Below are positions 1 through 64,000 of a DNA stretch of 64,000 nt, one piece after another. The translations under genes were made by a program, and so were the position numbers. Location: assembly GCA_016756835.1 (NCBI GenBank), contig JAESPE010000001.1:16732-80731 (forward strand), given 5' to 3'. Position 1 is the first letter of the stretch, and the number at the start of each line of letters is the position of its first letter. Source of the DNA: a gamma proteobacterium endosymbiont of Lamellibrachia anaximandri (lineage in GTDB: Bacteria; Pseudomonadota; Gammaproteobacteria; Chromatiales; Chromatiaceae). The notes below the pieces were generated by a model. The model was not told the DNA's origin and did no database searches. It saw nothing but the letters and a program-made list of their open reading frames with translations.

Positions 1-1
1 C

Positions 2-1309
<1,308 letters not shown>

Positions 1310-1362
1310 GCGCCTGAGTCCGGTGGGAATAGTCCAGCAGCATCTTCCTGAGCAGGCTGTAG

Positions 1363-1866
1363 CTATTTTTCACGTTCGAGGGTAATAAAACTATAGGCGA
1401 AGCAGTTTTTTTCGTCAGCGGTAAAATCCTCCCGCCCGACTTCCCGCCATGCTGACAGATCAAATTCGGGAAACCAGGCATCTCCCTCCACCTCCGTATG
1501 CACCAGGGTGAGATAGAGCCGGTCCGCCCGCGGCAACATCTGAGCATAAAAGGCGCCGCCGCCGACAATCATGATCTCCTGTGCATCCCCCGCAGCCGCG
1601 ACCGCCTCATCAATGGAGTGAACCACCAGGGCGCCCTCCGCCCGATAGCCCCGATTGCCGGTGACCACGATATGTTGCCGCTTCGGCAACAGTCCCGGCA
1701 GGGACTCCCAAGTCTTGCGCCCCATCACGATGGGCTTGCCCAGCGTGAGCCGTTTGAAGTGCTGTAGATCTGCGGAGAGATGCCAGGGCAGCTGGTTATT
1801 GCGCCCGATCACCCGGTTCTCCGCCATCGCCCAGATCAGGGAGATAGTGGGGCCATCTCCACTCAT
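1363..1866 (-). CDS. folA: Dihydrofolate reductase
   Basis: 167 aa. [21 protein letters not shown] and [14 protein letters not shown] match DHFR. ATGA overlap with the thyA stop. Confidence 0.93.
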
Positions 1867-2657
1867 ACGGCAACCTGCGCCTTGATGTGCGGGTGCGGGT
1901 CGTAATCGACCAGCTCGAAGTCTTCGAAACGAAACCCGAAGATATCCTTCACCTCCGGGTTGATGCGCATGCGGGGCAGATTGCGCGGCTCGCGACTCAA
2001 CTGCAGATCTGTCTGTTCAAGATGGTTGGAGTAGAGATGGGCATCGCCGAAAGTATGCACAAAATCCCCCGGCAGCAGCCCTGTCACCTGGGCCATCATC
2101 ATGGTCAGCAGGGCGTAGGAGGCAATATTGAACGGCACGCCGAGAAAGATGTCCGCACTGCGCTGGTAGAGCTGGCAGGAGAGCCTGCCATCCGCCACGT
2201 AGAACTGGAACAGACAGTGGCAGGGGGGCAGCGCCATCTCGTCCACGTCCGCTGGATTCCAGGCGGTCACCATGAGGCGGCGGGAGTCCGGATTGCTGCG
2301 AATCTGCTCCACCAGTTGGCTGATCTGGTCGATACTGCGCCCACCCGGTGCAGGCCATGAACGCCACTGGTAGCCATAAACAGGACCCAGGTCGCCACTC
2401 CCGTCCGCCCATTCATCCCAGATGCGCACCCCATTCTCTTTCAGATAGCGGATATTGGTATCACCCTGCAAAAACCAGAGCAGTTCGTGGATGATCGAGC
2501 GCAGATGCAGTTTTTTTGTCGTCAGCGCGGGAAAACCCACGGACAGATCGAAACGCATCTGGTAACCGAAGACACTCTGCGTCCCGGTGCCGGTTCGATC
2601 CTCTTTGACCGTGCCGGTATCCCGCACATGCCGCATCAGGTCAAGATACTGTTTCAT
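1863..2657 (-). CDS. thyA: Thymidylate synthase
   Basis: [11 protein letters not shown]..., ALPPCH active-site motif, C-terminal ...IKAQVAV. The ORF extends to 2669; I prefer the MKQYL start at 2657. Confidence 0.94.
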
Positions 2658-3504
2658 GGCGTCCCTCATCCATTGCTGATCTGTTTCTATAAGCCAGGAT
2701 CAGCAGCAGAATACCGAACAGGATCATCGGCAGGCTCAGCAACTGTCCCATCGTCACCCAGTCGAATGCCAGGTAGCCGAGATGGGCATCAGGCATACGC
2801 ACGAACTCCACCCCAAAGCGGAAGACACCGTAACAGAGAAGGAAGAGTCCCGAAACCGCCATACGCGGTCTGCCTCGGGCGGAAAAAAGCCATAACACCA
2901 GAAAGAGCACCACCCCTTCCAGCAGCAACTCATAGAGTTGATTCGGATGCACCGGCAGCGAGTGGATGCCATCAACGGCAACCCCGGCCCGACTACAGAG
3001 ATCACCCGCCTCTACACAGGGCACCTGCATGCCCCAAGGCAAGCGGGTCACTCCCCCCCAAAGCTCACCGTTGATAAAGTTACCCACACGTCCTGCACCA
3101 AGACCAATCGGTATCAGCGGGGCAATAAAGTCCGTGGCCTCAAAAAAGGTTCGCCCATACTTGCGACCAAAGAGCCACATGGCCATCAACACCCCTAACA
3201 GACCGCCATGAAAAGACATTCCCCCTTCCCAAACTTTTAACAGGGTCACAGGATCTTCAATAAAACGGGGGAAACCATAGAAAAGTGTGTACCCGAGCCG
3301 ACCGCCCAGCACCACTCCTACTACTATATAAAAAACCAGGTCGTCGATCTGCGTGACCGTCCAGCCGCTGCCCGGTTTTTTTGCGCGCACGCGGCCAAGC
3401 CACCAGCCGCACCAGAATCCAACCAGGTACATCACACCGTACCAGTGAATTTTGAGCGGCCCCAGTGCAATCAGAACAGGATCGATATCAGGATATGTCA
3501 ACAT
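2641..3504 (-). CDS. lgt: Prolipoprotein diacylglyceryl transferase
   Basis: 287 aa, polytopic. [11 protein letters not shown] and the FHGGLLG motif. lgt-thyA adjacency is as in enterics. Confidence 0.93.
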
Positions 3505-3742
3505 TTGTGGATATAACCTCAGGAATAGAATTCATGAACTTTGCCAGAACGAATCGATTTAGCTATCGTCTACCCATAATGATGGTAAAGTTATGTGACG
3601 TGGTTCGCACTTTTCAGGCTTTCTGGAATGAGATTCACAAAAAATGTGACGGTTTTTCGCAAAGTGTCAAGATTTTGATTCCCCGGCCGTTAAGTAAGTC
3701 AGACGATGCAGTACTCCACTTCATCCGAGACCAGGAAGGGAT

Positions 3743-4117
3743 ATGACTTACGCACATGCACAACACTTTGAGACTTATATACCAAGAAATATGGAAACAC
3801 TAGGTTCAAGATTACGAAGAAAACGCCGCGAGCGCGGTTGGACCCAGGAAGAGCTCGCCTTGCGAGCAGGCACTAATCAAGCCGTAATCCAAAAAATTGA
3901 AAACGGCAAGAGCCTGCGGCCGCGCAAGATCGACGAAATTGCTCAGGTACTGGACGTCAATCCAGCCTGGCTGATGTTCGGCGAGAAATCAGGTCCATCG
4001 CTCGACGACGATGCCGTCGAAGTCGCAAAAGCCTGGCAGCGGCTTCCTGAACCCATCCGCACGCGGATTAAGCGTAACATTTTTGAGCAGGCACTGCCCC
4101 ACTCGTCCAAGAAATAG
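3743..4117 (+). CDS. XRE-family helix-turn-helix transcriptional regulator
   Basis: LRRKRRERGWTQEELALRAGTNQAVIQKIENGKS is a typical Cro/C1 HTH. GGAAGG lies 5 nt upstream of the ATG at 3743; the ATG at 3791 is an alternative start. Confidence 0.7.
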   Translation: MTYAHAQHFETYIPRNMETLGSRLRRKRRERGWTQEELALRAGTNQAVIQKIENGKSLRPRKIDEIAQVLDVNPAWLMFGEKSGPSLDDDAVEVAKAWQRLPEPIRTRIKRNIFEQALPHSSKK

Positions 4118-4128
4118 GGCTAGGTTAT

Positions 4129-4148
4129 CGGGGCGCTTGTGCGCCCCG
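4129..4148. terminator. GC hairpin between convergent genes (CGGGGCGC-ttgt-GCGCCCCG), no clear U-tract
   Basis: 8-bp perfect stem read directly between the XRE stop (4117) and the rlmI stop (4157). Confidence 0.3.
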
Positions 4149-4156
4149 GCCCGTAT

Positions 4157-5353
4157 TCAAAAGACCGGCAGCACTCTCAGAAAGTAACTCTTCAGGTAGG
4201 CCGTCTCCGGAATTGCCGGATGGATGGGGTGGTCCATTCCTTGCTGGCCGCTTTCCAGCAACTGCAAGCTGCGTTCCAGGTGACGTGCGCCCTGCTGTAT
4301 CCTTCCCAACAACTTCTCTCCCGACATGTGATGGGAACAGGAGGAGCTGACAAGCACACCATCCCGCTCCAACACCTGCATGCCAGCTTGATTGAGGCGC
4401 CGGTAAGCCAGCTCCCCCTCTTTCTGATCCTTGCGACGCTTGATGAATGCGGGCGGATCCAGCAGCACCACATCGAAACGCTCCCTTGCCTGTCGCAGGG
4501 CCTTCAACACTGCGAACGCCTCCCCCTGATGGATCTGAATCCGGTCTGCTACGCCATTGCGTTCGGCATTTAGCCCAACCTGCTCCAGCGCAGGCGCCGA
4601 CAAATCGACACAATGCACTTCCCTGGCGCCATTCCTGGCTGCAGCAACCCCCCAGCTTCCTGTATAGCTACAGACGTCGAGCACCCTTTTGCCGGAAATA
4701 TATTTAAGCATCCGGCAGCGATTCTCCCGCTGATCGTAAAACCAGCCGGTTTTTTGCCCTTTTTTCAAAGAAATCTGAAACTCTGTACCGTTCTCTTCCA
4801 GCGTCAGCCATTCAGGCACGTCGCCAGCCGCTGTTTCGATAGTACTTTCCAGACCTTCCACTCCCCTGGTCGAGGTGTCGTTGCGAAACAGCACACCTGC
4901 CGGTCTCAGTACCTTCTCCACTGCAGCGACGATCTCACTCTTGATACGCTCCATGCCCGCAGTGGTGATCTGGATCACAACCTGATCGCCATATCTATCC
5001 ACGATCAGACCGGGCAGACCGTCACTCTCACCAAAAACGAGCCGATAGAAGGGAGTGGAGTAGAGCCGCTCACGCAGTCCCAATGCAACTTTCAGGCGAT
5101 GCACCAATAACGACTGGCTCAATGGATGCTCGCGGTCACGGCTGACGAGCCTTGCACAGATAAGTGAGTGAGCATTTACATACCCGGTGCCCAACCATTT
5201 CCCCCGGTGACTGATAATCTCCACCGGCTGGCCCGGCTCGAAAGCGGTTAAAGGCGTTGCACTGATATCGACCTCATTGCTGAACACCCAGCAGTGACCG
5301 GCATGCAGACGGCGCTCACGGTCTTTCTTCAATTTCAGTGGTGCGATTTCCAT
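4157..5353 (-). CDS. rlmI: 23S rRNA m5C1962 methyltransferase RlmI-like (PUA + class I SAM MTase)
   Basis: MEIAPLKLKKDRERRLHAGHCWVF (PUA N-terminus) and VLDVCSYTGSWG...DLS (SAM motif). The ORF extends to 5398; I prefer the internal MEIAP start. Confidence 0.82.
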   Translation of the reverse strand: MEIAPLKLKKDRERRLHAGHCWVFSNEVDISATPLTAFEPGQPVEIISHRGKWLGTGYVNAHSLICARLVSRDREHPLSQSLLVHRLKVALGLRERLYSTPFYRLVFGESDGLPGLIVDRYGDQVVIQITTAGMERIKSEIVAAVEKVLRPAGVLFRNDTSTRGVEGLESTIETAAGDVPEWLTLEENGTEFQISLKKGQKTGWFYDQRENRCRMLKYISGKRVLDVCSYTGSWGVAAARNGAREVHCVDLSAPALEQVGLNAERNGVADRIQIHQGEAFAVLKALRQARERFDVVLLDPPAFIKRRKDQKEGELAYRRLNQAGMQVLERDGVLVSSSCSHHMSGEKLLGRIQQGARHLERSLQLLESGQQGMDHPIHPAIPETAYLKSYFLRVLPVF

Positions 5354-5406
5354 GTAAGTGTCTCTTGAACATTGGCAGCAGAGCAGCGTACACCCCACCT
5401 GAAACA

Positions 5407-5484
5407 GTAGGCCGGTTCAAGCATAGCGGAACCGGCAATCGCCTGTGCTGTAATGCCCGATCCGCCATGCTTGATCGGGCCTAC
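5407..5484. repeat. REP doublet (unit A + at 5407-5436, unit B - at 5455-5484)
   Basis: GTAGGCCGGTTCAAGCATAGCGGAACCGGC, and the reverse complement of GTAGGCCCGATCAAGCATGGCGGATCGGGC. Confidence 0.85.
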
Positions 5485-5942
5485 AGTTTCCAGCGCGCCT
5501 CGGCTTCATCATCGCTATGACGGGCATCCACCCAGCGACTGCCTTCCGGCGTTGACTCTTTTTTCCAGAATGGGGCACGGGTCTTGAGGAAGTCGATGAT
5601 GAACTCACAGGCTTGAAACGCCTCTCCCCGATGCGTACTGGCCACAGCCACCAGCACGATAGGATCTGTAGGTTTCATCTCTCCAACCCGATGAACCACC
5701 CGGCTGCCCAGCAGATCCCAGCGCTGATTCGCCTCATCGACAATCGTTTGCAGCGACTTCTCCGTCATACCCGGATAGTGTTCCAGGGTCATGGTGGAGA
5801 CCGTTTCCCCTTCGTTGATATCGCGCATCAGGCCGATAAAGCTCACAACACCGCCGATAGCCGGGTTCCCGGCTCGCAGGATGTCGACCTCGATGTTGGG
5901 GTCGAAGGGTTCGGACTGGATTCGGATTTCGTTCATGGGCAA
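5481..5942 (-). CDS. moaE: Molybdopterin synthase catalytic subunit
   Basis: 153 aa. GAVVSF.G..RD-type N-terminus (IGGVVSFIGLMRD), LEHYPGM, and FWKKE at the C-terminus. Confidence 0.9.
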   Translation of the reverse strand: MPMNEIRIQSEPFDPNIEVDILRAGNPAIGGVVSFIGLMRDINEGETVSTMTLEHYPGMTEKSLQTIVDEANQRWDLLGSRVVHRVGEMKPTDPIVLVAVASTHRGEAFQACEFIIDFLKTRAPFWKKESTPEGSRWVDARHSDDEAEARWKL

Positions 5943-6015
5943 TATCGACTCAGTAGTTCATAAAACTGTCATTTCGACCGCAGGGAGAAATGACAACCCC
6001 ATGAAGAACCATTTC

Positions 6016-6267
6016 TCACCCCCCCGTCACGGGAGGAAAGAAGGCGACTTCATCACCATCCTGGACTGGCGTATCGGTACCCGTCATCTCCTGATTGAGC
6101 GCCATCATCACCGTTTGATCGGCTGCAAAAACATCGGCCCAGATACCGCCCCGCTCTCGAAGGCGCATCAAAACCGCCCCCAGATCCGCAAGGCCCTCTG
6201 CCTCCATCTCCAGGGACGCTTCATCGAGCTGCTCCCGCAAACTGGCGAAAAAGAGCACCTTGATCAT
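6016..6267 (-). CDS. moaD: Molybdopterin synthase sulfur-carrier subunit
   Basis: MIKVLFFASLRE... ending in ...FFPPVTGG (C-terminal GG). ATGA overlap with the moeA stop. The longer ORF to 6357 is rejected. Confidence 0.86.
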   Translation of the reverse strand: MIKVLFFASLREQLDEASLEMEAEGLADLGAVLMRLRERGGIWADVFAADQTVMMALNQEMTGTDTPVQDGDEVAFFPPVTGG

Positions 6268-7514
6268 GACATCAGCTCGTGGAAAGAGAGAAACTGCACC
6301 GGATCGCCTTTTTTCAAACACTCCCGCTCCGGGATGATCGCCAGCCCGTTGGCCCATGCCACCGAACTCAAAACCCCTGATGAACGGCTTGGATAGAGTG
6401 TGACCACCGCTTCGCCGGATTCGTTGAGTTCCATCCGTGCGCGGGCATATTCACGGCGCTTGTCAGGCTTGTTCCAGTCGAAACCCGCCTTGGCGGTCAT
6501 AGGCGTGGGGATTGCTCCATCCTTCACACCCTGGGAGCGCAGGATATAGGGACGCGCAAACACATTGAAGGTAACGAACAGGGAGACCGGGTTGCCGGGT
6601 GTGCCGATGAAGGGCGTCTCGCCAATATGTCCGAAAGCCAGCGGTTTGCCGGGACGGATCGCGATCTTCCACAGATCCAGCGACCCGAGTTTCTCCACGG
6701 CAGGTTTGACGTGATCCTCTTCGCCGACGGAGACGCCACCTGAGGCGACCACCAGGTCGGCCTGTTCTGCAGCGCGTGCCAAGGCATCGCAGGTTGCCTC
6801 GAAGGTGTCCTCGATGATACCAAGTTGAATCACCTCGCAGCCCAGCACTGCCAGCATGCCACCGAGGGTATACTGGTTGGAGTTGTAGATCTGACCGGGA
6901 CCCAACTCACTGCCGGGCATCACAAGTTCATCACCGCTGGAGAAGACCGCAACCTTGAGCCGGCGAAAGACGGTCAGATCCGCGACTCCCACTGCGGCCG
7001 CAAGACCCAGATGCTGTGGACCCAGACGAGTACCGGCGGAGAGGATCTCTTCACCCTCTTTGATGTCCTCTCCGGCAAGACGGATGTTGGCACCGGCCTT
7101 GGGAGCATCGTTGACGACAACGTCATCGCCATCCTGCTCGCAAACCTCTTGAATCACCACCGCATCGGCACCTGACGGCACCGGCGCGCCGGTAAAGATA
7201 CGCGCCGCAGTACCCCGTTGCAGCGGCTCCCCGGTAGCCCCCGCCGGGATGCGCTGGGAGACCGGCAGGCGGGTGGAGTCATCCTGCAGATCAGCAGTAT
7301 TAACCGCATACCCGTCCATCGCACTATTATCCCAGGGCGGTACCGTCACCAGACTCGCCACTGGCTCGGCCAGCACCCGCCCCAAGGCATCCTCTGTTGC
7401 AACCTGTTCCTTCTCGGTCACGGAATGAACACGCGCCAGCAGGAAGTCGAGTGCCTCTTCAATGGGTTTCAGCGCAGGTCCGCTGTGGTGGGATCCGCAG
7501 TCACATCCACTCAT
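6264..7514 (-). CDS. moeA: Molybdopterin molybdenumtransferase
   Basis: 416 aa. SAMDGYAV, GANIRLAGEDI, SGGVSVGEEDH and PGNPVS motifs. Confidence 0.92.
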   Translation of the reverse strand: MSGCDCGSHHSGPALKPIEEALDFLLARVHSVTEKEQVATEDALGRVLAEPVASLVTVPPWDNSAMDGYAVNTADLQDDSTRLPVSQRIPAGATGEPLQRGTAARIFTGAPVPSGADAVVIQEVCEQDGDDVVVNDAPKAGANIRLAGEDIKEGEEILSAGTRLGPQHLGLAAAVGVADLTVFRRLKVAVFSSGDELVMPGSELGPGQIYNSNQYTLGGMLAVLGCEVIQLGIIEDTFEATCDALARAAEQADLVVASGGVSVGEEDHVKPAVEKLGSLDLWKIAIRPGKPLAFGHIGETPFIGTPGNPVSLFVTFNVFARPYILRSQGVKDGAIPTPMTAKAGFDWNKPDKRREYARARMELNESGEAVVTLYPSRSSGVLSSVAWANGLAIIPERECLKKGDPVQFLSFHELMS

Positions 7515-7526
7515 GATTCAAACTCC

Positions 7527-8057
7527 TTACACTTCAAGAAGACGGGGGAACATCTGGGCAAAATTACAGGGCCGCGTACGATGATCGAGTTGCGCCAGCA
7601 GGATCTTGTCCCAACCTGTACGACAGGCCCCGGTAGAGCCCGGCAGACAGAAGACCAGGGTACCGTTGGCAAGTCCGGAAATGGCCCTGGACTGAATGGC
7701 AGACGCGCCGATCTCCTCCAGAGAGATGGTGCGAAAGAGCTCACCAAACCCCTCGATCGACTTGTCGAAGAGGGGCATCAGCGCCTCCGGGGTGCTGTCT
7801 CGGCCCGTAATGCCGGTGCCGCCGGTGCTGATGATGATATGCACATCCGGGTCGGCGATCCAACGCGAGACGATGGCCCGCATCTGATAGACATCATCGG
7901 GCACGATGACTTTTTCGACCACATTGTGTCCCGCCTCGACGGCGCGATCCCGCAGGGTATCCCCCGATTTATCGGTCTCTTCGGTGCGCGAATCCGAGAC
8001 GGTCAACACCGCAATATTCAGAGGCACGAACCCGGTATCTTCAAAATGTCCACTCAT
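7527..8057 (-). CDS. moaB: Molybdenum cofactor biosynthesis protein B
   Basis: 176 aa. LTVSDSR...D.SG and STGGTGITGRD motifs. Confidence 0.88.
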   Translation of the reverse strand: MSGHFEDTGFVPLNIAVLTVSDSRTEETDKSGDTLRDRAVEAGHNVVEKVIVPDDVYQMRAIVSRWIADPDVHIIISTGGTGITGRDSTPEALMPLFDKSIEGFGELFRTISLEEIGASAIQSRAISGLANGTLVFCLPGSTGACRTGWDKILLAQLDHRTRPCNFAQMFPRLLEV

Positions 8058-8074
8058 GCTTTATCGGTTTCCTG

Positions 8075-9010
8075 TTACTGGAATGTGTAGCCGAACGCCT
8101 GCTTGAAACGCGCAGCAAACTCTTCGCGGGTAAAGATATGATTCTGGGTACCTGCCTGCTCGATCTTATAGGCCCCCATCAGCGCCGCGATCCGCGCGGT
8201 GGTCTCCCAGTCCATCCCGTTCATCAGACCATACAGCAGTCCGGCACGGTAGGCGTCACCACAACCGGTGGGGTCATTGACCGCACTGACGGGGGCGACC
8301 GGGATATCGATACGCTGCTTCTTCGTATAGATGGTTGAACCCTCGCCACCCCGGGTGACGATCACCGCCTCCACCATCTCCGCCAGTTGCTCCGGTGTCT
8401 TGCCGGTACGCTCCTGCATCAACTGCAGTTCATAGTCGTTGAAAGCGAGCCATGTGGCCTGCTCGGCAAAGCCAAGCAGGTCATTGCCATCGAACATAGG
8501 CATACCTTGACCCGGATCAAAGATGAACGGCACATCCGCGTCGGCAAACTGTTCGGCGTGATCGACCATACCCTGGCGACCATCCGGAGAGACCATGCCG
8601 ATGGTGCAGCCCTCGGCCTCGGTGACATCTATCTCATGGGCGTTGTTCATCGCACCGGGATGGAATGCGGTGATCTGATTGTCATCCTTGTCCGTGGTGA
8701 TATAGGCCTGAGCAGTATAGGCATCCTCGATCACCTTGAGATACTCACGGCTGATGCCGCACTCATCCATCCACTTTGCATAGGGACCGAAATCCTCGCC
8801 CACGGCGCCCGCCGGCTTGCCGTCCCCACCCAGCATCTTCAGGTTGTAGGCAATATTCCCGGCGCACCCCCCAAACTCACGGCGCATGTCAGGCACCAGA
8901 AAGGAGACATTCAGGATATGCACCTGCTCAGGCAGGATGTGATTTTTGAATTGATCATGGAAGACCATGATGGTGTCGTAGGCGAAAGAGCCACAGATCA
9001 GTGCGGACAT
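8075..9010 (-). CDS. PfkB-family carbohydrate/nucleoside kinase
   Basis: MSALICGSFAYD... and the PfkB C-terminal signature DPTGCGDAYRAGLLYG. The ORF extends to 9094; I prefer the internal start at 9010. Confidence 0.8.
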   Translation of the reverse strand: MSALICGSFAYDTIMVFHDQFKNHILPEQVHILNVSFLVPDMRREFGGCAGNIAYNLKMLGGDGKPAGAVGEDFGPYAKWMDECGISREYLKVIEDAYTAQAYITTDKDDNQITAFHPGAMNNAHEIDVTEAEGCTIGMVSPDGRQGMVDHAEQFADADVPFIFDPGQGMPMFDGNDLLGFAEQATWLAFNDYELQLMQERTGKTPEQLAEMVEAVIVTRGGEGSTIYTKKQRIDIPVAPVSAVNDPTGCGDAYRAGLLYGLMNGMDWETTARIAALMGAYKIEQAGTQNHIFTREEFAARFKQAFGYTFQ

Positions 9011-9086
9011 AGGATATTCCTGATTATTGTTAGCCGGACGGGGGGGCGTTTGAATAGAAGGCGCTAGTTTATGCGGCGGGGTTGTC

Positions 9087-9265
9087 AGGGGCAAGGTTGG
9101 AGAGGTAAAAGGTTAAAGGAGGTGGTGCCAACGGATTGGTCGCACGCTGTCGTTACTACGTTTAGGCGCTGAAAGACCTACTATGGGCTTGATGCCTGAT
9201 TCAAACAAATATTTAATTTGTTAGCCTTTAGCCTTTAGCCTTTAACCTTTTACCTTTCACCTATC
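9087..9265. repeat. Inverted heptamer arrays (AGGnnnn left, nnnnCCT right) around a ~119-bp core
   Basis: GGTAAAAGGTTAAAGG (9104-9119) is exactly complementary to CCTTTAACCTTTTACC (9239-9254). On the right arm, CCT recurs every 7 nt at 9225, 9232, 9239, 9246, 9253 and 9260. Confidence 0.75.
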
Positions 9266-10706
9266 CTTTCCAAGCTAAATCCAGATCCCGGGCGGCCCGC
9301 ACGTCATCAAGCCGTCTCACCGGCAGATCATGGGGGGCAGACTTCACCTTCTCAGGATCGTTCTGCGCCTCCTGCAGTATGGTTGTCATAATATCCACGA
9401 AGCGATCCAGCTCATCCTGCGCCTCGGTTTCGGTCGGCTCGATCAACAGGCACTCAGGCACCAACAGGGGAAAGTAGGTGGTGGGCGCATGCACACCGAA
9501 ATCGAGCAGCCGCTTGGCAAAGTCCATGGTATTGACGCCCAGCTCACGGGCCTGCCGCTTCAGGGTAAGAATAAATTCATGACTGGCGCGCCGCTGCGGA
9601 TAAGCGGCATCGAAACCAACGTCGGTAAGACGTTTCAGCAGATAGTTGGCGTTGAGGGTGGAGAACTCCGCCACCCGAGGCATGCCGTCGCGTCCTAACA
9701 AACGCGCATAGATATAGGCCCGCAGCAACACGCCTGCATTGCCGGCGAAGGCAGATAGCCGCCCAATACTCTCTGGCCGGTTATCTTCGGTCAGCCAGAC
9801 ATAACCCGCACCATCCTGTGCCACCATCGGCACCGGCAGATAGGGTTCCAGCCGCTCGCTCACGCCCACCGGACCGGCACCAGGGCCACCGCCACCGTGT
9901 GGCGTGGAGAAAGTCTTGTGCAGGTTCATGTGGATGACATCGAATCCCATATCACCAGGACGCACCTTACCGAGGATGGCATTGAGGTTGGCACCATCAT
10001 AATAGAGCAGCCCGCCAGCCTCATGGACCAAACCGGCGATCTCTTTGATTCGACGCTCGAACACGCCCACGGTGGATGGGTTGGTGAGCATAATGCCTGC
10101 GGTCTGCGGTCCCAAAACACCTTTCAGTGCCTCGACATCGATATCACCGTCCGCACCGGTGGGGATCTCCCGCACCTTGTAACCGCACATCACCGCCGAG
10201 GCGGGATTGGTGCCGTGGGCCGCGTCCGGCGCCAGAATCTCGTTGCGGGCGTCATCGCCCCTGGCATCGTGATAGGCGCGGATCATCGCCACCCCGGCGA
10301 ACTCCCCCTGGGCGCCTGCTGCAGGAGAGAGTGAGACCGCAGACATACCGGTCGCCTCTTTGAGCATCTCCTGCAGATCGTACAGGCAACCCATGAAACC
10401 CTGGCTGTGGGTCTCCGGTGCCAAAGGGTGGCGCGCAAGGAAACCGGGCAGCGAGGCAAGGCTGTTGCTGGCCCGTGGGTTGTACTTCATGGTGCAGGAG
10501 CCCAGCGGGTAGAAATGGGTGTCGATGGAGAAGTTCTTCTGCGAAAGCTGGGTGTAGTGACGCACCACCTGCATCTCGGAGACCTCGGGCATAGACGCTG
10601 ACTGACGGCGGCGGAATTGTTGCGGGAGTCCATCCAGGTCAGTCTCTTGCAGCGGTGCCTGGGCAGTTGCGCGACGGCCCGCACGGCTTTTTTCAAAGAT
10701 CAACAT
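9261..10706 (-). CDS. gcvPB: Glycine dehydrogenase (decarboxylating) subunit 2
   Basis: 481 aa. The PLP-lysine context [16 protein letters not shown] is characteristic. Confidence 0.95.
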
Positions 10707-10713
10707 AGTCGTA

Positions 10714-12111
10714 TCACCAATCGGGTTTCAGCTTGCAGGGGGTCTGGATACGTGCGTTTATCACCCGCTCCAGTTTGCTGCGATACTGCTCGATATCCTC
10801 ATCGCCCCGCATCTCCGTGGCGCAGACCAGAACAGCATTGCCGAGCTCGGGATAGTCGGCACTCAAATCGAAACCGCCCAGTACGTTGTGGGCCGCCAGG
10901 GAACGCAGCGCATCCTTGGTCTCCAGCGGCAGGCGCAACACGCGCTCATGAAAGACCGCTCCCTTGAAGACCGGACTGACGCCAGGCAGCCCGCCCAACG
11001 CCTTGACCAGCTTCCCGGTGTTGGCATGGCAGGCAGCCGCAACCCGCTCCAGGCCTTCCGCGCCCAACAGCGACATATGGATGGTCGCCGCCGTGACCAT
11101 CAGACCCTGATTGGTGCAGATATTGGAGGTCGCCTTGGAGCGGCGGATATGCTGCTCGCGGGCCTGCAGGGTCAGGGTGTAACCCGTCTTGCCGTCGAGG
11201 TCGACCGTGCGGCCAATGATGCGTCCCGGCATCTGGCGCACCAGCTTCTGGGTGCAGGTAAGAAAGCCGAAATAGGGACCACCCGACGCCAGGGGCGCTC
11301 CCAGGGGTTGTCCTTCACCGCAGCAGATATCCGCTCCCTGTTCACCCCACTCGCCCGGCGGCGGCAACACCGCCAAAGCCACCGGGTTGGCCACCGCGAC
11401 TGCCAGCATCCTGTTGGCGTGCGCCCAGTCGGTCAGCTCATCCACCGACTCCAGCACCCCGAAGAAGTTGCACTGGGGAATGACCAAGGCGGCAAAATCC
11501 TCACCGGCATACTGCTCCAGCGCCGATAGATCTATCTGCCCGCTCTCCATATCGAAGGGCAGTTCCACCAACGCTATGCCCTGATTGCGCACGATGGAGT
11601 GGACTACGCGCCGGTAGGCGGGATGCAGTGAGCGGGGTATCAGGATGCGCTTCGATTTGGACTTGCGGTTCGCCCGCACCGCCATCAAAACCGCTTCGGC
11701 CAGGGCAGAGGCCCCGTCGTAGAGAGAGGTATTGGAGACATCCATGACGGTGAGCGCCGTCATCATCGACTGGAACTCATAGAGCAGTTGCAAGGTGCCC
11801 TGACTCGCCTCCGCCTGGTAGGGGGTATAGGCGGTGTAGAACTCCCCCCGGGTGGCAAGTTGCCAGACCGCGGCCGGGATATGGTGGTCATAGGCGCCGG
11901 CACCGATAAAACAGAGCGGCTGCCCATCCTGGCGGGCGCGGGTATTCATCAGCCGCCCGACCTCCATCTCCGACATCCCCTGCGGGATCTTCTCCAGCTC
12001 GCCACAACGCAAGGCCTGCGGAATCTCGTCGAAAAGTGCATCGATATCCGGCGCACCGATGGTCGCCAGCATGGCCTGAATATCAGCTTCAGTATGGGGG
12101 ATGAACGGCAT
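10714..12111 (-). CDS. gcvPA: Glycine dehydrogenase (decarboxylating) subunit 1
   Basis: 465 aa. [12 protein letters not shown] and [14 protein letters not shown] motifs. Confidence 0.95.
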
Positions 12112-12127
12112 GGATCAGGACCTGTTT

Positions 12128-12520
12128 TTAAGTTTCTTCGGCAACCGTGGCATCATAACCCGCCGCATCGAGCAGACCGTCCAGATCAGCTGCGTCAGAA
12201 AGCTTCACCTTGAAGATCCAGCCTTCACCAAAGGCGTCGTCATTGATCGTCTCAGGGGCATCATCCAGCGCTTCGTTCACCGCGATGATCTCACCACTGA
12301 CCGGACTATAGATATCGGAGGCCGCCTTCACCGACTCCACCACCGCGCACTCAGAACCCGCCTCAACGTTGTCGCCCACCTCGGGCATATCCACGAAGAC
12401 CAAGTCTCCCAGCAGCTCCTGGGCGTGGTCGGTGATGCCGATGGTGACGGTGCCATCACCCTCGTTCTTCACCCACTCGTGGGACTTTGCATAGCGCAGT
12501 TCGCTTGGTGTATTACTCAT
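12128..12520 (-). CDS. gcvH: Glycine cleavage system H protein
   Basis: [10 protein letters not shown] and the lipoyl-lysine context ESVKAASD. The ORF extension to 12592 overlaps gcvT and is rejected. Confidence 0.93.
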
Positions 12521-12566
12521 CTCTACTTCCCCGTTCAGTTTTGGAATGTCGTACCGGATTGGAATT

Positions 12567-13658
12567 CTATAACGAAATGCAGGCTTTGCCATTACGCACG
12601 AATGGCGCTTTCACCACTTGCGCCGTCACTCGCTTGCCACGGATCTCCACATCACAGGTTTCGCCGATAGCGGCGCTAACCCTGGCGAAGGCGATGGATC
12701 GTCCGAGGGTCGGCGCAAAGCCGCCGGAGGTGATCTCGCCGATCTCTGATTCACCGGCAAAGACCTTCAGATGGTTGCGTAGCACCCCGCGTCCGGTCAG
12801 CAGCAGTCCGACAAAACGGCGCTTGCCAGTATCCTTTCTCTGCACCTCCAGAACGCTGCGACCAACAAAGTCACGGTCACCAGGTTCCCAGGCCACGGTC
12901 CAGCCCAACCCGGACTCCAGCGGCGAGACGCTCTCGTCCATGTCGGAACCATAGAGATTCATCCCCGCCTCCAGGCGCAGGGTATCCCGCGCCCCAAGGC
13001 CACAGGGGGCGACGCCTGCATCCGCCAAGGCCTGCCAGAAGCCGGTCGCTTCGTTCTCCGGCAGCATAATCTCGAAACCATCCTCGCCGGTATAACCGGT
13101 GCGGGCGATAAACCAACCATCACCGGGAGCCGCATTGAAGGGCTTGAGCGCCACGACGTTTTCGCGCATCTCAGCGGGCAGCAGGGGCAGCGCCTTTTCC
13201 CGCGCATTCGGCCCCTGCACAGCAACCATCGCCAGATCGCGCCGGGGGGTTATACGCAGATCGAAACCCTCCGCCTGCTTTTTCAGCCAGGTCAGATCCT
13301 TCTCCGTGGTGCCGGCGTTGACTACCATCCGATACCAGTCGTCCCGCAGAAAGTAGACGATCAGGTCATCAACCACGCCACCTTGCTCGTTCAACATGCA
13401 GGAGTAGAGCGCCTTGCCGGAATCCTTGAGCCGCTCGACATCATTGGCAAGCAGACGTCGCAGATAGGGACATGCGTCCGGCCCCTCCAGATCGACCACG
13501 GTCATGTGGGAGACATCGAACATACCCGCATCCCGGCGCACCTGATGGTGCTCCTCTTTCTGCGAACCATAGTGCAGCGGCATCTCCCAACCGCCAAAAG
13601 GGACCAGGCGGGCGCCCATCGACTTGTGGGCCTCATAAAGGCAGGTCTGTTTGTCCAT
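12567..13658 (-). CDS. gcvT: Glycine cleavage system aminomethyltransferase T
   Basis: [30 protein letters not shown]..., with GGAG 7 nt upstream. The ORF extension to 13949 runs through the riboswitch and is rejected. Confidence 0.93.
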
Positions 13659-13680
13659 CGCGATCTCCAGATCATAAACG

Positions 13681-13884
13681 CAAAAGGGCGGCGCAGAACT
13701 ACTGTTCCACGCCGCCCCTCTGTCCAAAACCTGAGAGTTTGCAGCCATTGGCCGCTGCCCCGTCGGTGGGTCTAATGACCGCTCTCCAGAGTCGACCTTA
13801 GTCCCCGCGGTCCTTTTGCCTGAGCGATTCCGGGCGGATTGCGCCTTCGGCGTCGGTGAAACCGATCTCTCCCACGGGGGTTGG
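13681..13884 (-). promoter_or_regulatory. Tandem glycine riboswitch with terminator-type expression platform
   Basis: On the minus strand, aptamer 1 reads GGGAGAG..CACCGACGCCGAAGGCGCAA..CTCAGGCAAAAGGAC. Aptamer 2 reads CTCTGGAGAG..CACCGACGGGGCAG..CTCTCAGGTTTTGGACAG. These are followed by GGGCGGCG-N-CGCCGCCC TTTTG, just upstream of gcvT. Confidence 0.88.
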
Positions 13885-14219
13885 TCGAGGATCGGACTAT
13901 ACCGCCCTGCCTGGCATCCGTCCAGAAACGCAAAGTTTTGGCAGGACACTACCTATGAGAACCCATACAGCAAACAACAGGAGGCAGAGCGGGGCAGGAA
14001 GCCAAAGCCGAGCTTGCCAACCGAATCATTCGCGTCCCATCGACCTCCGTGGCCACCGAAATCTCTACTGACAAATGTCAAAAAAATCACCAATTAACCG
14101 CTATTTATCCCAAAATTTGAAAAAAATCTAAAGAAACAGGAGACAGATCCGATAGTCCTCTCATACCGCCAGTGGTTTGTTCCGTCCCATGGCGCACTTT
14201 ATTCGAGGAAATCGTGAAA

Positions 14220-16688
14220 ATGAAATTCATAGCCAATCTGAAACTCTCCCAAAAACTGGCACTCATGGTGCTGGTACCGCTGATTGTGATGATCGGATTT
14301 GCATCCACCCAATCGATCTCTGCCTTCTCATTGCGCCAGACCACTGTCCAGCTGCAAACCATGAGCGAACTGAGTGTCAATATCAGCAACCTGGTGCATG
14401 AATTGCAGAAAGAGCGAGGCATGACCGCCGGCTTCATCGGTAGCGGAGGGAAAAAATTTGGCGACACCATTAAAGGTCAGCGCCAGGAGACGAACCAAAA
14501 ACACGACATCCTGAAACAGTTCCTGGAAACATTCGATGGCTCCGCACTGGGATCAAAATTCCAGGACAACCTTGGAGAAACACTGGAGCGCCTGGATCAG
14601 CTTGAGAATAAACGCAAGGCAGTCGATACCTTTACACTGAAACTCGGCGATGCTCTGAGCTACTACACCGGCAACAACGCAGCACTGCTCGGACTGATCT
14701 CCGAATTATCCACCCTCAGCCCCGAGAAAGAACTGGCGATCATGACTGCGGCCTACGCAAGCTACCTGCAGGGCAAGGAGCGGGCCGGCATCGAGCGCGC
14801 CGTCATGTCCAATGTATTTGCCAAGGATCAGTTTAGCGGCGGCCTGTTCAACAAATTCATGTCTCTGATCACCGTACAGAACACCTACCGGGACGTCTTT
14901 CTCTCCCTCGCAAAAGAGGAGAACAAGGCGCTCTACAAGAACACCCTGCAGGGTGAATTCGTCGATGAGACCGAACGGATGCGCAAAGTTGCCATCGACA
15001 ATGCTACATCCGGCGCTTTCGGTATCGATGCGGTCTACTGGTTCAAGATGCAGACAGGCAAGATCAATCTGCTGAAAACGATCGAAGACCAGCTTGCGGC
15101 GGGGTTGCGCACCAAGGCCGATGAGCTCAAGGCCGGTGCAACTTTGGAACTGGCGATCGCTCTACTGGTCGCCCTGCTGGGGCTTGCGATCTCCGCCGGC
15201 CTGGGCTTCTATGTTGGACGCGGTGTCCGGCAACAGTTGGGGGGCGAACCCGGCCATATCGAAGAGATCGCCAACCGCATCGCCAACGGCAGCCTCGACA
15301 TGAAACTGCAGTCTGCAGGGGCAACCGGCATATACGCCGCCATGATCACCATGCAACAGCGGCTGTCGGAAGTCATCGAAAAAGACATCCAGTCTATCGT
15401 CGATTCCGCACGTGCCGGTAATCTGAGCAGCAGGGTTCCACTGGAGGGCAAGCAGGGTTTTTATGAAAAACTCAGCTCCGGTGTCAACGATCTGGTGGAA
15501 GTCAGTGAGAGTGTCATCGACGACACCCAGCGGGTATTTGGCGCGCTCTCCCGGGGAGATCTGAATGAACGTATCGAACGGGAATACAAAGGCTCCTTCG
15601 ACCAGCTGAAACAGGACGCCAATGCAACCATTCTCAAGATCCAGGAGGTGATAGAGGGGGACATACAGTCACTCGTGGATGCAGCCCGCTCCGGTGACCT
15701 GAATCAGCGTATCGACCTGGACAATAAGCAGGGTTTTTTTGCAACATTGAGTAGCGGCATCAACGAACTGATCGATTCCGTGGAAAATGTTTTCAGCGAT
15801 ATCGCCCAATCCATGCACGATATGGCCAAAGGCGACCTGACCAAACCGATCACAAGAAGCTATCAGGGCACCTTCGATGACCTGAAGCAGGACATCAATA
15901 AAACCATGGCCAATCTGGAGCAGATTGTTACCCAGTTACGTCAATCGGGCGAGGTGATCACTACCGCATCGGGCGAGATCTCCTCCGGTAACAACAACCT
16001 CTCATCCCGCACCGAGCAGCAAGCCAGTTCACTGGAGGAGACCGCCTCCAGCATGGAAGAGTTGACCAGCACGGTGAGGAACAACGCCGACAATGCGCAG
16101 CAGGCCAATCAGCTGGCCGCCAGCGCACGCCGCACCGCCGAAACGGGCGGTGAAGTGGTGCGACAGGCGGTTGAGGCCATGGACGCCATCAACCAATCAA
16201 GCAGCAAGATCGCTGAGATTATCGGCGTCATCGATGAGATCGCCTTTCAGACCAATCTGCTGGCCCTCAACGCCTCCGTCGAGGCAGCCAGAGCCGGTGA
16301 ACAGGGGCGTGGTTTTGCTGTTGTTGCCACAGAGGTTCGCAACCTGGCTGGCCGCAGCGCGACTGCCGCCAAAGAGATCAAGGAACTGATCCGGGACAGC
16401 GGAGAGAAGGTAAAAGCTGGTGCGGAGTTGGTCGACAAGTCCGGCGAGAACCTGGATGAGATCGTCAATGGCGTGAAAAAGGTCGGCGACATCGTCTCTG
16501 AGATCGCCGCCGCCAGTCAGGAACAGTCTGCCGGCATCGATCAGGTCAACATGGCGGTAACCAGCATGGACGAGGTAACCCAACAGAATGCCGCTCTTGC
16601 CGAAGAGACATCCGCTGCGGCCGCCTCGATGAGCGAGAAGGCGCAGGAGATGGATCAGCTGATGGGGTTCTTCACTGTCTCAAGATGA
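14220..16688 (+). CDS. Methyl-accepting chemotaxis protein with N-terminal NIT-like sensor and poly-HAMP array
   Basis: Signal/TM ([16 protein letters not shown]). NIT-like [21 protein letters not shown] second TM, repeated HAMP units, and the conserved MCP hairpin [30 protein letters not shown]. Confidence 0.9.
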
Positions 16689-16692
16689 GATC

Positions 16693-16755
16693 GCCGGTTC
16701 CGCTACGTTTGAACCGGCCTACTTCAGTGCTGTAGGTCGGTTCAGGTGGAGCGGC
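16693..16755. repeat. REP unit A (-) at 16693-16722 plus a degenerate partner at 16732-16755
   Basis: GCCGGTTCCGCTACGTTTGAACCGGCCTAC, then GTAGGTCGGTTCAGGTGGAGCGGC. Confidence 0.75.
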
Positions 16756-16873
16756 TCCTGGGATCTATATTCTCAAGTCCGCCATACCGTGCTTCCGGCA
16801 CATTTTTCTCAGCAGTTTTTCCGTAGACTGTCGATATTTCAATCAGATCCGCAAGCTTTATCTGGAGTCCAAA

Positions 16874-17842
16874 ATGTACAAGCGCGTCATACTTCCCAGC
16901 CTGTCTTTTTCTCTCATGCTCTTACTTTCAGGGTGTGGTGGCGGTGACACAGGCACCACAACCGCCAGCCGATTGGACCTCGGCATTACGGACGCGCCGG
17001 TAGATGGCGCCGACGCGGTGTGGGTTGAATTCAGCGAGGTTGTCATTCAACCTGCCGACGGTGCACGCATCAGCATTCTGATGGAGAATGTGGACGGCAA
17101 CCCCACCCCCAAAAGCATCAACCTGCTCGACCTGCAGGGCGGGGTACGGGATATGCTGTTGGACGGTTATGAACTTCCCGCAGGCCAGTACAGCTGGATC
17201 CGTCTCATGGTCAACGCTGAGGCCGACGGTGTGCTCGATTCCTATATCGAGCTTCCCGGCCCGTTGCAGTATGAACTCCGGGTACCCAGTGGATCCCAGA
17301 CAGGGCTTAAGATAAACACCGGCTTCGAGATTTTAGAGGGTGATACCAACGATTACACCATCGATTTCGACCTGCGCAAATCCGTGCATCAGCCCAATGG
17401 CCAGACGGGTCCTTCCGGCGACCCCGTCTACTGGCTTCGCCCTACCCTGCGCCTGATGAAAACAGCCACCACCGGCACCATTTCCGGCACTGTCGATCCG
17501 GTCGTCTTTGCGGGTGAGGCCTGTGACGGCAACACAGTGGGTTACGCTGTGTATGTCTTTAGCGGCGCCGGTGAAACCCCCGTTGATGTCAACGTCAACG
17601 ATCAGACAATAAACAACCCGGTCACCACCGCTGCCATCTCCGACGACGGCAACTTCACCTACACTGCCGCCTACCTGAACGGGGGAACCTACACGGTGGC
17701 TGCAACCTGTGCGGCTGACCAGGACGATCCCGAACTGGATAATCAACCGGGCAATCAAGAGGCTAATCCCGAGGTTACCTTCGTCGGCACTGCTGACGTC
17801 AACGTCACTGCGGGCGCGGAGACTCTACACGACATTCTCTGA
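16874..17842 (+). CDS. DUF4382-like lipoprotein
   Basis: Lipobox LLLSGC. LDLGITDAPVDGADAVWVEFSEVVIQP resembles DUF4382 from memory. GGAG lies 6 nt upstream of the ATG. Confidence 0.72.
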   Translation: MYKRVILPSLSFSLMLLLSGCGGGDTGTTTASRLDLGITDAPVDGADAVWVEFSEVVIQPADGARISILMENVDGNPTPKSINLLDLQGGVRDMLLDGYELPAGQYSWIRLMVNAEADGVLDSYIELPGPLQYELRVPSGSQTGLKINTGFEILEGDTNDYTIDFDLRKSVHQPNGQTGPSGDPVYWLRPTLRLMKTATTGTISGTVDPVVFAGEACDGNTVGYAVYVFSGAGETPVDVNVNDQTINNPVTTAAISDDGNFTYTAAYLNGGTYTVAATCAADQDDPELDNQPGNQEANPEVTFVGTADVNVTAGAETLHDIL

Positions 17843-17878
17843 CCCATTGGGGTCGACAAACCTCAATGACACCGACTG

Positions 17879-18007
17879 CGCCGGGTTTGCGTTGTGCAAC
17901 CCGGCATGGGTTTGAACCGATCAAAGTGTAGGCCCGATCAAGCGTAGCGGATCGGGCATTTCAACACAGATGCGATTGCCGGTTCCGCTACGCTTGAACC
18001 GGCCTAC
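17879..18007. repeat. REP cluster: degenerate unit at 17879-17905, unit B (+) at 17928-17957, unit A (-) at 17978-18007
   Basis: GTAGGCCCGATCAAGCGTAGCGGATCGGGC and GCCGGTTCCGCTACGCTTGAACCGGCCTAC. Confidence 0.85.
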
Positions 18008-18010
18008 ATC

Positions 18011-19240
18011 TTAAGATCTGTCCCAATCGCGCTGCGCCAGCTTAGGCAACTCCCCTACCATCCCCATCGCCCGACGTACCACGATATGCTTGAGCGGACC
18101 TGAATGGTCCACCAGACTCAACCCCAGGTTGCGAGCCAACTTGAGGGGCGATACTTCGTTGCTGAAGAAACGTTTGAAAAAATCCATGGCGCCGAGCATG
18201 CCCATGTTCGCCCCTTTACGCGCCCGTTCATAACGGCGCAGGGTAGCCAGCGAACCGATTTGACGTCCAGCCTGCCTGGCCTCAATCAACACCTCCGCCA
18301 ATTGTGCCGCATCGAGAAAGCCGAGATTCACACCCTGTCCAGCCAGAGGATGGATAGCGTGGGCGGCATCCCCCACCAGGGCCAGCCCCTCGCGAATATA
18401 GGTCTCGGCATGTCCCAGACGCAGGGGGAATGCAGCCCTTGGTCCCACCTCCAGCACCTCTCCCAGATTTTGCTCGCTGGCCTGGGTCAGCTCCCGGCAG
18501 AAGTCGGCATCGCCCAGCGCCATCAACTCCCTGGCCAGCAGGGGTGAGGTCGACCAGACGATGGAGCAACGGCCGTCATCGATAGGCAGAAACGCCAGGG
18601 GACCGGTGGGCATGAAACGCTGCCAGGCGGTGTTCTGATGATGCAAGACGGGGCGCACGGTGGCGACGATGGCGTGCTGATCATAGTCCCAACCACGGGT
18701 GCCGATCGCCGCCATCCTGCGGATCAGGGAATCCCGCCCGTCCGCGCCCACTACCAATTTCGCCTGCAGAGAGGTGCCGTCCTTCAGTCTCACCGAAGGT
18801 GTCGGTCCCATTTCGAGGTCAGCCACTTCAGCCGGACAGAGCCGGGTGACACTGTCATAGGTTGCCAGCCGCTCCCAGAGCGCCAGCAGGGTGACCCTGT
18901 TCTCCACGATATGGCCGAGATTGGACTCTCCGACGTCGTGACAGCTGAAATGGATACTGCCGTTGCCCCCCGCGTCCCAAACATGCATGTCGGTATAGAG
19001 GGAGACGCGTTTTTCGCACATGCGATCCCAGGCGCCCAGGTTTTCCAGCACTTGCTGGGAGGCCCGCGTAAGGGCGGAGACCCGCAGATCAACCTCATCA
19101 TCCGGCCAGTCTGTTTGCGGCTCACGCAACTCCAGTACACAGACATCGAAACCGGCATCGGCCATGGCGCAACCGAGGGCGCTGCCCACCATGCCGCCAC
19201 CCACGACGATCAGATCAAAGCTGTCTCGTTGTTCAGACAA
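18011..19240 (-). CDS. ubiI: FAD-dependent ubiquinone-biosynthesis hydroxylase (UbiI/VisC family)
   Basis: DLIVVGGGMVGSALG Rossmann motif and the GDAAHAIHPLAGQG motif. Lies downstream of ubiH as in E. coli. Confidence 0.82.
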   Translation of the reverse strand: MSEQRDSFDLIVVGGGMVGSALGCAMADAGFDVCVLELREPQTDWPDDEVDLRVSALTRASQQVLENLGAWDRMCEKRVSLYTDMHVWDAGGNGSIHFSCHDVGESNLGHIVENRVTLLALWERLATYDSVTRLCPAEVADLEMGPTPSVRLKDGTSLQAKLVVGADGRDSLIRRMAAIGTRGWDYDQHAIVATVRPVLHHQNTAWQRFMPTGPLAFLPIDDGRCSIVWSTSPLLARELMALGDADFCRELTQASEQNLGEVLEVGPRAAFPLRLGHAETYIREGLALVGDAAHAIHPLAGQGVNLGFLDAAQLAEVLIEARQAGRQIGSLATLRRYERARKGANMGMLGAMDFFKRFFSNEVSPLKLARNLGLSLVDHSGPLKHIVVRRAMGMVGELPKLAQRDWDRS

Positions 19241-20456
19241 GTGGAATACCTCGCGCCAGTCGCGGCAGCCGCCCGTTCAAACCCATAAACTGACGTGCCA
19301 CCAGATGTTTCAACCCTGGAGCGCTATCCAGCCCGAGCAGCGCGACATTGCGCGCCAGACGTAACGGGGTCAGAGGATTGGCAAACAGGCGGGCCAGAGT
19401 ATCGGTAATCATGGCCACCGCATTCTGATCCCGTCGCCGCCAATCTGCATAGCGCTGCAGCAGATCCATGCTGCCGGGATCACCCTGCTCTGCGGACACG
19501 TCAGCCAGAAGATCGGCAAGTACAGCAACATCGCGAATCCCAAGATTGAAACCCTGGCCGGTAACCGGGTGTACCGTGTGCGCGGCATTGCCGATCAATG
19601 CGATACGGGGACGCACATGCTCATTGGCCTGCCGCAGCTTCAGAGGATAGGCAAAGCGTTTGCCACACTTTGTCAGATGTCCCAGGCGATAACCAAAGCG
19701 AGCCTGCAAACGTTCCAGGAAGGCGGTTTCATCCAGCGCCATCAGCTCAGTAACCTGTTCATCTTTTGACGTCCACACCAGAGAGCTGCGCCCTTCAGTC
19801 ATGGGCAACATCGCCAGGGGGCCGGTATTGGTAAACCGTTCATAGGCGACACCCTGGTGAGGCCGCTCGGTGGTGATATTGGCAATGATGGCAGTCTGGC
19901 CATAGGCCTGCTCTTTGGATGAAATCGCCAGGCGACCTCTTACCGCCGAATCGCCGCCATCCGCTGCGACCAACAGCGCTGTCCTCACGCGTCTCACCTC
20001 GCCTGCCTCCTTCAGATTCACCTCTACGAAATCATCAGAAACGGAAAAGCTTTTCAGACTCGCAGGACAGAGCAGATCGATATCCGGCTCCTGTTCCAGA
20101 TCCTTGAGCAGGGCCTGTCCCAAAGCGCGGGCAGTGGCGACATAACCCAACGCCTCCACGCCCTCATCGCGATTGTTGAGCCGGGCAAAACCGAAGTGTC
20201 CACGATCAGAGATATGGATATCGGAAATCGGTTCCGCCTCACCGGAGAGACCTTCCCAGACCCCCATGCCCTGAAGTATCAATCGGGTCCCCCAGGAGAG
20301 GGCGATTACCCGGTCGTCATAGCTCGGCTGGAGATCGGAGTTGAAGGGCCAGGCCTCTACCACACCGATCTTCAATCCCAGCCCATTAATGGAACGGGCA
20401 AGACTGGCGCCCACCATGCCGCCACCGATAATGAGGATATCGTAGTCGTCAGTCAT
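19233..20456 (-). CDS. ubiH: 2-octaprenyl-6-methoxyphenol hydroxylase
   Basis: DILIIGGGMVGASLA and GNAAHTVHPVTGQGFNLG. pepP-ubiH synteny. Confidence 0.86.
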   Translation of the reverse strand: MTDDYDILIIGGGMVGASLARSINGLGLKIGVVEAWPFNSDLQPSYDDRVIALSWGTRLILQGMGVWEGLSGEAEPISDIHISDRGHFGFARLNNRDEGVEALGYVATARALGQALLKDLEQEPDIDLLCPASLKSFSVSDDFVEVNLKEAGEVRRVRTALLVAADGGDSAVRGRLAISSKEQAYGQTAIIANITTERPHQGVAYERFTNTGPLAMLPMTEGRSSLVWTSKDEQVTELMALDETAFLERLQARFGYRLGHLTKCGKRFAYPLKLRQANEHVRPRIALIGNAAHTVHPVTGQGFNLGIRDVAVLADLLADVSAEQGDPGSMDLLQRYADWRRRDQNAVAMITDTLARLFANPLTPLRLARNVALLGLDSAPGLKHLVARQFMGLNGRLPRLARGIPLV

Positions 20457-21764
20457 TCAAGATGCCATCAGGGTTTCGAGTGCGGCCACCGTCTTGGGCG
20501 TATCCTTTGTCAGCAGATCACAACCGTCCTTCGTCACCAACACATCGTCTTCAATCCTGATGCCGATGTTCCACCACTTCTTCGCCACGCCTTTGGTGCC
20601 GGATGGGATATACAACCCCGGCTCGATAGTCAGGACCATACCCGGTTCGAGCAGCCGCCAGGTTCCATCGACCTTGTAATCCCCCACATCGTGCACATCC
20701 ATACCGATCCAGTGACCGGTGCGGTGCGGATAGAATTTCTTGTACTTCTCTTCACGGATCAGCTTGGGTACTGAACCTTTAAGAATGCCCAGCTTGACCA
20801 GACCTCGGGTCATGGTGCGCACGGCAGCCACATGGGGGTCGTTCCATTGGTTTCCCGGCTTCACCTTGGCGATGGCTGCCTCCTGTGCCGCCAACACCAG
20901 CTCATAGAGTTGCCGTTGGGGTTCTGTAAAAACGCCATTCACCGGATAGGTGCGCGTGATGTCGGAGGCGTAACACTCCAGCTCACAACCGGCGTCGATC
21001 AACAGCATGTCGCCGTCGTTCAATCGATCCCGGTTATCGATATAGTGCAATACACAAGCGTTACCACCGCTGCCAACGATAGGCGTATATGCCTGTTCAC
21101 GTGTGCCGAGACGGCCGCACTCGGCAAGGAACTCCGCCTCCAGCTGATACTCCCAGGCACCCGCATGACAACTCTTCATCACCCGTTTGTGCGCCTTGGC
21201 GGATATCTTCGCCGCCTGCCGCATCACCTTGATCTCGGAACGGCTTTTATAGAGCCGCATCTCATGCAGATAGTGATCGAGGGCGATGATCTCCATCGGC
21301 CCCTGGCCACCACTGCGGGATTCGCATCGAATCTGATTGATCCACTCCAGCAGGCGCTTGTCCAGATCAGGACTGCAGCCCATGGCATAAAAAACCCGGT
21401 CGGTCTGCTCCAGCATGCGCGGCAGGATGTCATCGAGATCGCCGATAGGGAAAGAGTCGTCTGCATCGTAGTTATCACAGACGCCCTCCTGGCCGGCCCG
21501 CGGACCATCCCACTGTTCCATCTTGGGATCACGTTCGCGATTGAAGAGGATATACTCAGCCTGCTTTCTACCGGGAATCAGAACCGCAACGGCTTCCGGT
21601 TCAGGAAAACCGGTGAGATAGAAAAAATCACTGTCGGGACGGTAATGGTAGTGCACATCACGGTTGCGCACCTGTAGCGGTGAGGTCGGCAGGATTGCGA
21701 TACTGCCCGGACCCATGATGCGCATCAGTTCACGGCGACGCCGTTTGAACTCACTCGCTATCAT
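20457..21764 (-). CDS. pepP: Xaa-Pro aminopeptidase
   Basis: 435 aa. M24B motifs DAGCE...DITRT, HRTGHWIGMDVHD and IRIEDDV. Confidence 0.92.
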   Translation of the reverse strand: MIASEFKRRRRELMRIMGPGSIAILPTSPLQVRNRDVHYHYRPDSDFFYLTGFPEPEAVAVLIPGRKQAEYILFNRERDPKMEQWDGPRAGQEGVCDNYDADDSFPIGDLDDILPRMLEQTDRVFYAMGCSPDLDKRLLEWINQIRCESRSGGQGPMEIIALDHYLHEMRLYKSRSEIKVMRQAAKISAKAHKRVMKSCHAGAWEYQLEAEFLAECGRLGTREQAYTPIVGSGGNACVLHYIDNRDRLNDGDMLLIDAGCELECYASDITRTYPVNGVFTEPQRQLYELVLAAQEAAIAKVKPGNQWNDPHVAAVRTMTRGLVKLGILKGSVPKLIREEKYKKFYPHRTGHWIGMDVHDVGDYKVDGTWRLLEPGMVLTIEPGLYIPSGTKGVAKKWWNIGIRIEDDVLVTKDGCDLLTKDTPKTVAALETLMAS

Positions 21765-22317
21765 TATCCTTCTCCCGCTTGCCGGTCAGTGCCTCCCGGA
21801 TCAGTAACACCGCCACCCGCAGAAACTCCTCCAGCTCGACATAGGCCAGCTCGGCCTCCTCACCCGGTTCAATATCTTCATGGTCGAGGCGGGTAAATTC
21901 AGTAATATCCCGAATCGATTCTCCTGCCTCATCTTTCAACTGGGCTTCAGTGATACCCGCCAGCCCCAATCCATAGAGATAACCCTGACACCATTCACTC
22001 AATGCCTTGGCGCGCACCTCGATCTCCAGTTCGTCATCCGGCAGAAACGGTGTGAAATTCAGCTCTTCCCCTTCGATGTAACCCTGGGTCGACTGATAGA
22101 GCTGGCCCAGCAACTGCCTGGCTTCAACCACCAGAAGATCATCTTCCGAGCGATCTTTGAACAGTTCGACAAACCAGGCGGCATGGGCATCAGAATGACC
22201 GGCACAGAGTATGCCGCTGATCACCCCGTGAATCTCACTCGCGCCAACATCCAGGCCAATCGATTGCAGAACCTGATCAAAGCGTTCGAACTGAGGCATT
22301 ACGGGGTTGGAGTTCAT
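21751..22317 (-). CDS. ygfB: UPF0149 family protein YgfB
   Basis: 188 aa, acidic. WCQGYLYGLGL motif. Position upstream of pepP. Confidence 0.83.
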   Translation of the reverse strand: MNSNPVMPQFERFDQVLQSIGLDVGASEIHGVISGILCAGHSDAHAAWFVELFKDRSEDDLLVVEARQLLGQLYQSTQGYIEGEELNFTPFLPDDELEIEVRAKALSEWCQGYLYGLGLAGITEAQLKDEAGESIRDITEFTRLDHEDIEPGEEAELAYVELEEFLRVAVLLIREALTGKREKDNDSE

Positions 22318-22402
22318 GCAGATTTCCGTTACCTATCCTAATATTGAAGAAGAATCATAACATGAGCTGTAAAGATTGACCGTTCCCTGAGCGCCCTCTA
22401 TA

Positions 22403-22645
22403 TTGGGGAACATGATCGAAGATGAGATGAAAGAGAGCACAGAACTCGACCTCAGAAAACTTGAGCTTCAGATTGAAGAACTCATCCGGGCCTGCGCCTA
22501 TCTGAAAGATGAGAATAAATCCCTGCGCGCCCGCCAGGATAGCCTGGTGGCAGAGCGCGCCTCTCTGATCGAGAAGACTGAACTCGCCCGCACTCGAGTC
22601 GAGGCGATGATCACCCGCCTGAAGTCCATGGAAGCCCCCCAGTGA
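22403..22645 (+). CDS. Small coiled-coil protein preceding zapA (TIGR02449/ZapB-like)
   Basis: 80 aa, heptad-rich (LELQIEELIRACAYLKDENKSLRARQDSL). GTGA overlap with the zapA start. Confidence 0.6.
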   Translation: MGNMIEDEMKESTELDLRKLELQIEELIRACAYLKDENKSLRARQDSLVAERASLIEKTELARTRVEAMITRLKSMEAPQ

Positions 22646-22956
22646 GTGAGACACAGATTCCCGTCACCGTCCTGATTTTGGATAAGGAGTATCGCGTCAC
22701 CTGCGAACCGGAGGAACGCGAGTCTCTGATCGACACCGCACGCTTTCTCGATGACAAGATGCGAGACATCCGTAAGGCGGGACGGGTCATCGGCACCGAA
22801 CGCATCGCTGTCATGGCCGCGCTCAATATTGCCCACGAACTACTGGAGCAGCGCAGCAGCAAATCCAGCGATGTGCAGAATATCTCCCGCCGCATTCAAA
22901 ATTTGCAGGAGAAAATAGATATCGCGCTGAATTCAAGCAACCAACTGGAACTTTGA
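22642..22956 (+). CDS. zapA: Cell division protein ZapA
   Basis: 104 aa, GTG start. VTVLILDKEYRVTCEPEE and IAVMAALNIAHELL. Followed by ssrS and ygfA. Confidence 0.85.
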   Translation: MSETQIPVTVLILDKEYRVTCEPEERESLIDTARFLDDKMRDIRKAGRVIGTERIAVMAALNIAHELLEQRSSKSSDVQNISRRIQNLQEKIDIALNSSNQLEL

Positions 22957-22980
22957 CCCATTTAGGTTTAGCCTATAGGT

Positions 22981-23170
22981 AGACAACCCCTGCCGTGTTC
23001 GTTAGTGACCCGGGTATTTTCTTGAGCCTAATTAGTGCCCTGGGAACAAAATGCCGATGCCGGTGTGCATGTCCGCCTCGTAGCGGGAAGCCTGAAGCAT
23101 CCCTGCTGTTCCCACTTGAACCTACCGGTTCAAGAACAATGGTTTGCGACGGCACATGTGGGGGTTGTCT
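22981..23170 (+). ncRNA. ssrS: 6S RNA
   Basis: Conserved zapA-ssrS-ygfA position. 10-bp closing stem AGACAACCCC/GGGGTTGTCT. Internal CTTGAACC...GGTTCAAG, TTGAGCC and GAAGCCTGAAG resemble E. coli 6S. Mature ends are approximate. Confidence 0.8.
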
Positions 23171-23194
23171 CCTTCAAATCACTCCCCTGCTCCG

Positions 23195-23782
23195 ATGAAT
23201 ACAAAAGCGCTGCGCCACCTGGCCCGTACCCGGCGGCGCCAATTGAGCAACCAGACACACAAAGCCCACAGCCTGCAGCTGAATCGCCTGGCTTCTGCAT
23301 ATACAGCATTCAGACACAGCCACCGCATCGCTTTCTATTTTGCTGCTGACGGAGAGATGGACCCAGCTCCTCTGGTGAAGCACGCACGCCATTCCGGTAA
23401 GCGTTGCTTCTTCCCCGTCCTGCGCAACCGCCCATCGCGGTCCCTTTGGTTCGCGGAACATAAAATAGAAGGCCGACTGAAAAACAATCGATTCGGAATC
23501 CCCGAACCTGCATCACACCATAAACATATTTCCATGCCCTGGGGACTGGATCTGATCTTTGTTCCACTGGTTGCTTTTGACACCCAAGGTAACCGGCTTG
23601 GAATGGGGGGCGGCTTCTATGACCGCACACTCGCATTCAGAAAAAATCGTCATCACTGGCCCGGACCAAAACTGGTTGGACTTGCCCATGAGTGTCAAAG
23701 GTTCGATAACCTTCAGGCGAAACCGTGGGACATCCAACTGGATGCGATCATTACCGAACAGAAAATTTATTCGTTTCGATAG
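23195..23782 (+). CDS. ygfA: 5-formyltetrahydrofolate cyclo-ligase
   Basis: GNRLGMGGGFYDRTL motif. The start is set at MNTKALR, because the longer ORF would begin inside 6S RNA. Confidence 0.85.
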   Translation: MNTKALRHLARTRRRQLSNQTHKAHSLQLNRLASAYTAFRHSHRIAFYFAADGEMDPAPLVKHARHSGKRCFFPVLRNRPSRSLWFAEHKIEGRLKNNRFGIPEPASHHKHISMPWGLDLIFVPLVAFDTQGNRLGMGGGFYDRTLAFRKNRHHWPGPKLVGLAHECQRFDNLQAKPWDIQLDAIITEQKIYSFR

Positions 23783-24114
23783 CAAGAATATTTTCACTGA
23801 ATGCACACTAAGTACAATCAACCATGCCAAATCATCCAGCAAAACAGTAAGGCCTGTTTTAATCGTTCGGCTTTATAAACATCATATCCAACTAACTCTA
23901 TTGCCCTCAGTGTTAAGTCAAAAACAACATGCACCACCACTCATAACAGCCACCTTTAATTAACTCTGAAGCGTGTGATTTCACTCTCATCTTCTGCTTA
24001 AACTCAATTAACAGACTGTATTAAATAAGAAAAAACGTATTTATTCTGGATTTTTTTTCAAGCTGACTTATACTCAGTGCATCATATGGGGTAGATGTCT
24101 CTGGAGGACACGTT

Positions 24115-24588
24115 ATGGCGAAGAAAAAAACCGCCAAAAAGAAGGCTGCTGTAAAGCGAAAAGTTACCACCACAAAAAGAGTAGCTGCCAAGAAAAAAGC
24201 ATCTACCAGGAAAAAAGCGGCGACTAAAAAGAAAGTCACAAAGAAAAAGGCAGTCACTAAGAAGAAGGTTGCTGCCAAAAAGAAGACAGTGAAAAAGAGG
24301 GCCGCCAAGAAAAAGGTTGCTGCCAAGAAGACAGTGAAAAAGAGAGCGGCCAAGAAAAAGGTTGCTGCCAAAAAGAAGACAGTGAAAAAGAGAGCGACCA
24401 AGAAAAAGGTTGCTGCCAAAAAGAAGACAGTGAAAAAGAGAGCGGCCAAGAAAAAGGTTGCTGCCAAAAAGAAGACGGCGAAAAAGAGAGCCGCCAAGAA
24501 GAAAGTCTCTGCAAAAAAGAAGACAGTGAAAAAGAGAGCAGCTCGGCCGCGCAAGGTCACACCGCGCAAAAAGGTCACCCAAAAATAG
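24115..24588 (+). CDS. Lys/Ala-rich histone H1-like (AlgP-like) nucleoid protein
   Basis: 157 aa, almost entirely K/A/V/T/R repeats (AAKKKVAAKKKTVKKR). GGAGGAC lies upstream of the ATG. Confidence 0.75.
   Translation: MAKKKTAKKKAAVKRKVTTTKRVAAKKKASTRKKAATKKKVTKKKAVTKKKVAAKKKTVKKRAAKKKVAAKKTVKKRAAKKKVAAKKKTVKKRATKKKVAAKKKTVKKRAAKKKVAAKKKTAKKRAAKKKVSAKKKTVKKRAARPRKVTPRKKVTQK
24267..24545 (+). repeat. In-frame 48-bp tandem repeat (~5.8 copies, one 45-bp copy) inside the Lys-rich gene
   Basis: GGTTGCTGCCAAAAAGAAGACAGTGAAAAAGAGAGCGGCCAAGAAAAA recurs at 24267, 24315, 24360, 24408 and 24456, with a partial copy at 24504. Confidence 0.9.
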
Positions 24589-24618
24589 GGTCGATCTGAT
24601 CACCACCTAAAAAACGCG

Positions 24619-26139
24619 TCAATCAACACCTGCAAAGAGTTGATATGCCGGATTATCGCTCTCTTCCCAAAAGGTATAACCCAGGTCTTTCAGCATTTTC
24701 CTGAAATCACCTTTTTCACCCGATGGAATCTGTATACCCATTAGTACACGTCCATAGGCTGAACCGTGATTTCGATAGTGGAACAAACTTATGTTCCAGC
24801 GTTTGCCGATATTGGCCAGAAAATAGAGTAATGCACCAGGGCGCTCGGGAAATTCAAACCGCACCAGCATCTCGTTTTCAACACCCTTGGCATGTCCACC
24901 CACCATGTAGCGGATGTGCAGTTTTGCAGTTTCATTGTCGGTCATGTCGACAATGGGATAGGATTTCTTCTCGAACCTGGCAACCAACTTCTCCCTCTCC
25001 CGATCCCCGTCGCTCAATTCCACACCGACGAATATCTGTGCGGTTCGGTCACTGGCATAACGATAGTTGAACTCAGTGATACTGCGTTTGCCTATTACTT
25101 TGCAAAACCGATGGAAGCTTCCCGGCTGCTCAGGAATCTGCACCGCAAAAAGCGCCTCTCTGCGTTCGCCGAATTCCGCTCGCTCGGCAACATGGCGCAG
25201 ACGGTCAAAATTGATGTTGGCACCGCTCTCTATGGCGATCAGGTCAGTCCCTTTGATGCCTTCACGCTTCACATATTTTTTCAGACCCGCAACAGACAAG
25301 GCACCAGCAGGCTCAGCAATTGTTCTCGTGTCGTCAAAAACGTCCTTTATCGCTGCACATATCTCGTCTGCATTGACCAGAATCACCTCGTCCACAACCT
25401 TGCGGGCCACACGAAAACTCTCTTTTCCTATCTGCCTGACCGCCACGCCATCCGCAAATATTCCCACCTGCTTAAGTTTGACCCTGCGCCCAGCCTCCAT
25501 CGCCCGATAAAGCGTCGGCGCGTCATCCGGCTCAACACCGATAATCTTCACCTCGGGCCGTACATATTTGACATAGGATGCAATCCCTGCAATCAACCCC
25601 CCACCACCCACCGGAACAAAGATTGCCATCGGCGGCTCCGGATGCTGCCGCAACAACTCCATCCCGATCGTGCCCTGACCTGCAATCACCTCCGGATCAT
25701 CAAAGGGATGAATGTAGGTCAATCCCTTCTCCTCCGCCAACTTCTGGGAGTGCGCGTAGGCTTCGTCATAGGAATCCCCGGCCAATACGATTTTTGCTCC
25801 AAGGTTACGCACTGACTGCACTTTGATGGGCGGCGTCGTACGCGGCATGACAATAAGCGCCGGAATCTTCAGCTTGCGGGCCGACAGAGCAACACCCTGG
25901 GCATGATTACCAGCCGATGCCGCGATGATCCCCTTCTCCCTCGCCTCCGGCGAAAGACTCTGGATCTTGTTATAGGCACCTCTCAATTTAAATGAGAAGA
26001 CCGGCTGCAGATCCTCCCGCTTCAAGAAGACCCGGTTCTCCATCCTCGCAGAGAGCAGCGGCGCAAGATCCAGAGGCGTCTCATGTGCCACATCGTAGAC
26101 CCGCGCGCGGAGGATTTTTTCTATATATTGTTGTGGCAT
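24619..26139 (-). CDS. ilvA: Biosynthetic threonine ammonia-lyase
   Basis: The PLP-lysine motif FSFKLRGAYN, GGGGLIAG, and two C-terminal ACT-like regulatory repeats. The start is at MPQQYIEK. Confidence 0.92.
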   Translation of the reverse strand: MPQQYIEKILRARVYDVAHETPLDLAPLLSARMENRVFLKREDLQPVFSFKLRGAYNKIQSLSPEAREKGIIAASAGNHAQGVALSARKLKIPALIVMPRTTPPIKVQSVRNLGAKIVLAGDSYDEAYAHSQKLAEEKGLTYIHPFDDPEVIAGQGTIGMELLRQHPEPPMAIFVPVGGGGLIAGIASYVKYVRPEVKIIGVEPDDAPTLYRAMEAGRRVKLKQVGIFADGVAVRQIGKESFRVARKVVDEVILVNADEICAAIKDVFDDTRTIAEPAGALSVAGLKKYVKREGIKGTDLIAIESGANINFDRLRHVAERAEFGERREALFAVQIPEQPGSFHRFCKVIGKRSITEFNYRYASDRTAQIFVGVELSDGDREREKLVARFEKKSYPIVDMTDNETAKLHIRYMVGGHAKGVENEMLVRFEFPERPGALLYFLANIGKRWNISLFHYRNHGSAYGRVLMGIQIPSGEKGDFRKMLKDLGYTFWEESDNPAYQLFAGVD

Positions 26140-26300
26140 TTTTCTATTCCAATGTGAGATTGCCGCACCTGACATCAAAGAGGCGCATCGGTATGATAAC
26201 CCCCAAAATCCGATAAACGTTAGATAATATCGACAAAGCAGTCAGCCGGGCTTCCAATCCGAATCCCACAACTTGCAGTCGTTAGTTAAGGAGTTAGCGC

Positions 26301-26960
26301 ATGAATGCAGACGACATGAAAAAAATGGCCGCAGAGGCCGCACTGGAGTATGTCGATGGCGGCATCGTCGGTGTAGGCACCGGCTCAACGGTCAACCATT
26401 TCATCGACTACCTTGCCACCATCAAGCATAAAATCGATGGCGCGGTCTCAAGCTCCGAAGTTTCGACCGAACGTATGAAGAGCCACGGCATTCCGGTAAT
26501 GGATCTTAACGCTGCGGGTGAACTCGACATCTATGTGGATGGCGCAGATGAGGCGGATCACAATCTGGCCCTCATCAAGGGCGGTGGTGGCGCGTTGACC
26601 CGCGAGAAGATCGTCGCAGGTGCCAGCAGAAAGTTTGTCTGTATCGCAGACGGCAGTAAACTGGTGGACATACTGGGCAAGTACCCCCTGCCGGTGGAGG
26701 TCATCCCCATGGCCCGCAGTCATGTGGCCCGCCAACTGGTCAAGCTTGGTGGCACCCCGGTCTGGCGCGAAGATTTCATTACCGACAACGGAAATGTCAT
26801 CCTGGATGTTCACAATCTGGAGATCATGAAACCCATCGAGATGGAGAACCGCATCAACGCCATCGCCGGCGTGGTCACCAACGGTCTCTTTGCCATGCGC
26901 GGTGCTGACGTATTGATCCTTGGCACCGGGGATGGCGTCAAGACAGTGCTGCCCAAATAA
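26301..26960 (+). CDS. rpiA: Ribose-5-phosphate isomerase A
   Basis: 219 aa. [14 protein letters not shown] and [12 protein letters not shown] motifs. Confidence 0.93.
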
Positions 26961-26962
26961 GA

Positions 26963-27020
26963 GGACCGAGGTTGATAGGGCCGAGGGTCGGAATCTTGAT
27001 CCTCGGCCCTTTATTTTGGG
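26963..27020. repeat. Gene-less GGCCC-type palindromic element (mini copy 1)
   Basis: GGACCGAGGTTGATAG, then AGGGCCGAGG (26977-26986), a 14-nt loop, CCTCGGCCCT (27001-27010) and TTTATTTT. Confidence 0.65.
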
Positions 27021-27022
27021 GC

Positions 27023-27048
27023 AAAAAAAACGGGGCCCGAAGGCCCCG
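27023..27048 (-). terminator. Rho-independent terminator of the porin gene
   Basis: The minus strand reads CGGGGCC-ttcg-GGCCCCG followed by T8. Confidence 0.82.
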
Positions 27049-27073
27049 TCTTCAACCACTCACTAAGTAAGAC

Positions 27074-28042
27074 TTAGAAGTTGTGGCTCAGCTGCAGAGA
27101 GAGAACGCTGCTGTCGGTGCTTGGTGCACCAGCTGCGTCGTCTACGTCACGAGCATTGTAGAGAACCTGTGCATCGGTACGCTTGCTGAAGCTGAACTGG
27201 TAGCCGATAGCATAAGTATCGAAGTCGGTACCTGCAATGTTGTCGAAGTCAGCAGAACCGTACATGCCCTTGATGCGGTGCATGCCCATGTCGTATGCGC
27301 CAGACAGCTGGTAGGTCTTCTTGTCGTTATTGGCAGTACCACCAATGTCGGAACGCGTCTCGTAAACACCGGTCACGCTGATGTTGTTCCAACCCAAAAC
27401 ACCGCCGCCGATGCGGAACTGAGTCTCGTTCTCAGCAGGTGCGCCGAAGTTATCTTCGTCAAGCTGCTCGTAAGCGATGGCACCGTAGAAAGGGCCGTTG
27501 CTGTACATACCAGCGATGGAGTAAGCATCCTGGAAGTCTTCGGTGCCCAGAGTCTGAACGACTGCACCAGCAAGGGTGAGACCGGAGAAAGAGGGAGAGA
27601 TGTATGCGATGGCGCCGTCAACGCGACGATCCATGAACAGGTTGGTGTGGTTGCCGGCCTGATCGTAGTCAGCTGCGGTATCTGCGAACAGATCCAGCTT
27701 ACCGGTGGACATCTTCAGAGGGGTGTCGTGACGACCGGCAACAGCGGTACCGAAACCACCAGCCAAGCCGACGAAAGCGTTACGACCAGACCAATTGAAT
27801 GCAGAACCTGCAGTCATGCCGAACTCCATCTGGTAGATGGCTTTCAGACCGTTGCCCAGATCTTCGGAACCCTTGATACCAAGACGGGAAGCCTGGTCCT
27901 GCATGCCCCAAGCATCGATACCAGCGTCCTGAGACCACTTGTCAGAAGCAACACGGACCTTACCGTAGATGGTGGAATCAGCCATGGCAGCAGCGGGAGC
28001 AACCAGAGCAGCAGCAATTGCGAAAGAAAGGATTTTCTTCAT
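27074..28042 (-). CDS. Outer-membrane general porin (Gram-negative porin family)
   Basis: Signal peptide MKKILSFAIAAALVAPAAAMA, beta-strand-alternating sequence, and C-terminal ...LQLSHNF. The ORF extension to 28204 is rejected. Confidence 0.85.
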   Translation of the reverse strand: MKKILSFAIAAALVAPAAAMADSTIYGKVRVASDKWSQDAGIDAWGMQDQASRLGIKGSEDLGNGLKAIYQMEFGMTAGSAFNWSGRNAFVGLAGGFGTAVAGRHDTPLKMSTGKLDLFADTAADYDQAGNHTNLFMDRRVDGAIAYISPSFSGLTLAGAVVQTLGTEDFQDAYSIAGMYSNGPFYGAIAYEQLDEDNFGAPAENETQFRIGGGVLGWNNISVTGVYETRSDIGGTANNDKKTYQLSGAYDMGMHRIKGMYGSADFDNIAGTDFDTYAIGYQFSFSKRTDAQVLYNARDVDDAAGAPSTDSSVLSLQLSHNF

Positions 28043-28330
28043 TTTTAAAAAACTCCAATGAGTTAGGAATAAATTCTGTACGTTCGCTGACAATATTAGA
28101 TAAGCCATCTCTGTATTGCAAGTCTTTTTTTGTAAAAAAATCACATGTGGTAATTTTGTTGCAAAAAAAGCACACCCAGCCTGTAGCTGCCAATTAAAAT
28201 TCAATAATTCCGTGAGTTACCATCATTTCCTCGAATTCCCAATATAATTTAACCAACAACATTTAACCATCTGCGGGTAAATTAATGTCTCAGGCACTCA
28301 AAATACAGGAGTAGTGACGTAAAGAAAACA

Positions 28331-28386
28331 GGACCGAGGTTGATAGAGCCAAGGATCGCCACCTTATCCCTTGGCCCTTGGCCCTA
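28331..28386. repeat. Gene-less GGCCC-type palindromic element (mini copy 2)
   Basis: The same 16-mer GGACCGAGGTTGATAG, then AGCCAAGG (28347-28354), a loop, and CCTTGGC CCTTGGC CCT (28369-28385). Confidence 0.65.
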
Positions 28387-28390
28387 AAAT

Positions 28391-28416
28391 AAAAAACCCG
28401 CCGAAGCGGGTTTTTT
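28391..28416. terminator. Bidirectional rho-independent terminator (ends the rplM-rpsI-tRNA-Gln unit)
   Basis: AAAAAA-CCCGC-cgaa-GCGGG-TTTTTT. Confidence 0.82.
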
Positions 28417-28420
28417 ATTT

Positions 28421-28494
28421 TGGCTGGGGATAGAGGACTCGAACCTCTACAAACGGAGTCAGAGTCCGTTGTCCTGCCATTAGACGAATCCCCA
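28421..28494 (-). tRNA. tRNA-Gln (anticodon CUG), CCA encoded
   Basis: Hand-folded cloverleaf. Acceptor stem TGGGGAT/ATCCCCA, anticodon stem ACGGA/TCCGT with loop CTCTGAC, T-arm AGAGG-TTCGAGT-CCTCT, and 3' GCCA. Resembles E. coli tRNA-Gln. Confidence 0.92.
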
Positions 28495-28502
28495 ATTGTT
28501 CT

Positions 28503-28961
28503 TAGGGCCGAGTTTGATAGGGCCTAGGGCCGAGGATTGCGGCCTTAACCCTTTCCATCGGCGCTTCGCTCAATGTGCGCGATTAAGCCATATATCATTT
28601 TAGAAATCTGTATTACTTCTTCAGATTTTTCAAGGCCTATTTTACGATCGATCAATCCTGACTCGATGCCGATCAGAATTTGTGTCCAGGCTTCATAGCT
28701 GGAAGCCTTTGCAATCCGAAGGAAGTGGATGCGCTCTTTGACTGATTCCCGCCCATAACCTTCAGCTATGTTTGAGGCTATGGAAAGCGCCGATCTTCCC
28801 AACTGATCCCTGAAGCCAAAATTGGTACAGCCACCAATCAGTTTGTAAATATCTGCTGAGAGCCGACAAGCCCTTTTCCATGCATCGAGGTTTACCAAGG
28901 CATCCATGCCCACCCCTCGGCCCTCGGCCCTTAAAACCTCGGCCCTGCTTTTATCGGCCCT
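28503..28961 (-). mobile_element. Putative insertion cassette: four-helix-bundle gene bounded by inverted GGCCC-heptamer arrays
   Basis: The left end is TAGGGCCGAGTTTGATAGGGCCTAGGGCCGAGG. The right end is CCTCGGCCCTCGGCCCTTAAAACCTCGGCCCT...ATCGGCCCT. It fills the rpsI/tRNA-Gln spacer. Mobility is inferred, not shown. Confidence 0.4.
28545..28907 (-). CDS. Four-helix-bundle protein (23S rRNA intervening-sequence protein / Avd-like family)
   Basis: 120 aa. FGFRDQLGRSALSIASNIAEGYGR and IHFLRIAKASSYE are typical of this family. About 46% G+C by hand count over 28561-28910. Confidence 0.83.
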   Translation of the reverse strand: MDALVNLDAWKRACRLSADIYKLIGGCTNFGFRDQLGRSALSIASNIAEGYGRESVKERIHFLRIAKASSYEAWTQILIGIESGLIDRKIGLEKSEEVIQISKMIYGLIAHIERSADGKG

Positions 28962-28965
28962 GTTC

Positions 28966-29355
28966 TTAACGTTTGGAGAATTGAGGACGCTTGCGCGCCT
29001 TGTGCAGACCGACTTTCTTACGCTCGACCTCACGGGCGTCACGTGTCAGGAATCCGGCTTTGCGCAGACCAAGATGAAGCGACTCGTCGAATAGATCAAG
29101 GGCACGCGCTATGCCATGACGAATGGCGCCCGCCTGGCCGGTGGTGCCACCGCCTTTTACGGTGACCTTGATATCAACCTTGTCGAGTGTTGCGGTGACG
29201 TCCAGCGGTTGACGCACGACCATACGCGCTGTTTCACGACCAAAATATTCGTCCAGGGGACGATTATTGACAACGATGCTGCCGCTGCCGGAGGTCAGGA
29301 AGACCCGGGCTGCCGAGCTTTTGCGGCGGCCGGTGCTGTAATGAATATCTGCCAT
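28966..29355 (-). CDS. rpsI: 30S ribosomal protein S9
   Basis: 129 aa. [15 protein letters not shown] and C-terminal [11 protein letters not shown]. Confidence 0.96.
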
Positions 29356-29380
29356 CGGTTTTACCTGATGAAAATGGTGA

Positions 29381-29809
29381 TCAGATGTCCAGCGGCTGAG
29401 GCTGCTGGGCCTGATGAGTGTGTTCGGGACCTACAAAGACGCGCAGCTTCTTGAACATGGCGCGACCCAGAGGATTCTTAGGCATCATGCCCTTGACGGC
29501 ATGCTGAATCACCCGCTCCGGCGCCTTGTCCAGCAGCTTTTCCAGGCTGATCGACTTAAGGTTGCCTATATAACCGGTGTGATGGTGATATATCTTGCCC
29601 GACATCTTGTTGCCGGTCACATGGATCTTCTCCGCGTTGATTACAACGATGTAATCCCCGGTGTCCACATGAGGGGTATATTCAGGCTTATGCTTACCGC
29701 GCAGGCGGCGAGCAATTTCAGTGGAGAGGCGACCGAGCGTTTTGTCGGTTGCGTCCACGAGGTACCAGGTGCGGCGTACCTCAGCCGGTTTTGCACTAAC
29801 GGTTGTCAT
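29381..29809 (-). CDS. rplM: 50S ribosomal protein L13
   Basis: [52 protein letters not shown] aligns closely with E. coli L13. Confidence 0.96.
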
Positions 29810-29857
29810 ACCGAGTCGCTCCAATGGAGAACTATTATCGTCCGAAAAAGACGGCGA

Positions 29858-29886
29858 ATAGTACCGGATGATCCGAAAGGAAACAA
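29858..29886 (-). promoter_or_regulatory. Candidate proximal sigma-70 promoter of rplM (TTGTTT-17-TACTAT)
   Basis: Hexamers read on the minus strand with a 17-nt spacer. The match to consensus is only moderate. Confidence 0.3.
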
Positions 29887-29905
29887 GACCTCATTCGCCG
29901 CCGGC

Positions 29906-30003
29906 AAAAAAAAAGCGCAACGGAGGACGTTGCGCTTAAATATAACCACCATTTTAGGAGGATGGAGGAGTACTGACACTTGCCATCAGCAGGCAATCAG
30001 TAT
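29906..30003 (-). ncRNA. Candidate ~98-nt small RNA or attenuating leader upstream of rplM
   Basis: Bounded by a near-consensus promoter (30010-30038) and the terminator GCGCAACG-tcctc-CGTTGCGC + T9 (29935-29906). Contains the CUCCUCCAUCCUCCU tract. Confidence 0.45.
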
Positions 30004-30009
30004 GTTAGA

Positions 30010-30038
30010 ATTATCTGATATAATTATTGGTATGTCAA
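30010..30038 (-). promoter_or_regulatory. Near-consensus sigma-70 promoter (TTGACA-17-GATAAT)
   Basis: The minus strand reads TTGACA (30038-30033), a 17-nt spacer, then GATAAT (30015-30010). Confidence 0.55.
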
Positions 30039-30139
30039 GCTCAGCGAGCAACCCGGCTAACATCTCTTTGGACTTTCCCCTCCGGGTCTGAAAAAATTGC
30101 GCCCTTTCCCGACAACACAATAAACCTCAATAAGAAGAG

Positions 30140-31108
30140 ATGCTGATCGACTCACTTGCCATTCTCGTTGGACTTGCCATCCTGGTTTGGGGCGCCAATC
30201 GCTTTGTCACCGGCGCCGCCGCCCTGGCCAGCAACCTGGGTGTTTCAGCGATGCTGATCGGACTCACCATTGTCGGCTTCGGCACATCCGCACCGGAGAT
30301 ACTGGTCTCGGTCGTCTCCTCGCTTGATGGCAATCCCGGCCTCGCAATCGGTAACGCACTGGGTTCGAATATCGCCAACATCGGCCTGATCCTTGGCACT
30401 ACCGCGCTTATCGTTCCTCTGACGGTCCACTCCAGTGTATTAAAGAGGGAGTACCCCCTGCTGCTCGGCGTGACCGGCCTCAGCCTGCTACTCATGCTGG
30501 ACGGAGAACTGAACCAGCTTGACGGCACGATCCTGATTGTCGTCCTGGTCGCCGTGCTCGGCTGGATGATCCGCGTCGCTAAAACCGGCTCTCCAACCGA
30601 CCCGATAGCAGACGAGTTCGATGCCGAAATCCCTCACGACATGCCCACCCCTCAAGCGATCTTCTGGCTGATACTCGGGCTTATCTGCCTGCTGATAAGT
30701 TCGCGCATGCTGGTCTGGGGGGCAGTCAATATCGCCACCACTTTCGGCATCAGCGATCTGGTTATCGGCCTGACCATCGTCGCCCTGGGCACCAGCCTGC
30801 CCGAACTGGCGGCAAGCATTGCCAGCGCCCTCAAGGGGGAGGACGATCTTGCCATCGGCAATATCATCGGTTCCAACCTATATAATCTGTTGGCGGTCCT
30901 GAGCCTGCCGGGACTGATTGCACCGGGAGTCTTTTCCGAAGCCGCACTCTACCGGGACCAACCCATGATGATCGGGCTGACCCTTGCCCTCTTTGCCATG
31001 GGCTATGGCTTTGGGAAACTAAAGGGGCAGATCAACCGCATTGAAGGTTTTTTGCTGCTGCTCGCTTTTATCGGCTACCAGACACTGCTGTTTTTTACGT
31101 TAAGCTAA
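30140..31108 (+). CDS. yrbG: Calcium/sodium antiporter (YrbG family)
   Basis: 322 aa, ~10 TM. Duplicated alpha-repeat motifs GTSAPE and GTSLPEL. Synteny with kdsD. Confidence 0.88.
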   Translation: MLIDSLAILVGLAILVWGANRFVTGAAALASNLGVSAMLIGLTIVGFGTSAPEILVSVVSSLDGNPGLAIGNALGSNIANIGLILGTTALIVPLTVHSSVLKREYPLLLGVTGLSLLLMLDGELNQLDGTILIVVLVAVLGWMIRVAKTGSPTDPIADEFDAEIPHDMPTPQAIFWLILGLICLLISSRMLVWGAVNIATTFGISDLVIGLTIVALGTSLPELAASIASALKGEDDLAIGNIIGSNLYNLLAVLSLPGLIAPGVFSEAALYRDQPMMIGLTLALFAMGYGFGKLKGQINRIEGFLLLLAFIGYQTLLFFTLS

Positions 31109-31133
31109 GCCAATCACCCATTGAGGGGAATCA

Positions 31134-32132
31134 ATGAGACAAGGCAAACCGATCACCCCGGAAGAGGCCGGTAGACTCCGAAGCCTGGGACTGGCAGTGA
31201 TCGAAACCGAAGCTGCCGCCATCTCATCGCTGGCGGCACGCATCGACGACGATTTCGCCCGCGCCTGCAGCTATATGCTCGAGTGTCCCGGCCGCATAGT
31301 GGTAATCGGCATGGGAAAATCAGGACACATCGGCAGCAAGATCGCCGCCACCCTCGCCAGCACCGGCAGCCCCGCTTTTTTCGTCCATCCCGGTGAAGCC
31401 AGCCATGGCGATCTCGGTATGATCACCAGCGGCGATGTGGTGCTTGCACTCTCGAATTCAGGGGAGACCGGCGAACTGCTGACCATCCTGCCATTGATAA
31501 AACGCCTCGGCGTGCCGCTCATCAGCATGACCGGCAACCCAAGATCCACACTGGCGTGCGAAGCGGAAGTCAGCATCGATGTCAGCGTGGAGAAAGAGGC
31601 CTGTCCGCTGGGTCTCGCCCCCACCTCCAGTACAACCGCTGCACTGGTAATGGGTGACGCCATGGCGATCGCCCTGCTTGAGACGCGGGGTTTCACCGCC
31701 GAGGACTTCGCCCTCTCCCATCCCGGCGGCAGTCTAGGACGGCGTCTGCTGCTGCATATCGGTGATATCATGCACACCGGGGATGCGATTCCAAAGATCT
31801 CCGCCGATGCCAGCCTGAACGCAGCACTGATCGAGATGTCTTCCAAAAGCCTCGGCATGACCGCAGTCGTCGACGGGCAGGGAGATTTGGCAGGAATCTA
31901 TACCGACGGGGATCTGCGCCGCACCCTCGACCACAAAGTGAACATTCACGAAGCAGGTGTGTCGGAGGTGATGACCGTGAACTGTAAAACGGTGGTGCCG
32001 GAGATGCTCGCTGCCGAAGCTCTGCAGTTGATGGAAGAGAACAAGATCAGCGGCCTGCTGGTGGTAAACGGACGAGGTGAACTGGTCGGCGCATTCAACA
32101 TGCACGACCTGCTGCGCGCAGGCGTTATGTAA
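31134..32132 (+). CDS. kdsD: Arabinose-5-phosphate isomerase (KpsF/GutQ family; SIS + 2 CBS)
   Basis: VVIGMGKSGHIGSKIAATLASTGSPAFFVHPGEASHGDLG. Confidence 0.92.
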   Translation: MRQGKPITPEEAGRLRSLGLAVIETEAAAISSLAARIDDDFARACSYMLECPGRIVVIGMGKSGHIGSKIAATLASTGSPAFFVHPGEASHGDLGMITSGDVVLALSNSGETGELLTILPLIKRLGVPLISMTGNPRSTLACEAEVSIDVSVEKEACPLGLAPTSSTTAALVMGDAMAIALLETRGFTAEDFALSHPGGSLGRRLLLHIGDIMHTGDAIPKISADASLNAALIEMSSKSLGMTAVVDGQGDLAGIYTDGDLRRTLDHKVNIHEAGVSEVMTVNCKTVVPEMLAAEALQLMEENKISGLLVVNGRGELVGAFNMHDLLRAGVM

Positions 32133-32136
32133 AGGC

Positions 32137-32208
32137 AGGGTCAAGGGTAAGTTGTACCTCTTTTCCCTTCCTCGGCCCTTGGCCCTTGGCCCTAAAAATC
32201 TTGGCCCT
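32137..32208. repeat. GGCCC-type heptamer element in the kdsD-kdsC spacer (mini copy 3)
   Basis: AGGGTCA AGGGTAA (32137-32150) faces CCTCGGC CCTTGGC CCTTGGC CCT (32170-32193) and CTTGGCCCT (32200-32208). Confidence 0.6.
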
Positions 32209-32228
32209 AATAAAATCGGAGAGAGAAA

Positions 32229-32750
32229 GTGCAGGACATCCAGGAAAAGGCTCGCAACATCAAGCTGGTCATATTCGATGTCGACGGTGTGCTCACCGAC
32301 GGCAGTCTGTTCCTCGGCGATGACGGGCAGGAGTACAAGGCGTTCAACTCCCGGGATGGCCACGGTATGAAGATGCTGCAGGCCAGCGGTGTAGAGATCG
32401 GCATCATCACCGGCCGCTCCTCGGAAGTTGTGCGCATCCGCATGGAGAGCCTGGGGATCAAACACGTCCACCAGGGCAAGCTGGATAAACTGCCCACCTA
32501 TCTCCAGTTGCGGGATCAGCTCGGCCTGAGAGACGAAGAGGTCGCCTACGTGGGGGACGACGTGGTCGATCTACCCATCATGCGTCGCGTCGGTCTCGCC
32601 ATTGCGGTCAATGACGCCCACCCCTTCGTGCTTCAGCATGCCCACTGGCAAACCCCGCATGCGGGGGGCCGCAGCGCCGGGCGGGATGTCTGCGAACTAC
32701 TGATGGACGCCCAGGGCAATCTTCAGTCAGCGCTGGAAAGCTACCTTTAA
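32229..32750 (+). CDS. kdsC: 3-deoxy-D-manno-octulosonate 8-phosphate phosphatase
   Basis: GTG start. HAD motif IKLVIFDVDGVLTDG, and GDDVVDLP. Confidence 0.9.
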   Translation: MQDIQEKARNIKLVIFDVDGVLTDGSLFLGDDGQEYKAFNSRDGHGMKMLQASGVEIGIITGRSSEVVRIRMESLGIKHVHQGKLDKLPTYLQLRDQLGLRDEEVAYVGDDVVDLPIMRRVGLAIAVNDAHPFVLQHAHWQTPHAGGRSAGRDVCELLMDAQGNLQSALESYL

Positions 32751-32762
32751 GCCGTTACGCTG

Positions 32763-33326
32763 GTGAATCGTCATACGCTCTCCATCGTCCTGTTCACTGC
32801 CGCCATCGCGGGACTGAGTTGGTGGCTGGCCGAGATAACGGAACCGAAACAGCAGCGCCAGCAGGTCGCGGGACACCACCCCGACTACTACGCCGAAGAT
32901 CTCACGATCACCACCTACGGTGAGACAGGCAGCCCAAAACACCGCCTGGTAACGGAGCACCTGGTCCACTTCAGGGACGATGACAGCGCGGAATTGGAAC
33001 ATCCGCACCTGTGGATGTTCGATCCAGCCGCCCCGCCCTGGAAGCTGCGCGCCGAGCGGGCTCGTATCACCAACAATGGCGAAGACATCTTCCTTCCCGG
33101 CAAGGTAACCATTGACCGGGAGGAGCAGGGGAAAAACCGCCCCTATCACATCATCACCTTCGACCTGAAGGTACAACCCAAACTCTCCTACGCCGAAACC
33201 GATGGCGCATTCCGTCTCGACAGCCGCCGGGACTGGGTCACCTCCATCGGCATGCGGGGCTGGTTCAAAGAACCCGCCAGAATCAAACTACTATCCGAGG
33301 TACGAAGCCGTTATGAAACCCAATAA
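32763..33326 (+). CDS. lptC: LPS export system protein LptC
   Basis: 187 aa with a single N-terminal TM. Position between kdsC and lptA. GTG start. Confidence 0.82.
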   Translation: MNRHTLSIVLFTAAIAGLSWWLAEITEPKQQRQQVAGHHPDYYAEDLTITTYGETGSPKHRLVTEHLVHFRDDDSAELEHPHLWMFDPAAPPWKLRAERARITNNGEDIFLPGKVTIDREEQGKNRPYHIITFDLKVQPKLSYAETDGAFRLDSRRDWVTSIGMRGWFKEPARIKLLSEVRSRYETQ

Positions 33327-33822
33327 CCGGCTCTTGAGTCTGCTGCTCGCTCTCTCCCTGTCCATGCCGGCCATCAGCCTCGCACTCAGTACCGATAAAG
33401 ATCAGCCGATGTATCTGGAGGCAGACAGCGTGGACATCGATGACGCCAAAGGCGTCAGCATCTACGAGGGCAACGTGGTCATCACCCAGGGCAGCACCAA
33501 ACTGTGGGCCGACAAGATATGGGTCTATCGTGTTGCTGGCGAAACAGAAAAGGTCTTCGCCATCGGCAAGCCGGTGCGCTTTCAGCAGCGCATGGACGAC
33601 AGCGACGAGACGGCTCACGGACAGGCGCTACGGGCCGAATACTATGCCAAAAAAGATGAGATCTACCTGATCGGAGAGGCGCTGCTGGAACAGGGCAAGG
33701 ATCAGTTTCGCAGCGACCGCATCACCTATCTGCGCGGAAAATCCCAGGTCAAGGCAGGCGCCAGCGCCGATGGCAAAAAGCGGGTCCGGGTGGTCATAGA
33801 ACCCAAAAAAGGGAAACCATGA
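33313..33822 (+). CDS. lptA: LPS transport periplasmic protein LptA
   Basis: Signal peptide [39 protein letters not shown] and GNVVITQGS (OstA-like). Confidence 0.88.
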
Positions 33823-34544
33823 CCCAGTTGCTCGCCACCAACCTGGAGAAGCAGTATCGCGGCCGCAAGGTGGTTGACCGGATTTCTCTGGAGGTCGACA
33901 AGGGTGAGGTGGTCGGGCTGCTCGGTCCCAACGGGGCAGGCAAGACCACCAGTTTTTATATGATCGTGGGTCTGATCCCGGCGGACGACGGTAGCGTCAT
34001 GGTAGACGGACGTGAGGTCACCGACCTGCCGATGCACAGCCGCGCCCGGCTCGGCATCGGCTATCTCGCCCAGGAGCCCTCGATCTTTCGGCGGCTCTCT
34101 GTGGAAAACAACATTCTGGCCATCCTGGAGACCCGCAAATCGCTGAAAAAAGCGGAACGCCAGGAGATCTGCGACAGACTGCTCGATGAGTTCGGTATCG
34201 CCCATCTGCGGGATAATATGGCCATGAGCCTCTCCGGCGGCGAACGACGGAGACTGGAGATCGCCCGGGCACTCTCCATCGAACCCCGCTTCGTGCTGCT
34301 GGACGAACCCTTCGCCGGGGTTGATCCCATCGCGGTGCTGGAGATCAAAAAGATCATTCTGCACCTGAAAGAGCGTGGCATCGGAGTGCTGATCACCGAC
34401 CATAATGTGCGGGAAACCCTCGACATCTGCGATCGCGCCTACATCATAAACGCAGGCAGCGTGCTGGCAGAAGGGACGCCGCAGGATCTTCTGGTAAACC
34501 CTGAAGTTCGCTCTGTCTACCTGGGAGAACATTTTTCCATGTAA
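33819..34544 (+). CDS. lptB: LPS export ABC transporter ATP-binding protein LptB
   Basis: Walker [10 protein letters not shown], signature LSGGERRR, and Walker B FVLLDEP. Confidence 0.95.
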
Positions 34545-34755
34545 GAAGGGAGCGATTTTCCCACAAATTTCAAGCGGTTACTCGTCTCGATTCAGATATC
34601 ACGCCAGCTGCCGATAAGTTCAATAACGATTTCATGATCCAGAACAACTGAAAGTTGTGATAAAGTTTTCCGCATCTTCCATTTTTGGCTAGAATGAAAT
34701 TAGAAAATCCATACAAATAACGTACCAGGTTTTTGGGGCCTATTAACATCTGCAG

Positions 34756-36237
34756 ATGAAGCAAACCCTTCAGCTCCGACTCGGACAGCACCTCACAATG
34801 ACGCCACAGCTGCAACAGGCTATTCGCCTGTTACAGTTGTCCACGCTCGACCTCTCCCAAGAGGTACAGGAGGCCCTTGAGACAAATCCGCTTCTGGAGA
34901 CGGAAGAGGAGTTTGAGCAGTTCAGCCAGAATAGTGACGAAACGGCGCAGAAACCTGAAAAACAGGAATCCACCGCCGAACAGCTCAACGACACAAACAA
35001 CGAACGTGAGGTTCAGACAGAATCCCCGGAGATGCCGGAAGAGCTGCCCGTGGACAGCGAATGGACCGATGTCTACGATAGCTATACGCCACCCACCAAC
35101 AACAGCTCTGCCGAGAGCATGGACAGCGATTTCCTGGCCCAGCGAGGGCAGGCACAAACACTGCAGGATCATCTGCTCTGGCAGTTGAACCTCACCCCCT
35201 TCTGTCCTACCGATCGCGTCATCGCCACCATGATCATCGATGGCGTCAATGAAGACGGCTATCTCACCACCAGCCCTGAAGAGATCCTCGATGCACTGGA
35301 GGACGAGGAGATGACTCTGGAGGATGTGGAAGCGGTACTCCATCGAATTCAGGCATTCGATCCCCCCGGCGTGGCCGCACAGGATCCCCGTGAGTGCCTG
35401 CTGATTCAGCTGCGGCAACTGCCTGAAGATACGCCATACCGGCAACCGACCATCCGCCTCTGCGAGGACTTCTTCAAACTGCTCGCCGCTCAGGACCAGG
35501 CTCAGATCAAACGCCGCATGAAGGTTACGGACGACGAACTCAGCAGCATGACCCAACTGATTCGTACCCTGCATCCCCACCCCGGCAGCCTGATCGCAGA
35601 GTCGGAACCTCAATATGTCATTCCCGACGTCTTTGTCAGCCGGCACAATGGCACCTGGCGCGTGGAACTAAACCCGGAAGCTGCCCCCCGTCTGCGGGTC
35701 AATACAGACTATGCCAAGCTGATCCGCCGCGCCGACTCGGGTAAAGACAACACTTTCCTGAAAAACCACCTGCAGGAGGCCCGCTGGTTCATCAAGAGCC
35801 TGCTGAGCCGCAACGACACTATCCTGCGGGTTGCCTCCAGAATCGTCGAAGTCCAACAGGGCTACTTCGAACACGGCGCCGAGGCGATGAAACCCCTGGT
35901 GCTGCGAGATATCGCCGAGGCGCTGGAGATGCATGAGTCGACTATTTCACGGGTCACCACGCAGAAATATATGCACACGCCCCGCGGCACCCTGGAGTTT
36001 AAATACTTCTTCTCCAGCCATGTCAGCACCAGCGCCGGCGGCGAGTGCTCAGCCACTGCAATCCGCGCTTTGATCAAAAAACTGATTGCCGCCGAAAAGC
36101 CGTCAAAGCCGCTCAGCGACAACAAAATCGCCACTATACTGTCAGAACAGGGCATCAATGTTGCCCGCAGGACAGTGGCCAAATACCGCGAGTCGATGAC
36201 GATTCCGCCATCGAACGAGCGTAAACGCCTGGTATGA
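34756..36237 (+). CDS. rpoN: RNA polymerase sigma-54 factor
   Basis: [33 protein letters not shown], and the RpoN box [10 protein letters not shown]. Confidence 0.96.
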
Positions 36238-36283
36238 ATACAGGCAGAATGATGGAAATTCCCATCGGAAACAGGAGTTAACT

Positions 36284-36610
36284 ATGCAAATTAGCCTGAC
36301 CGGTCATCACATCGATATTACTGACTCTCTGAAAGACTACGTCGATAGCAAGCTCGTAAAACTTGAACGTCACTTCGACAACGTCACCAACGTGCATGTC
36401 ATCCTCAGTGTGGAGAAACTGCGTCAGAAGGCGGAGGCGACACTGCACATCAACGGCGCGCATGTTTTTGCAGACTCCGTACAGGAGGATATGTATGCAG
36501 CCATCGATTCCTTGATCGACAAACTCGACCGCCAGGTAATCAAACACAAGGAGAAAATGAAAAATCATCGTGGCAGTGGCGTGGATCTCAAATACGCTAC
36601 CGAAGAATAG
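36284..36610 (+). CDS. hpf: Ribosome hibernation promoting factor
   Basis: 108 aa. MQISLTGHHIDITDSLKDYV. Confidence 0.92.
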   Translation: MQISLTGHHIDITDSLKDYVDSKLVKLERHFDNVTNVHVILSVEKLRQKAEATLHINGAHVFADSVQEDMYAAIDSLIDKLDRQVIKHKEKMKNHRGSGVDLKYATEE

Positions 36611-36628
36611 ACGCGAAGCGAGGTCTGC

Positions 36629-37099
36629 ATGTTTCCCGACGGCTTTATTGTTGAGGAACGCATCGGTTGTCAGATCGAAGCCGGCAGCAAGAAGAGAGTG
36701 CTGGAAGAACTCGGCCAACGCCTGGCCGGGGAGATTCCAGCGCTGACTCAGGACATGGTCTTCGACAGCCTGCTGCAGCGTGAACGTTTGGGCAGTACCG
36801 GGTTGGGCCGGGGCATCGCCCTGCCACACGCCCGCATGCCGCAGGTAAAAAACGCTATCGGCGCTTTCATCCAGCTCCAGCGGGGAGCCGATTTCGACGC
36901 CGTGGACGGGCGACCAGTCGACTTGGCCTTTGCCATGCTGGTGCCGGAAGAGGCGACTGAAGTGCACCTGCAGCTTCTGGCCAAATTGGCTGCCATGTTC
37001 AGCGACGCCGGTTTCTGCGACAAACTGCGACAGACCAAAACGGCAGCAGATGCTTTCGAACTCATCCGTCTGCGGGATGGCGCCAACACCGGTCAATGA
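36629..37099 (+). CDS. ptsN: PTS IIA-like nitrogen regulatory protein
   Basis: The phospho-His context GIALPHARM. Position after hpf. Confidence 0.9.
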   Translation: MFPDGFIVEERIGCQIEAGSKKRVLEELGQRLAGEIPALTQDMVFDSLLQRERLGSTGLGRGIALPHARMPQVKNAIGAFIQLQRGADFDAVDGRPVDLAFAMLVPEEATEVHLQLLAKLAAMFSDAGFCDKLRQTKTAADAFELIRLRDGANTGQ

Positions 37100-38043
37100 A
37101 CCCACCCGTCTCTCTTTACGATCTGATCGGCCAGTACGGAAAAGAACTGGCCCTCAGCTGGTTCCGCGACCTGCAACCTGTTGATCGCCTGATTCACCCA
37201 ATGGATGAGCAGGATGATACCCAGCCCCCCGTGGGTCCGATGAACATGATCCGACCCAACCGGATACAGGTCATAGGCCCACAGGAGCAGCGGCACCTGC
37301 TGTCACTTGACGCAGCCCATCACCGAAAAAGCCTAAAACGACTATTCAGCGCCAATCCCGCAGCCATTATCTTTTCCAACGGCTGTGCCCCCAGTGACGA
37401 TTGCTTCCAACTCGCCACAAAAAACGCCATCCCTCTCCTGATCACGCCAACGGGAGACCGTGAGATCATCACGCGGCTGCAGCACCTGCTCAATCAACGC
37501 AAATCTGAAACCACACTGGTACATGGCGTCTTCCTGGAAGTACTGGGCAAGGGGGTCCTGCTTAGCGGCGATGCAGCAGTAGGTAAAAGTGAGCTGGCTC
37601 TGGCGCTGATCTCCAGGGGACATCGCCTGGTAGCTGACGATGCCACCGAAGTCACCCGCATCGACGACAAAACACTAAGCTGCAGCTGTCCTCCGGTATT
37701 GAAAGATTTTCTGGAGGTCCGGGGACTCGGCATCCTCAATATCCGCGCCATGTTCGGCAACTGCGCCGTCAAACCCCGAAAGAACCTGCATCTGATCATC
37801 GACCTGCAGTGTCTCGACGACGATGAGGTGGCGCAGATGGACAGACTCCAGGGGAGCCATTCATTGAAAAACCTGCTCGGCGTCGACATCCACCAGACAA
37901 TGCTGCCGGTGGCGGCAGGACGCAATCTGGCGATCATGGTGGAAACCGCGGTCAGACAACACCTGCTACGTATCGATGGTTACAATGCGGCTGAGGATTT
38001 TGCCCAGCGGCAACGCCGTTTCATCGATCAGCAACAGGATTAG
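37096..38043 (+). CDS. hprK: HPr kinase/phosphorylase
   Basis: 315 aa. LVHGVFLEVLGKGVLLSGDAAVGKSELALAL (P-loop) and LEVRGLGILNI. Confidence 0.9.
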   Translation: MNPPVSLYDLIGQYGKELALSWFRDLQPVDRLIHPMDEQDDTQPPVGPMNMIRPNRIQVIGPQEQRHLLSLDAAHHRKSLKRLFSANPAAIIFSNGCAPSDDCFQLATKNAIPLLITPTGDREIITRLQHLLNQRKSETTLVHGVFLEVLGKGVLLSGDAAVGKSELALALISRGHRLVADDATEVTRIDDKTLSCSCPPVLKDFLEVRGLGILNIRAMFGNCAVKPRKNLHLIIDLQCLDDDEVAQMDRLQGSHSLKNLLGVDIHQTMLPVAAGRNLAIMVETAVRQHLLRIDGYNAAEDFAQRQRRFIDQQQD

Positions 38044-38182
38044 CTCAAGTTCCAGTGCAAAATATCTGCTGCAGGATAGGCTTTTAATTTGTAATATGTC
38101 ACTCCAGTTTTTTATCTGGCGACAGATTGCGCTACCCTACCCATATTGCGGCCTCCAAAATAATACCAACGTGCAGTAAACC

Positions 38183-39049
38183 ATGACAGCTGGCACCAAA
38201 CTTCTCATCCTCACCGGACTCTCGGGTTCAGGAAAATCCATCGCCTTGCACACCCTGGAAGACCTGGGTTACTACTGCATCGACAACCTGCCGGTCTGCC
38301 TCTTCGAGGCTTTTTCCAAGCATCTTATCGAAGCACCGGAAGAGGCATTTCAATCCTCCGCTGTCGGCATAGACGCACGCAGCCAACCCGACAAACTGGG
38401 CAGACTGCCCAAGATGGTCGACAAGATGCGTGAGCAAGGCATCAACTGCGAGATGATTTTTCTTGAGGCGCAGAGCGACACCCTGATCAAACGCTTCAGT
38501 GAGACAAGGCGGAAACACCCGCTCTCAACTGCGGATATCTCCCTGGATGAGGCCATCAAGCGTGAACGGGTTCTGCTCGAACCCCTGATCAGCAACGCCG
38601 ACCTCTGTATAGACACCACCCACACCAATCTACATGAACTGCGGGATCTGATTCGTGGCCGGGTGAGCGGTGACAAACAACAGGTATCACTGCTGGTTGA
38701 GTCCTTCGGCTTCAAGCATGGCGTGCCACGTGATATCGACTTCGTCTTCGACGTGCGTTGCCTGCCCAACCCGCATTGGCAAGCAGAGCTGAGACCCTTC
38801 ACAGGCCTCGACGGGCCGGTAGCACAATTTCTGGAAAACAGCCAAGACACCAGACAGATGCGAGATGACCTGATCCGTTTTCTGGAGGAGTGGATACCCC
38901 GCTTCGAGGCGGACGGACGCAGTTATCTCACCATTGCCATCGGCTGCACCGGCGGGCAACATCGATCGGTTTTCATTACAGACCAGCTCTTTCGCCATTT
39001 CAAATCCCAGGGCCGCAAGATACTGAGCCGTCACCGGGAGCTGTCATGA
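38183..39049 (+). CDS. rapZ: RNase adapter protein RapZ
   Basis: LTGLSGSGKSIALHTLEDLGYYCIDNLP, and CTGGQHRSV at the C-terminus. Confidence 0.93.
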   Translation: MTAGTKLLILTGLSGSGKSIALHTLEDLGYYCIDNLPVCLFEAFSKHLIEAPEEAFQSSAVGIDARSQPDKLGRLPKMVDKMREQGINCEMIFLEAQSDTLIKRFSETRRKHPLSTADISLDEAIKRERVLLEPLISNADLCIDTTHTNLHELRDLIRGRVSGDKQQVSLLVESFGFKHGVPRDIDFVFDVRCLPNPHWQAELRPFTGLDGPVAQFLENSQDTRQMRDDLIRFLEEWIPRFEADGRSYLTIAIGCTGGQHRSVFITDQLFRHFKSQGRKILSRHRELS

Positions 39050-39447
39050 GTATCGGCCTGCTGATCATCACCCACAACCAGGTTGGACACACCCTGTTGC
39101 AGACAGCCGTCAATATGATGGGAGTCTGTCCACTCTCCACCGAGGCACTGGCAGTCACCACAGACTGCGATCCGGACGAATTGCGCACCACGACTCGGAG
39201 AATGATCGCTCAGCTGGATCAGGGAGATGGTGTGCTGGTACTCACCGACATGTTCGGCTCCACCCCGAGTAATATCGCCTACGACCTGCTGGATGAGGGA
39301 CGAATCAACGTGGTGGCAGGTATCAATCTGCCGATGCTGGTACGGGTACTGAACTATGCACCGCTCGACCTGAAAGAGCTCACCAACAAGGCGATCAGTG
39401 GCGGCAAGGACGGCATTGTCTGTTGCCGCATACCGGAAACGGCATAG
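39046..39447 (+). CDS. PTS mannose/fructose-family EIIA component (soluble, no EIIB/C/D nearby)
   Basis: MSIGLLIITHNQVGHTLL (phospho-His in ITH) and LTDMFGSTPSN. ATGA overlap with rapZ. Confidence 0.85.
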   Translation: MSIGLLIITHNQVGHTLLQTAVNMMGVCPLSTEALAVTTDCDPDELRTTTRRMIAQLDQGDGVLVLTDMFGSTPSNIAYDLLDEGRINVVAGINLPMLVRVLNYAPLDLKELTNKAISGGKDGIVCCRIPETA

Positions 39448-39508
39448 ATCCTGAATAGACATCACCATTCAGCTCGACTGTGAAGCTGGGTTTGTTACTG
39501 TTCCAGGC

Positions 39509-39599
39509 GTAGGCCCAATCAAGCGTAGCGGATCGGGCGATGCAGGCTTGATAGAACACAAATAACGTTGCCGGTTCCGCTACGTTTGAACCGGCCTAC
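39509..39599. repeat. REP doublet (unit B + at 39509-39538, unit A - at 39570-39599)
   Basis: GTAGGCCCAATCAAGCGTAGCGGATCGGGC and GCCGGTTCCGCTACGTTTGAACCGGCCTAC. Confidence 0.85.
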
Positions 39600-39626
39600 T
39601 TCAGTATTTTCGATAACTCACTGGCC

Positions 39627-39896
39627 ATGATCCTTAAAGAAGTTACCATCATCAACAAGCTGGGCCTGCACGCCAGGGCAGCCGCCAAATTGGTAAAATG
39701 CGCCAGCCGTTACGGCAGCGAGGTCCACCTGAAACGCAACGGTCAGCAGGTCAACGGCAAAAGCATCATGGGCGTCATGATGCTGGCGGCGAGTCAGGGC
39801 TCTACACTGAGTTTAACCATCTCAGGAGAGGATGAGAACGAAGCATTTGATGCCATCGAAGCGCTGATAAACAACCGTTTTGGAGAGGAGGAGTGA
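39627..39896 (+). CDS. ptsH: HPr-family phosphocarrier protein
   Basis: 89 aa. His-15 context GLHARAA and Ser-46 context GKSIMGVM are both present. Confidence 0.9.
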   Translation: MILKEVTIINKLGLHARAAAKLVKCASRYGSEVHLKRNGQQVNGKSIMGVMMLAASQGSTLSLTISGEDENEAFDAIEALINNRFGEEE

Positions 39897-41623
39897 CCCT
39901 CTCCTGCCACGGGATCGGTATCGCAGCCTCTCGGGAGGTGGCCATCGGCCAGGCCTTCCTGCTGCAACAAGGCTTTCTTGAGATCGTTCCCCGCACTATC
40001 CCGGCTTCTGAGGTCGAAAAAGAGACAACCCGCTTCAATCAGGCGCTGGCGCATGCCAAAGAGGAGCTACAGCGCGTCCATCAACACATCCCGTCCGACA
40101 CTGCCCAAGACATAAGCTCCTTCATCGAAACACACCTCCTGATGATGGAGGATTCGGCAATCAGCAAGGCACCGATCACTCTGATCCAGCAACAATACTT
40201 TGCCGCCGAGTGGGCGCTACAGGTGCGCCGGGACGAACTGGTGCGGGTCTTCGATGAGATGGATGACCCCTACCTGCGCACACGCAAGGATGATGTGGAC
40301 CACGTCGTGGGGCAGATTCAGCGCGCCCTGCAGGGCACAGGCCATCCAGACAGGCAAAGCCTGCGGGGGCGAATCGTCGTCGCCCGGGATCTTACGCCCT
40401 CCGACATCATCATGCTGAAACACCAGGGCATCGCTGCATTCGTCACCGAATACGGCGGACCACTCTCCCATACGGCCATTCTGGCCCGCAGCCTGGGTAT
40501 TCCCGCCATACTGGGCATACGCCACGCCAGTCAACTGCTGCAACACGATGAGGTGCTGGTGGTGGACGGTAGCCAGGGCATTGTCTTAGCTAACCCTACC
40601 GACCCCATTCTGCAACATTTCCAACAACGCATCAGCCAGCGGGAAGCACGGGAAGCAGAGTTACGGCTCGGCATCGATCTTCCGGCGGTCACCCTCGACG
40701 GCACACAGATCAGTCTGTTGGCAAATATTGAACTGCCTGAGGACATCGCAACAACGCTTGAAAATCGGGCAGACGGGGTCGGGCTTTTCCGTACAGAATT
40801 TCTCTACATGAACCGCCCCGCTCCACCGGAAGAGGAGGAGCAGCTCACTGCTTATCTCGACGCTGTGAGAGGACTTCAGGGCAGACTTCTCACCATTCGC
40901 ACCCTTGATCTTGGAGTAGACAAGACCCTGGAAAGCAACGGTGTCAGTTACCTGCCCGCAGCAAACCCGGCCCTGGGTCTGCGCGCGATCAGACTCTGCC
41001 TGAAAGAGCCGGGACTCTTCCTGCCCCAGCTGCGGGCCATCCTGCGTGCTTCCGACGAAGGACCCGTGCGCCTCATGATCCCTATGCTCTCAAGTCTTGC
41101 TGAGGTGAATGAAGTTCTGAAAATCATCGAACAGACCAAACAGGCCCTGCAAAAGGAGGGGCTGGCCTTCGACCCGGAGATACCGGTCGGCGGCATGATC
41201 GAAATCCCAGCCGCAGCCATCTCAGCCCAGGCATTCGCCCGCAAACTGGACTTCCTCTCTATCGGCACCAACGATCTGATTCAGTACACGCTAGCCGTCG
41301 ACCGCATGGACGAGGAGGTCAACTTCCTGTTCGACCCACTTCACCCTGCCGTGCTGCACCTGATTGCCCTTACCATCAGCGCCGCCAAGCAAAACAATAT
41401 CCCGGTCAGCATGTGCGGCGAAATGGCTGGCGACCCGCTGTTTACCCGGCTGCTGTTGGGTATGGGACTGACCGAGCTGAGCATGCAGCCCGGCGCCCTG
41501 CTGGAGAGCCGCGAGGTGGTGCGCAACAGTCATCTGCCGGAACTCTCAAAGCGTGCCGCCAGCTTCATAGAGCGTCTGGATCACGAGGCACCACTGGCAC
41601 TATTCGAAGAACTGTTTAGCTAG
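39893..41623 (+). CDS. ptsI: Phosphoenolpyruvate-protein phosphotransferase (Enzyme I)
   Basis: GGPLSHTAILARSLGIPA (active His), GLFRTEFLYM and IGTNDLIQYTLAVDR. GTG start overlapping the HPr stop. Confidence 0.93.
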   Translation: MTLSCHGIGIAASREVAIGQAFLLQQGFLEIVPRTIPASEVEKETTRFNQALAHAKEELQRVHQHIPSDTAQDISSFIETHLLMMEDSAISKAPITLIQQQYFAAEWALQVRRDELVRVFDEMDDPYLRTRKDDVDHVVGQIQRALQGTGHPDRQSLRGRIVVARDLTPSDIIMLKHQGIAAFVTEYGGPLSHTAILARSLGIPAILGIRHASQLLQHDEVLVVDGSQGIVLANPTDPILQHFQQRISQREAREAELRLGIDLPAVTLDGTQISLLANIELPEDIATTLENRADGVGLFRTEFLYMNRPAPPEEEEQLTAYLDAVRGLQGRLLTIRTLDLGVDKTLESNGVSYLPAANPALGLRAIRLCLKEPGLFLPQLRAILRASDEGPVRLMIPMLSSLAEVNEVLKIIEQTKQALQKEGLAFDPEIPVGGMIEIPAAAISAQAFARKLDFLSIGTNDLIQYTLAVDRMDEEVNFLFDPLHPAVLHLIALTISAAKQNNIPVSMCGEMAGDPLFTRLLLGMGLTELSMQPGALLESREVVRNSHLPELSKRAASFIERLDHEAPLALFEELFS

Positions 41624-41717
41624 TACCTCAAGTTTCGGAGTTCGTGGTGATGCTTGGCATGGGGTAGGGCTTCTCTAAATGTGACGAACGTAGGGTGCGC
41701 CATGCGCACCATGATTG

Positions 41718-43052
41718 CTATTGCCCCGCAATCATCATGTGGTCGATCAGCCAGGAACCGGTCTGTACGCTGGTACGAGTCTCCACATCACAACCAATCT
41801 CCTGGAGTCCCAGCATCATCTCCTTCAAGTTGCCGGCGATAGTGATCTCCTCCACCGGATACTGGATCTCTCCACCCTCCACCCAAAAACCGGCGGCGCC
41901 ACGGGAGTAGTCACCGGTTACCGTGTTGACACCCTGTCCCATCAGCTCGGTCACCAGCAAACCACGGCCCATCTTTTTCAACAGTCCCTGACGATCCAGG
42001 CTCCCACTGGTAGTGCGCAGATTATGTACACCGCCGGCATTGCCGGTGCTCTGCATGTCCATCTTTCGAGCAGCGTAACTATCCAGCAGATAACCGCGCA
42101 GGATACCGTCGCTGACAAAATCCTGCTCACGGGTCGCCACACCTTCACTGTCGAAGGCGGCGCTGCCCAAGCCACGGGGCAGATAAGGCATCTCATGAAT
42201 TCTGACGAATTCCGGAAAGACCCGCTGATCCAGATGATCCAGCAGAAAACTGGCTTTGCGATAGAGCGCCGACCCACGGATCGCACCCAGGAAACTGCGC
42301 AGCAACCCAACCGCCACATCGGCCTGGAACAGTACCGGCGCCTCACCGGTGGCGATCCGACGCGCACCCAGACGAGAGACCGTTCGCTCTGCCGCAATCC
42401 GGCCCACCATCTCCGGTGTTTCCAGATCTTCATGACGGCGCGACTGGCTGTACCAGTAGTCCCGCTGCATGCTGTCACCATCCTGTCCCACCACGGCACA
42501 GCTCATGCTGTGGCGGGAGGAGGGGTAGCCGCTGATGAAGCCGTGGCTGTTGCCATAGACATGCAGCCCGGCATGGCTGTCGACGCCGGCTCCCTCGGAA
42601 TTGACGATGCGCGAATCCTGATCACGTGCCGCCGCTTCACAGGTCTGAGCCAGTTCGATGGCTTCATCGACACTCTGATCCCAGGGGTGATAGAGGTCAA
42701 GGTCCGGCAGGTCAGTTGCCATAAGATCCGCGTCAGCCAGACCAGAGCAATCATCTTCCGATGTATAGCGGGCGAAATTGCAGGCCGCCCGCACCGTCTC
42801 CCGCACCGCCTCGGGACTCAGGTCTGAGGTGTTGGCGGAACCCTTGCGCTGCCCAAAATAGACCGTCACGCCAAGACCACTGTCCCTGGTGTGCTCGATG
42901 GTTTCCGGCTCACCCATACGCACGTTCAGGGAGAGTCCGGCGTCACTGCTCACCCCAGCCTCTGCCGCGCTGGCGCCCTGAGCTTTCGCCTCCTGCAGTA
43001 TGTCAGCAACCAGCTGTTGCAGCCGCGCCTGGCGCTCTTTTATATCGTTCAT
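41718..43052 (-). CDS. pmbA: Metalloprotease PmbA (TldE)
   Basis: 444 aa, PmbA/TldD fold. Adjacent to tldD. Confidence 0.9.
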   Translation of the reverse strand: MNDIKERQARLQQLVADILQEAKAQGASAAEAGVSSDAGLSLNVRMGEPETIEHTRDSGLGVTVYFGQRKGSANTSDLSPEAVRETVRAACNFARYTSEDDCSGLADADLMATDLPDLDLYHPWDQSVDEAIELAQTCEAAARDQDSRIVNSEGAGVDSHAGLHVYGNSHGFISGYPSSRHSMSCAVVGQDGDSMQRDYWYSQSRRHEDLETPEMVGRIAAERTVSRLGARRIATGEAPVLFQADVAVGLLRSFLGAIRGSALYRKASFLLDHLDQRVFPEFVRIHEMPYLPRGLGSAAFDSEGVATREQDFVSDGILRGYLLDSYAARKMDMQSTGNAGGVHNLRTTSGSLDRQGLLKKMGRGLLVTELMGQGVNTVTGDYSRGAAGFWVEGGEIQYPVEEITIAGNLKEMMLGLQEIGCDVETRTSVQTGSWLIDHMMIAGQ

Positions 43053-43060
43053 AATCTCTC

Positions 43061-44503
43061 TTAGACCCCGGTGCCGCCGACGGTCAGTTCATCGATACGC
43101 AGGGTCGGTTGCCCAACGCCTACCGGCACGCTCTGCCCCTCCTTGCCGCAGACGCCGACCCCTTGGTCCAGCGCCAGGTCGTTGCCCACCATACTGATCT
43201 GCAGCATGGCTTCAGGGCCGTTGCCGATCAGTGTCGCACCCTTTACCGGCGTAGTGACCTTGCCGTTCTCGATCAGGTAGGCCTCGCTGGCGGAGAAGAC
43301 AAAACGACCGGAGGTGATATCCACCTGACCACCACCAAAATTGACGGCATATAGCCCCTTGTCCACTGAGGCGATGATCTCCTGCGGGTCGTAGCTGCCG
43401 GGCAGCATGTAGGTGTTGGTCATCCGCGGCAGCGGCAGGTGGGCATAGGATTCACGCCGCCCGTTGCCGGTGGACTCGACGCCCATCAAACGTGCGTTGT
43501 GTTTGTCCTGCAGGTACCCCTTGAGCACGCCATCTTCGATCAACACCGTGTTCTGGCTCTCGGTCCCCTCATCATCGACACTGAGTGAGCCGCGGCGACC
43601 CGGCAGGGTGCCGTCATCAACCACCGTGCAGCTGGATGACGCCACCTTCTCGCCGATACGTCCGCTAAAAGCAGAGGTGCCCTTGCGATTAAAGTCCCCT
43701 TCGAGTCCATGTCCAACCGCCTCATGCAGCAGGACACCGGGCCAGCCGGGGCCCAGCACCACCGGCATGGTGCCTGCCGGTGCATCCACAGCCTCCAGAT
43801 TGACCAGTGCCTGGCGCACCGCCTCACGGGCAAAACCCAGCGCCCGCTCCTCATCGAGCAGAAATTGAAAACTCTCTCTGGCACCGCCTCCGCTGCTGCC
43901 TTGTTCCCGCCGCTCACCCTGTTCGACGATGACATGGACGTTCAGCCGCACCAGGGGCCGTACATCCGCACTCAGGGTGCCGTCTGTTGCCGCGACCATC
44001 ATTACATCATGGGCGCCCACCAGACTGACCATAACCTGCTTCACGCGGCTGTCCTGTTTGCGCGCCTCCGCATCCACCCGCCGCAGCAGTTCCACCTTTT
44101 CCGATTCAGTGAGGCTGATCAACGGGTTGATCGGCTGGTAGAGTTGGCGGACCGGTGTCAACCCCGCCACTTTCACCGTTCCGGCACCACCACTGCGCGT
44201 GATGGCGCGGGCTGCACGAGCGGCATCGATCAGGGGGGTGAGATGTAACTCATCCGAATAGGCAAATCCGGTCTTCTCCCCGCTGATGGCGCGAATTCCG
44301 GCACCCTGTTCAATGCTGTGAGAACCCTCCTTGATGATGCCATCTTCCAGCATCCAGGACTCCAGCCGACTGGACTGGAAATAGATATCTGCGGCGTCGA
44401 TACCACCTCCCACGAGCTCTCCCAGCATCCGGTCCAGATCGGACTCTCCCAAACCGGTTGGGGCTAGCAGGGTTTCATGGGCTATTTGTATCAGATCGGA
44501 CAT
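43061..44503 (-). CDS. tldD: Metalloprotease TldD
   Basis: 480 aa. The [12 protein letters not shown] zinc motif. Confidence 0.94.
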
Positions 44504-44629
44504 AGCGACTCAGCCAGTCCCGAAAGGCTCGGGACTGGTAATTAAAAGTGGGTGATTAGGGCATCTCTGAAGCTTGTCATTTTGAGCACAGCGAGATGAC
44601 TGTCAGAGTTTCTTTGAACAACGACACTA

Positions 44630-45460
44630 TCAATCGAGTTTTACCCGACGATGGTCGATGGTGGGAAAAGTGCGGCGAATGGTTCGTTGGTACTCCCGGT
44701 CCAACTCGCAGCTGACAAAACCGGTTCCTCTGGGCACCTGTGCCAGGACACTTCCCCAAGGGTCGACGATCATGCTGTGGCCGTGGGTTTCGCGTCCATT
44801 GACGTGATAGCCACCCTGGGCTGCCGCCACCACGAAGGCCAGATTTTCAATAGCGCGGGCGCGTACCAGCGTCTCCCAGTGAGCCCTGCCGGTAATTGCA
44901 GTGAAAGCAGAGGGCACCACAAAGACTTCCGCCCCCATGTCGAGCATCTTGCGGAAAAGTTCGGGAAAGCGGAGATCATAGCAAACCGCTACACCGAGAC
45001 GCCCGAAAGGGCTATCGATCACCACCGCCTGCTCACCCGGCTCAATGGTATTGGACTCAACGTAGCGCTCATCCGCTTCCACCAGATGTACATCGAACAG
45101 ATGAATCTTGTCGTAACGGGCCGCCTGTTCACCCTGATCATCATAGACCAGTGCAGCCGACTTCACCTTCGCGCCATCAACCGCCCGCATGGGGATGGTG
45201 CCCCCAACGATCCAGACACCATAGCGACGCGATATCTGGGCAATAAAGTTCTGCAGGGGGCCGTCGCCCTCGTCTTCACACAGCGTACACATATCCCGGT
45301 CGCGCTCGCCCATGAAGGCGAAATTCTCCGGTAGCACGACCAATTCGGCGCCACTTTCGGCCGCCTCGCTGATATGCCGCTCCGCCTCCAGCAGATTGGC
45401 ACTGACGTTGGGACTGGTTGCCATCTGGATGGCAGCGACTTTTGTCTTCTCTTCTGACAT
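44630..45460 (-). CDS. Carbon-nitrogen hydrolase (nitrilase superfamily, Nit-like)
   Basis: VVLPENF (Glu), the Lys region, and the catalytic Cys in VAVCYDLRFPELF. Confidence 0.87.
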   Translation of the reverse strand: MSEEKTKVAAIQMATSPNVSANLLEAERHISEAAESGAELVVLPENFAFMGERDRDMCTLCEDEGDGPLQNFIAQISRRYGVWIVGGTIPMRAVDGAKVKSAALVYDDQGEQAARYDKIHLFDVHLVEADERYVESNTIEPGEQAVVIDSPFGRLGVAVCYDLRFPELFRKMLDMGAEVFVVPSAFTAITGRAHWETLVRARAIENLAFVVAAAQGGYHVNGRETHGHSMIVDPWGSVLAQVPRGTGFVSCELDREYQRTIRRTFPTIDHRRVKLD

Positions 45461-45562
45461 CTTTTCCCTTTAACTGCAAACGAGCAGCGCACCTGCCTAC
45501 CCTTGAAAAAAGAGGTGCAGAATAGCATCAATAACAGTAATTGAGCTAGCCCAGACCCTTGG

Positions 45563-48500
45563 CTACTGCTCGAACAGCTCCAAGCCCTCCTTTGGCGCGG
45601 CGCCCTCTTCCTCTGATCCATCTGCAGCCAATTTGCGTGGAATCCGCTGCATTGTGGGGTTGTCCCAACCGCCCGACACCTTGTACTCAACCTGGGCGAT
45701 GCGATCCATCTCGCTGCCAAACAGTTGCTGCGCAAACACAAGCGCCACTCCGACCGTCGGGTTGATCGCCAGTGCGCCCACCAGCGGCAGACTGGCAGAG
45801 AGCCTGGGAATCACTTTTACCGTCTGCTCGTAGTCCTGAGCCCTGAGGCCTGTACGTCCGTGCATCTCGATTGTTGCCTCCGGTCCCTTTAGCATGAAAT
45901 TATCGGTATAGGCGTTGCCATCCCGCAGATTGAAGGTACCGGTGATACTGTCAAAATAGAGTCCTTTGCTGAAGACGCCGCTAAAATCCGACGAGAGACG
46001 TTTGCTCAGCGTATTGAGGCTGAAGAGAGAGATCACCTTTCCGACACCGAGACCCACATCCGGCACCGCTCCCTCCCCAATCTTCAGGGAGAGAAAACCG
46101 TTCAACCGGTCCAAAGAGAAATTCATGGGACTCTCCGGCCAGTTCAGATCGATCTCCGCATCCACAGCAGCCTTCTGCACGGCGGTTTTGAACCCAAGAT
46201 CACGCAATACCTCCCCCAGGCTCTTCAGATGCCCCCGCAGTTCCAGCGCCGTGCTGTCCTCAGACCCTATGCGGTACCAGTAGCCACTGCCTTCGAGACT
46301 GAGTGCATCACCGTTCAAGGATAGCTGACTGATCCTGACGCCACGGGGCACATGATCCCAATGTAATAGCGCTGTCCCCAAGGGTTGGCCATTGACCTCC
46401 AACGACTCGATGGAGAGCTCCAGAGGCGGCAGATTGCGCGGGTCGATATCCAATCCTTTTGCGCTAGCTGTCGCCGCAGAGTGGGTAGCCTCCATCTCCA
46501 GCACCACACGATCGAACTCCCCTCGCACCGGCAGGTTCTTCCCCGCTTGCGGGATCAAGAGCGCACCCTTGACCGTGTCGGAATCGATGGTCAACCGCCA
46601 ACAGTCAAAAAGCGGGGTCGCCGTTATCCTGGCATTCGGACAGACATTTCCCGCCAGCTGCATCTGTTCAACCGAGAGGTCCAGTGACTTGAGATGCGGG
46701 TCCTCACCCACTGCCTCAGGCCCCAGACTCTCCGCCCAACGCAACCAGGCATCCGCATCCAGTGCATCCAACGAGCCACGCAGCCTGAAGCCCTCATATC
46801 CGGGAAGTGAAAGTGCGCCGCCACCCAACAGAAGATCACCCCGCTCAAAACCCCGGCTCGATTGCTGCACCAATGCGCTGAACAGCCCGGCATAGGCCAG
46901 ATACACCTCTTGCCGATCTTCCTGGAGAAAATCGATCTTCAACTCGAAGTCGCGGGCGACATCGGCAGTTTTTCCCAGCGGGGAGGGAAGCGGAATCGAC
47001 ACACCCCGCAGATCCGATGTCACCCGCAGTCGCAGTGGCGCCTCTGCCCCCCCATCATGGGCGACATCGAGTTGCATGGTACCTTCGACCTTGCCGGCAA
47101 GCCCGCCCAATCCCTGACCGGGATAGCGGCGATCCAGGTCGGCAACAGAGATCGCGCCGACCGTTGTGATCGATGTCCATGTTGCTTCGTCCTGCTCACG
47201 GGTCGCCAGTGCAATCTGTACCGGCTCTCCCAACAAGGTTGCCGTGAGTGCTTCGGCCCGGATACTCCGATGATCAAAATCCAGGCGTCCCTGCAACCCT
47301 TCGAGGATGACATCCCAGGAGGCAATCTTCAGCCCGGCATCCCGCCAAACCACGCTGCCATCGAGACGGAAGGGATCTTTGTCCAGCAGGGGCACATTGA
47401 AATCGATCACAACATCACTCTCGCCCTGCCCCTCCATGAGCGAAACAAAGCGGCCAAACTGCGCCCGCAACGGCGTCTCGCCGAGGATACGCAGCGCATC
47501 GCTGAAATCTCCGCGCATCTCTCCTTTGATCTCTACCGGGGAGGCACCGGAGAGATTGCGGATCTTTGCTTGCGCACGTTTGACACGGCTCTCCAGCAAC
47601 AGGCCGTCGAATACAGTGATATCCAGGCTGTTGTTGATAAAGTGGACCTCCGCCACGCCCTCCTCTATCCGGGGCCAGTCCGGCATATAGTCCAGCACCA
47701 TTTCCTCGACACCGAACACCACCTCAAAACGTCCGTCCTGCCGCTCGAACGGGAATTGCTCCAAAGGTCCATAAAGAAGAAATGAACCGGCTGTTACATG
47801 TCCGGAAACAAGCGACCTATCGAGCCAATCCACCAGGGGAGCCGGCATCACGCCAACGGGAAGGCAGAGGCTCTTGTGGGCACCGTCGCCCTCCCAGAAA
47901 TCGGTCTGGATATCGGTGACTGGAGTTGAGCCATCCACCGGCACGCGTAGATCCAGACGGCTCAGGGTACTTACATGGGAGTTTGAGACGTACAAGTCTT
48001 GTGTGCTCAACCGCACCTCCTGACCGGGAGTCCACCACCAGTCAAAATATCCCTGAAGGTGGTCGGCGCTCAAGGGGTCACGAAACAGCACGGGGAATTC
48101 GGCGGTAAATGCATCCGAATCCAGCAATAACGAACCACCATCCTGGTCGCCATTGAAGTCGATCCTGAGCCCTTCCAGGCCTGGAATCACCTGCCAGGGG
48201 CGATTCTCAAATCGAGTCAGCCGTCCACTGATCCGCCAGCGGGGATCCGCTTCCGGCGGTATCTCCAGCGCCATTCGAAAATTGGTCAGATGCCCCTTGG
48301 GTGCGAGCGTCAAAATCGCCTTTCCCTCGTCGCTCTCGGCAAAAGGGGTCAAGGCGAATAACTGAACCAGCCTCTGCAACGACAGGTAATCGGCGCCTAT
48401 ACCCAGTTGAGCCAGGCCATCTGCTGCGCTGATCCATTCAACACTGACACGTCCCGGCGGCCAAAGCTGATTCTTATCCAGCAACACCAGCTGATGCAGA

Positions 48501-49444
48501 TCGAGTCGGCCACCCCCTTCACGCCACGACCAGTCGAAGCGGGTACTGAGGTTTTCGATGCTCAGTTCTCTGGCTGTCTCTTCATCCCTGAGTTGCAGAT
48601 TCTGCAGACTCAGCCCACCCTGCAGTCGCGCCAATCGCCCCTTGCCTAGATCGACCCATAGCTCCAAGTCGAGCGCTCCCGAGTCCAGTTTGGAGGGGCT
48701 GGGCAGGCGACTGGACAACAGGTTCTGCAGCGCCAACCCTTCGGCTTTCAGGTAGATTTGACCAAACCAGTCGGGTTTATCCCCGGCCCGCTCCTGCAGA
48801 TCTGCCTGCAGTCTAAAACGCCCCGAGCCGGTACCATCTATCCTCGCATTCGCGGTTATCTGGTGATGGTTGCCGTCATTCTGCAGCGTGACATCCACGT
48901 TGAGCAGTCGCAACGGCGGCCCTTTGTCGCCCTCATCCCGCCAATAGATTTCACTATCGACCAATCGCAGCCGACTGCGGCGAAGGAAGAGAGAGGCGAT
49001 GGAGGAGCCTCCCTCCTGGTGCTGAGTCTCAAACCCTTCCAGAGAGACCGAGCCATCCTGGCGGTGCAAAAGCAACAACTGCGTCCCATGCAGCTCTCCC
49101 GCCCCCAACCGCAGGGAGCCGTCCCAGAGGCTGTGCAGAATTTCGATATCGACATGTGCCTTGCGCAGATGAAGTTTGACACCGCCCGTCTCGGGATCCT
49201 TCAAGGTTACATCGTGCAATACAAGCGCCAAATGTACCCCATGCAGATCGGCGTTCAGGTGCCCGATATGGATCGGCATTCCCGCCGTCTCGCTGATAAG
49301 CTCCGCGATGGTATCCCGGTATTCATCCAGGTCCATCATGGGAAGCAGCAGCCGCACCGCAGTTATCAACACTGCGATAATGATGATCGCCCTGTTGGTC
49401 AGGCGATGCAGTCTTGCTGCCAGCGATTTGGTGAGGTGCCACAT
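45563..49444 (-). CDS. yhdP: YhdP-family (AsmA-like) large inner-membrane protein
   Basis: 1293 aa with an N-terminal TM. Position between rng and tldD as in E. coli. C-terminal AsmA2-like region. Confidence 0.83.
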   Translation of the reverse strand: MWHLTKSLAARLHRLTNRAIIIIAVLITAVRLLLPMMDLDEYRDTIAELISETAGMPIHIGHLNADLHGVHLALVLHDVTLKDPETGGVKLHLRKAHVDIEILHSLWDGSLRLGAGELHGTQLLLLHRQDGSVSLEGFETQHQEGGSSIASLFLRRSRLRLVDSEIYWRDEGDKGPPLRLLNVDVTLQNDGNHHQITANARIDGTGSGRFRLQADLQERAGDKPDWFGQIYLKAEGLALQNLLSSRLPSPSKLDSGALDLELWVDLGKGRLARLQGGLSLQNLQLRDEETARELSIENLSTRFDWSWREGGGRLDLHQLVLLDKNQLWPPGRVSVEWISAADGLAQLGIGADYLSLQRLVQLFALTPFAESDEGKAILTLAPKGHLTNFRMALEIPPEADPRWRISGRLTRFENRPWQVIPGLEGLRIDFNGDQDGGSLLLDSDAFTAEFPVLFRDPLSADHLQGYFDWWWTPGQEVRLSTQDLYVSNSHVSTLSRLDLRVPVDGSTPVTDIQTDFWEGDGAHKSLCLPVGVMPAPLVDWLDRSLVSGHVTAGSFLLYGPLEQFPFERQDGRFEVVFGVEEMVLDYMPDWPRIEEGVAEVHFINNSLDITVFDGLLLESRVKRAQAKIRNLSGASPVEIKGEMRGDFSDALRILGETPLRAQFGRFVSLMEGQGESDVVIDFNVPLLDKDPFRLDGSVVWRDAGLKIASWDVILEGLQGRLDFDHRSIRAEALTATLLGEPVQIALATREQDEATWTSITTVGAISVADLDRRYPGQGLGGLAGKVEGTMQLDVAHDGGAEAPLRLRVTSDLRGVSIPLPSPLGKTADVARDFELKIDFLQEDRQEVYLAYAGLFSALVQQSSRGFERGDLLLGGGALSLPGYEGFRLRGSLDALDADAWLRWAESLGPEAVGEDPHLKSLDLSVEQMQLAGNVCPNARITATPLFDCWRLTIDSDTVKGALLIPQAGKNLPVRGEFDRVVLEMEATHSAATASAKGLDIDPRNLPPLELSIESLEVNGQPLGTALLHWDHVPRGVRISQLSLNGDALSLEGSGYWYRIGSEDSTALELRGHLKSLGEVLRDLGFKTAVQKAAVDAEIDLNWPESPMNFSLDRLNGFLSLKIGEGAVPDVGLGVGKVISLFSLNTLSKRLSSDFSGVFSKGLYFDSITGTFNLRDGNAYTDNFMLKGPEATIEMHGRTGLRAQDYEQTVKVIPRLSASLPLVGALAINPTVGVALVFAQQLFGSEMDRIAQVEYKVSGGWDNPTMQRIPRKLAADGSEEEGAAPKEGLELFEQ

Positions 49445-49475
49445 AAAAAATCGTGATTCGTGTTGTGCTTCGGCG

Positions 49476-50966
49476 TCAGATCAGCACCACGTCATAGTAC
49501 TCCTGGCTATAGAGCGACTCCGCCTGCAAGCGGATGGGACGTTTGATGAACTGTTCGAGTTCGGCAAAATTCGCGGCCTCCTCGTCCAGCAAACGGTCGA
49601 TCACCTCCTGTGAAGCGAGTACCAGCAGCGACTCGACATCGAACTGGCGGGCTTCGCGCAAAATCTCACGAAAAATCTCGTAGCAAATAGTCTCGGCAGT
49701 CTTCAGCGACCCCCGGCCACCACAACAGGGACAGGTTTCACAAAGTATATGCTCCAGGGACTCACGAATTCTTTTGCGAGTCATCTCCACCAGCCCCAGA
49801 GAAGAGACTTCGGATATATGGGTGCGCGCATGATCCTTGGCCAGGCTCTTCTCCAGCGCACGCAGTACTTGGCGCCGATGCTCCACAACGCTCATGTCGA
49901 TAAAATCGATAATGATGATACCGCCCAGATTGCGCAGCTTCAGATGACGGCAGATCGCCTGCGCGGCCTCCAGGTTGGTTTTAAAGATGGTCTCTTCCAG
50001 GTTGCGATGTCCGACAAAGGCCCCGGTATTCACGTCGATGGTGGTCATCGCCTCGGTCTGATCGATCACCAGGTGGCCGCCGGACTTGAGTTGAACCTTA
50101 CGCTCGAGGGATTTCTGAATCTCATCCTCCACGCCGTACAGATCAAAAATCGGACGCTCACCGGGATAGTATTCGATGCATTTTTTGATCTCAGGGATAT
50201 AACGCTGGGCAAACTCGATAGCGCGCTGGTGGGTGGAGCGGGAGTCGACCCGCACCTTCTCCACATCCGGTCCCACCAGATCTCTCAAGGCACGCAGCGC
50301 CAGTGGCAGGTCTTCGTGTACCAGTTCAATCTTGCCGGCGCCCTTACTGCGCTCCTGAATCGATTCCCACAGGCGCGCCAGAAAATGCATATCGGTCTTC
50401 ATCGGTTCATTCGGCACCCCTTCCGCTGCGGTCCGGGCGATATAACCGCCACCGATTTCAGATTGCTCCAGAAAGCTGCTCAGCAGATCCCGCAGGCGCT
50501 GACGCTCATTCTCATCCTCGATCTTCTGCGAGATGCCCACATTGCCAAGCCCGGGCATGAAAACGAGATAGCGCGAAGGAATGGATATATTGGTCGTCAG
50601 ACGCGCGCCCTTGGTCCCCAGCGGGTCTTTGAACACCTGCACGGTAACCATCTGCCCCTCTCGCAGGAGTTCACAGATATTGTCGCTGCGCTCCTCACCA
50701 TTCGGGCTGGGGGAACCGATATCCGAGGCGTGCAGAAAGGCGGCCCGTCCCAGCCCCACGTCCACAAAAGCTGCCTGCATGCCAGGCAGCACCCGGCAGA
50801 CCTTGCCCCGATAGATATTCCCCACCAGACCGCGATTGCCGGTCCGTTCGATGACAATCTCCTGTACGACACCGTTTTCAATCACTGCGACCCGGGTCTC
50901 GGGCGGGGTGACATTAATCAGGATCTCTTCACTCATGGATTCTTTTTTCTCTGTCATTTTTATCAC
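49476..50966 (-). CDS. rng: Ribonuclease G
   Basis: S1 domain GNIYRGKVCRVLPGMQAAFVDVG, and IIIDFIDM. The true start may be the internal MSEEIL at 50936. Confidence 0.92.
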   Translation of the reverse strand: MIKMTEKKESMSEEILINVTPPETRVAVIENGVVQEIVIERTGNRGLVGNIYRGKVCRVLPGMQAAFVDVGLGRAAFLHASDIGSPSPNGEERSDNICELLREGQMVTVQVFKDPLGTKGARLTTNISIPSRYLVFMPGLGNVGISQKIEDENERQRLRDLLSSFLEQSEIGGGYIARTAAEGVPNEPMKTDMHFLARLWESIQERSKGAGKIELVHEDLPLALRALRDLVGPDVEKVRVDSRSTHQRAIEFAQRYIPEIKKCIEYYPGERPIFDLYGVEDEIQKSLERKVQLKSGGHLVIDQTEAMTTIDVNTGAFVGHRNLEETIFKTNLEAAQAICRHLKLRNLGGIIIIDFIDMSVVEHRRQVLRALEKSLAKDHARTHISEVSSLGLVEMTRKRIRESLEHILCETCPCCGGRGSLKTAETICYEIFREILREARQFDVESLLVLASQEVIDRLLDEEAANFAELEQFIKRPIRLQAESLYSQEYYDVVLI

Positions 50967-51550
50967 GGCGCCAACAACTCGATACCGGCATGCCGCAACA
51001 AATCCGCCGTCTCATACAAGGGTAGCCCCATCACCCCGGAATAGCTGCCGTGCAGTTCGCAAACAAACATGGCGCCCAATCCCTGAATGCCATAACCGCC
51101 CGCCTTATCCCGAGGCTCACCACTGGCCCAATAGGCTGCCGCCTCCTGTGGAGCAATCTGCCGAAAACCAACTTCGCTCCGGCTTAATCTGGCATCTGTA
51201 CGATTCCCGGCCAGTGCCACGCCGGTATAGACATGATGGGTGCGCCCTGAGAGCAGCGCCATCATCTCCAATGAATCCTGCCGATCCCGCGGTTTACCCA
51301 AAATCCGCTCATCCACAACCACTGCGGTATCTGCTGCGAGCACCGGCAGCCGGGAAGACTCCGTCCATAGGCCACTGCCCGCTTGCGCCTTCTCTACCGC
51401 CAGACGCAATACATACGCCTCAGGACTCTCCTGATCACGGGGCGTCTCATCCACTTCGATATCCACTACTGAATAAGAGACCCCAATCTGCGCCAGCAGT
51501 TCAGCGCGCCTGGGTGAGCGGGAGGCAAGGAGGACAACCGGTTCAGTCAC
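50963..51550 (-). CDS. maf: Maf-family nucleoside triphosphate pyrophosphatase
   Basis: LLASRSPRRAELL and KAGGYGIQG motifs. GTG start chosen, because the longer ATG ORF (to 51631) would overlap rlmH by 77 nt. Confidence 0.85.
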   Translation of the reverse strand: MTEPVVLLASRSPRRAELLAQIGVSYSVVDIEVDETPRDQESPEAYVLRLAVEKAQAGSGLWTESSRLPVLAADTAVVVDERILGKPRDRQDSLEMMALLSGRTHHVYTGVALAGNRTDARLSRSEVGFRQIAPQEAAAYWASGEPRDKAGGYGIQGLGAMFVCELHGSYSGVMGLPLYETADLLRHAGIELLAP

Positions 51551-51554
51551 TTTC

Positions 51555-52025
51555 TCAGGCCCGATGATAGGGGTGGTTGCGCAGCAGGCTCCAGGCCCGA
51601 TAGATCTGCTCGGCCACCACAACGCGTACAAGCGGATGCGGCATGGTCAGGGTCGAGAGAGACCAGCGGCCGTCGGCGTGCGCCAGACAATCAGGCGCCA
51701 GCCCCTCAGGACCGCCCACCAACAGCGCCAGATCCCGGCCGTCGCCCATCCAGGCACCCAGCTTTTGGGACAGCTTCTCCGTGCTCCAACTACTGCCCTG
51801 CACATCGAGCGCAATCACCTGACAACCCTTCGGAATCGCCTTCAACATCCGCTCACCCTCATCACGCAGCGTACGCTGTATGTCTGCATTTTTTCCGCGA
51901 TGACCCGGATTTATCTCCACCAGATTCAACCCACACTCCGCCGGCATGCGCCGCGCATACTCCTCGTACCCTTCGACCACCCAGCGTGGCATACGGTTTC
52001 CGACAGAGATGAGATGGATATTCAT
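51555..52025 (-). CDS. rlmH: 23S rRNA (pseudouridine1915-N3)-methyltransferase
   Basis: 156 aa, SPOUT fold. LLVGGPEGL and [17 protein letters not shown]. Confidence 0.93.
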
Positions 52026-52105
52026 TGATGGAACATTCTACGTGATTGCAGTGGGGGAGAAAGAGCAATGCTGAAATTCCCATCCTTTTTTCCGCTACGC
52101 ACTTC

Positions 52106-52205
52106 CACAGCAATCATGGTACGCAGGGCACAGCAATCATGGTACGCAGGGCACAGCAATCATGGTACGCAGGGCACAGCAATCATGGTACGCAGGGCAC
52201 AGCAA
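52106..52205. repeat. 23-bp perfect tandem repeat, about 4.3 copies
   Basis: CACAGCAATCATGGTACGCAGGG starts at 52106, 52129, 52152 and 52175, with a partial copy at 52198. Confidence 0.92.
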
Positions 52206-52243
52206 AAAAAACGGCCTGCAATCTTCCGACTGCAGGCCGTTTT
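52204..52243 (-). terminator. Rho-independent terminator of ugd (bidirectional shape)
   Basis: A8-CGGCCTGCA-10 nt loop-TGCAGGCCG-TTTT. On the minus strand the stem is followed by T8. Confidence 0.8.
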
Positions 52244-52265
52244 CAGCCAGGTCAGCGCCAGAAAG

Positions 52266-53606
52266 TCAGTCAGCCGGATGCGCCGGCGGACGACCTATAG
52301 CCAGATAACTCAATCCCGCCTGAGTGACGGTCTCCGGCTCGAACAGGTTGCGGCCATCGAAGATGACAGGGCTCTTCAACATCGATTGGACAGTGTCGAA
52401 ATCGGGACTGCGGAACTGGGTCCACTCAGTCATGATCACCAAGGCATCGGCACCTTCGAGGGCACCCATGGCGTCTTCAGCATAGACAAGGTCGTCGCGC
52501 TCACCGTAGATGCGCTGCGACTCTTCGACGGCCACCGGATCGAATGCCTGCACTTTCGCACCGGCATCCCAGAGCAGTTCCATCATCACCCGGCTGGAAG
52601 CTGCACGCATATCGTCGGTGTTTGGCTTGAACGCCAACCCCCAAACCGCAAAGGTTTTGCCCTCGAGGTTCCCGTCGAAGTATCTGTTGACCTTGTCGAA
52701 CACCACCCGCTTCTGGGCATGGTTGGCCGCCTCCACCGCATTCAGAATGCGCGGTGTGTAACCGACGCTGAGCGCGGTCTTCTCCAACGCTTGAACATCC
52801 TTGGGGAAGCAGGAGCCGCCATAACCGCAACCAGGGTAGATGAACTGATAACCGATACGCGGATCGGAACCTATACCCACCCGCACATGCTCAATATCCG
52901 CACCCAGGGCATCAGCGATGTTGGAGAGTTCATTCATGAAACTGATCTTGGTGGCCAGCAGCGAGTTGGCCGCATACTTGGTCAACTCCGCAGAACGGAT
53001 GTCCATCACCATCACCCGTTCGTGATTGCGATTGAAAGGTGCGTAGAGTGCACGCAACAGTTCCCCGGTGCGGGGGTTGTCGGTACCCACCACGATGCGG
53101 TCGGGACGCATGAAATCATCGATCGCCGCCCCCTCCTTGAGAAATTCCGGATTGGAGACCACATCGAACTCGATCTCCACGCCCCGCCCGGCCTGCACCT
53201 CGCGCACGGCGGCCGCCACCTTGTCGCCGGTCCCCACGGGTACAGTGGATTTATCGATGATCACCCGGTACTCGGTCATGTGCTCGGCAATACTGCGCGC
53301 CACGGCGGTGACGTACTGCAGATCGGCGGAACCATCCTCGTCCGGCGGCGTACCGACGGCGATGAACTGGAACAGACCGTGTTCGACGCCCACTTTCGGA
53401 TCCAGTGTAAATGTGAGGCGCCCCGCCTCCCGGTTGCGCTGCACCATGGCTTCGAGTCCAGGCTCATAGATCGGGATGCCGCCACTGTTGAGCAGATCAA
53501 TCTTGGCGGAATCAACGTCCACGCACACGACATCGTTGCCCACCTCTGCCAGACAGGCTCCGGTCACCAGACCGACATATCCACTCCCAAAGATCGTGAC
53601 TTTCAT
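52266..53606 (-). CDS. ugd: UDP-glucose 6-dehydrogenase
   Basis: [20 protein letters not shown] and the catalytic-Cys context [10 protein letters not shown]. Confidence 0.93.
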
Positions 53607-53898
53607 CTACCTTAAGACTCCATTTATCCATTTGTGCGGCACCGGCACCCCCGCAGGGAGCCATGCCTGAAATTTTGCTTACCGCCAGATATCGGTCGGC
53701 ATGCTACCAAACTTGAACCAAATGTTGCACCGACAAGCACCAAATTCCCACATTTTCACTGAATATTGTTACTTTGATCATTTCCGGATCACTGCCAAAA
53801 GCCCCGAAAAAGCCTTTTCTGCAAGACAAACTTGAATTTAACCCCTTGATATAACAAAATTTCGCATTAACCTTTTTCCATGGCCTTCTCACAATTCA

Positions 53899-55167
53899 AT
53901 GACGATACTCGCTCTGGGACTCAATCATAAGACCGCTCCGGTGGAGATCCGGGAGCGGCTCACCTTCGGACCAGACATCATCGTCGGCGCCCTGCGCAAT
54001 CTGAGCGAGCATCCTGCGGTGGACGAAGCGGTGATCCTTTCGACCTGTAACCGCACCGAACTCTACTGCACCATCGACGACGATGCCCAGGCCTCCGTAG
54101 CAGACTGGATCAGCGATTTTCACGGTCTGGAGCAGGGACGGGTCAGCCCCTACCTCTACAGCCACCTCGGCGATGCAGCCGTACAACATCTGTTGCGGGT
54201 CTCCTGCGGACTCGACTCCCTGGTACTCGGCGAACCGCAAATCCTGGGACAGGTAAAATCCGCCTTCCAGACCGCAAATGCTTCCGGCACCACCCGCAAA
54301 CTGCTCTGCCGATTGTTCCAGCACGCCTTCTCCGTCGCCAAACAGATCCGTACCGACACCGCCATCGGCAACAGCCCGGTCTCGGTCGCCTTTGCAGCCG
54401 TCAGTCTGGCAAAACAGATATTCAGCGACCTTTCGGAGCAGACTGCCCTGCTCATCGGCGCCGGCGAAACCATTGAGCTCGCCGCCCGGCACCTGCACCA
54501 GAACGGCATAGGCCACATGATCGTCGCCAACCGAACCGTGGAGAAAGCCCACAATCTGGCGGCCCAGTTCGAAGGTTATGCCATCGCACTGACAGAACTC
54601 AGCGGGCATCTGGCTGAGGCTGACATCGTCATTTCATCTACAGCCAGCCCACTGCCTGTGCTGGGCAAAGGTACCGTGGAGAGCGCACTCAAGGAGCGCA
54701 AGCACAGACCCATCTTCATGGTGGACATCGCGGTACCCCGTGATATCGAGCCAGAAGTATCGGATCTGAGCGACATCTACCTCTACACGGTCGATGACCT
54801 GGATGAGGTCATTCAGGAGAATATGCGCTCCCGCCAGGAAGCGGCAGAGCAGGCGGAAGAGATCATTGAACGCTACGTAGACGAATTTATCGGCTGGCTG
54901 CGTTCCCTCGACGCGGTTGAGCTGATCCAGGACTACCGCAATCAAGGGGAACTGCTGCGGGACGAAGTGCTGAAGAAGGCACTACAGCAGCTCAACAAGG
55001 GCAAATCACCGGAAGAGGCGCTGCAGTTCCTGGCCAGGACGCTCACCAACAAACTGCTCCACACCCCCAGTTCCCAGTTACGCCAAGCCGGTTTCGACGG
55101 CCAGACTGAACTGCTTGAGGCCGCCAATACCCTGTTTCAGCTGAAACAGCTCGACAGCACATCATGA
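53899..55167 (+). CDS. hemA: Glutamyl-tRNA reductase
   Basis: [21 protein letters not shown] and GAGETIEL. Confidence 0.95.
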
Positions 55168-56243
55168 AACCTTCACTGCGCGGCAAGCTGGATCAGATCG
55201 CCGAACGTTTTGAAGAGATCACCGCCCTACTGGCCGAACCGGATACTCAAGGCAAGCAGAATCTATTCCGCGATCTGAGCCGGGAGTACGCCCAACTGGA
55301 GCCGGTGGTCGAAACCTATCGCAGCTACACAACGGCAGAAGAGGATATTGAAGTCGCCCGGGAGATGTTGAACGATCCCGAGATGGCGGAACTGGCCCAA
55401 GAGGAGCTGGAGGGTGCAGAGCAAGCCCGCAATTCACTGGAACCCGAATTGCAGCTGTTGCTGATACCGGCAGATCCAAACGACGGCCGCAATGTCTTTC
55501 TGGAGATCCGCGCCGGCACCGGCGGTGCCGAGGCGGCACTGTTCGCGGGCGATCTGCACCGCATGTATCTTCGCTACGCCGAGACACAGCGCTGGCAGGT
55601 GGAGACCATCAGCGAGAGTCCCGGCGAACACGGTGGCTTCAAAGAGATCATCTGCCGCATCAGCGGCAATGCAGTCTACTCCCGGCTGAAGTTTGAATCC
55701 GGCGCACACCGGGTGCAACGGGTGCCTGAAACCGAATCCCAGGGGCGGGTCCACACCTCCGCCTGCACCGTGGCCATCCTGCCGGAGGCGGAGGCAGTCG
55801 ACGAAGTGGAGATCAACAGCGGCGATCTGCGCATCGACACCTACCGCGCCTCGGGCGCCGGGGGGCAGCACGTCAACAAGACGGATTCGGCGGTGCGTCT
55901 CACCCATCTTCCCACAGGCATAGTGGTGGAGTGCCAGGATGAACGCTCACAGCACAAAAACAAGGCCCGCGCCATGTCTCTGTTGTCGGCAAAACTGCTC
56001 TCCCAGGTCCAGGATGCCGCCGCCAGCGAGCAGGCCAGCGCCCGCAAGCTGCAGGTCGGCAGCGGGGATCGCTCCGAGCGTATCCGCACCTACAATTTTC
56101 CCCAGAACCGGCTTACCGATCACCGCATCAACCTGACCCTCTACAAACTGGACGAGGTGATGACCGGGATACTCGACCAGGTAGTGGATCCGTTACTGCG
56201 CGAACATCAAGCCGAGGCGCTGGCGGCGATGGGTGGTGAATAG
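55164..56243 (+). CDS. prfA: Peptide chain release factor 1
   Basis: PET tripeptide (RVPETE) and GGQ ([16 protein letters not shown]). Confidence 0.97.
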
Positions 56244-56246
56244 GCT

Positions 56247-56334
56247 GTAGGCCGATTCAAGCACTGCGGAACCGGCGGCGCAGGTTTTCCTTTGGCCCTG
56301 GATTGCCCGATCCGCTACGCTTGATCGAGCCTAC
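56247..56334. repeat. REP doublet (unit A + at 56247-56276, unit B - at 56305-56334)
   Basis: GTAGGCCGATTCAAGCACTGCGGAACCGGC and GCCCGATCCGCTACGCTTGATCGAGCCTAC. Confidence 0.85.
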
Positions 56335-56351
56335 TCTGTCCAACTACTCTG

Positions 56352-57218
56352 ATGCCGAAAAACATCAAACAAGCCCTGGAAGAGGCAGCGTCCAGCCTCA
56401 GCGCACACCCTGATAGCTCCCCCCAACTGGAAGCCGCAGTACTGCTCTGCCATCTGCTCGAAAAACCCCGCAGTCATCTCCACGCCTGGCCTGAAAAAAT
56501 GCTCGACAACGCCCAATATCAAGCCTATCGGACTTTGCTCGAAAGACGCCGCAAGGGTGAACCCATCGCCTATATCACCGGACGGCGGGAGTTCTGGTCC
56601 CTGGAGCTGGAGGTCACACCGGAGACACTGATCCCCCGTCCAGACACAGAACTGCTGGTTGAACTGGCGCTGGCCCACTTGCCGCAGGAGAATCATTACC
56701 GCATTGCCGACCTGGGCACCGGCAGCGGTGCGATCGCCCTGGCAATCGCCAGCGAACGCCCTGACTGCGAGATCCACGCCACTGACCGATCATCCGCAGC
56801 CCTTGCCGTTGCCCGGAAAAATGGTGACAAGCTGGGGTTCAATAACGTGCACTTCCACCTGGGCAGTTGGTTTGAAGCACTGCCTGGCCACGACCGCTTC
56901 AGACTCATCCTAAGCAACCCGCCCTATATTCCCGAGAAAGATCCACACTTGGCCCAAGGCGACCTCTCCAGCGAACCCAGAGAGGCGTTGGCTGCCGGTT
57001 CCGATGGGCTGGATGATATTCGCGTGATCGTCTCTGAAGCCCACAGCTATCTGCATCCCGGCGGCTGGCTGCTGCTGGAGCACGGTTTTGACCAGGCAGC
57101 AGCGGTGCAGGCACTGTTGCTGGAGGCCGGACTGACAGAGGTTCAATCCCATCGCGATCTGGCTGGACACGAAAGGATCACAGAGGGCCGTCTGCCACAT
57201 GAAATAACATCTGCCTGA
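56352..57218 (+). CDS. prmC: Release-factor glutamine N5-methyltransferase
   Basis: DLGTGSGAIALA and the NPPY motif (SNPPYIP). Confidence 0.92.
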   Translation: MPKNIKQALEEAASSLSAHPDSSPQLEAAVLLCHLLEKPRSHLHAWPEKMLDNAQYQAYRTLLERRRKGEPIAYITGRREFWSLELEVTPETLIPRPDTELLVELALAHLPQENHYRIADLGTGSGAIALAIASERPDCEIHATDRSSAALAVARKNGDKLGFNNVHFHLGSWFEALPGHDRFRLILSNPPYIPEKDPHLAQGDLSSEPREALAAGSDGLDDIRVIVSEAHSYLHPGGWLLLEHGFDQAAAVQALLLEAGLTEVQSHRDLAGHERITEGRLPHEITSA

Positions 57219-57301
57219 AAATCCTGAATTTAACGCAGAACAGACAATTCCATGGGTTCTGCCACTTGAAAATTCCCCTACATTAGCTAGGATTGTCGAC
57301 T

Positions 57302-57712
57302 ATGGATATTGATGGTCACGAATTCATCAAACACCGAAGTATTCACTTCGTTGAGTTTCACCCGGATCCGAATCAGGCTCAGACCGCTGCGCTGCTGCTT
57401 GCCGATGTGGAAGGCATAATGCGGGTGGATCCCATCGATGCTCGCCATCTTCAGGTGACTTATCACATCATGGATATCACCCTGGAGCAGATCGAGGTGG
57501 GCCTGACCAGTATGGGACTGCACATCGACAACCGCCTGTTGTACCGGCTGATACGCGCACTGCACTACTACACCGAAGAGAACCAGCGCGCCGTTCGGGG
57601 TTGCACCAAGGGCAATCCCAACTGCACCCGCAACATCTTCGCCAAACGCTATCAGAGCATCGACCACCATTGCCGGGATCACCGCCCCGAGCACTGGCGC
57701 AAATATCTCTAA
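57302..57712 (+). CDS. Hypothetical protein with a Cys/His-rich C-terminus
   Basis: 136 aa from the ATG (a TTG at 57293 is possible). Codon usage resembles the neighbours (ctg/atc/gac/cgc-rich). AGGA lies 9 nt upstream. I recognise no family. Confidence 0.5.
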   Translation: MDIDGHEFIKHRSIHFVEFHPDPNQAQTAALLLADVEGIMRVDPIDARHLQVTYHIMDITLEQIEVGLTSMGLHIDNRLLYRLIRALHYYTEENQRAVRGCTKGNPNCTRNIFAKRYQSIDHHCRDHRPEHWRKYL

Positions 57713-57928
57713 CTTTTCAGCTCACCCCTGATTTGCCCGATTCCGGCGTCAAAAATGCTCATTTACATGTGTAAACTGCGCGTTTTTTCCTTGCACTCGA
57801 ACAAATCAGGGGCAATCTGAACAGTTACATCTTTTTATTGGTTGCCTGTCAGGCAACCAAGTCTAGTATCCTATATTGATTGACGTTTTCGTTAATGAAT
57901 CAGGGCACTGCGTTAGGAACCCACTCCA

Positions 57929-58672
57929 ATGAACGACGAACAACTGCTGCGCTACAGCCGCCAGATCATGCTGCCCTCCATCGGCATCGAGGGACAGCAA
58001 CGGCTACTCGATGCCAGTGTGCTGCTCATCGGTCTTGGTGGACTGGGCGCGCCGGTGGCGATGTATCTTGCAGCCGCCGGGGTCGGACGGCTGACACTTG
58101 TCGATTTCGACCAGGTCGACCTGAGCAACCTGCAGCGCCAGATCATCCACACCACCGACCGTATCGGCACACCAAAGGTTGAATCTGCAAAGCAGGCACT
58201 TACCGCACTCAATCCCGAGATCGAAATCGAGTGCATCGGACATCAGCTTGAAGGGGATGAGCTCTCCGCACAGATCCAGCGTGCAGACCTCGTCGTCGAC
58301 GCCTGCGACAACTTCGCCACCCGCTTCGCCATCAATGCCGCCTGCCACGAGAACAGCACACCACTGGTATCCGGCGCGGCAATCCGCATGGAGGGACAGG
58401 TCAGCGTCTTTCCCGGTAAACCCGGCAGCCCCTGCTACCGCTGCCTCTATCCCGAAAACGGGCAGGTGGAGGACACCTGCACCGCCAACGGCGTACTCGC
58501 GCCTGTTGTCGGCATCATCGGCAGCATCCAGGCCACGGAGGCCATCAAGTGCCTTACCGGCGCCGGATCGACACTCGAGGGACAACTACTGATTCTGGAT
58601 GCGCTGCACATGCAGTGGCGCAGTCTCAAGCTCAAGGCAGACCCGCACTGCCCGGTCTGCGGCACAGGTTAA
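57929..58672 (+). CDS. moeB: Molybdopterin-synthase adenylyltransferase (MoeB/ThiF family)
   Basis: RYSRQIMLP, GLGGLGAP, DLSNLQRQ, and the CxxC pairs (CYRC, CPVC). Confidence 0.9.
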   Translation: MNDEQLLRYSRQIMLPSIGIEGQQRLLDASVLLIGLGGLGAPVAMYLAAAGVGRLTLVDFDQVDLSNLQRQIIHTTDRIGTPKVESAKQALTALNPEIEIECIGHQLEGDELSAQIQRADLVVDACDNFATRFAINAACHENSTPLVSGAAIRMEGQVSVFPGKPGSPCYRCLYPENGQVEDTCTANGVLAPVVGIIGSIQATEAIKCLTGAGSTLEGQLLILDALHMQWRSLKLKADPHCPVCGTG

Positions 58673-58677
58673 GCATT

Positions 58678-59259
58678 TTGCCGCCTATTCTGAACCAAGG
58701 CAGGATCACCCCGCTCCTGCTCTCCTCGCTCTGTTTCCTGATCCTGCTGCTGCCTGATAGCTGGCAACAGGTGCTGCGTTACGAAAATACAGCCATCGGA
58801 AACGGGCAACTCTGGCGCCTGATCACCGCCCACCTGGTACACCTGGGCTGGCCCCATCTGCTACTCAATCTATTGGCCTTCTGGCTCATCCTGGAACTTT
58901 TCTTCCTAGCGGACATCCGGCTGAGATTGCTGCTGCTCACCCTGGGAACCTCGCTGGGGCTTCTGCTCTTCAGCCCGGATGTAGGCTGGTATGCCGGTTT
59001 CTCCGGCGCCCTGCACGGCCTGCTGGCACTGGCACTGCTGGACAGGGCGCTGACATCTCCCCAGTCTTCCGTGATCCTGTTGGTTCTACTGGCGGGCAAG
59101 CTCTTGTGGGAACAACTACAAGGACCGCTACCGGGCAGTGTCTCCCTGACCCAGGGCAGCGTGATCGTCGACGCACACCTTTACGGCGCCATCTCCGGGG
59201 CAGTAATATGGGGCCTGGAGAGAGTGGCTCTCCGATTTAGAAATGAGGATCCTGAGTGA
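58678..59259 (+). CDS. Rhombosortase (rhomboid-family intramembrane serine protease)
   Basis: GQLWRLITAHLVHLGWPHLLLNLL, GFSGALHG (catalytic Ser), and a later His in DAHLYGAISG. No in-frame ATG lies after the moeB stop, so the TTG start is provisional. Confidence 0.78.
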   Translation: MPPILNQGRITPLLLSSLCFLILLLPDSWQQVLRYENTAIGNGQLWRLITAHLVHLGWPHLLLNLLAFWLILELFFLADIRLRLLLLTLGTSLGLLLFSPDVGWYAGFSGALHGLLALALLDRALTSPQSSVILLVLLAGKLLWEQLQGPLPGSVSLTQGSVIVDAHLYGAISGAVIWGLERVALRFRNEDPE

Positions 59260-59642
59260 AACCGATTGCACTCTTGTCAATTTTGCTGTTTGGACTTTTT
59301 GGCTGTCAGGAGATAGATGTTTCCCAGATGTCACCGGAAGAACGAGAAGCGGTCACTTCCCTTGCCTGGCTGAAAAATGCCGATGCGACAAAAGACGCGG
59401 ATACGGCAATCAAACGCGGAGACCACAGGCTGATAGCGATGGCGACCCGCAGTCCTACCCTGCCGGGTGTGCCCGTGGAGTCCTCGTCAAAGGCGAAATC
59501 GGTATGCGGCATTCGCTATCTTGAGGGATCCACCGATGCGGTCGTCAGTGATCTGCATCTGAAACTGCTGCAAGAGGCTCAGAAGTATGCCGAGCAGTTT
59601 AACCACATCATGTTGAAACGCTGCCTGGACCGTTCCAAATAG
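59256..59642 (+). CDS. Hypothetical lipoprotein
   Basis: 128 aa, GTG start overlapping the upstream stop (GTGA). Lipobox LFGC. Confidence 0.6.
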   Translation: MKPIALLSILLFGLFGCQEIDVSQMSPEEREAVTSLAWLKNADATKDADTAIKRGDHRLIAMATRSPTLPGVPVESSSKAKSVCGIRYLEGSTDAVVSDLHLKLLQEAQKYAEQFNHIMLKRCLDRSK

Positions 59643-59651
59643 TGCCCGCAA

Positions 59652-59696
59652 CCCGTAGGAACGGCGCCCTCGCGGCGAGAGCGCCGTTCCTACGGG
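59652..59696. repeat. Long perfect hairpin between convergent genes (GTAG-containing arms)
   Basis: CCCGTAGGAACGGCGC (59652-59667) pairs with GCGCCGTTCCTACGGG (59681-59696). An inner CTCG/CGAG stem is also present. Confidence 0.7.
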
Positions 59697-59732
59697 CAAA
59701 GATCAAAATCCCAAGCGATTGAGGCAGCTGTC

Positions 59733-61877
59733 TCAGGCGTTGTATCTTCTTCGTAGCGTGTAACCTATACCACCCAAACCGAGCAGTAGCGGCAGCCAGA
59801 GCGCCGCTCCGCCACCCCCCCCATCCGGAATAGTCACATTGCCACCGGCATCCACGAAGATGGTGCCGTGTTCAAGGGCGGTGCCGTCCGTGGCCTTGCA
59901 GGCCGTTCCGACAGCAGTGGTGCCTGTAACGCCGATATCCGCATCCGAGAGGCTGAAAAAGATATTGTTGCTGCAGGCCACCCGCACCCGGCCTCTGGCA
60001 ACCAGCCTGTTGGGCAGGATTGGCGACGCCGAACCGGTATTGGGAAATGTCCCAAGATTCAAAACCGCATCGTCATTGTGGTCGCAATAGGTTGAGCCAT
60101 CGGCACTGAATGAGAGAAGCGAGATTTCAACCTGAGGACAGCTGCCCCCGGTACCGCCCACTGCCCAATTGATAGTCTGGGCGAATCCGCCTGGATAGTT
60201 GCCCGCACTATTCAGCACACCACCATTTACATCAAAAGGGCCGGTGCCCCCATCCACAGTCACCACCAGATCGTCCTCATCCACACCGGAGTTGCCGTCT
60301 CGGGCGGTAAGGCGAAAATTCAGAGTTCTGCTTGTGGTTGGTAGTATTTCGCTAATATCTCCAAAAACCGACAACTTGAGACTGAGCCGGGGAAAGTTTC
60401 GGGTTGGCGTATCTTTCGGCAGAAAGGAGCGGAACAGCGGGTTATCACCAAGATCCGTTCCAATCGTCATTACATCGGTTTCCGTACCCGTATCCATCTC
60501 ATCCCATTGATAAGAGAGAGTATCTCCATCCGGGTCGGTTGCAAAGCCGCTCAAGGCAAATGGTGTGTTTGTCGGAATCGTGAAATCCGCCCCGGCATCT
60601 GCTGTAGGTGCCGTGTTGCCGGTGGCGACAACTGAACCACAACTGCCTCCGGCACCTGCGACAAAGGCCACCATCTGCCCAATACTCACACCATGAAAGG
60701 TGGCATCTGAATTATCCACCAGATCTTCCCCACCGCAGATGCCCGCGTAGCTCATGATGGTGGTGCCACCGCCAGGTTCTACCGCCGTCGGTCCCCACCT
60801 ATTACCAAACCCACAGGCTTCAGTGGTACCGTTGAAGGTATGATACGCCCCGAACTGATGGCCTATCTCGTGGGAGACGAAATCGATATAGAAGGCGTCG
60901 CCGGTAGGCAACGGCGATCCTGTCACCCCTTCGGCCTTGAAAGCATTGTCGCAGACGCTCTCAATTACGGCGATACCGCCGCCACCCGTGCTGAATACAT
61001 GACCGACATCGTAGTTGGCGCTGCCGATAACCGCATCCAGATTGGCCTGATTTTCATCCAGCATGGCGAAGCCATCGGAGTTTGTATAGGGATCGGTGGC
61101 ACCATCCGTATAGATAATCCGATCATTGCCGGCGACCAGTATGAACTGCACCGCGATATCCCGCCCATAGACCTGGTTGACCCGGTTGATGGTAGTCACC
61201 ATGGCAGAGAGCGCACTGGTCTTGGTGCCGCCGTGAAACTGGGTGTATTCGCCGGTGGCCGCCAGGGCCAGTCGATAGTTACGGCGCTGTCCACTGGTGC
61301 GTTGGGCTGTATCACCATCGCTGCGCAACGCCGTCTGCTGATCCCCATCAACAGCGCAGGTAAATCCGCTTTCAGCCCCCATGCCGCGCTGAGCCAGGGC
61401 GTAGTCGCCTTTGTAGTAGGAGCGATAACCGCCACTCCCATCCGGATCGATAAAGACAGTACCGGCGGTAGAGGTGATCATGCCGTGGAACCCCTGTGGG
61501 GCCATATCCAGCCGACCGCTGGCACCGGGATCATCGACACCATGAACCTGATAGGTGGTTATCTCCGGATAGCGCGCTGCCAGTTCCGGCGCCAATATCG
61601 GTGAGCGTTCGAGTCGAAAGCGCTGCATCGTGCCGTTGGGCATCGGTAGGCTGAGTTCCGAACCCTGGCTGCTGGTGAACTCCAGAGGGGCAGCCGCCAG
61701 CGCCTGCCGCAAGGCGCCATCATCCGCTTGCAGGGGTCGATAGTAGAGTGGTTCCGCAATTATCCCGCGAGCAGCGGTATCCCCTGCCGGGATATCGCTC
61801 CAGATAGAGGCAGATGCGCTGAAGGGAATCCCCAACATTGCGGTGATGATAAAAAAACGTGATATTCCGGCGCGCAT
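59733..61877 (-). CDS. Secreted metzincin (reprolysin/M12B-like) zinc metalloprotease with GlyGly-CTERM-like tail
   Basis: Signal peptide MRAGISRFFIITAMLGIPFSASA. HEIGHQFGAYH (HExxHxxGxxH). C-terminus DGGGGGAALWLPLLLGLGGIGYTLRRRYNA. Confidence 0.85.
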   Translation of the reverse strand: MRAGISRFFIITAMLGIPFSASASIWSDIPAGDTAARGIIAEPLYYRPLQADDGALRQALAAAPLEFTSSQGSELSLPMPNGTMQRFRLERSPILAPELAARYPEITTYQVHGVDDPGASGRLDMAPQGFHGMITSTAGTVFIDPDGSGGYRSYYKGDYALAQRGMGAESGFTCAVDGDQQTALRSDGDTAQRTSGQRRNYRLALAATGEYTQFHGGTKTSALSAMVTTINRVNQVYGRDIAVQFILVAGNDRIIYTDGATDPYTNSDGFAMLDENQANLDAVIGSANYDVGHVFSTGGGGIAVIESVCDNAFKAEGVTGSPLPTGDAFYIDFVSHEIGHQFGAYHTFNGTTEACGFGNRWGPTAVEPGGGTTIMSYAGICGGEDLVDNSDATFHGVSIGQMVAFVAGAGGSCGSVVATGNTAPTADAGADFTIPTNTPFALSGFATDPDGDTLSYQWDEMDTGTETDVMTIGTDLGDNPLFRSFLPKDTPTRNFPRLSLKLSVFGDISEILPTTSRTLNFRLTARDGNSGVDEDDLVVTVDGGTGPFDVNGGVLNSAGNYPGGFAQTINWAVGGTGGSCPQVEISLLSFSADGSTYCDHNDDAVLNLGTFPNTGSASPILPNRLVARGRVRVACSNNIFFSLSDADIGVTGTTAVGTACKATDGTALEHGTIFVDAGGNVTIPDGGGGGAALWLPLLLGLGGIGYTLRRRYNA

Positions 61878-61943
61878 GCAACCCGTCTCCGGTTAGTTAG
61901 TCTCTATTGGATGTAATTCCCCACAGCTGGCTGTGAAGCTTTT

Positions 61944-62085
61944 GTAGGGGCAGCGCCCCGCTTGATCATGCCTACATCTTAAAAACAGTGATCTAATGTA
62001 GGCCGGTTCAAGCAGAGCGGAACCGGCAACCGCATAGGCGTTGTCAATCCAACACGCCCGATCCGCTACGCTTGATCGAGCCTAC
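61944..62085. repeat. REP cluster (chimeric unit at 61944-61975, unit A + at 61998-62027, unit B - at 62056-62085)
   Basis: GTAGGGGCAGCGCCCCGCTTGATCATGCCTAC, GTAGGCCGGTTCAAGCAGAGCGGAACCGGC, and GCCCGATCCGCTACGCTTGATCGAGCCTAC. Confidence 0.85.
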
Positions 62086-62121
62086 ATTTTTTACCCAAAT
62101 CACTGAACCTTTCCTTAACGA

Positions 62122-63555
62122 TCAGCCTTTAAGTTTCTTCAATAGCAGTTCGTTGACCTGTTCAGGATTGGCCTTGCCTCTGGTCGCTTTCATGACCTGG
62201 CCGACAAAGAAACCCAGCAGCTTCTCCTTGCCCGCACGGAACTGTTCAACCTGCTTTGAATTATTGGCGATGATGTCGTCGATAATCGGCTCTATCGCCC
62301 CTGTATCGGTAATCTGCTTGAGACCTTTAGCCTCGATCACTGTATCCGCGTCACCCTCGCCGTTCCAGATCGCCTCGAAGACCTGCTTAGCGATCTTGCC
62401 TGAGATGGTCTTGTCGGCGATGCGTTTCAGCAGCCCACCCATCTGCTCAGGGCTCACCGGGGAGTCGGCGAGATTCAGCCCCGCCTTGTTCAATGCACCG
62501 CCCAGTTTCATGGTGACCCAGTTGGCAGCCATCTTGGTTTCGCCACCCGCCTCGACCACCACTTCGAAATAGTCCGCCAGGGGACGGCTGGCAGTCAGTG
62601 CCTTCGCCTCTTTTTCGCCCAGTGCATAGGTCTGAATAAAACGCTGCAGCTTGGCGGTAGGCAGTTCCGGCAGCTCATCCCTAATCTGCTCCAGCAGCGA
62701 CTCGTCGATCTCAACCGGCAGCAGATCAGGATCGGGGAAGTAACGATAGTCATTCGCCTCCTCCTTGCTGCGCATGGAGCGGGTCTCATCCCTGTCGGCA
62801 TCGTAGAGACGGGTCTCCTGCACGATCCTGCCGCCGCTTTCGACCACATCGATCTGGCGCTCCAGCTCATAGTTGAGGGCGCGCTCCAGAAAACGGAAGG
62901 AGTTGATGTTCTTCAGCTCTGTACGGGTACCGAACGCCTCCTGCCCGAAGGGACGGATGGAGAGGTTGGCATCCACCCGGAAGGAGCCCTCCTGCATATT
63001 GCCGTCGCAGATGCCGAGATAAACTACCAGTTGGTGAATCTTGCGGGCATAGGCCACCGCCTCCTTGATGGAGCGCATATCCGGCTCGGAGACGATCTCC
63101 AGCAGCGGCGTACCGGCCCGGTTGAGGTCGATGCCGCTCAAACCGTGGAAGTCCTCATGCAGCGACTTGCCCGCATCCTCCTCCAGATGCGCACGGGTGA
63201 TGCCGATCACTTTCGACTCGCCGTTTTCCAGCTCGATGATCAACTCGCCCTTGCCCACGATTGGCAATTCAAACTGGCTGATCTGATAACCCTTTGGCAA
63301 ATCAGGATAGAAGTAGTTTTTCCGCGCAAATACTGAACGCCTGCCAATTTCAGCGCCAACTGCGACACCAAATTTAAGCGCGCAGTTTACCACCTCCCGG
63401 TTCAGCACCGGCAACACGCCGGGGAAGGCCAGATCCACATTGCAGGCCTGGGTGTTGGGCGCTGCACCATAGGCCGTGGAGGCCCCGGAGAAGATCTTCG
63501 ATTTCGTTGCCAGTTGGGTATGAACTTCCAATCCGATGACGGTTTCCCACTGCAT
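62122..63555 (-). CDS. gatB: Asp-tRNA(Asn)/Glu-tRNA(Gln) amidotransferase subunit B
   Basis: [15 protein letters not shown]..., [15 protein letters not shown]. Confidence 0.96.
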
Positions 63556-63601
63556 GGTCTTTACTCTGACTGAGGTTATATAAAAAACACTAATCCAACA
63601 T

Positions 63602-63683
63602 GCCCGATCCGCTACGCTTGATCAGGCCTACATCCTGGAAACGGCGATCTAGCGTAGGCCGGTTCAAGCGCAGCGGAACCGGC
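63602..63683. repeat. REP doublet in the gatA-gatB spacer (unit B - at 63602-63631, unit A + at 63654-63683)
   Basis: GCCCGATCCGCTACGCTTGATCAGGCCTAC and GTAGGCCGGTTCAAGCGCAGCGGAACCGGC. Confidence 0.85.
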
Positions 63684-63700
63684 AACCACCTGTGAAGGCC

Positions 63701-64000
63701 TCAAAAACCTTCCGGCGCCAGCTTGTGCCAGTCCGTTGCCTGTTGGAGTTTATGGGCGACGTTCAACAGCTTCGCCTCGGCGAAATAGTTGCCGATGATC
63801 TGCAATCCAACCGGCATGCCCTCCACTGGCCCCACCGGCACCGACATGCCGGGCAGTCCTGCCAGATTGGCAGCAATGGTATAGATATCGTTGAGGTACA
63901 TGGTCACCGGGTCATCCGCCTTCTCTCCCAGGCCAAAGGCGGTACTGGGTGTGGAGGGCCCCATGATCACGTCGACCTGCTCGAAGGCCGATTTGAAATC
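63701..64000 (-). CDS. gatA: Glu-tRNA(Gln) amidotransferase subunit A (3' part; continues beyond the window)
   Basis: The frame is open to the window edge. C-terminal amidase sequence ...[13 protein letters not shown]...[15 protein letters not shown]. Confidence 0.9.

Follow-up and report, generated by a model that had tools for sequence, protein, structure and literature searches.

Inverted heptamer arrays bracket a four-helix-bundle protein gene in the rpsI-tRNA-Gln spacer of a tubeworm endosymbiont

We describe a module made up of a gene for a four-helix-bundle (4HB) protein and two inverted heptamer arrays, which together occupy the whole spacer between rpsI and tRNA-Gln(CTG) in a gammaproteobacterial endosymbiont of Lamellibrachia anaximandri. 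The stretch of DNA analysed, hereafter the window, is 64,000 nucleotides long. Comparison with other loci shows that gene and arrays are present or absent as one unit in this position over a broad clade. It also shows that, in several phyla, a heptamer bracket is characteristic of members of the protein family, with a lineage-specific sequence in which the two arms change together. The reading that we favour, with modest confidence and by analogy, is that of an operon-embedded module, fixed long ago, which would be the operon counterpart of the ORF-bearing intervening sequences (IVS) of 23S rRNA; its stem probably serves RNase III processing and translation masking.

The transcription unit and its 4HB gene

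The features of the locus are collected in Table 1. A promoter-like TTGACA-17-GATAAT is located at 30038-30010, ahead of rplM, and the rpsI product has 98% identity to the S9 protein of the Lamellibrachia anaximandri symbiont. An earlier note on this DNA had placed a 120-aa ORF with two characteristic motifs on the same strand between the rpsI stop and the 5' end of the tRNA, within the rplM-rpsI-tRNA transcription unit, and both ORF calling and translation agree with this layout. The rpsI stop codon covers 28966-28968 and the first heptamer begins 4 nt later, as had been noted, while the tRNA 5' end (28494) is found 9 nt beyond the 3' heptamer arm. The claim that no terminator precedes 28391-28416 also stands: a terminator scan of the minus strand at 28417-28965 gave no terminator-like site, the scan of the module itself gave neither promoter-like nor terminator-like sites, and a hairpin with T-run is plainly seen at 28391-28416. 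This terminator is absent from the scanner's list and was read by eye from the sequence; the scanner probably overlooked it as its stem runs into A/T runs. An Rfam scan of 26000-33000 returned the tRNA as its sole match and no rRNA.

Table 1. Features of the rplM-rpsI-4HB-tRNA-Gln unit and of related heptamer elements in the window
Feature	Position	Strand	Basis or detail
rplM (ribosomal protein L13), which opens the unit	29381..29809	-	ORF and translation; Pfam Ribosomal_L13 on syntenic L001 and L002 genes
rpsI (ribosomal protein S9)	28966..29355	-	Pfam Ribosomal_S9 on syntenic genes (L001, L002)
5' arm, G-rich heptamer array, AGGGCCG-ATAAAAGC-AGGGCCG-AGGTTTTA-AGGGCCG-AGGGCCG-AGGGGTGGGC	28908..28961	-	Sequence; MFE pairing; conserved in relatives
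4HB protein gene, 120 aa, PF05635/TIGR02436/NF008912	28545..28907	-	Profile HMMs, AlphaFold2, Foldseek, dN/dS
3' arm, C-rich inverted array, GGCCGCAAT-CCTCGGC-CCTAGGC-CCTATCAAA-CTCGGCCCT	28504..28544	-	Sequence; MFE pairing; relatives
tRNA-Gln (anticodon CTG)	28421..28494	-	ARAGORN; Rfam tRNA 61.5 bits
Intrinsic terminator that closes the unit, AAAAAACCCGC-TTCG-GCGGGTTTTTT	28391..28416	-	Hairpin and T-run, from sequence; kept in L001 and L002
Solo hairpin B, cassette arms without ORF	28330..28385	-	Sequence, folding, relatives
Solo hairpin A, AGGGCCGAGG...CCTCGGCCCTATCAACCTCGGTCCT, directly past porin terminator	26962..27010	-	Fold -28.6 kcal/mol, z = -4.4
Solo heptamer element D, (GGGCCAA)n/(CCTTGGC)n	32137..32210	.	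Fold not significant

Profile HMM searches place the ORF above the curated cut-offs of PF05635 (E 1.2e-26, 93.5 bits against 33.8) and TIGR02436 (E 7.5e-28, 96.9 bits against 24), the family to which it had been assigned before, and also above that of NF008912 (133.6 bits against 124). The AlphaFold2 monomer model has four long helices (pLDDT 96.2) and is matched by Foldseek to 2gsc (TM 0.83-0.91, rmsd 1.1-1.2), 2rld (TM 0.64-0.87), Avd 4dwl (TM 0.72-0.84) and 8ubb. For XCC0516 a homopentamer has been reported (as cited in PMC4990558). The exact 120-aa sequence has no database record, and PADLOC and PHROGs scans gave no match. Judged by a dN/dS of 0.12-0.21, the gene is under purifying selection. 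A likely Shine-Dalgarno sequence (GAGG) stands 7 nt ahead of its ATG, within the 5' arm.

The G+C content of the ORF, counted by hand as about 46% in the earlier note, amounts to 45.5% and is indeed low against the window (56.7%) and rpsI (57.4%); GC3 is 45.5% as well, against 59-67% in neighbouring genes. This does not mark the gene as foreign. G+C of the 4HB gene is below that of rpsI in all 33 rpsI-site loci, and over the same loci its GC3 follows that of the host (r = 0.83), which indicates that the family as a whole has a low G+C, in step with that of the host, and that this is no foreign signature. Weak tblastn matches at 18470-19054 were considered as a second 4HB gene or remnant. They sit within two ORFs of ~400 aa whose translations look like FAD-dependent monooxygenases, so the window holds no second copy.

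Heptamer arrays and the predicted stem

Both array strings quoted in the earlier note are exact in the sequence. In the minimum free energy (MFE) fold of 28495-28970 (minus strand) the two arrays make a closing stem (-174.4 kcal/mol, z = -4.2), and none of 100 shuffles folds as stably. The arrays are predicted to pair as an interrupted stem of ~30 bp over the whole ORF, including Shine-Dalgarno sequence and start codon. Across the 33 rpsI-4HB-tRNA-Gln loci, long-range pairs join the 5' flank to the 3' flank in the MFE structures, with a median number of 25 and at least 15 in 29 loci, against an average of 8.9 in controls with shuffled 3' flanks. In relatives the ORF extends 7 codons into the 3' arm. 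Flank duplexes are more stable in the sense than in the antisense orientation at 46 of 80 loci (p = 0.31, no difference), so that by these energies alone a stem at the RNA level is indistinguishable from a palindrome at the DNA level. Among five close relatives, whose arms carry 1-2 mismatches, no clean compensatory changes were clear. A purine-rich upstream arm was dropped as a sign of ORF orientation, since a purine-first hairpin reads purine-first on both strands and the trait merely places all hairpins in one class.

With 17 matches where 14.9 are expected, GGGCCGA alone is unenriched in the window, whereas GGGCCRAGG is enriched (11 against 2.0, a count reached by 0 of 100 shuffles), with all matches within 26978-32192. 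The proposal that CCGAGKTTGATAG is a genome-wide terminus could not be sustained: its opposite-strand counterpart GGCYCTATCAAMCTCGGYCC is found at one locus only in four tubeworm-symbiont genomes. A genome-wide REP family was rejected on the same ground, the conserved right-end motif being present at this locus alone in symbiont genomes; six further matches to it (in Endozoicomonas, Yersinia and others) come without heptamer arrays and look like chance. Nor is the heptamer one shared sequence, for it varies between lineages.

Hairpin B aside, gene-less heptamer arrays occur at three further sites in the window. In the symbionts of Escarpia and L. barhami, hairpin B has the opposite orientation. 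Its L004 version consists of the cassette 5' arm (45/53 by eye) and the 3' end of the cassette, last ORF codons included (44/52). Hairpin A is an insertion hotspot in relatives. The genes on either side of element D, both on the plus strand, are the counterparts of the SIS/CBS-domain and HAD-hydrolase genes called in L001. The nearby ORF-less hairpins may be deletion derivatives of the cassette. A link to RAYT as the mobiliser was considered and rejected: the L001 Y1_Tnp gene, beside the porin, has its own GGGGACAGATTTATTTTT repeats, is missing from the window and is only inserted into hairpin A.

Conservation, family context and alternative readings

Of 86 distinct loci, 33 have an orthologue with arrays between rpsI and tRNA-Gln as in the window, and rpsI is immediately upstream of the 4HB gene in 39 of the 86. 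The carriers of the site represent at least 33 divergent lineages with RpsI p-distances up to 0.40 (down to 60% identity). Distances of 4HB and RpsI are correlated (Mantel r = 0.61, not reached by any of 2000 permutations), which indicates that the gene co-diverges with rpsI. The presence/absence comparison of the spacer suggested in the earlier note yields empty sites in Ca. Endoriftia persephone (rpsI, 40 nt, tRNA-Gln) and Ca. Thiodiazotropha (rpsI, 24 nt, tRNA-Gln), where the arrays are missing along with the gene. From these comparisons, the module at the rpsI site is old, selected and mostly vertically inherited.

Beyond this site, the bracket accompanies the PF05635 family widely. Identical 5-mers at lag 7 number 59 per kb in flanks of family members against 3.6 per kb elsewhere; for intergenic gaps alone the densities are 53 and 15 per kb (3.5-fold), and at least 3 hits are seen in 55% of gene-adjacent gaps but in 16% of the remaining gaps between genes in these loci. 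Flanks that share at least 8 inverted 7-mers are found in 51% of loci, whereas 731 control placements gave such sharing in 2.9%. An inverted bracket surrounds family members in gammaproteobacterial metagenomes and, in independent sets, on 7/7 cyanobacterial plasmids and 7/8 viral contigs; for XCC0516 of Xanthomonas (a GGGAATC x4 array at the gene start) and for the Coxiella 23S IVS the upstream array alone is recorded. In unrelated contexts the bracket often starts few nt past an upstream stop codon, and bracketed genes are seen in a cas6/cas4 spacer, in a parA/parB spacer and 6 nt past accB. Family members are mostly co-oriented with their neighbours (55 against 19 upstream, 46 against 8 downstream), with a median gap of 66 nt to a co-oriented upstream gene. 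The pattern has variants: arrays are direct or non-complementary in L066, L078, L097 and L102, and in L089 and L100 the gene stands between two separate hairpins, not inside one. Repeat units near and far from the 4HB gene differed, as seen at 4 informative loci only.

According to the earlier note, the module is a non-autonomous mobile cassette that lands just past stop codons in highly transcribed units. The discreteness of the unit is upheld by its presence or absence as a whole and by the clean empty sites. Mobility would also fit the co-oriented bracketed genes in many unrelated spacers and in viral contigs, the solo copies close by (one of them inverted between strains), a mosaic ORF in which 41 of 45 differences from L002 fall in the 5' half, and the 7-nt direct repeat TAAGAAC that flanks the module in the window. 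A recent landing, however, is unlikely in view of an orthologous position in so many lineages, co-divergence with rpsI, the GC3 that follows the host and an end motif confined to this locus. As a target-site duplication TAAGAAC is doubtful: the four closest relatives (L001, L002, L004, L010) do not keep it, and it resembles the array's own A-rich spacer units. In line with the earlier note, a mobility gene is lacking nearby, be it for a transposase, a reverse transcriptase or an integrase: Pfam calls within 6 kb on each side in syntenic L001 and L002 include no reverse transcriptase, the Pfam-annotated neighbours no integrase, and tblastn with the L001 Y1_Tnp gave no match in the window (best E 0.054). 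It might alternatively be argued that the arrays are generic simple repeats, born by slippage or REP-like, which settle in any permissive spacer and adjoin the 4HB gene incidentally. Their occurrence in other intergenic gaps and at gene-less sites in the window, the different heptamer copy numbers of the near-identical contigs L013 and L014, and the abundance of intergenic arrays in Xanthomonas and Nostoc (PMC4692102), Beggiatoaceae (PMC4679880) and Geobacter (PMC2700814) are all in keeping with this. Nevertheless, we regard it as distinctly improbable given the higher density beside the gene, the reverse-complementary arrays upstream and downstream, their joint loss with the gene at empty sites, and the different heptamers at different 4HB paralogues on one contig (L097, L102).

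Two further readings concern what the arrays do. The 5' arm carries a G3N4G3N4G4N1G3 tract, with GGGCCGAGGGCCGAGGGGTGGG immediately 5' of the ATG, and GGGAATC and GGGGAYT repeats form G-quadruplexes in vitro (Rehm et al., PMC4692102); such a structure over the ribosome-binding site could repress translation in place of a long stem. We hold this to be very improbable, as many heptamers of the family (AAGTAGC, AGTTTTA, GCGTTCA, CTATAAG, TAACTGA) are devoid of G-tracts, so that G-quadruplex formation is no common principle. Somewhat less doubtful, but still speculative, is the thought that PF05635 proteins are trans-acting partners of the arrays, a ring pentamer binding one A-G-containing heptamer per subunit in ssRNA or ssDNA, much as TRAP reads spaced GAG/UAG triplets. 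If so, each gene and the arrays around it would together make a self-contained cis/trans module, autoregulatory or selfish, and ORF-less arrays (STRR, TAACTGA in Beggiatoaceae, GGGAATC in Xanthomonas, hairpins A and B and element D) would be its regulon or non-autonomous derivatives. Such partnership would account for arrays that travel with the gene, for paralogue-specific heptamers on one contig, and for AG in 88% of distinct upstream and CT in 96% of downstream units. It would also explain a probable tendency of taxa rich in heptamer arrays to be rich in PF05635 as well.

Under the favoured reading, an anciently fixed module with a processing and masking stem, a single RNA would run from the rplM promoter through to the terminator past tRNA-Gln. 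As long as the 3' arm is not yet transcribed, the purine-rich, Shine-Dalgarno-like 5' arm would be free and the 4HB ORF translated; completion of the 3' arm would let the stem form, mask the start site and offer a double-stranded substrate to RNase III. Cleavage of the stem by RNase III, and of the RNA at the 5' end of the tRNA by RNase P, would then release the rplM-rpsI mRNA, a small 4HB mRNA and the pre-tRNA. With translation restricted to nascent RNA, the level of 4HB protein would be coupled to synthesis of the translation apparatus and held low. We infer the RNase III step purely by analogy.

Significance and comparison with known systems

Taken with the comparative data, this locus shows that three separately described and unexplained things co-occur within a single architecture, in which inverted heptamer arrays bracket an ORF: the S23p ORFs within 23S rRNA IVS, the stand-alone Avd-like 4HB genes common in cyanobacteria, Bacteroidota and proteobacteria, and the heptamer tandem repeats that abound between genes (STRR, TAACTGA, GGGAATC). 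Its hosts range from rRNA and a ribosomal-protein/tRNA operon to CRISPR-cas, partition and biosynthetic operons. The PF05635 family thereby gains a concrete candidate substrate, its own repeats, and a cultivable test case is offered by Sedimenticola thiotaurini, where locus L021 has the orthologous module. For the rpsI site, the idea of recent insertion is corrected.

Avd is the accessory protein of diversity-generating retroelements (DGR). The 4HB protein shares its fold (8ubb is a DGR ribonucleoprotein with Avd as a subunit), but sequence identity to Avd is only 11-14%, and the syntenic neighbourhoods of L001 and L002 have no reverse transcriptase Pfam within 6 kb on each side. Likewise, an integrase as expected of an integron cassette is not among their Pfam-annotated neighbours. 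A MITE or similar transposon-derived element would have terminal inverted repeats and a target-site duplication; the module has inverted arrays, with TAAGAAC as a flanking direct repeat in the window but not in the four relatives named above. REP/BIME elements with their RAYT genes likewise show short imperfect palindromes past terminators and stop codons, a gene between inverted copies, solo copies elsewhere and inversion from strain to strain. In contrast to these, the window has no Y1 transposase, the flanked gene encodes a 4HB protein, the arrays consist of 7-nt units and not of single REP palindromes, and GGCYCTATCAAMCTCGGYCC is low-copy.

In the MS2 maturation gene, long-range masking of the ribosome-binding site allows only nascent RNA to be translated, and in phage T7 early RNA, RNase III processes hairpins between cistrons. 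By analogy, the module would resemble both in a start site paired to a distant downstream segment and in double-stranded stems between cistrons, although those systems have no tandem heptamers.

Known intergenic heptamer repeats (cyanobacterial STRR; GGGAATC/GGGGAYT, Rehm 2015; TAACTGA, MacGregor 2015; GGGACCG of Geobacter) share the period of 7, the closeness to start and stop codons, units specific to a lineage and a copy number that varies. In Xanthomonas, arrays frequently form convergent (inverted) pairs, 70 of them in Xcc (PMC4692102). TAACTGA units flank the 4HB genes of L097 and L102, and a GGGAATC array is located at XCC0516; most arrays in those genomes, however, have no adjoining PF05635 gene, and a text-term search of PMC4692102, PMC4679880 and PMC2700814 found no link between arrays and PF05635.

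The 23S IVS (helix-45 S23p of Coxiella burnetii; ORFs of Leptospira, Brucella and Xanthomonas) come closest. In Coxiella, the inverted-repeat stem is cut by RNase III, 2-3 tandem heptamers (GACAGAT) of strain-variable number stand just ahead of the S23p start, and the ORF is thought to be unexpressed and decaying (PMC4990558). Unlike an insertion in helix 25/45, the module resides in a spacer between ribosomal-protein mRNA and tRNA; with no rRNA nearby, no rRNA is fragmented. Its ORF is intact, with a plausible Shine-Dalgarno sequence and signs of purifying selection, and the site is kept over a deep clade where IVS are sporadic. Common to both are the protein family, the sense-oriented ORF within a long inverted-repeat stem (here predicted), tandem heptamers of strain-variable copy number directly ahead of the start codon, and a position within a heavily transcribed translation-apparatus gene.

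Anatomy of the module

The ORF, the arrays, their positions, the G+C content and the lack of a terminator inside the module all proved to be as the earlier note had stated (see table), and a sequence scan gave neither promoter-like nor terminator-like sites within the module. The proposed assignment to the four-helix-bundle (4HB) family holds as well: the 120-aa ORF is matched by PF05635 (E 1.2e-26), by TIGR02436 (E 7.5e-28) and, above cut-off, by the subfamily NF008912. AlphaFold2 gives a four-helix bundle (pLDDT 96.2), for which the best PDB matches are XCC0516 (2gsc, TM 0.83-0.91), BT_0352 (2rld) and Avd of DGRs (4dwl). The gene is under selection (dN/dS 0.12-0.21 among close relatives). 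With respect to a close relative (L002, 6001-6384), the 45 nucleotide differences are unevenly spread, 41 over the 5' half of the ORF and only 4 over its 3' half, a mosaic that suggests recombination within the gene.

In the predicted fold of 28495-28970(-) (z = -4.2) both arrays pair to form the closing stem, which takes in the start codon and the likely Shine-Dalgarno (GAGG, 7 nt before the ATG). GGGCCRAGG is enriched (11 matches vs 2.0 expected, all inside 5.2 kb around the 4HB gene); the heptamer GGGCCGA by itself is not over-represented. Upstream, the rplM leader (29907-30038, minus) has a strong promoter-like TTGACA-17-GATAAT followed by a hairpin and T-run (29937-29913), which may be an attenuator or L13 leader; its Rfam matches (ncS54, Betaproteobacteria toxic sRNA) are sub-threshold only.

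Features of the locus and further heptamer elements in the window
Feature	Position	Strand	Remarks
rplM	29381-29809	minus	
rpsI	28966-29355	minus	
Spacer, rpsI to G-rich array			4 nt
G-rich array (5' arm)	28908-28961	minus	54 nt
4HB ORF	28545-28907	minus	120 aa
C-rich array (3' arm)	28504-28544	minus	41 nt
Spacer, C-rich array to tRNA-Gln			9 nt
tRNA-Gln(CTG)	28421-28494	minus	
Terminator	28391-28416	minus	canonical hairpin + T-run
Solo hairpin A	26962-27010		directly 3' of porin terminator; -28.6 kcal/mol, z = -4.4
Solo hairpin B	28330-28385		directly 3' of tRNA-Gln terminator
Solo element D	32137-32210		between two plus-strand genes
Fourth heptamer hairpin	9100-9270		unit AAGGNNA (differs from cassette unit); between two minus-strand genes

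Conservation of the site

The closest relatives (DNA identity 91-93%) are endosymbionts of seep tubeworms and belong in or near Sedimenticolaceae; among them are the symbionts of Escarpia laminata, L. anaximandri and L. barhami and a Sedimenticolaceae MAG. All of them keep gene and arrays at the rpsI-tRNA-Gln site. In the relatives examined CAA replaces the stop codon, and the ORF extends 7 codons into the 3' array; in one close lineage the 5' array is short by 16 nt and the repeat supplies the rpsI stop codon. Further out, at 60-70% identity, all orthologues keep the order rplM-rpsI-4HB-tRNA-Gln(CTG)-porin together with inverted heptamer arrays; their sources are a gammaproteobacterial MAG, a MAG of Chromatiaceae and Sedimenticola thiotaurini, and the unit can vary among them (TAGGTGC/TAGGAAC upstream and GCACCTA downstream in the gammaproteobacterial MAG).

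With 80 further loci from a metagenome scan with family alignment, counts were made over 86 distinct ORFs. rpsI lies 36-105 nt upstream of the 4HB ORF in 39 of them, and 33 additionally have tRNA-Gln(CTG) 13-161 nt downstream. Distances of 4HB and RpsI are correlated (Mantel r = 0.61, reached in 0 of 2000 permutations). The G+C content of the ORF is 45.5% (vs 56.7% for the window). The 4HB gene is below rpsI in 33/33 loci and its GC3 tracks that of the host (r = 0.83), therefore low G+C is a family property and no mark of recent import. We conclude that the module at this site is ancient.

Empty sites do occur. Both gene and arrays are absent from the spacer of Ca. Endoriftia persephone (RpsI 83% identical; rpsI, 40 nt, tRNA-Gln) and of Ca. 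Thiodiazotropha (84-88%; rpsI, 24 nt, tRNA-Gln). The presence of the module in more distant lineages makes its loss from these two a simpler reading than re-insertion at the identical site, and thus the ancestral unit is rplM-rpsI-tRNA-Gln with the module inside. In Ca. Thiodiazotropha (L106 2989-3260, and L108) a repeated segment 3' of tRNA-Gln resembles an integration scar: it comprises a second tRNA 3' end, the tRNA terminator and the ~60 nt that follow.

Heptamer arrays across the family

The association of arrays and 4HB genes that the earlier note proposed to test is borne out around the 86 distinct ORFs. Identical 5-mers at lag 7/14/21/28 reach 59/46/32/23 per kb beside 4HB genes vs 3.6/2.6/3.0/1.5 in the rest of the loci; within intergenic gaps only, lag-7 hits amount to 53 vs 15 per kb (control), and gaps with at least 3 such hits to 55% vs 16%. 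At least 8 inverted 7-mers are common to both flanks in 51% of 71 loci, against 2.9% of 731 control placements. Units vary widely by lineage (AGTAGCA, GGGGCGA, AAGGCGA, GGCTGAG, GGGTAGT, GGATTCA, TAGGTTC, TAACTGA), with AG present in 88% of distinct upstream units and CT in 96% of downstream units.

The bracket is found in 7/7 examined 4HB genes of cyanobacterial plasmids (30-40% identical; placements include cas6-cas4 and parA-like/parB spacers) and in 7/8 of viral contigs. In Anabaena sp. 90 plasmid pANA02 (L114) the bracketed gene occupies the cas6-cas4 spacer of a CRISPR-cas operon, with ~12 GGTGACA/GGGAACA units upstream and (CTGTCAC)x4 downstream. 4HB genes of cyanobacterial plasmids and viral contigs (L109, L110, L116-L119) have a common leader motif, ACTTCAAACTT, usually twice, inside the bracket and just 5' of the ATGAGT start. 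XCC0516 of X. campestris, the protein of PDB 2gsc, has an annotated start that overlaps a GGGAATC x4 array situated 6 nt from accB (PMC4692102, supplement), and S23p of the Coxiella 23S IVS has 2-3 GACAGAT heptamers ahead of its start (PMC4990558). Across the family, PF05635 genes are accompanied by inverted heptamer arrays. This link is the wider result; it was not found in the searchable literature, and the heptamer-repeat papers that could be searched make no mention of the 4HB/PF05635 family.

The earlier note had read the module as a non-autonomous insertion cassette that lands just after stop codons. It was right on modularity, and past mobility holds at the family level; the empty sites in Endoriftia and Thiodiazotropha fit such a unit. 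Recent landing at rpsI-tRNA-Gln is nonetheless contradicted by the same site in distant orthologues and in 33 of 86 loci, by co-divergence with RpsI and by the empty-site pattern. That the arrays are incidental generic repeats is contradicted by their enrichment beside 4HB genes, by arms that are complementary to each other and by empty sites that are without arrays. A G-quadruplex is possible for the window locus, but is not a general principle.

Solo elements and an IVS-type module

Hairpins A and B and element D have arms as in the cassette and no ORF. The hairpin B copy of the L. anaximandri symbiont looks like a cassette that lost its ORF by deletion, since it consists of two fused cassette pieces, the 5' arm (45/53 by eye) and the 3' end (44/52), the latter retaining the last three ORF codons. 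Hairpin B is flipped in 2/5 related genomes (L001/L011, L010) at the same place after the tRNA-Gln terminator. In relatives, hairpin A is a hotspot for insertions: in the Escarpia symbiont (L001 7889-8979) two duplicated copies enclose a Y1_Tnp gene, which carries GGGGACAGATTTATTTTT repeats of its own, and the L. barhami symbiont (L006/L010) has a different insertion at this hairpin. The fourth hairpin reads, on the minus strand, (AAGGNNA)x6, a ~115-nt loop without ORF and CCTCCTTTAACCTTTTACC, with a perfect stem of 17 bp. Other repeats in the window are an intergenic perfect 23-nt tandem repeat (CACAGCAATCATGGTACGCAGGG x4.3; 52106-52205), followed by a terminator-like hairpin, and a 48-nt tandem repeat (24259-24539, x5.9, 91% matches), which, judged by its consensus unit and by self-hits in blastn, appears to encode a putative Lys/Ala-rich repeat.

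We propose that the rplM-rpsI-4HB-tRNA-Gln unit would be co-transcribed, that the stem would hide the 4HB start site after the 3' arm is made and that, by analogy with IVSs, it would be cut by RNase III, which together with RNase P would separate r-protein mRNA, 4HB mRNA and pre-tRNA. Weaknesses of this stem/processing model are that the two strands show no asymmetry in favour of an RNA rather than a DNA structure, that close relatives show no clean compensatory changes between the arms, that the arrays are direct or non-complementary in some family members, and that the period of seven is left without explanation. The 4HB protein may also bind the arrays, gene and arrays then being a cis/trans module and solo arrays its targets or derivatives; circumstantial points are the paralogue-specific units on one contig, the conserved AG/CT core and the place of Avd in a ribonucleoprotein (8ubb). 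Overall, the feature is an IVS-type module located in a ribosomal-protein/tRNA operon.
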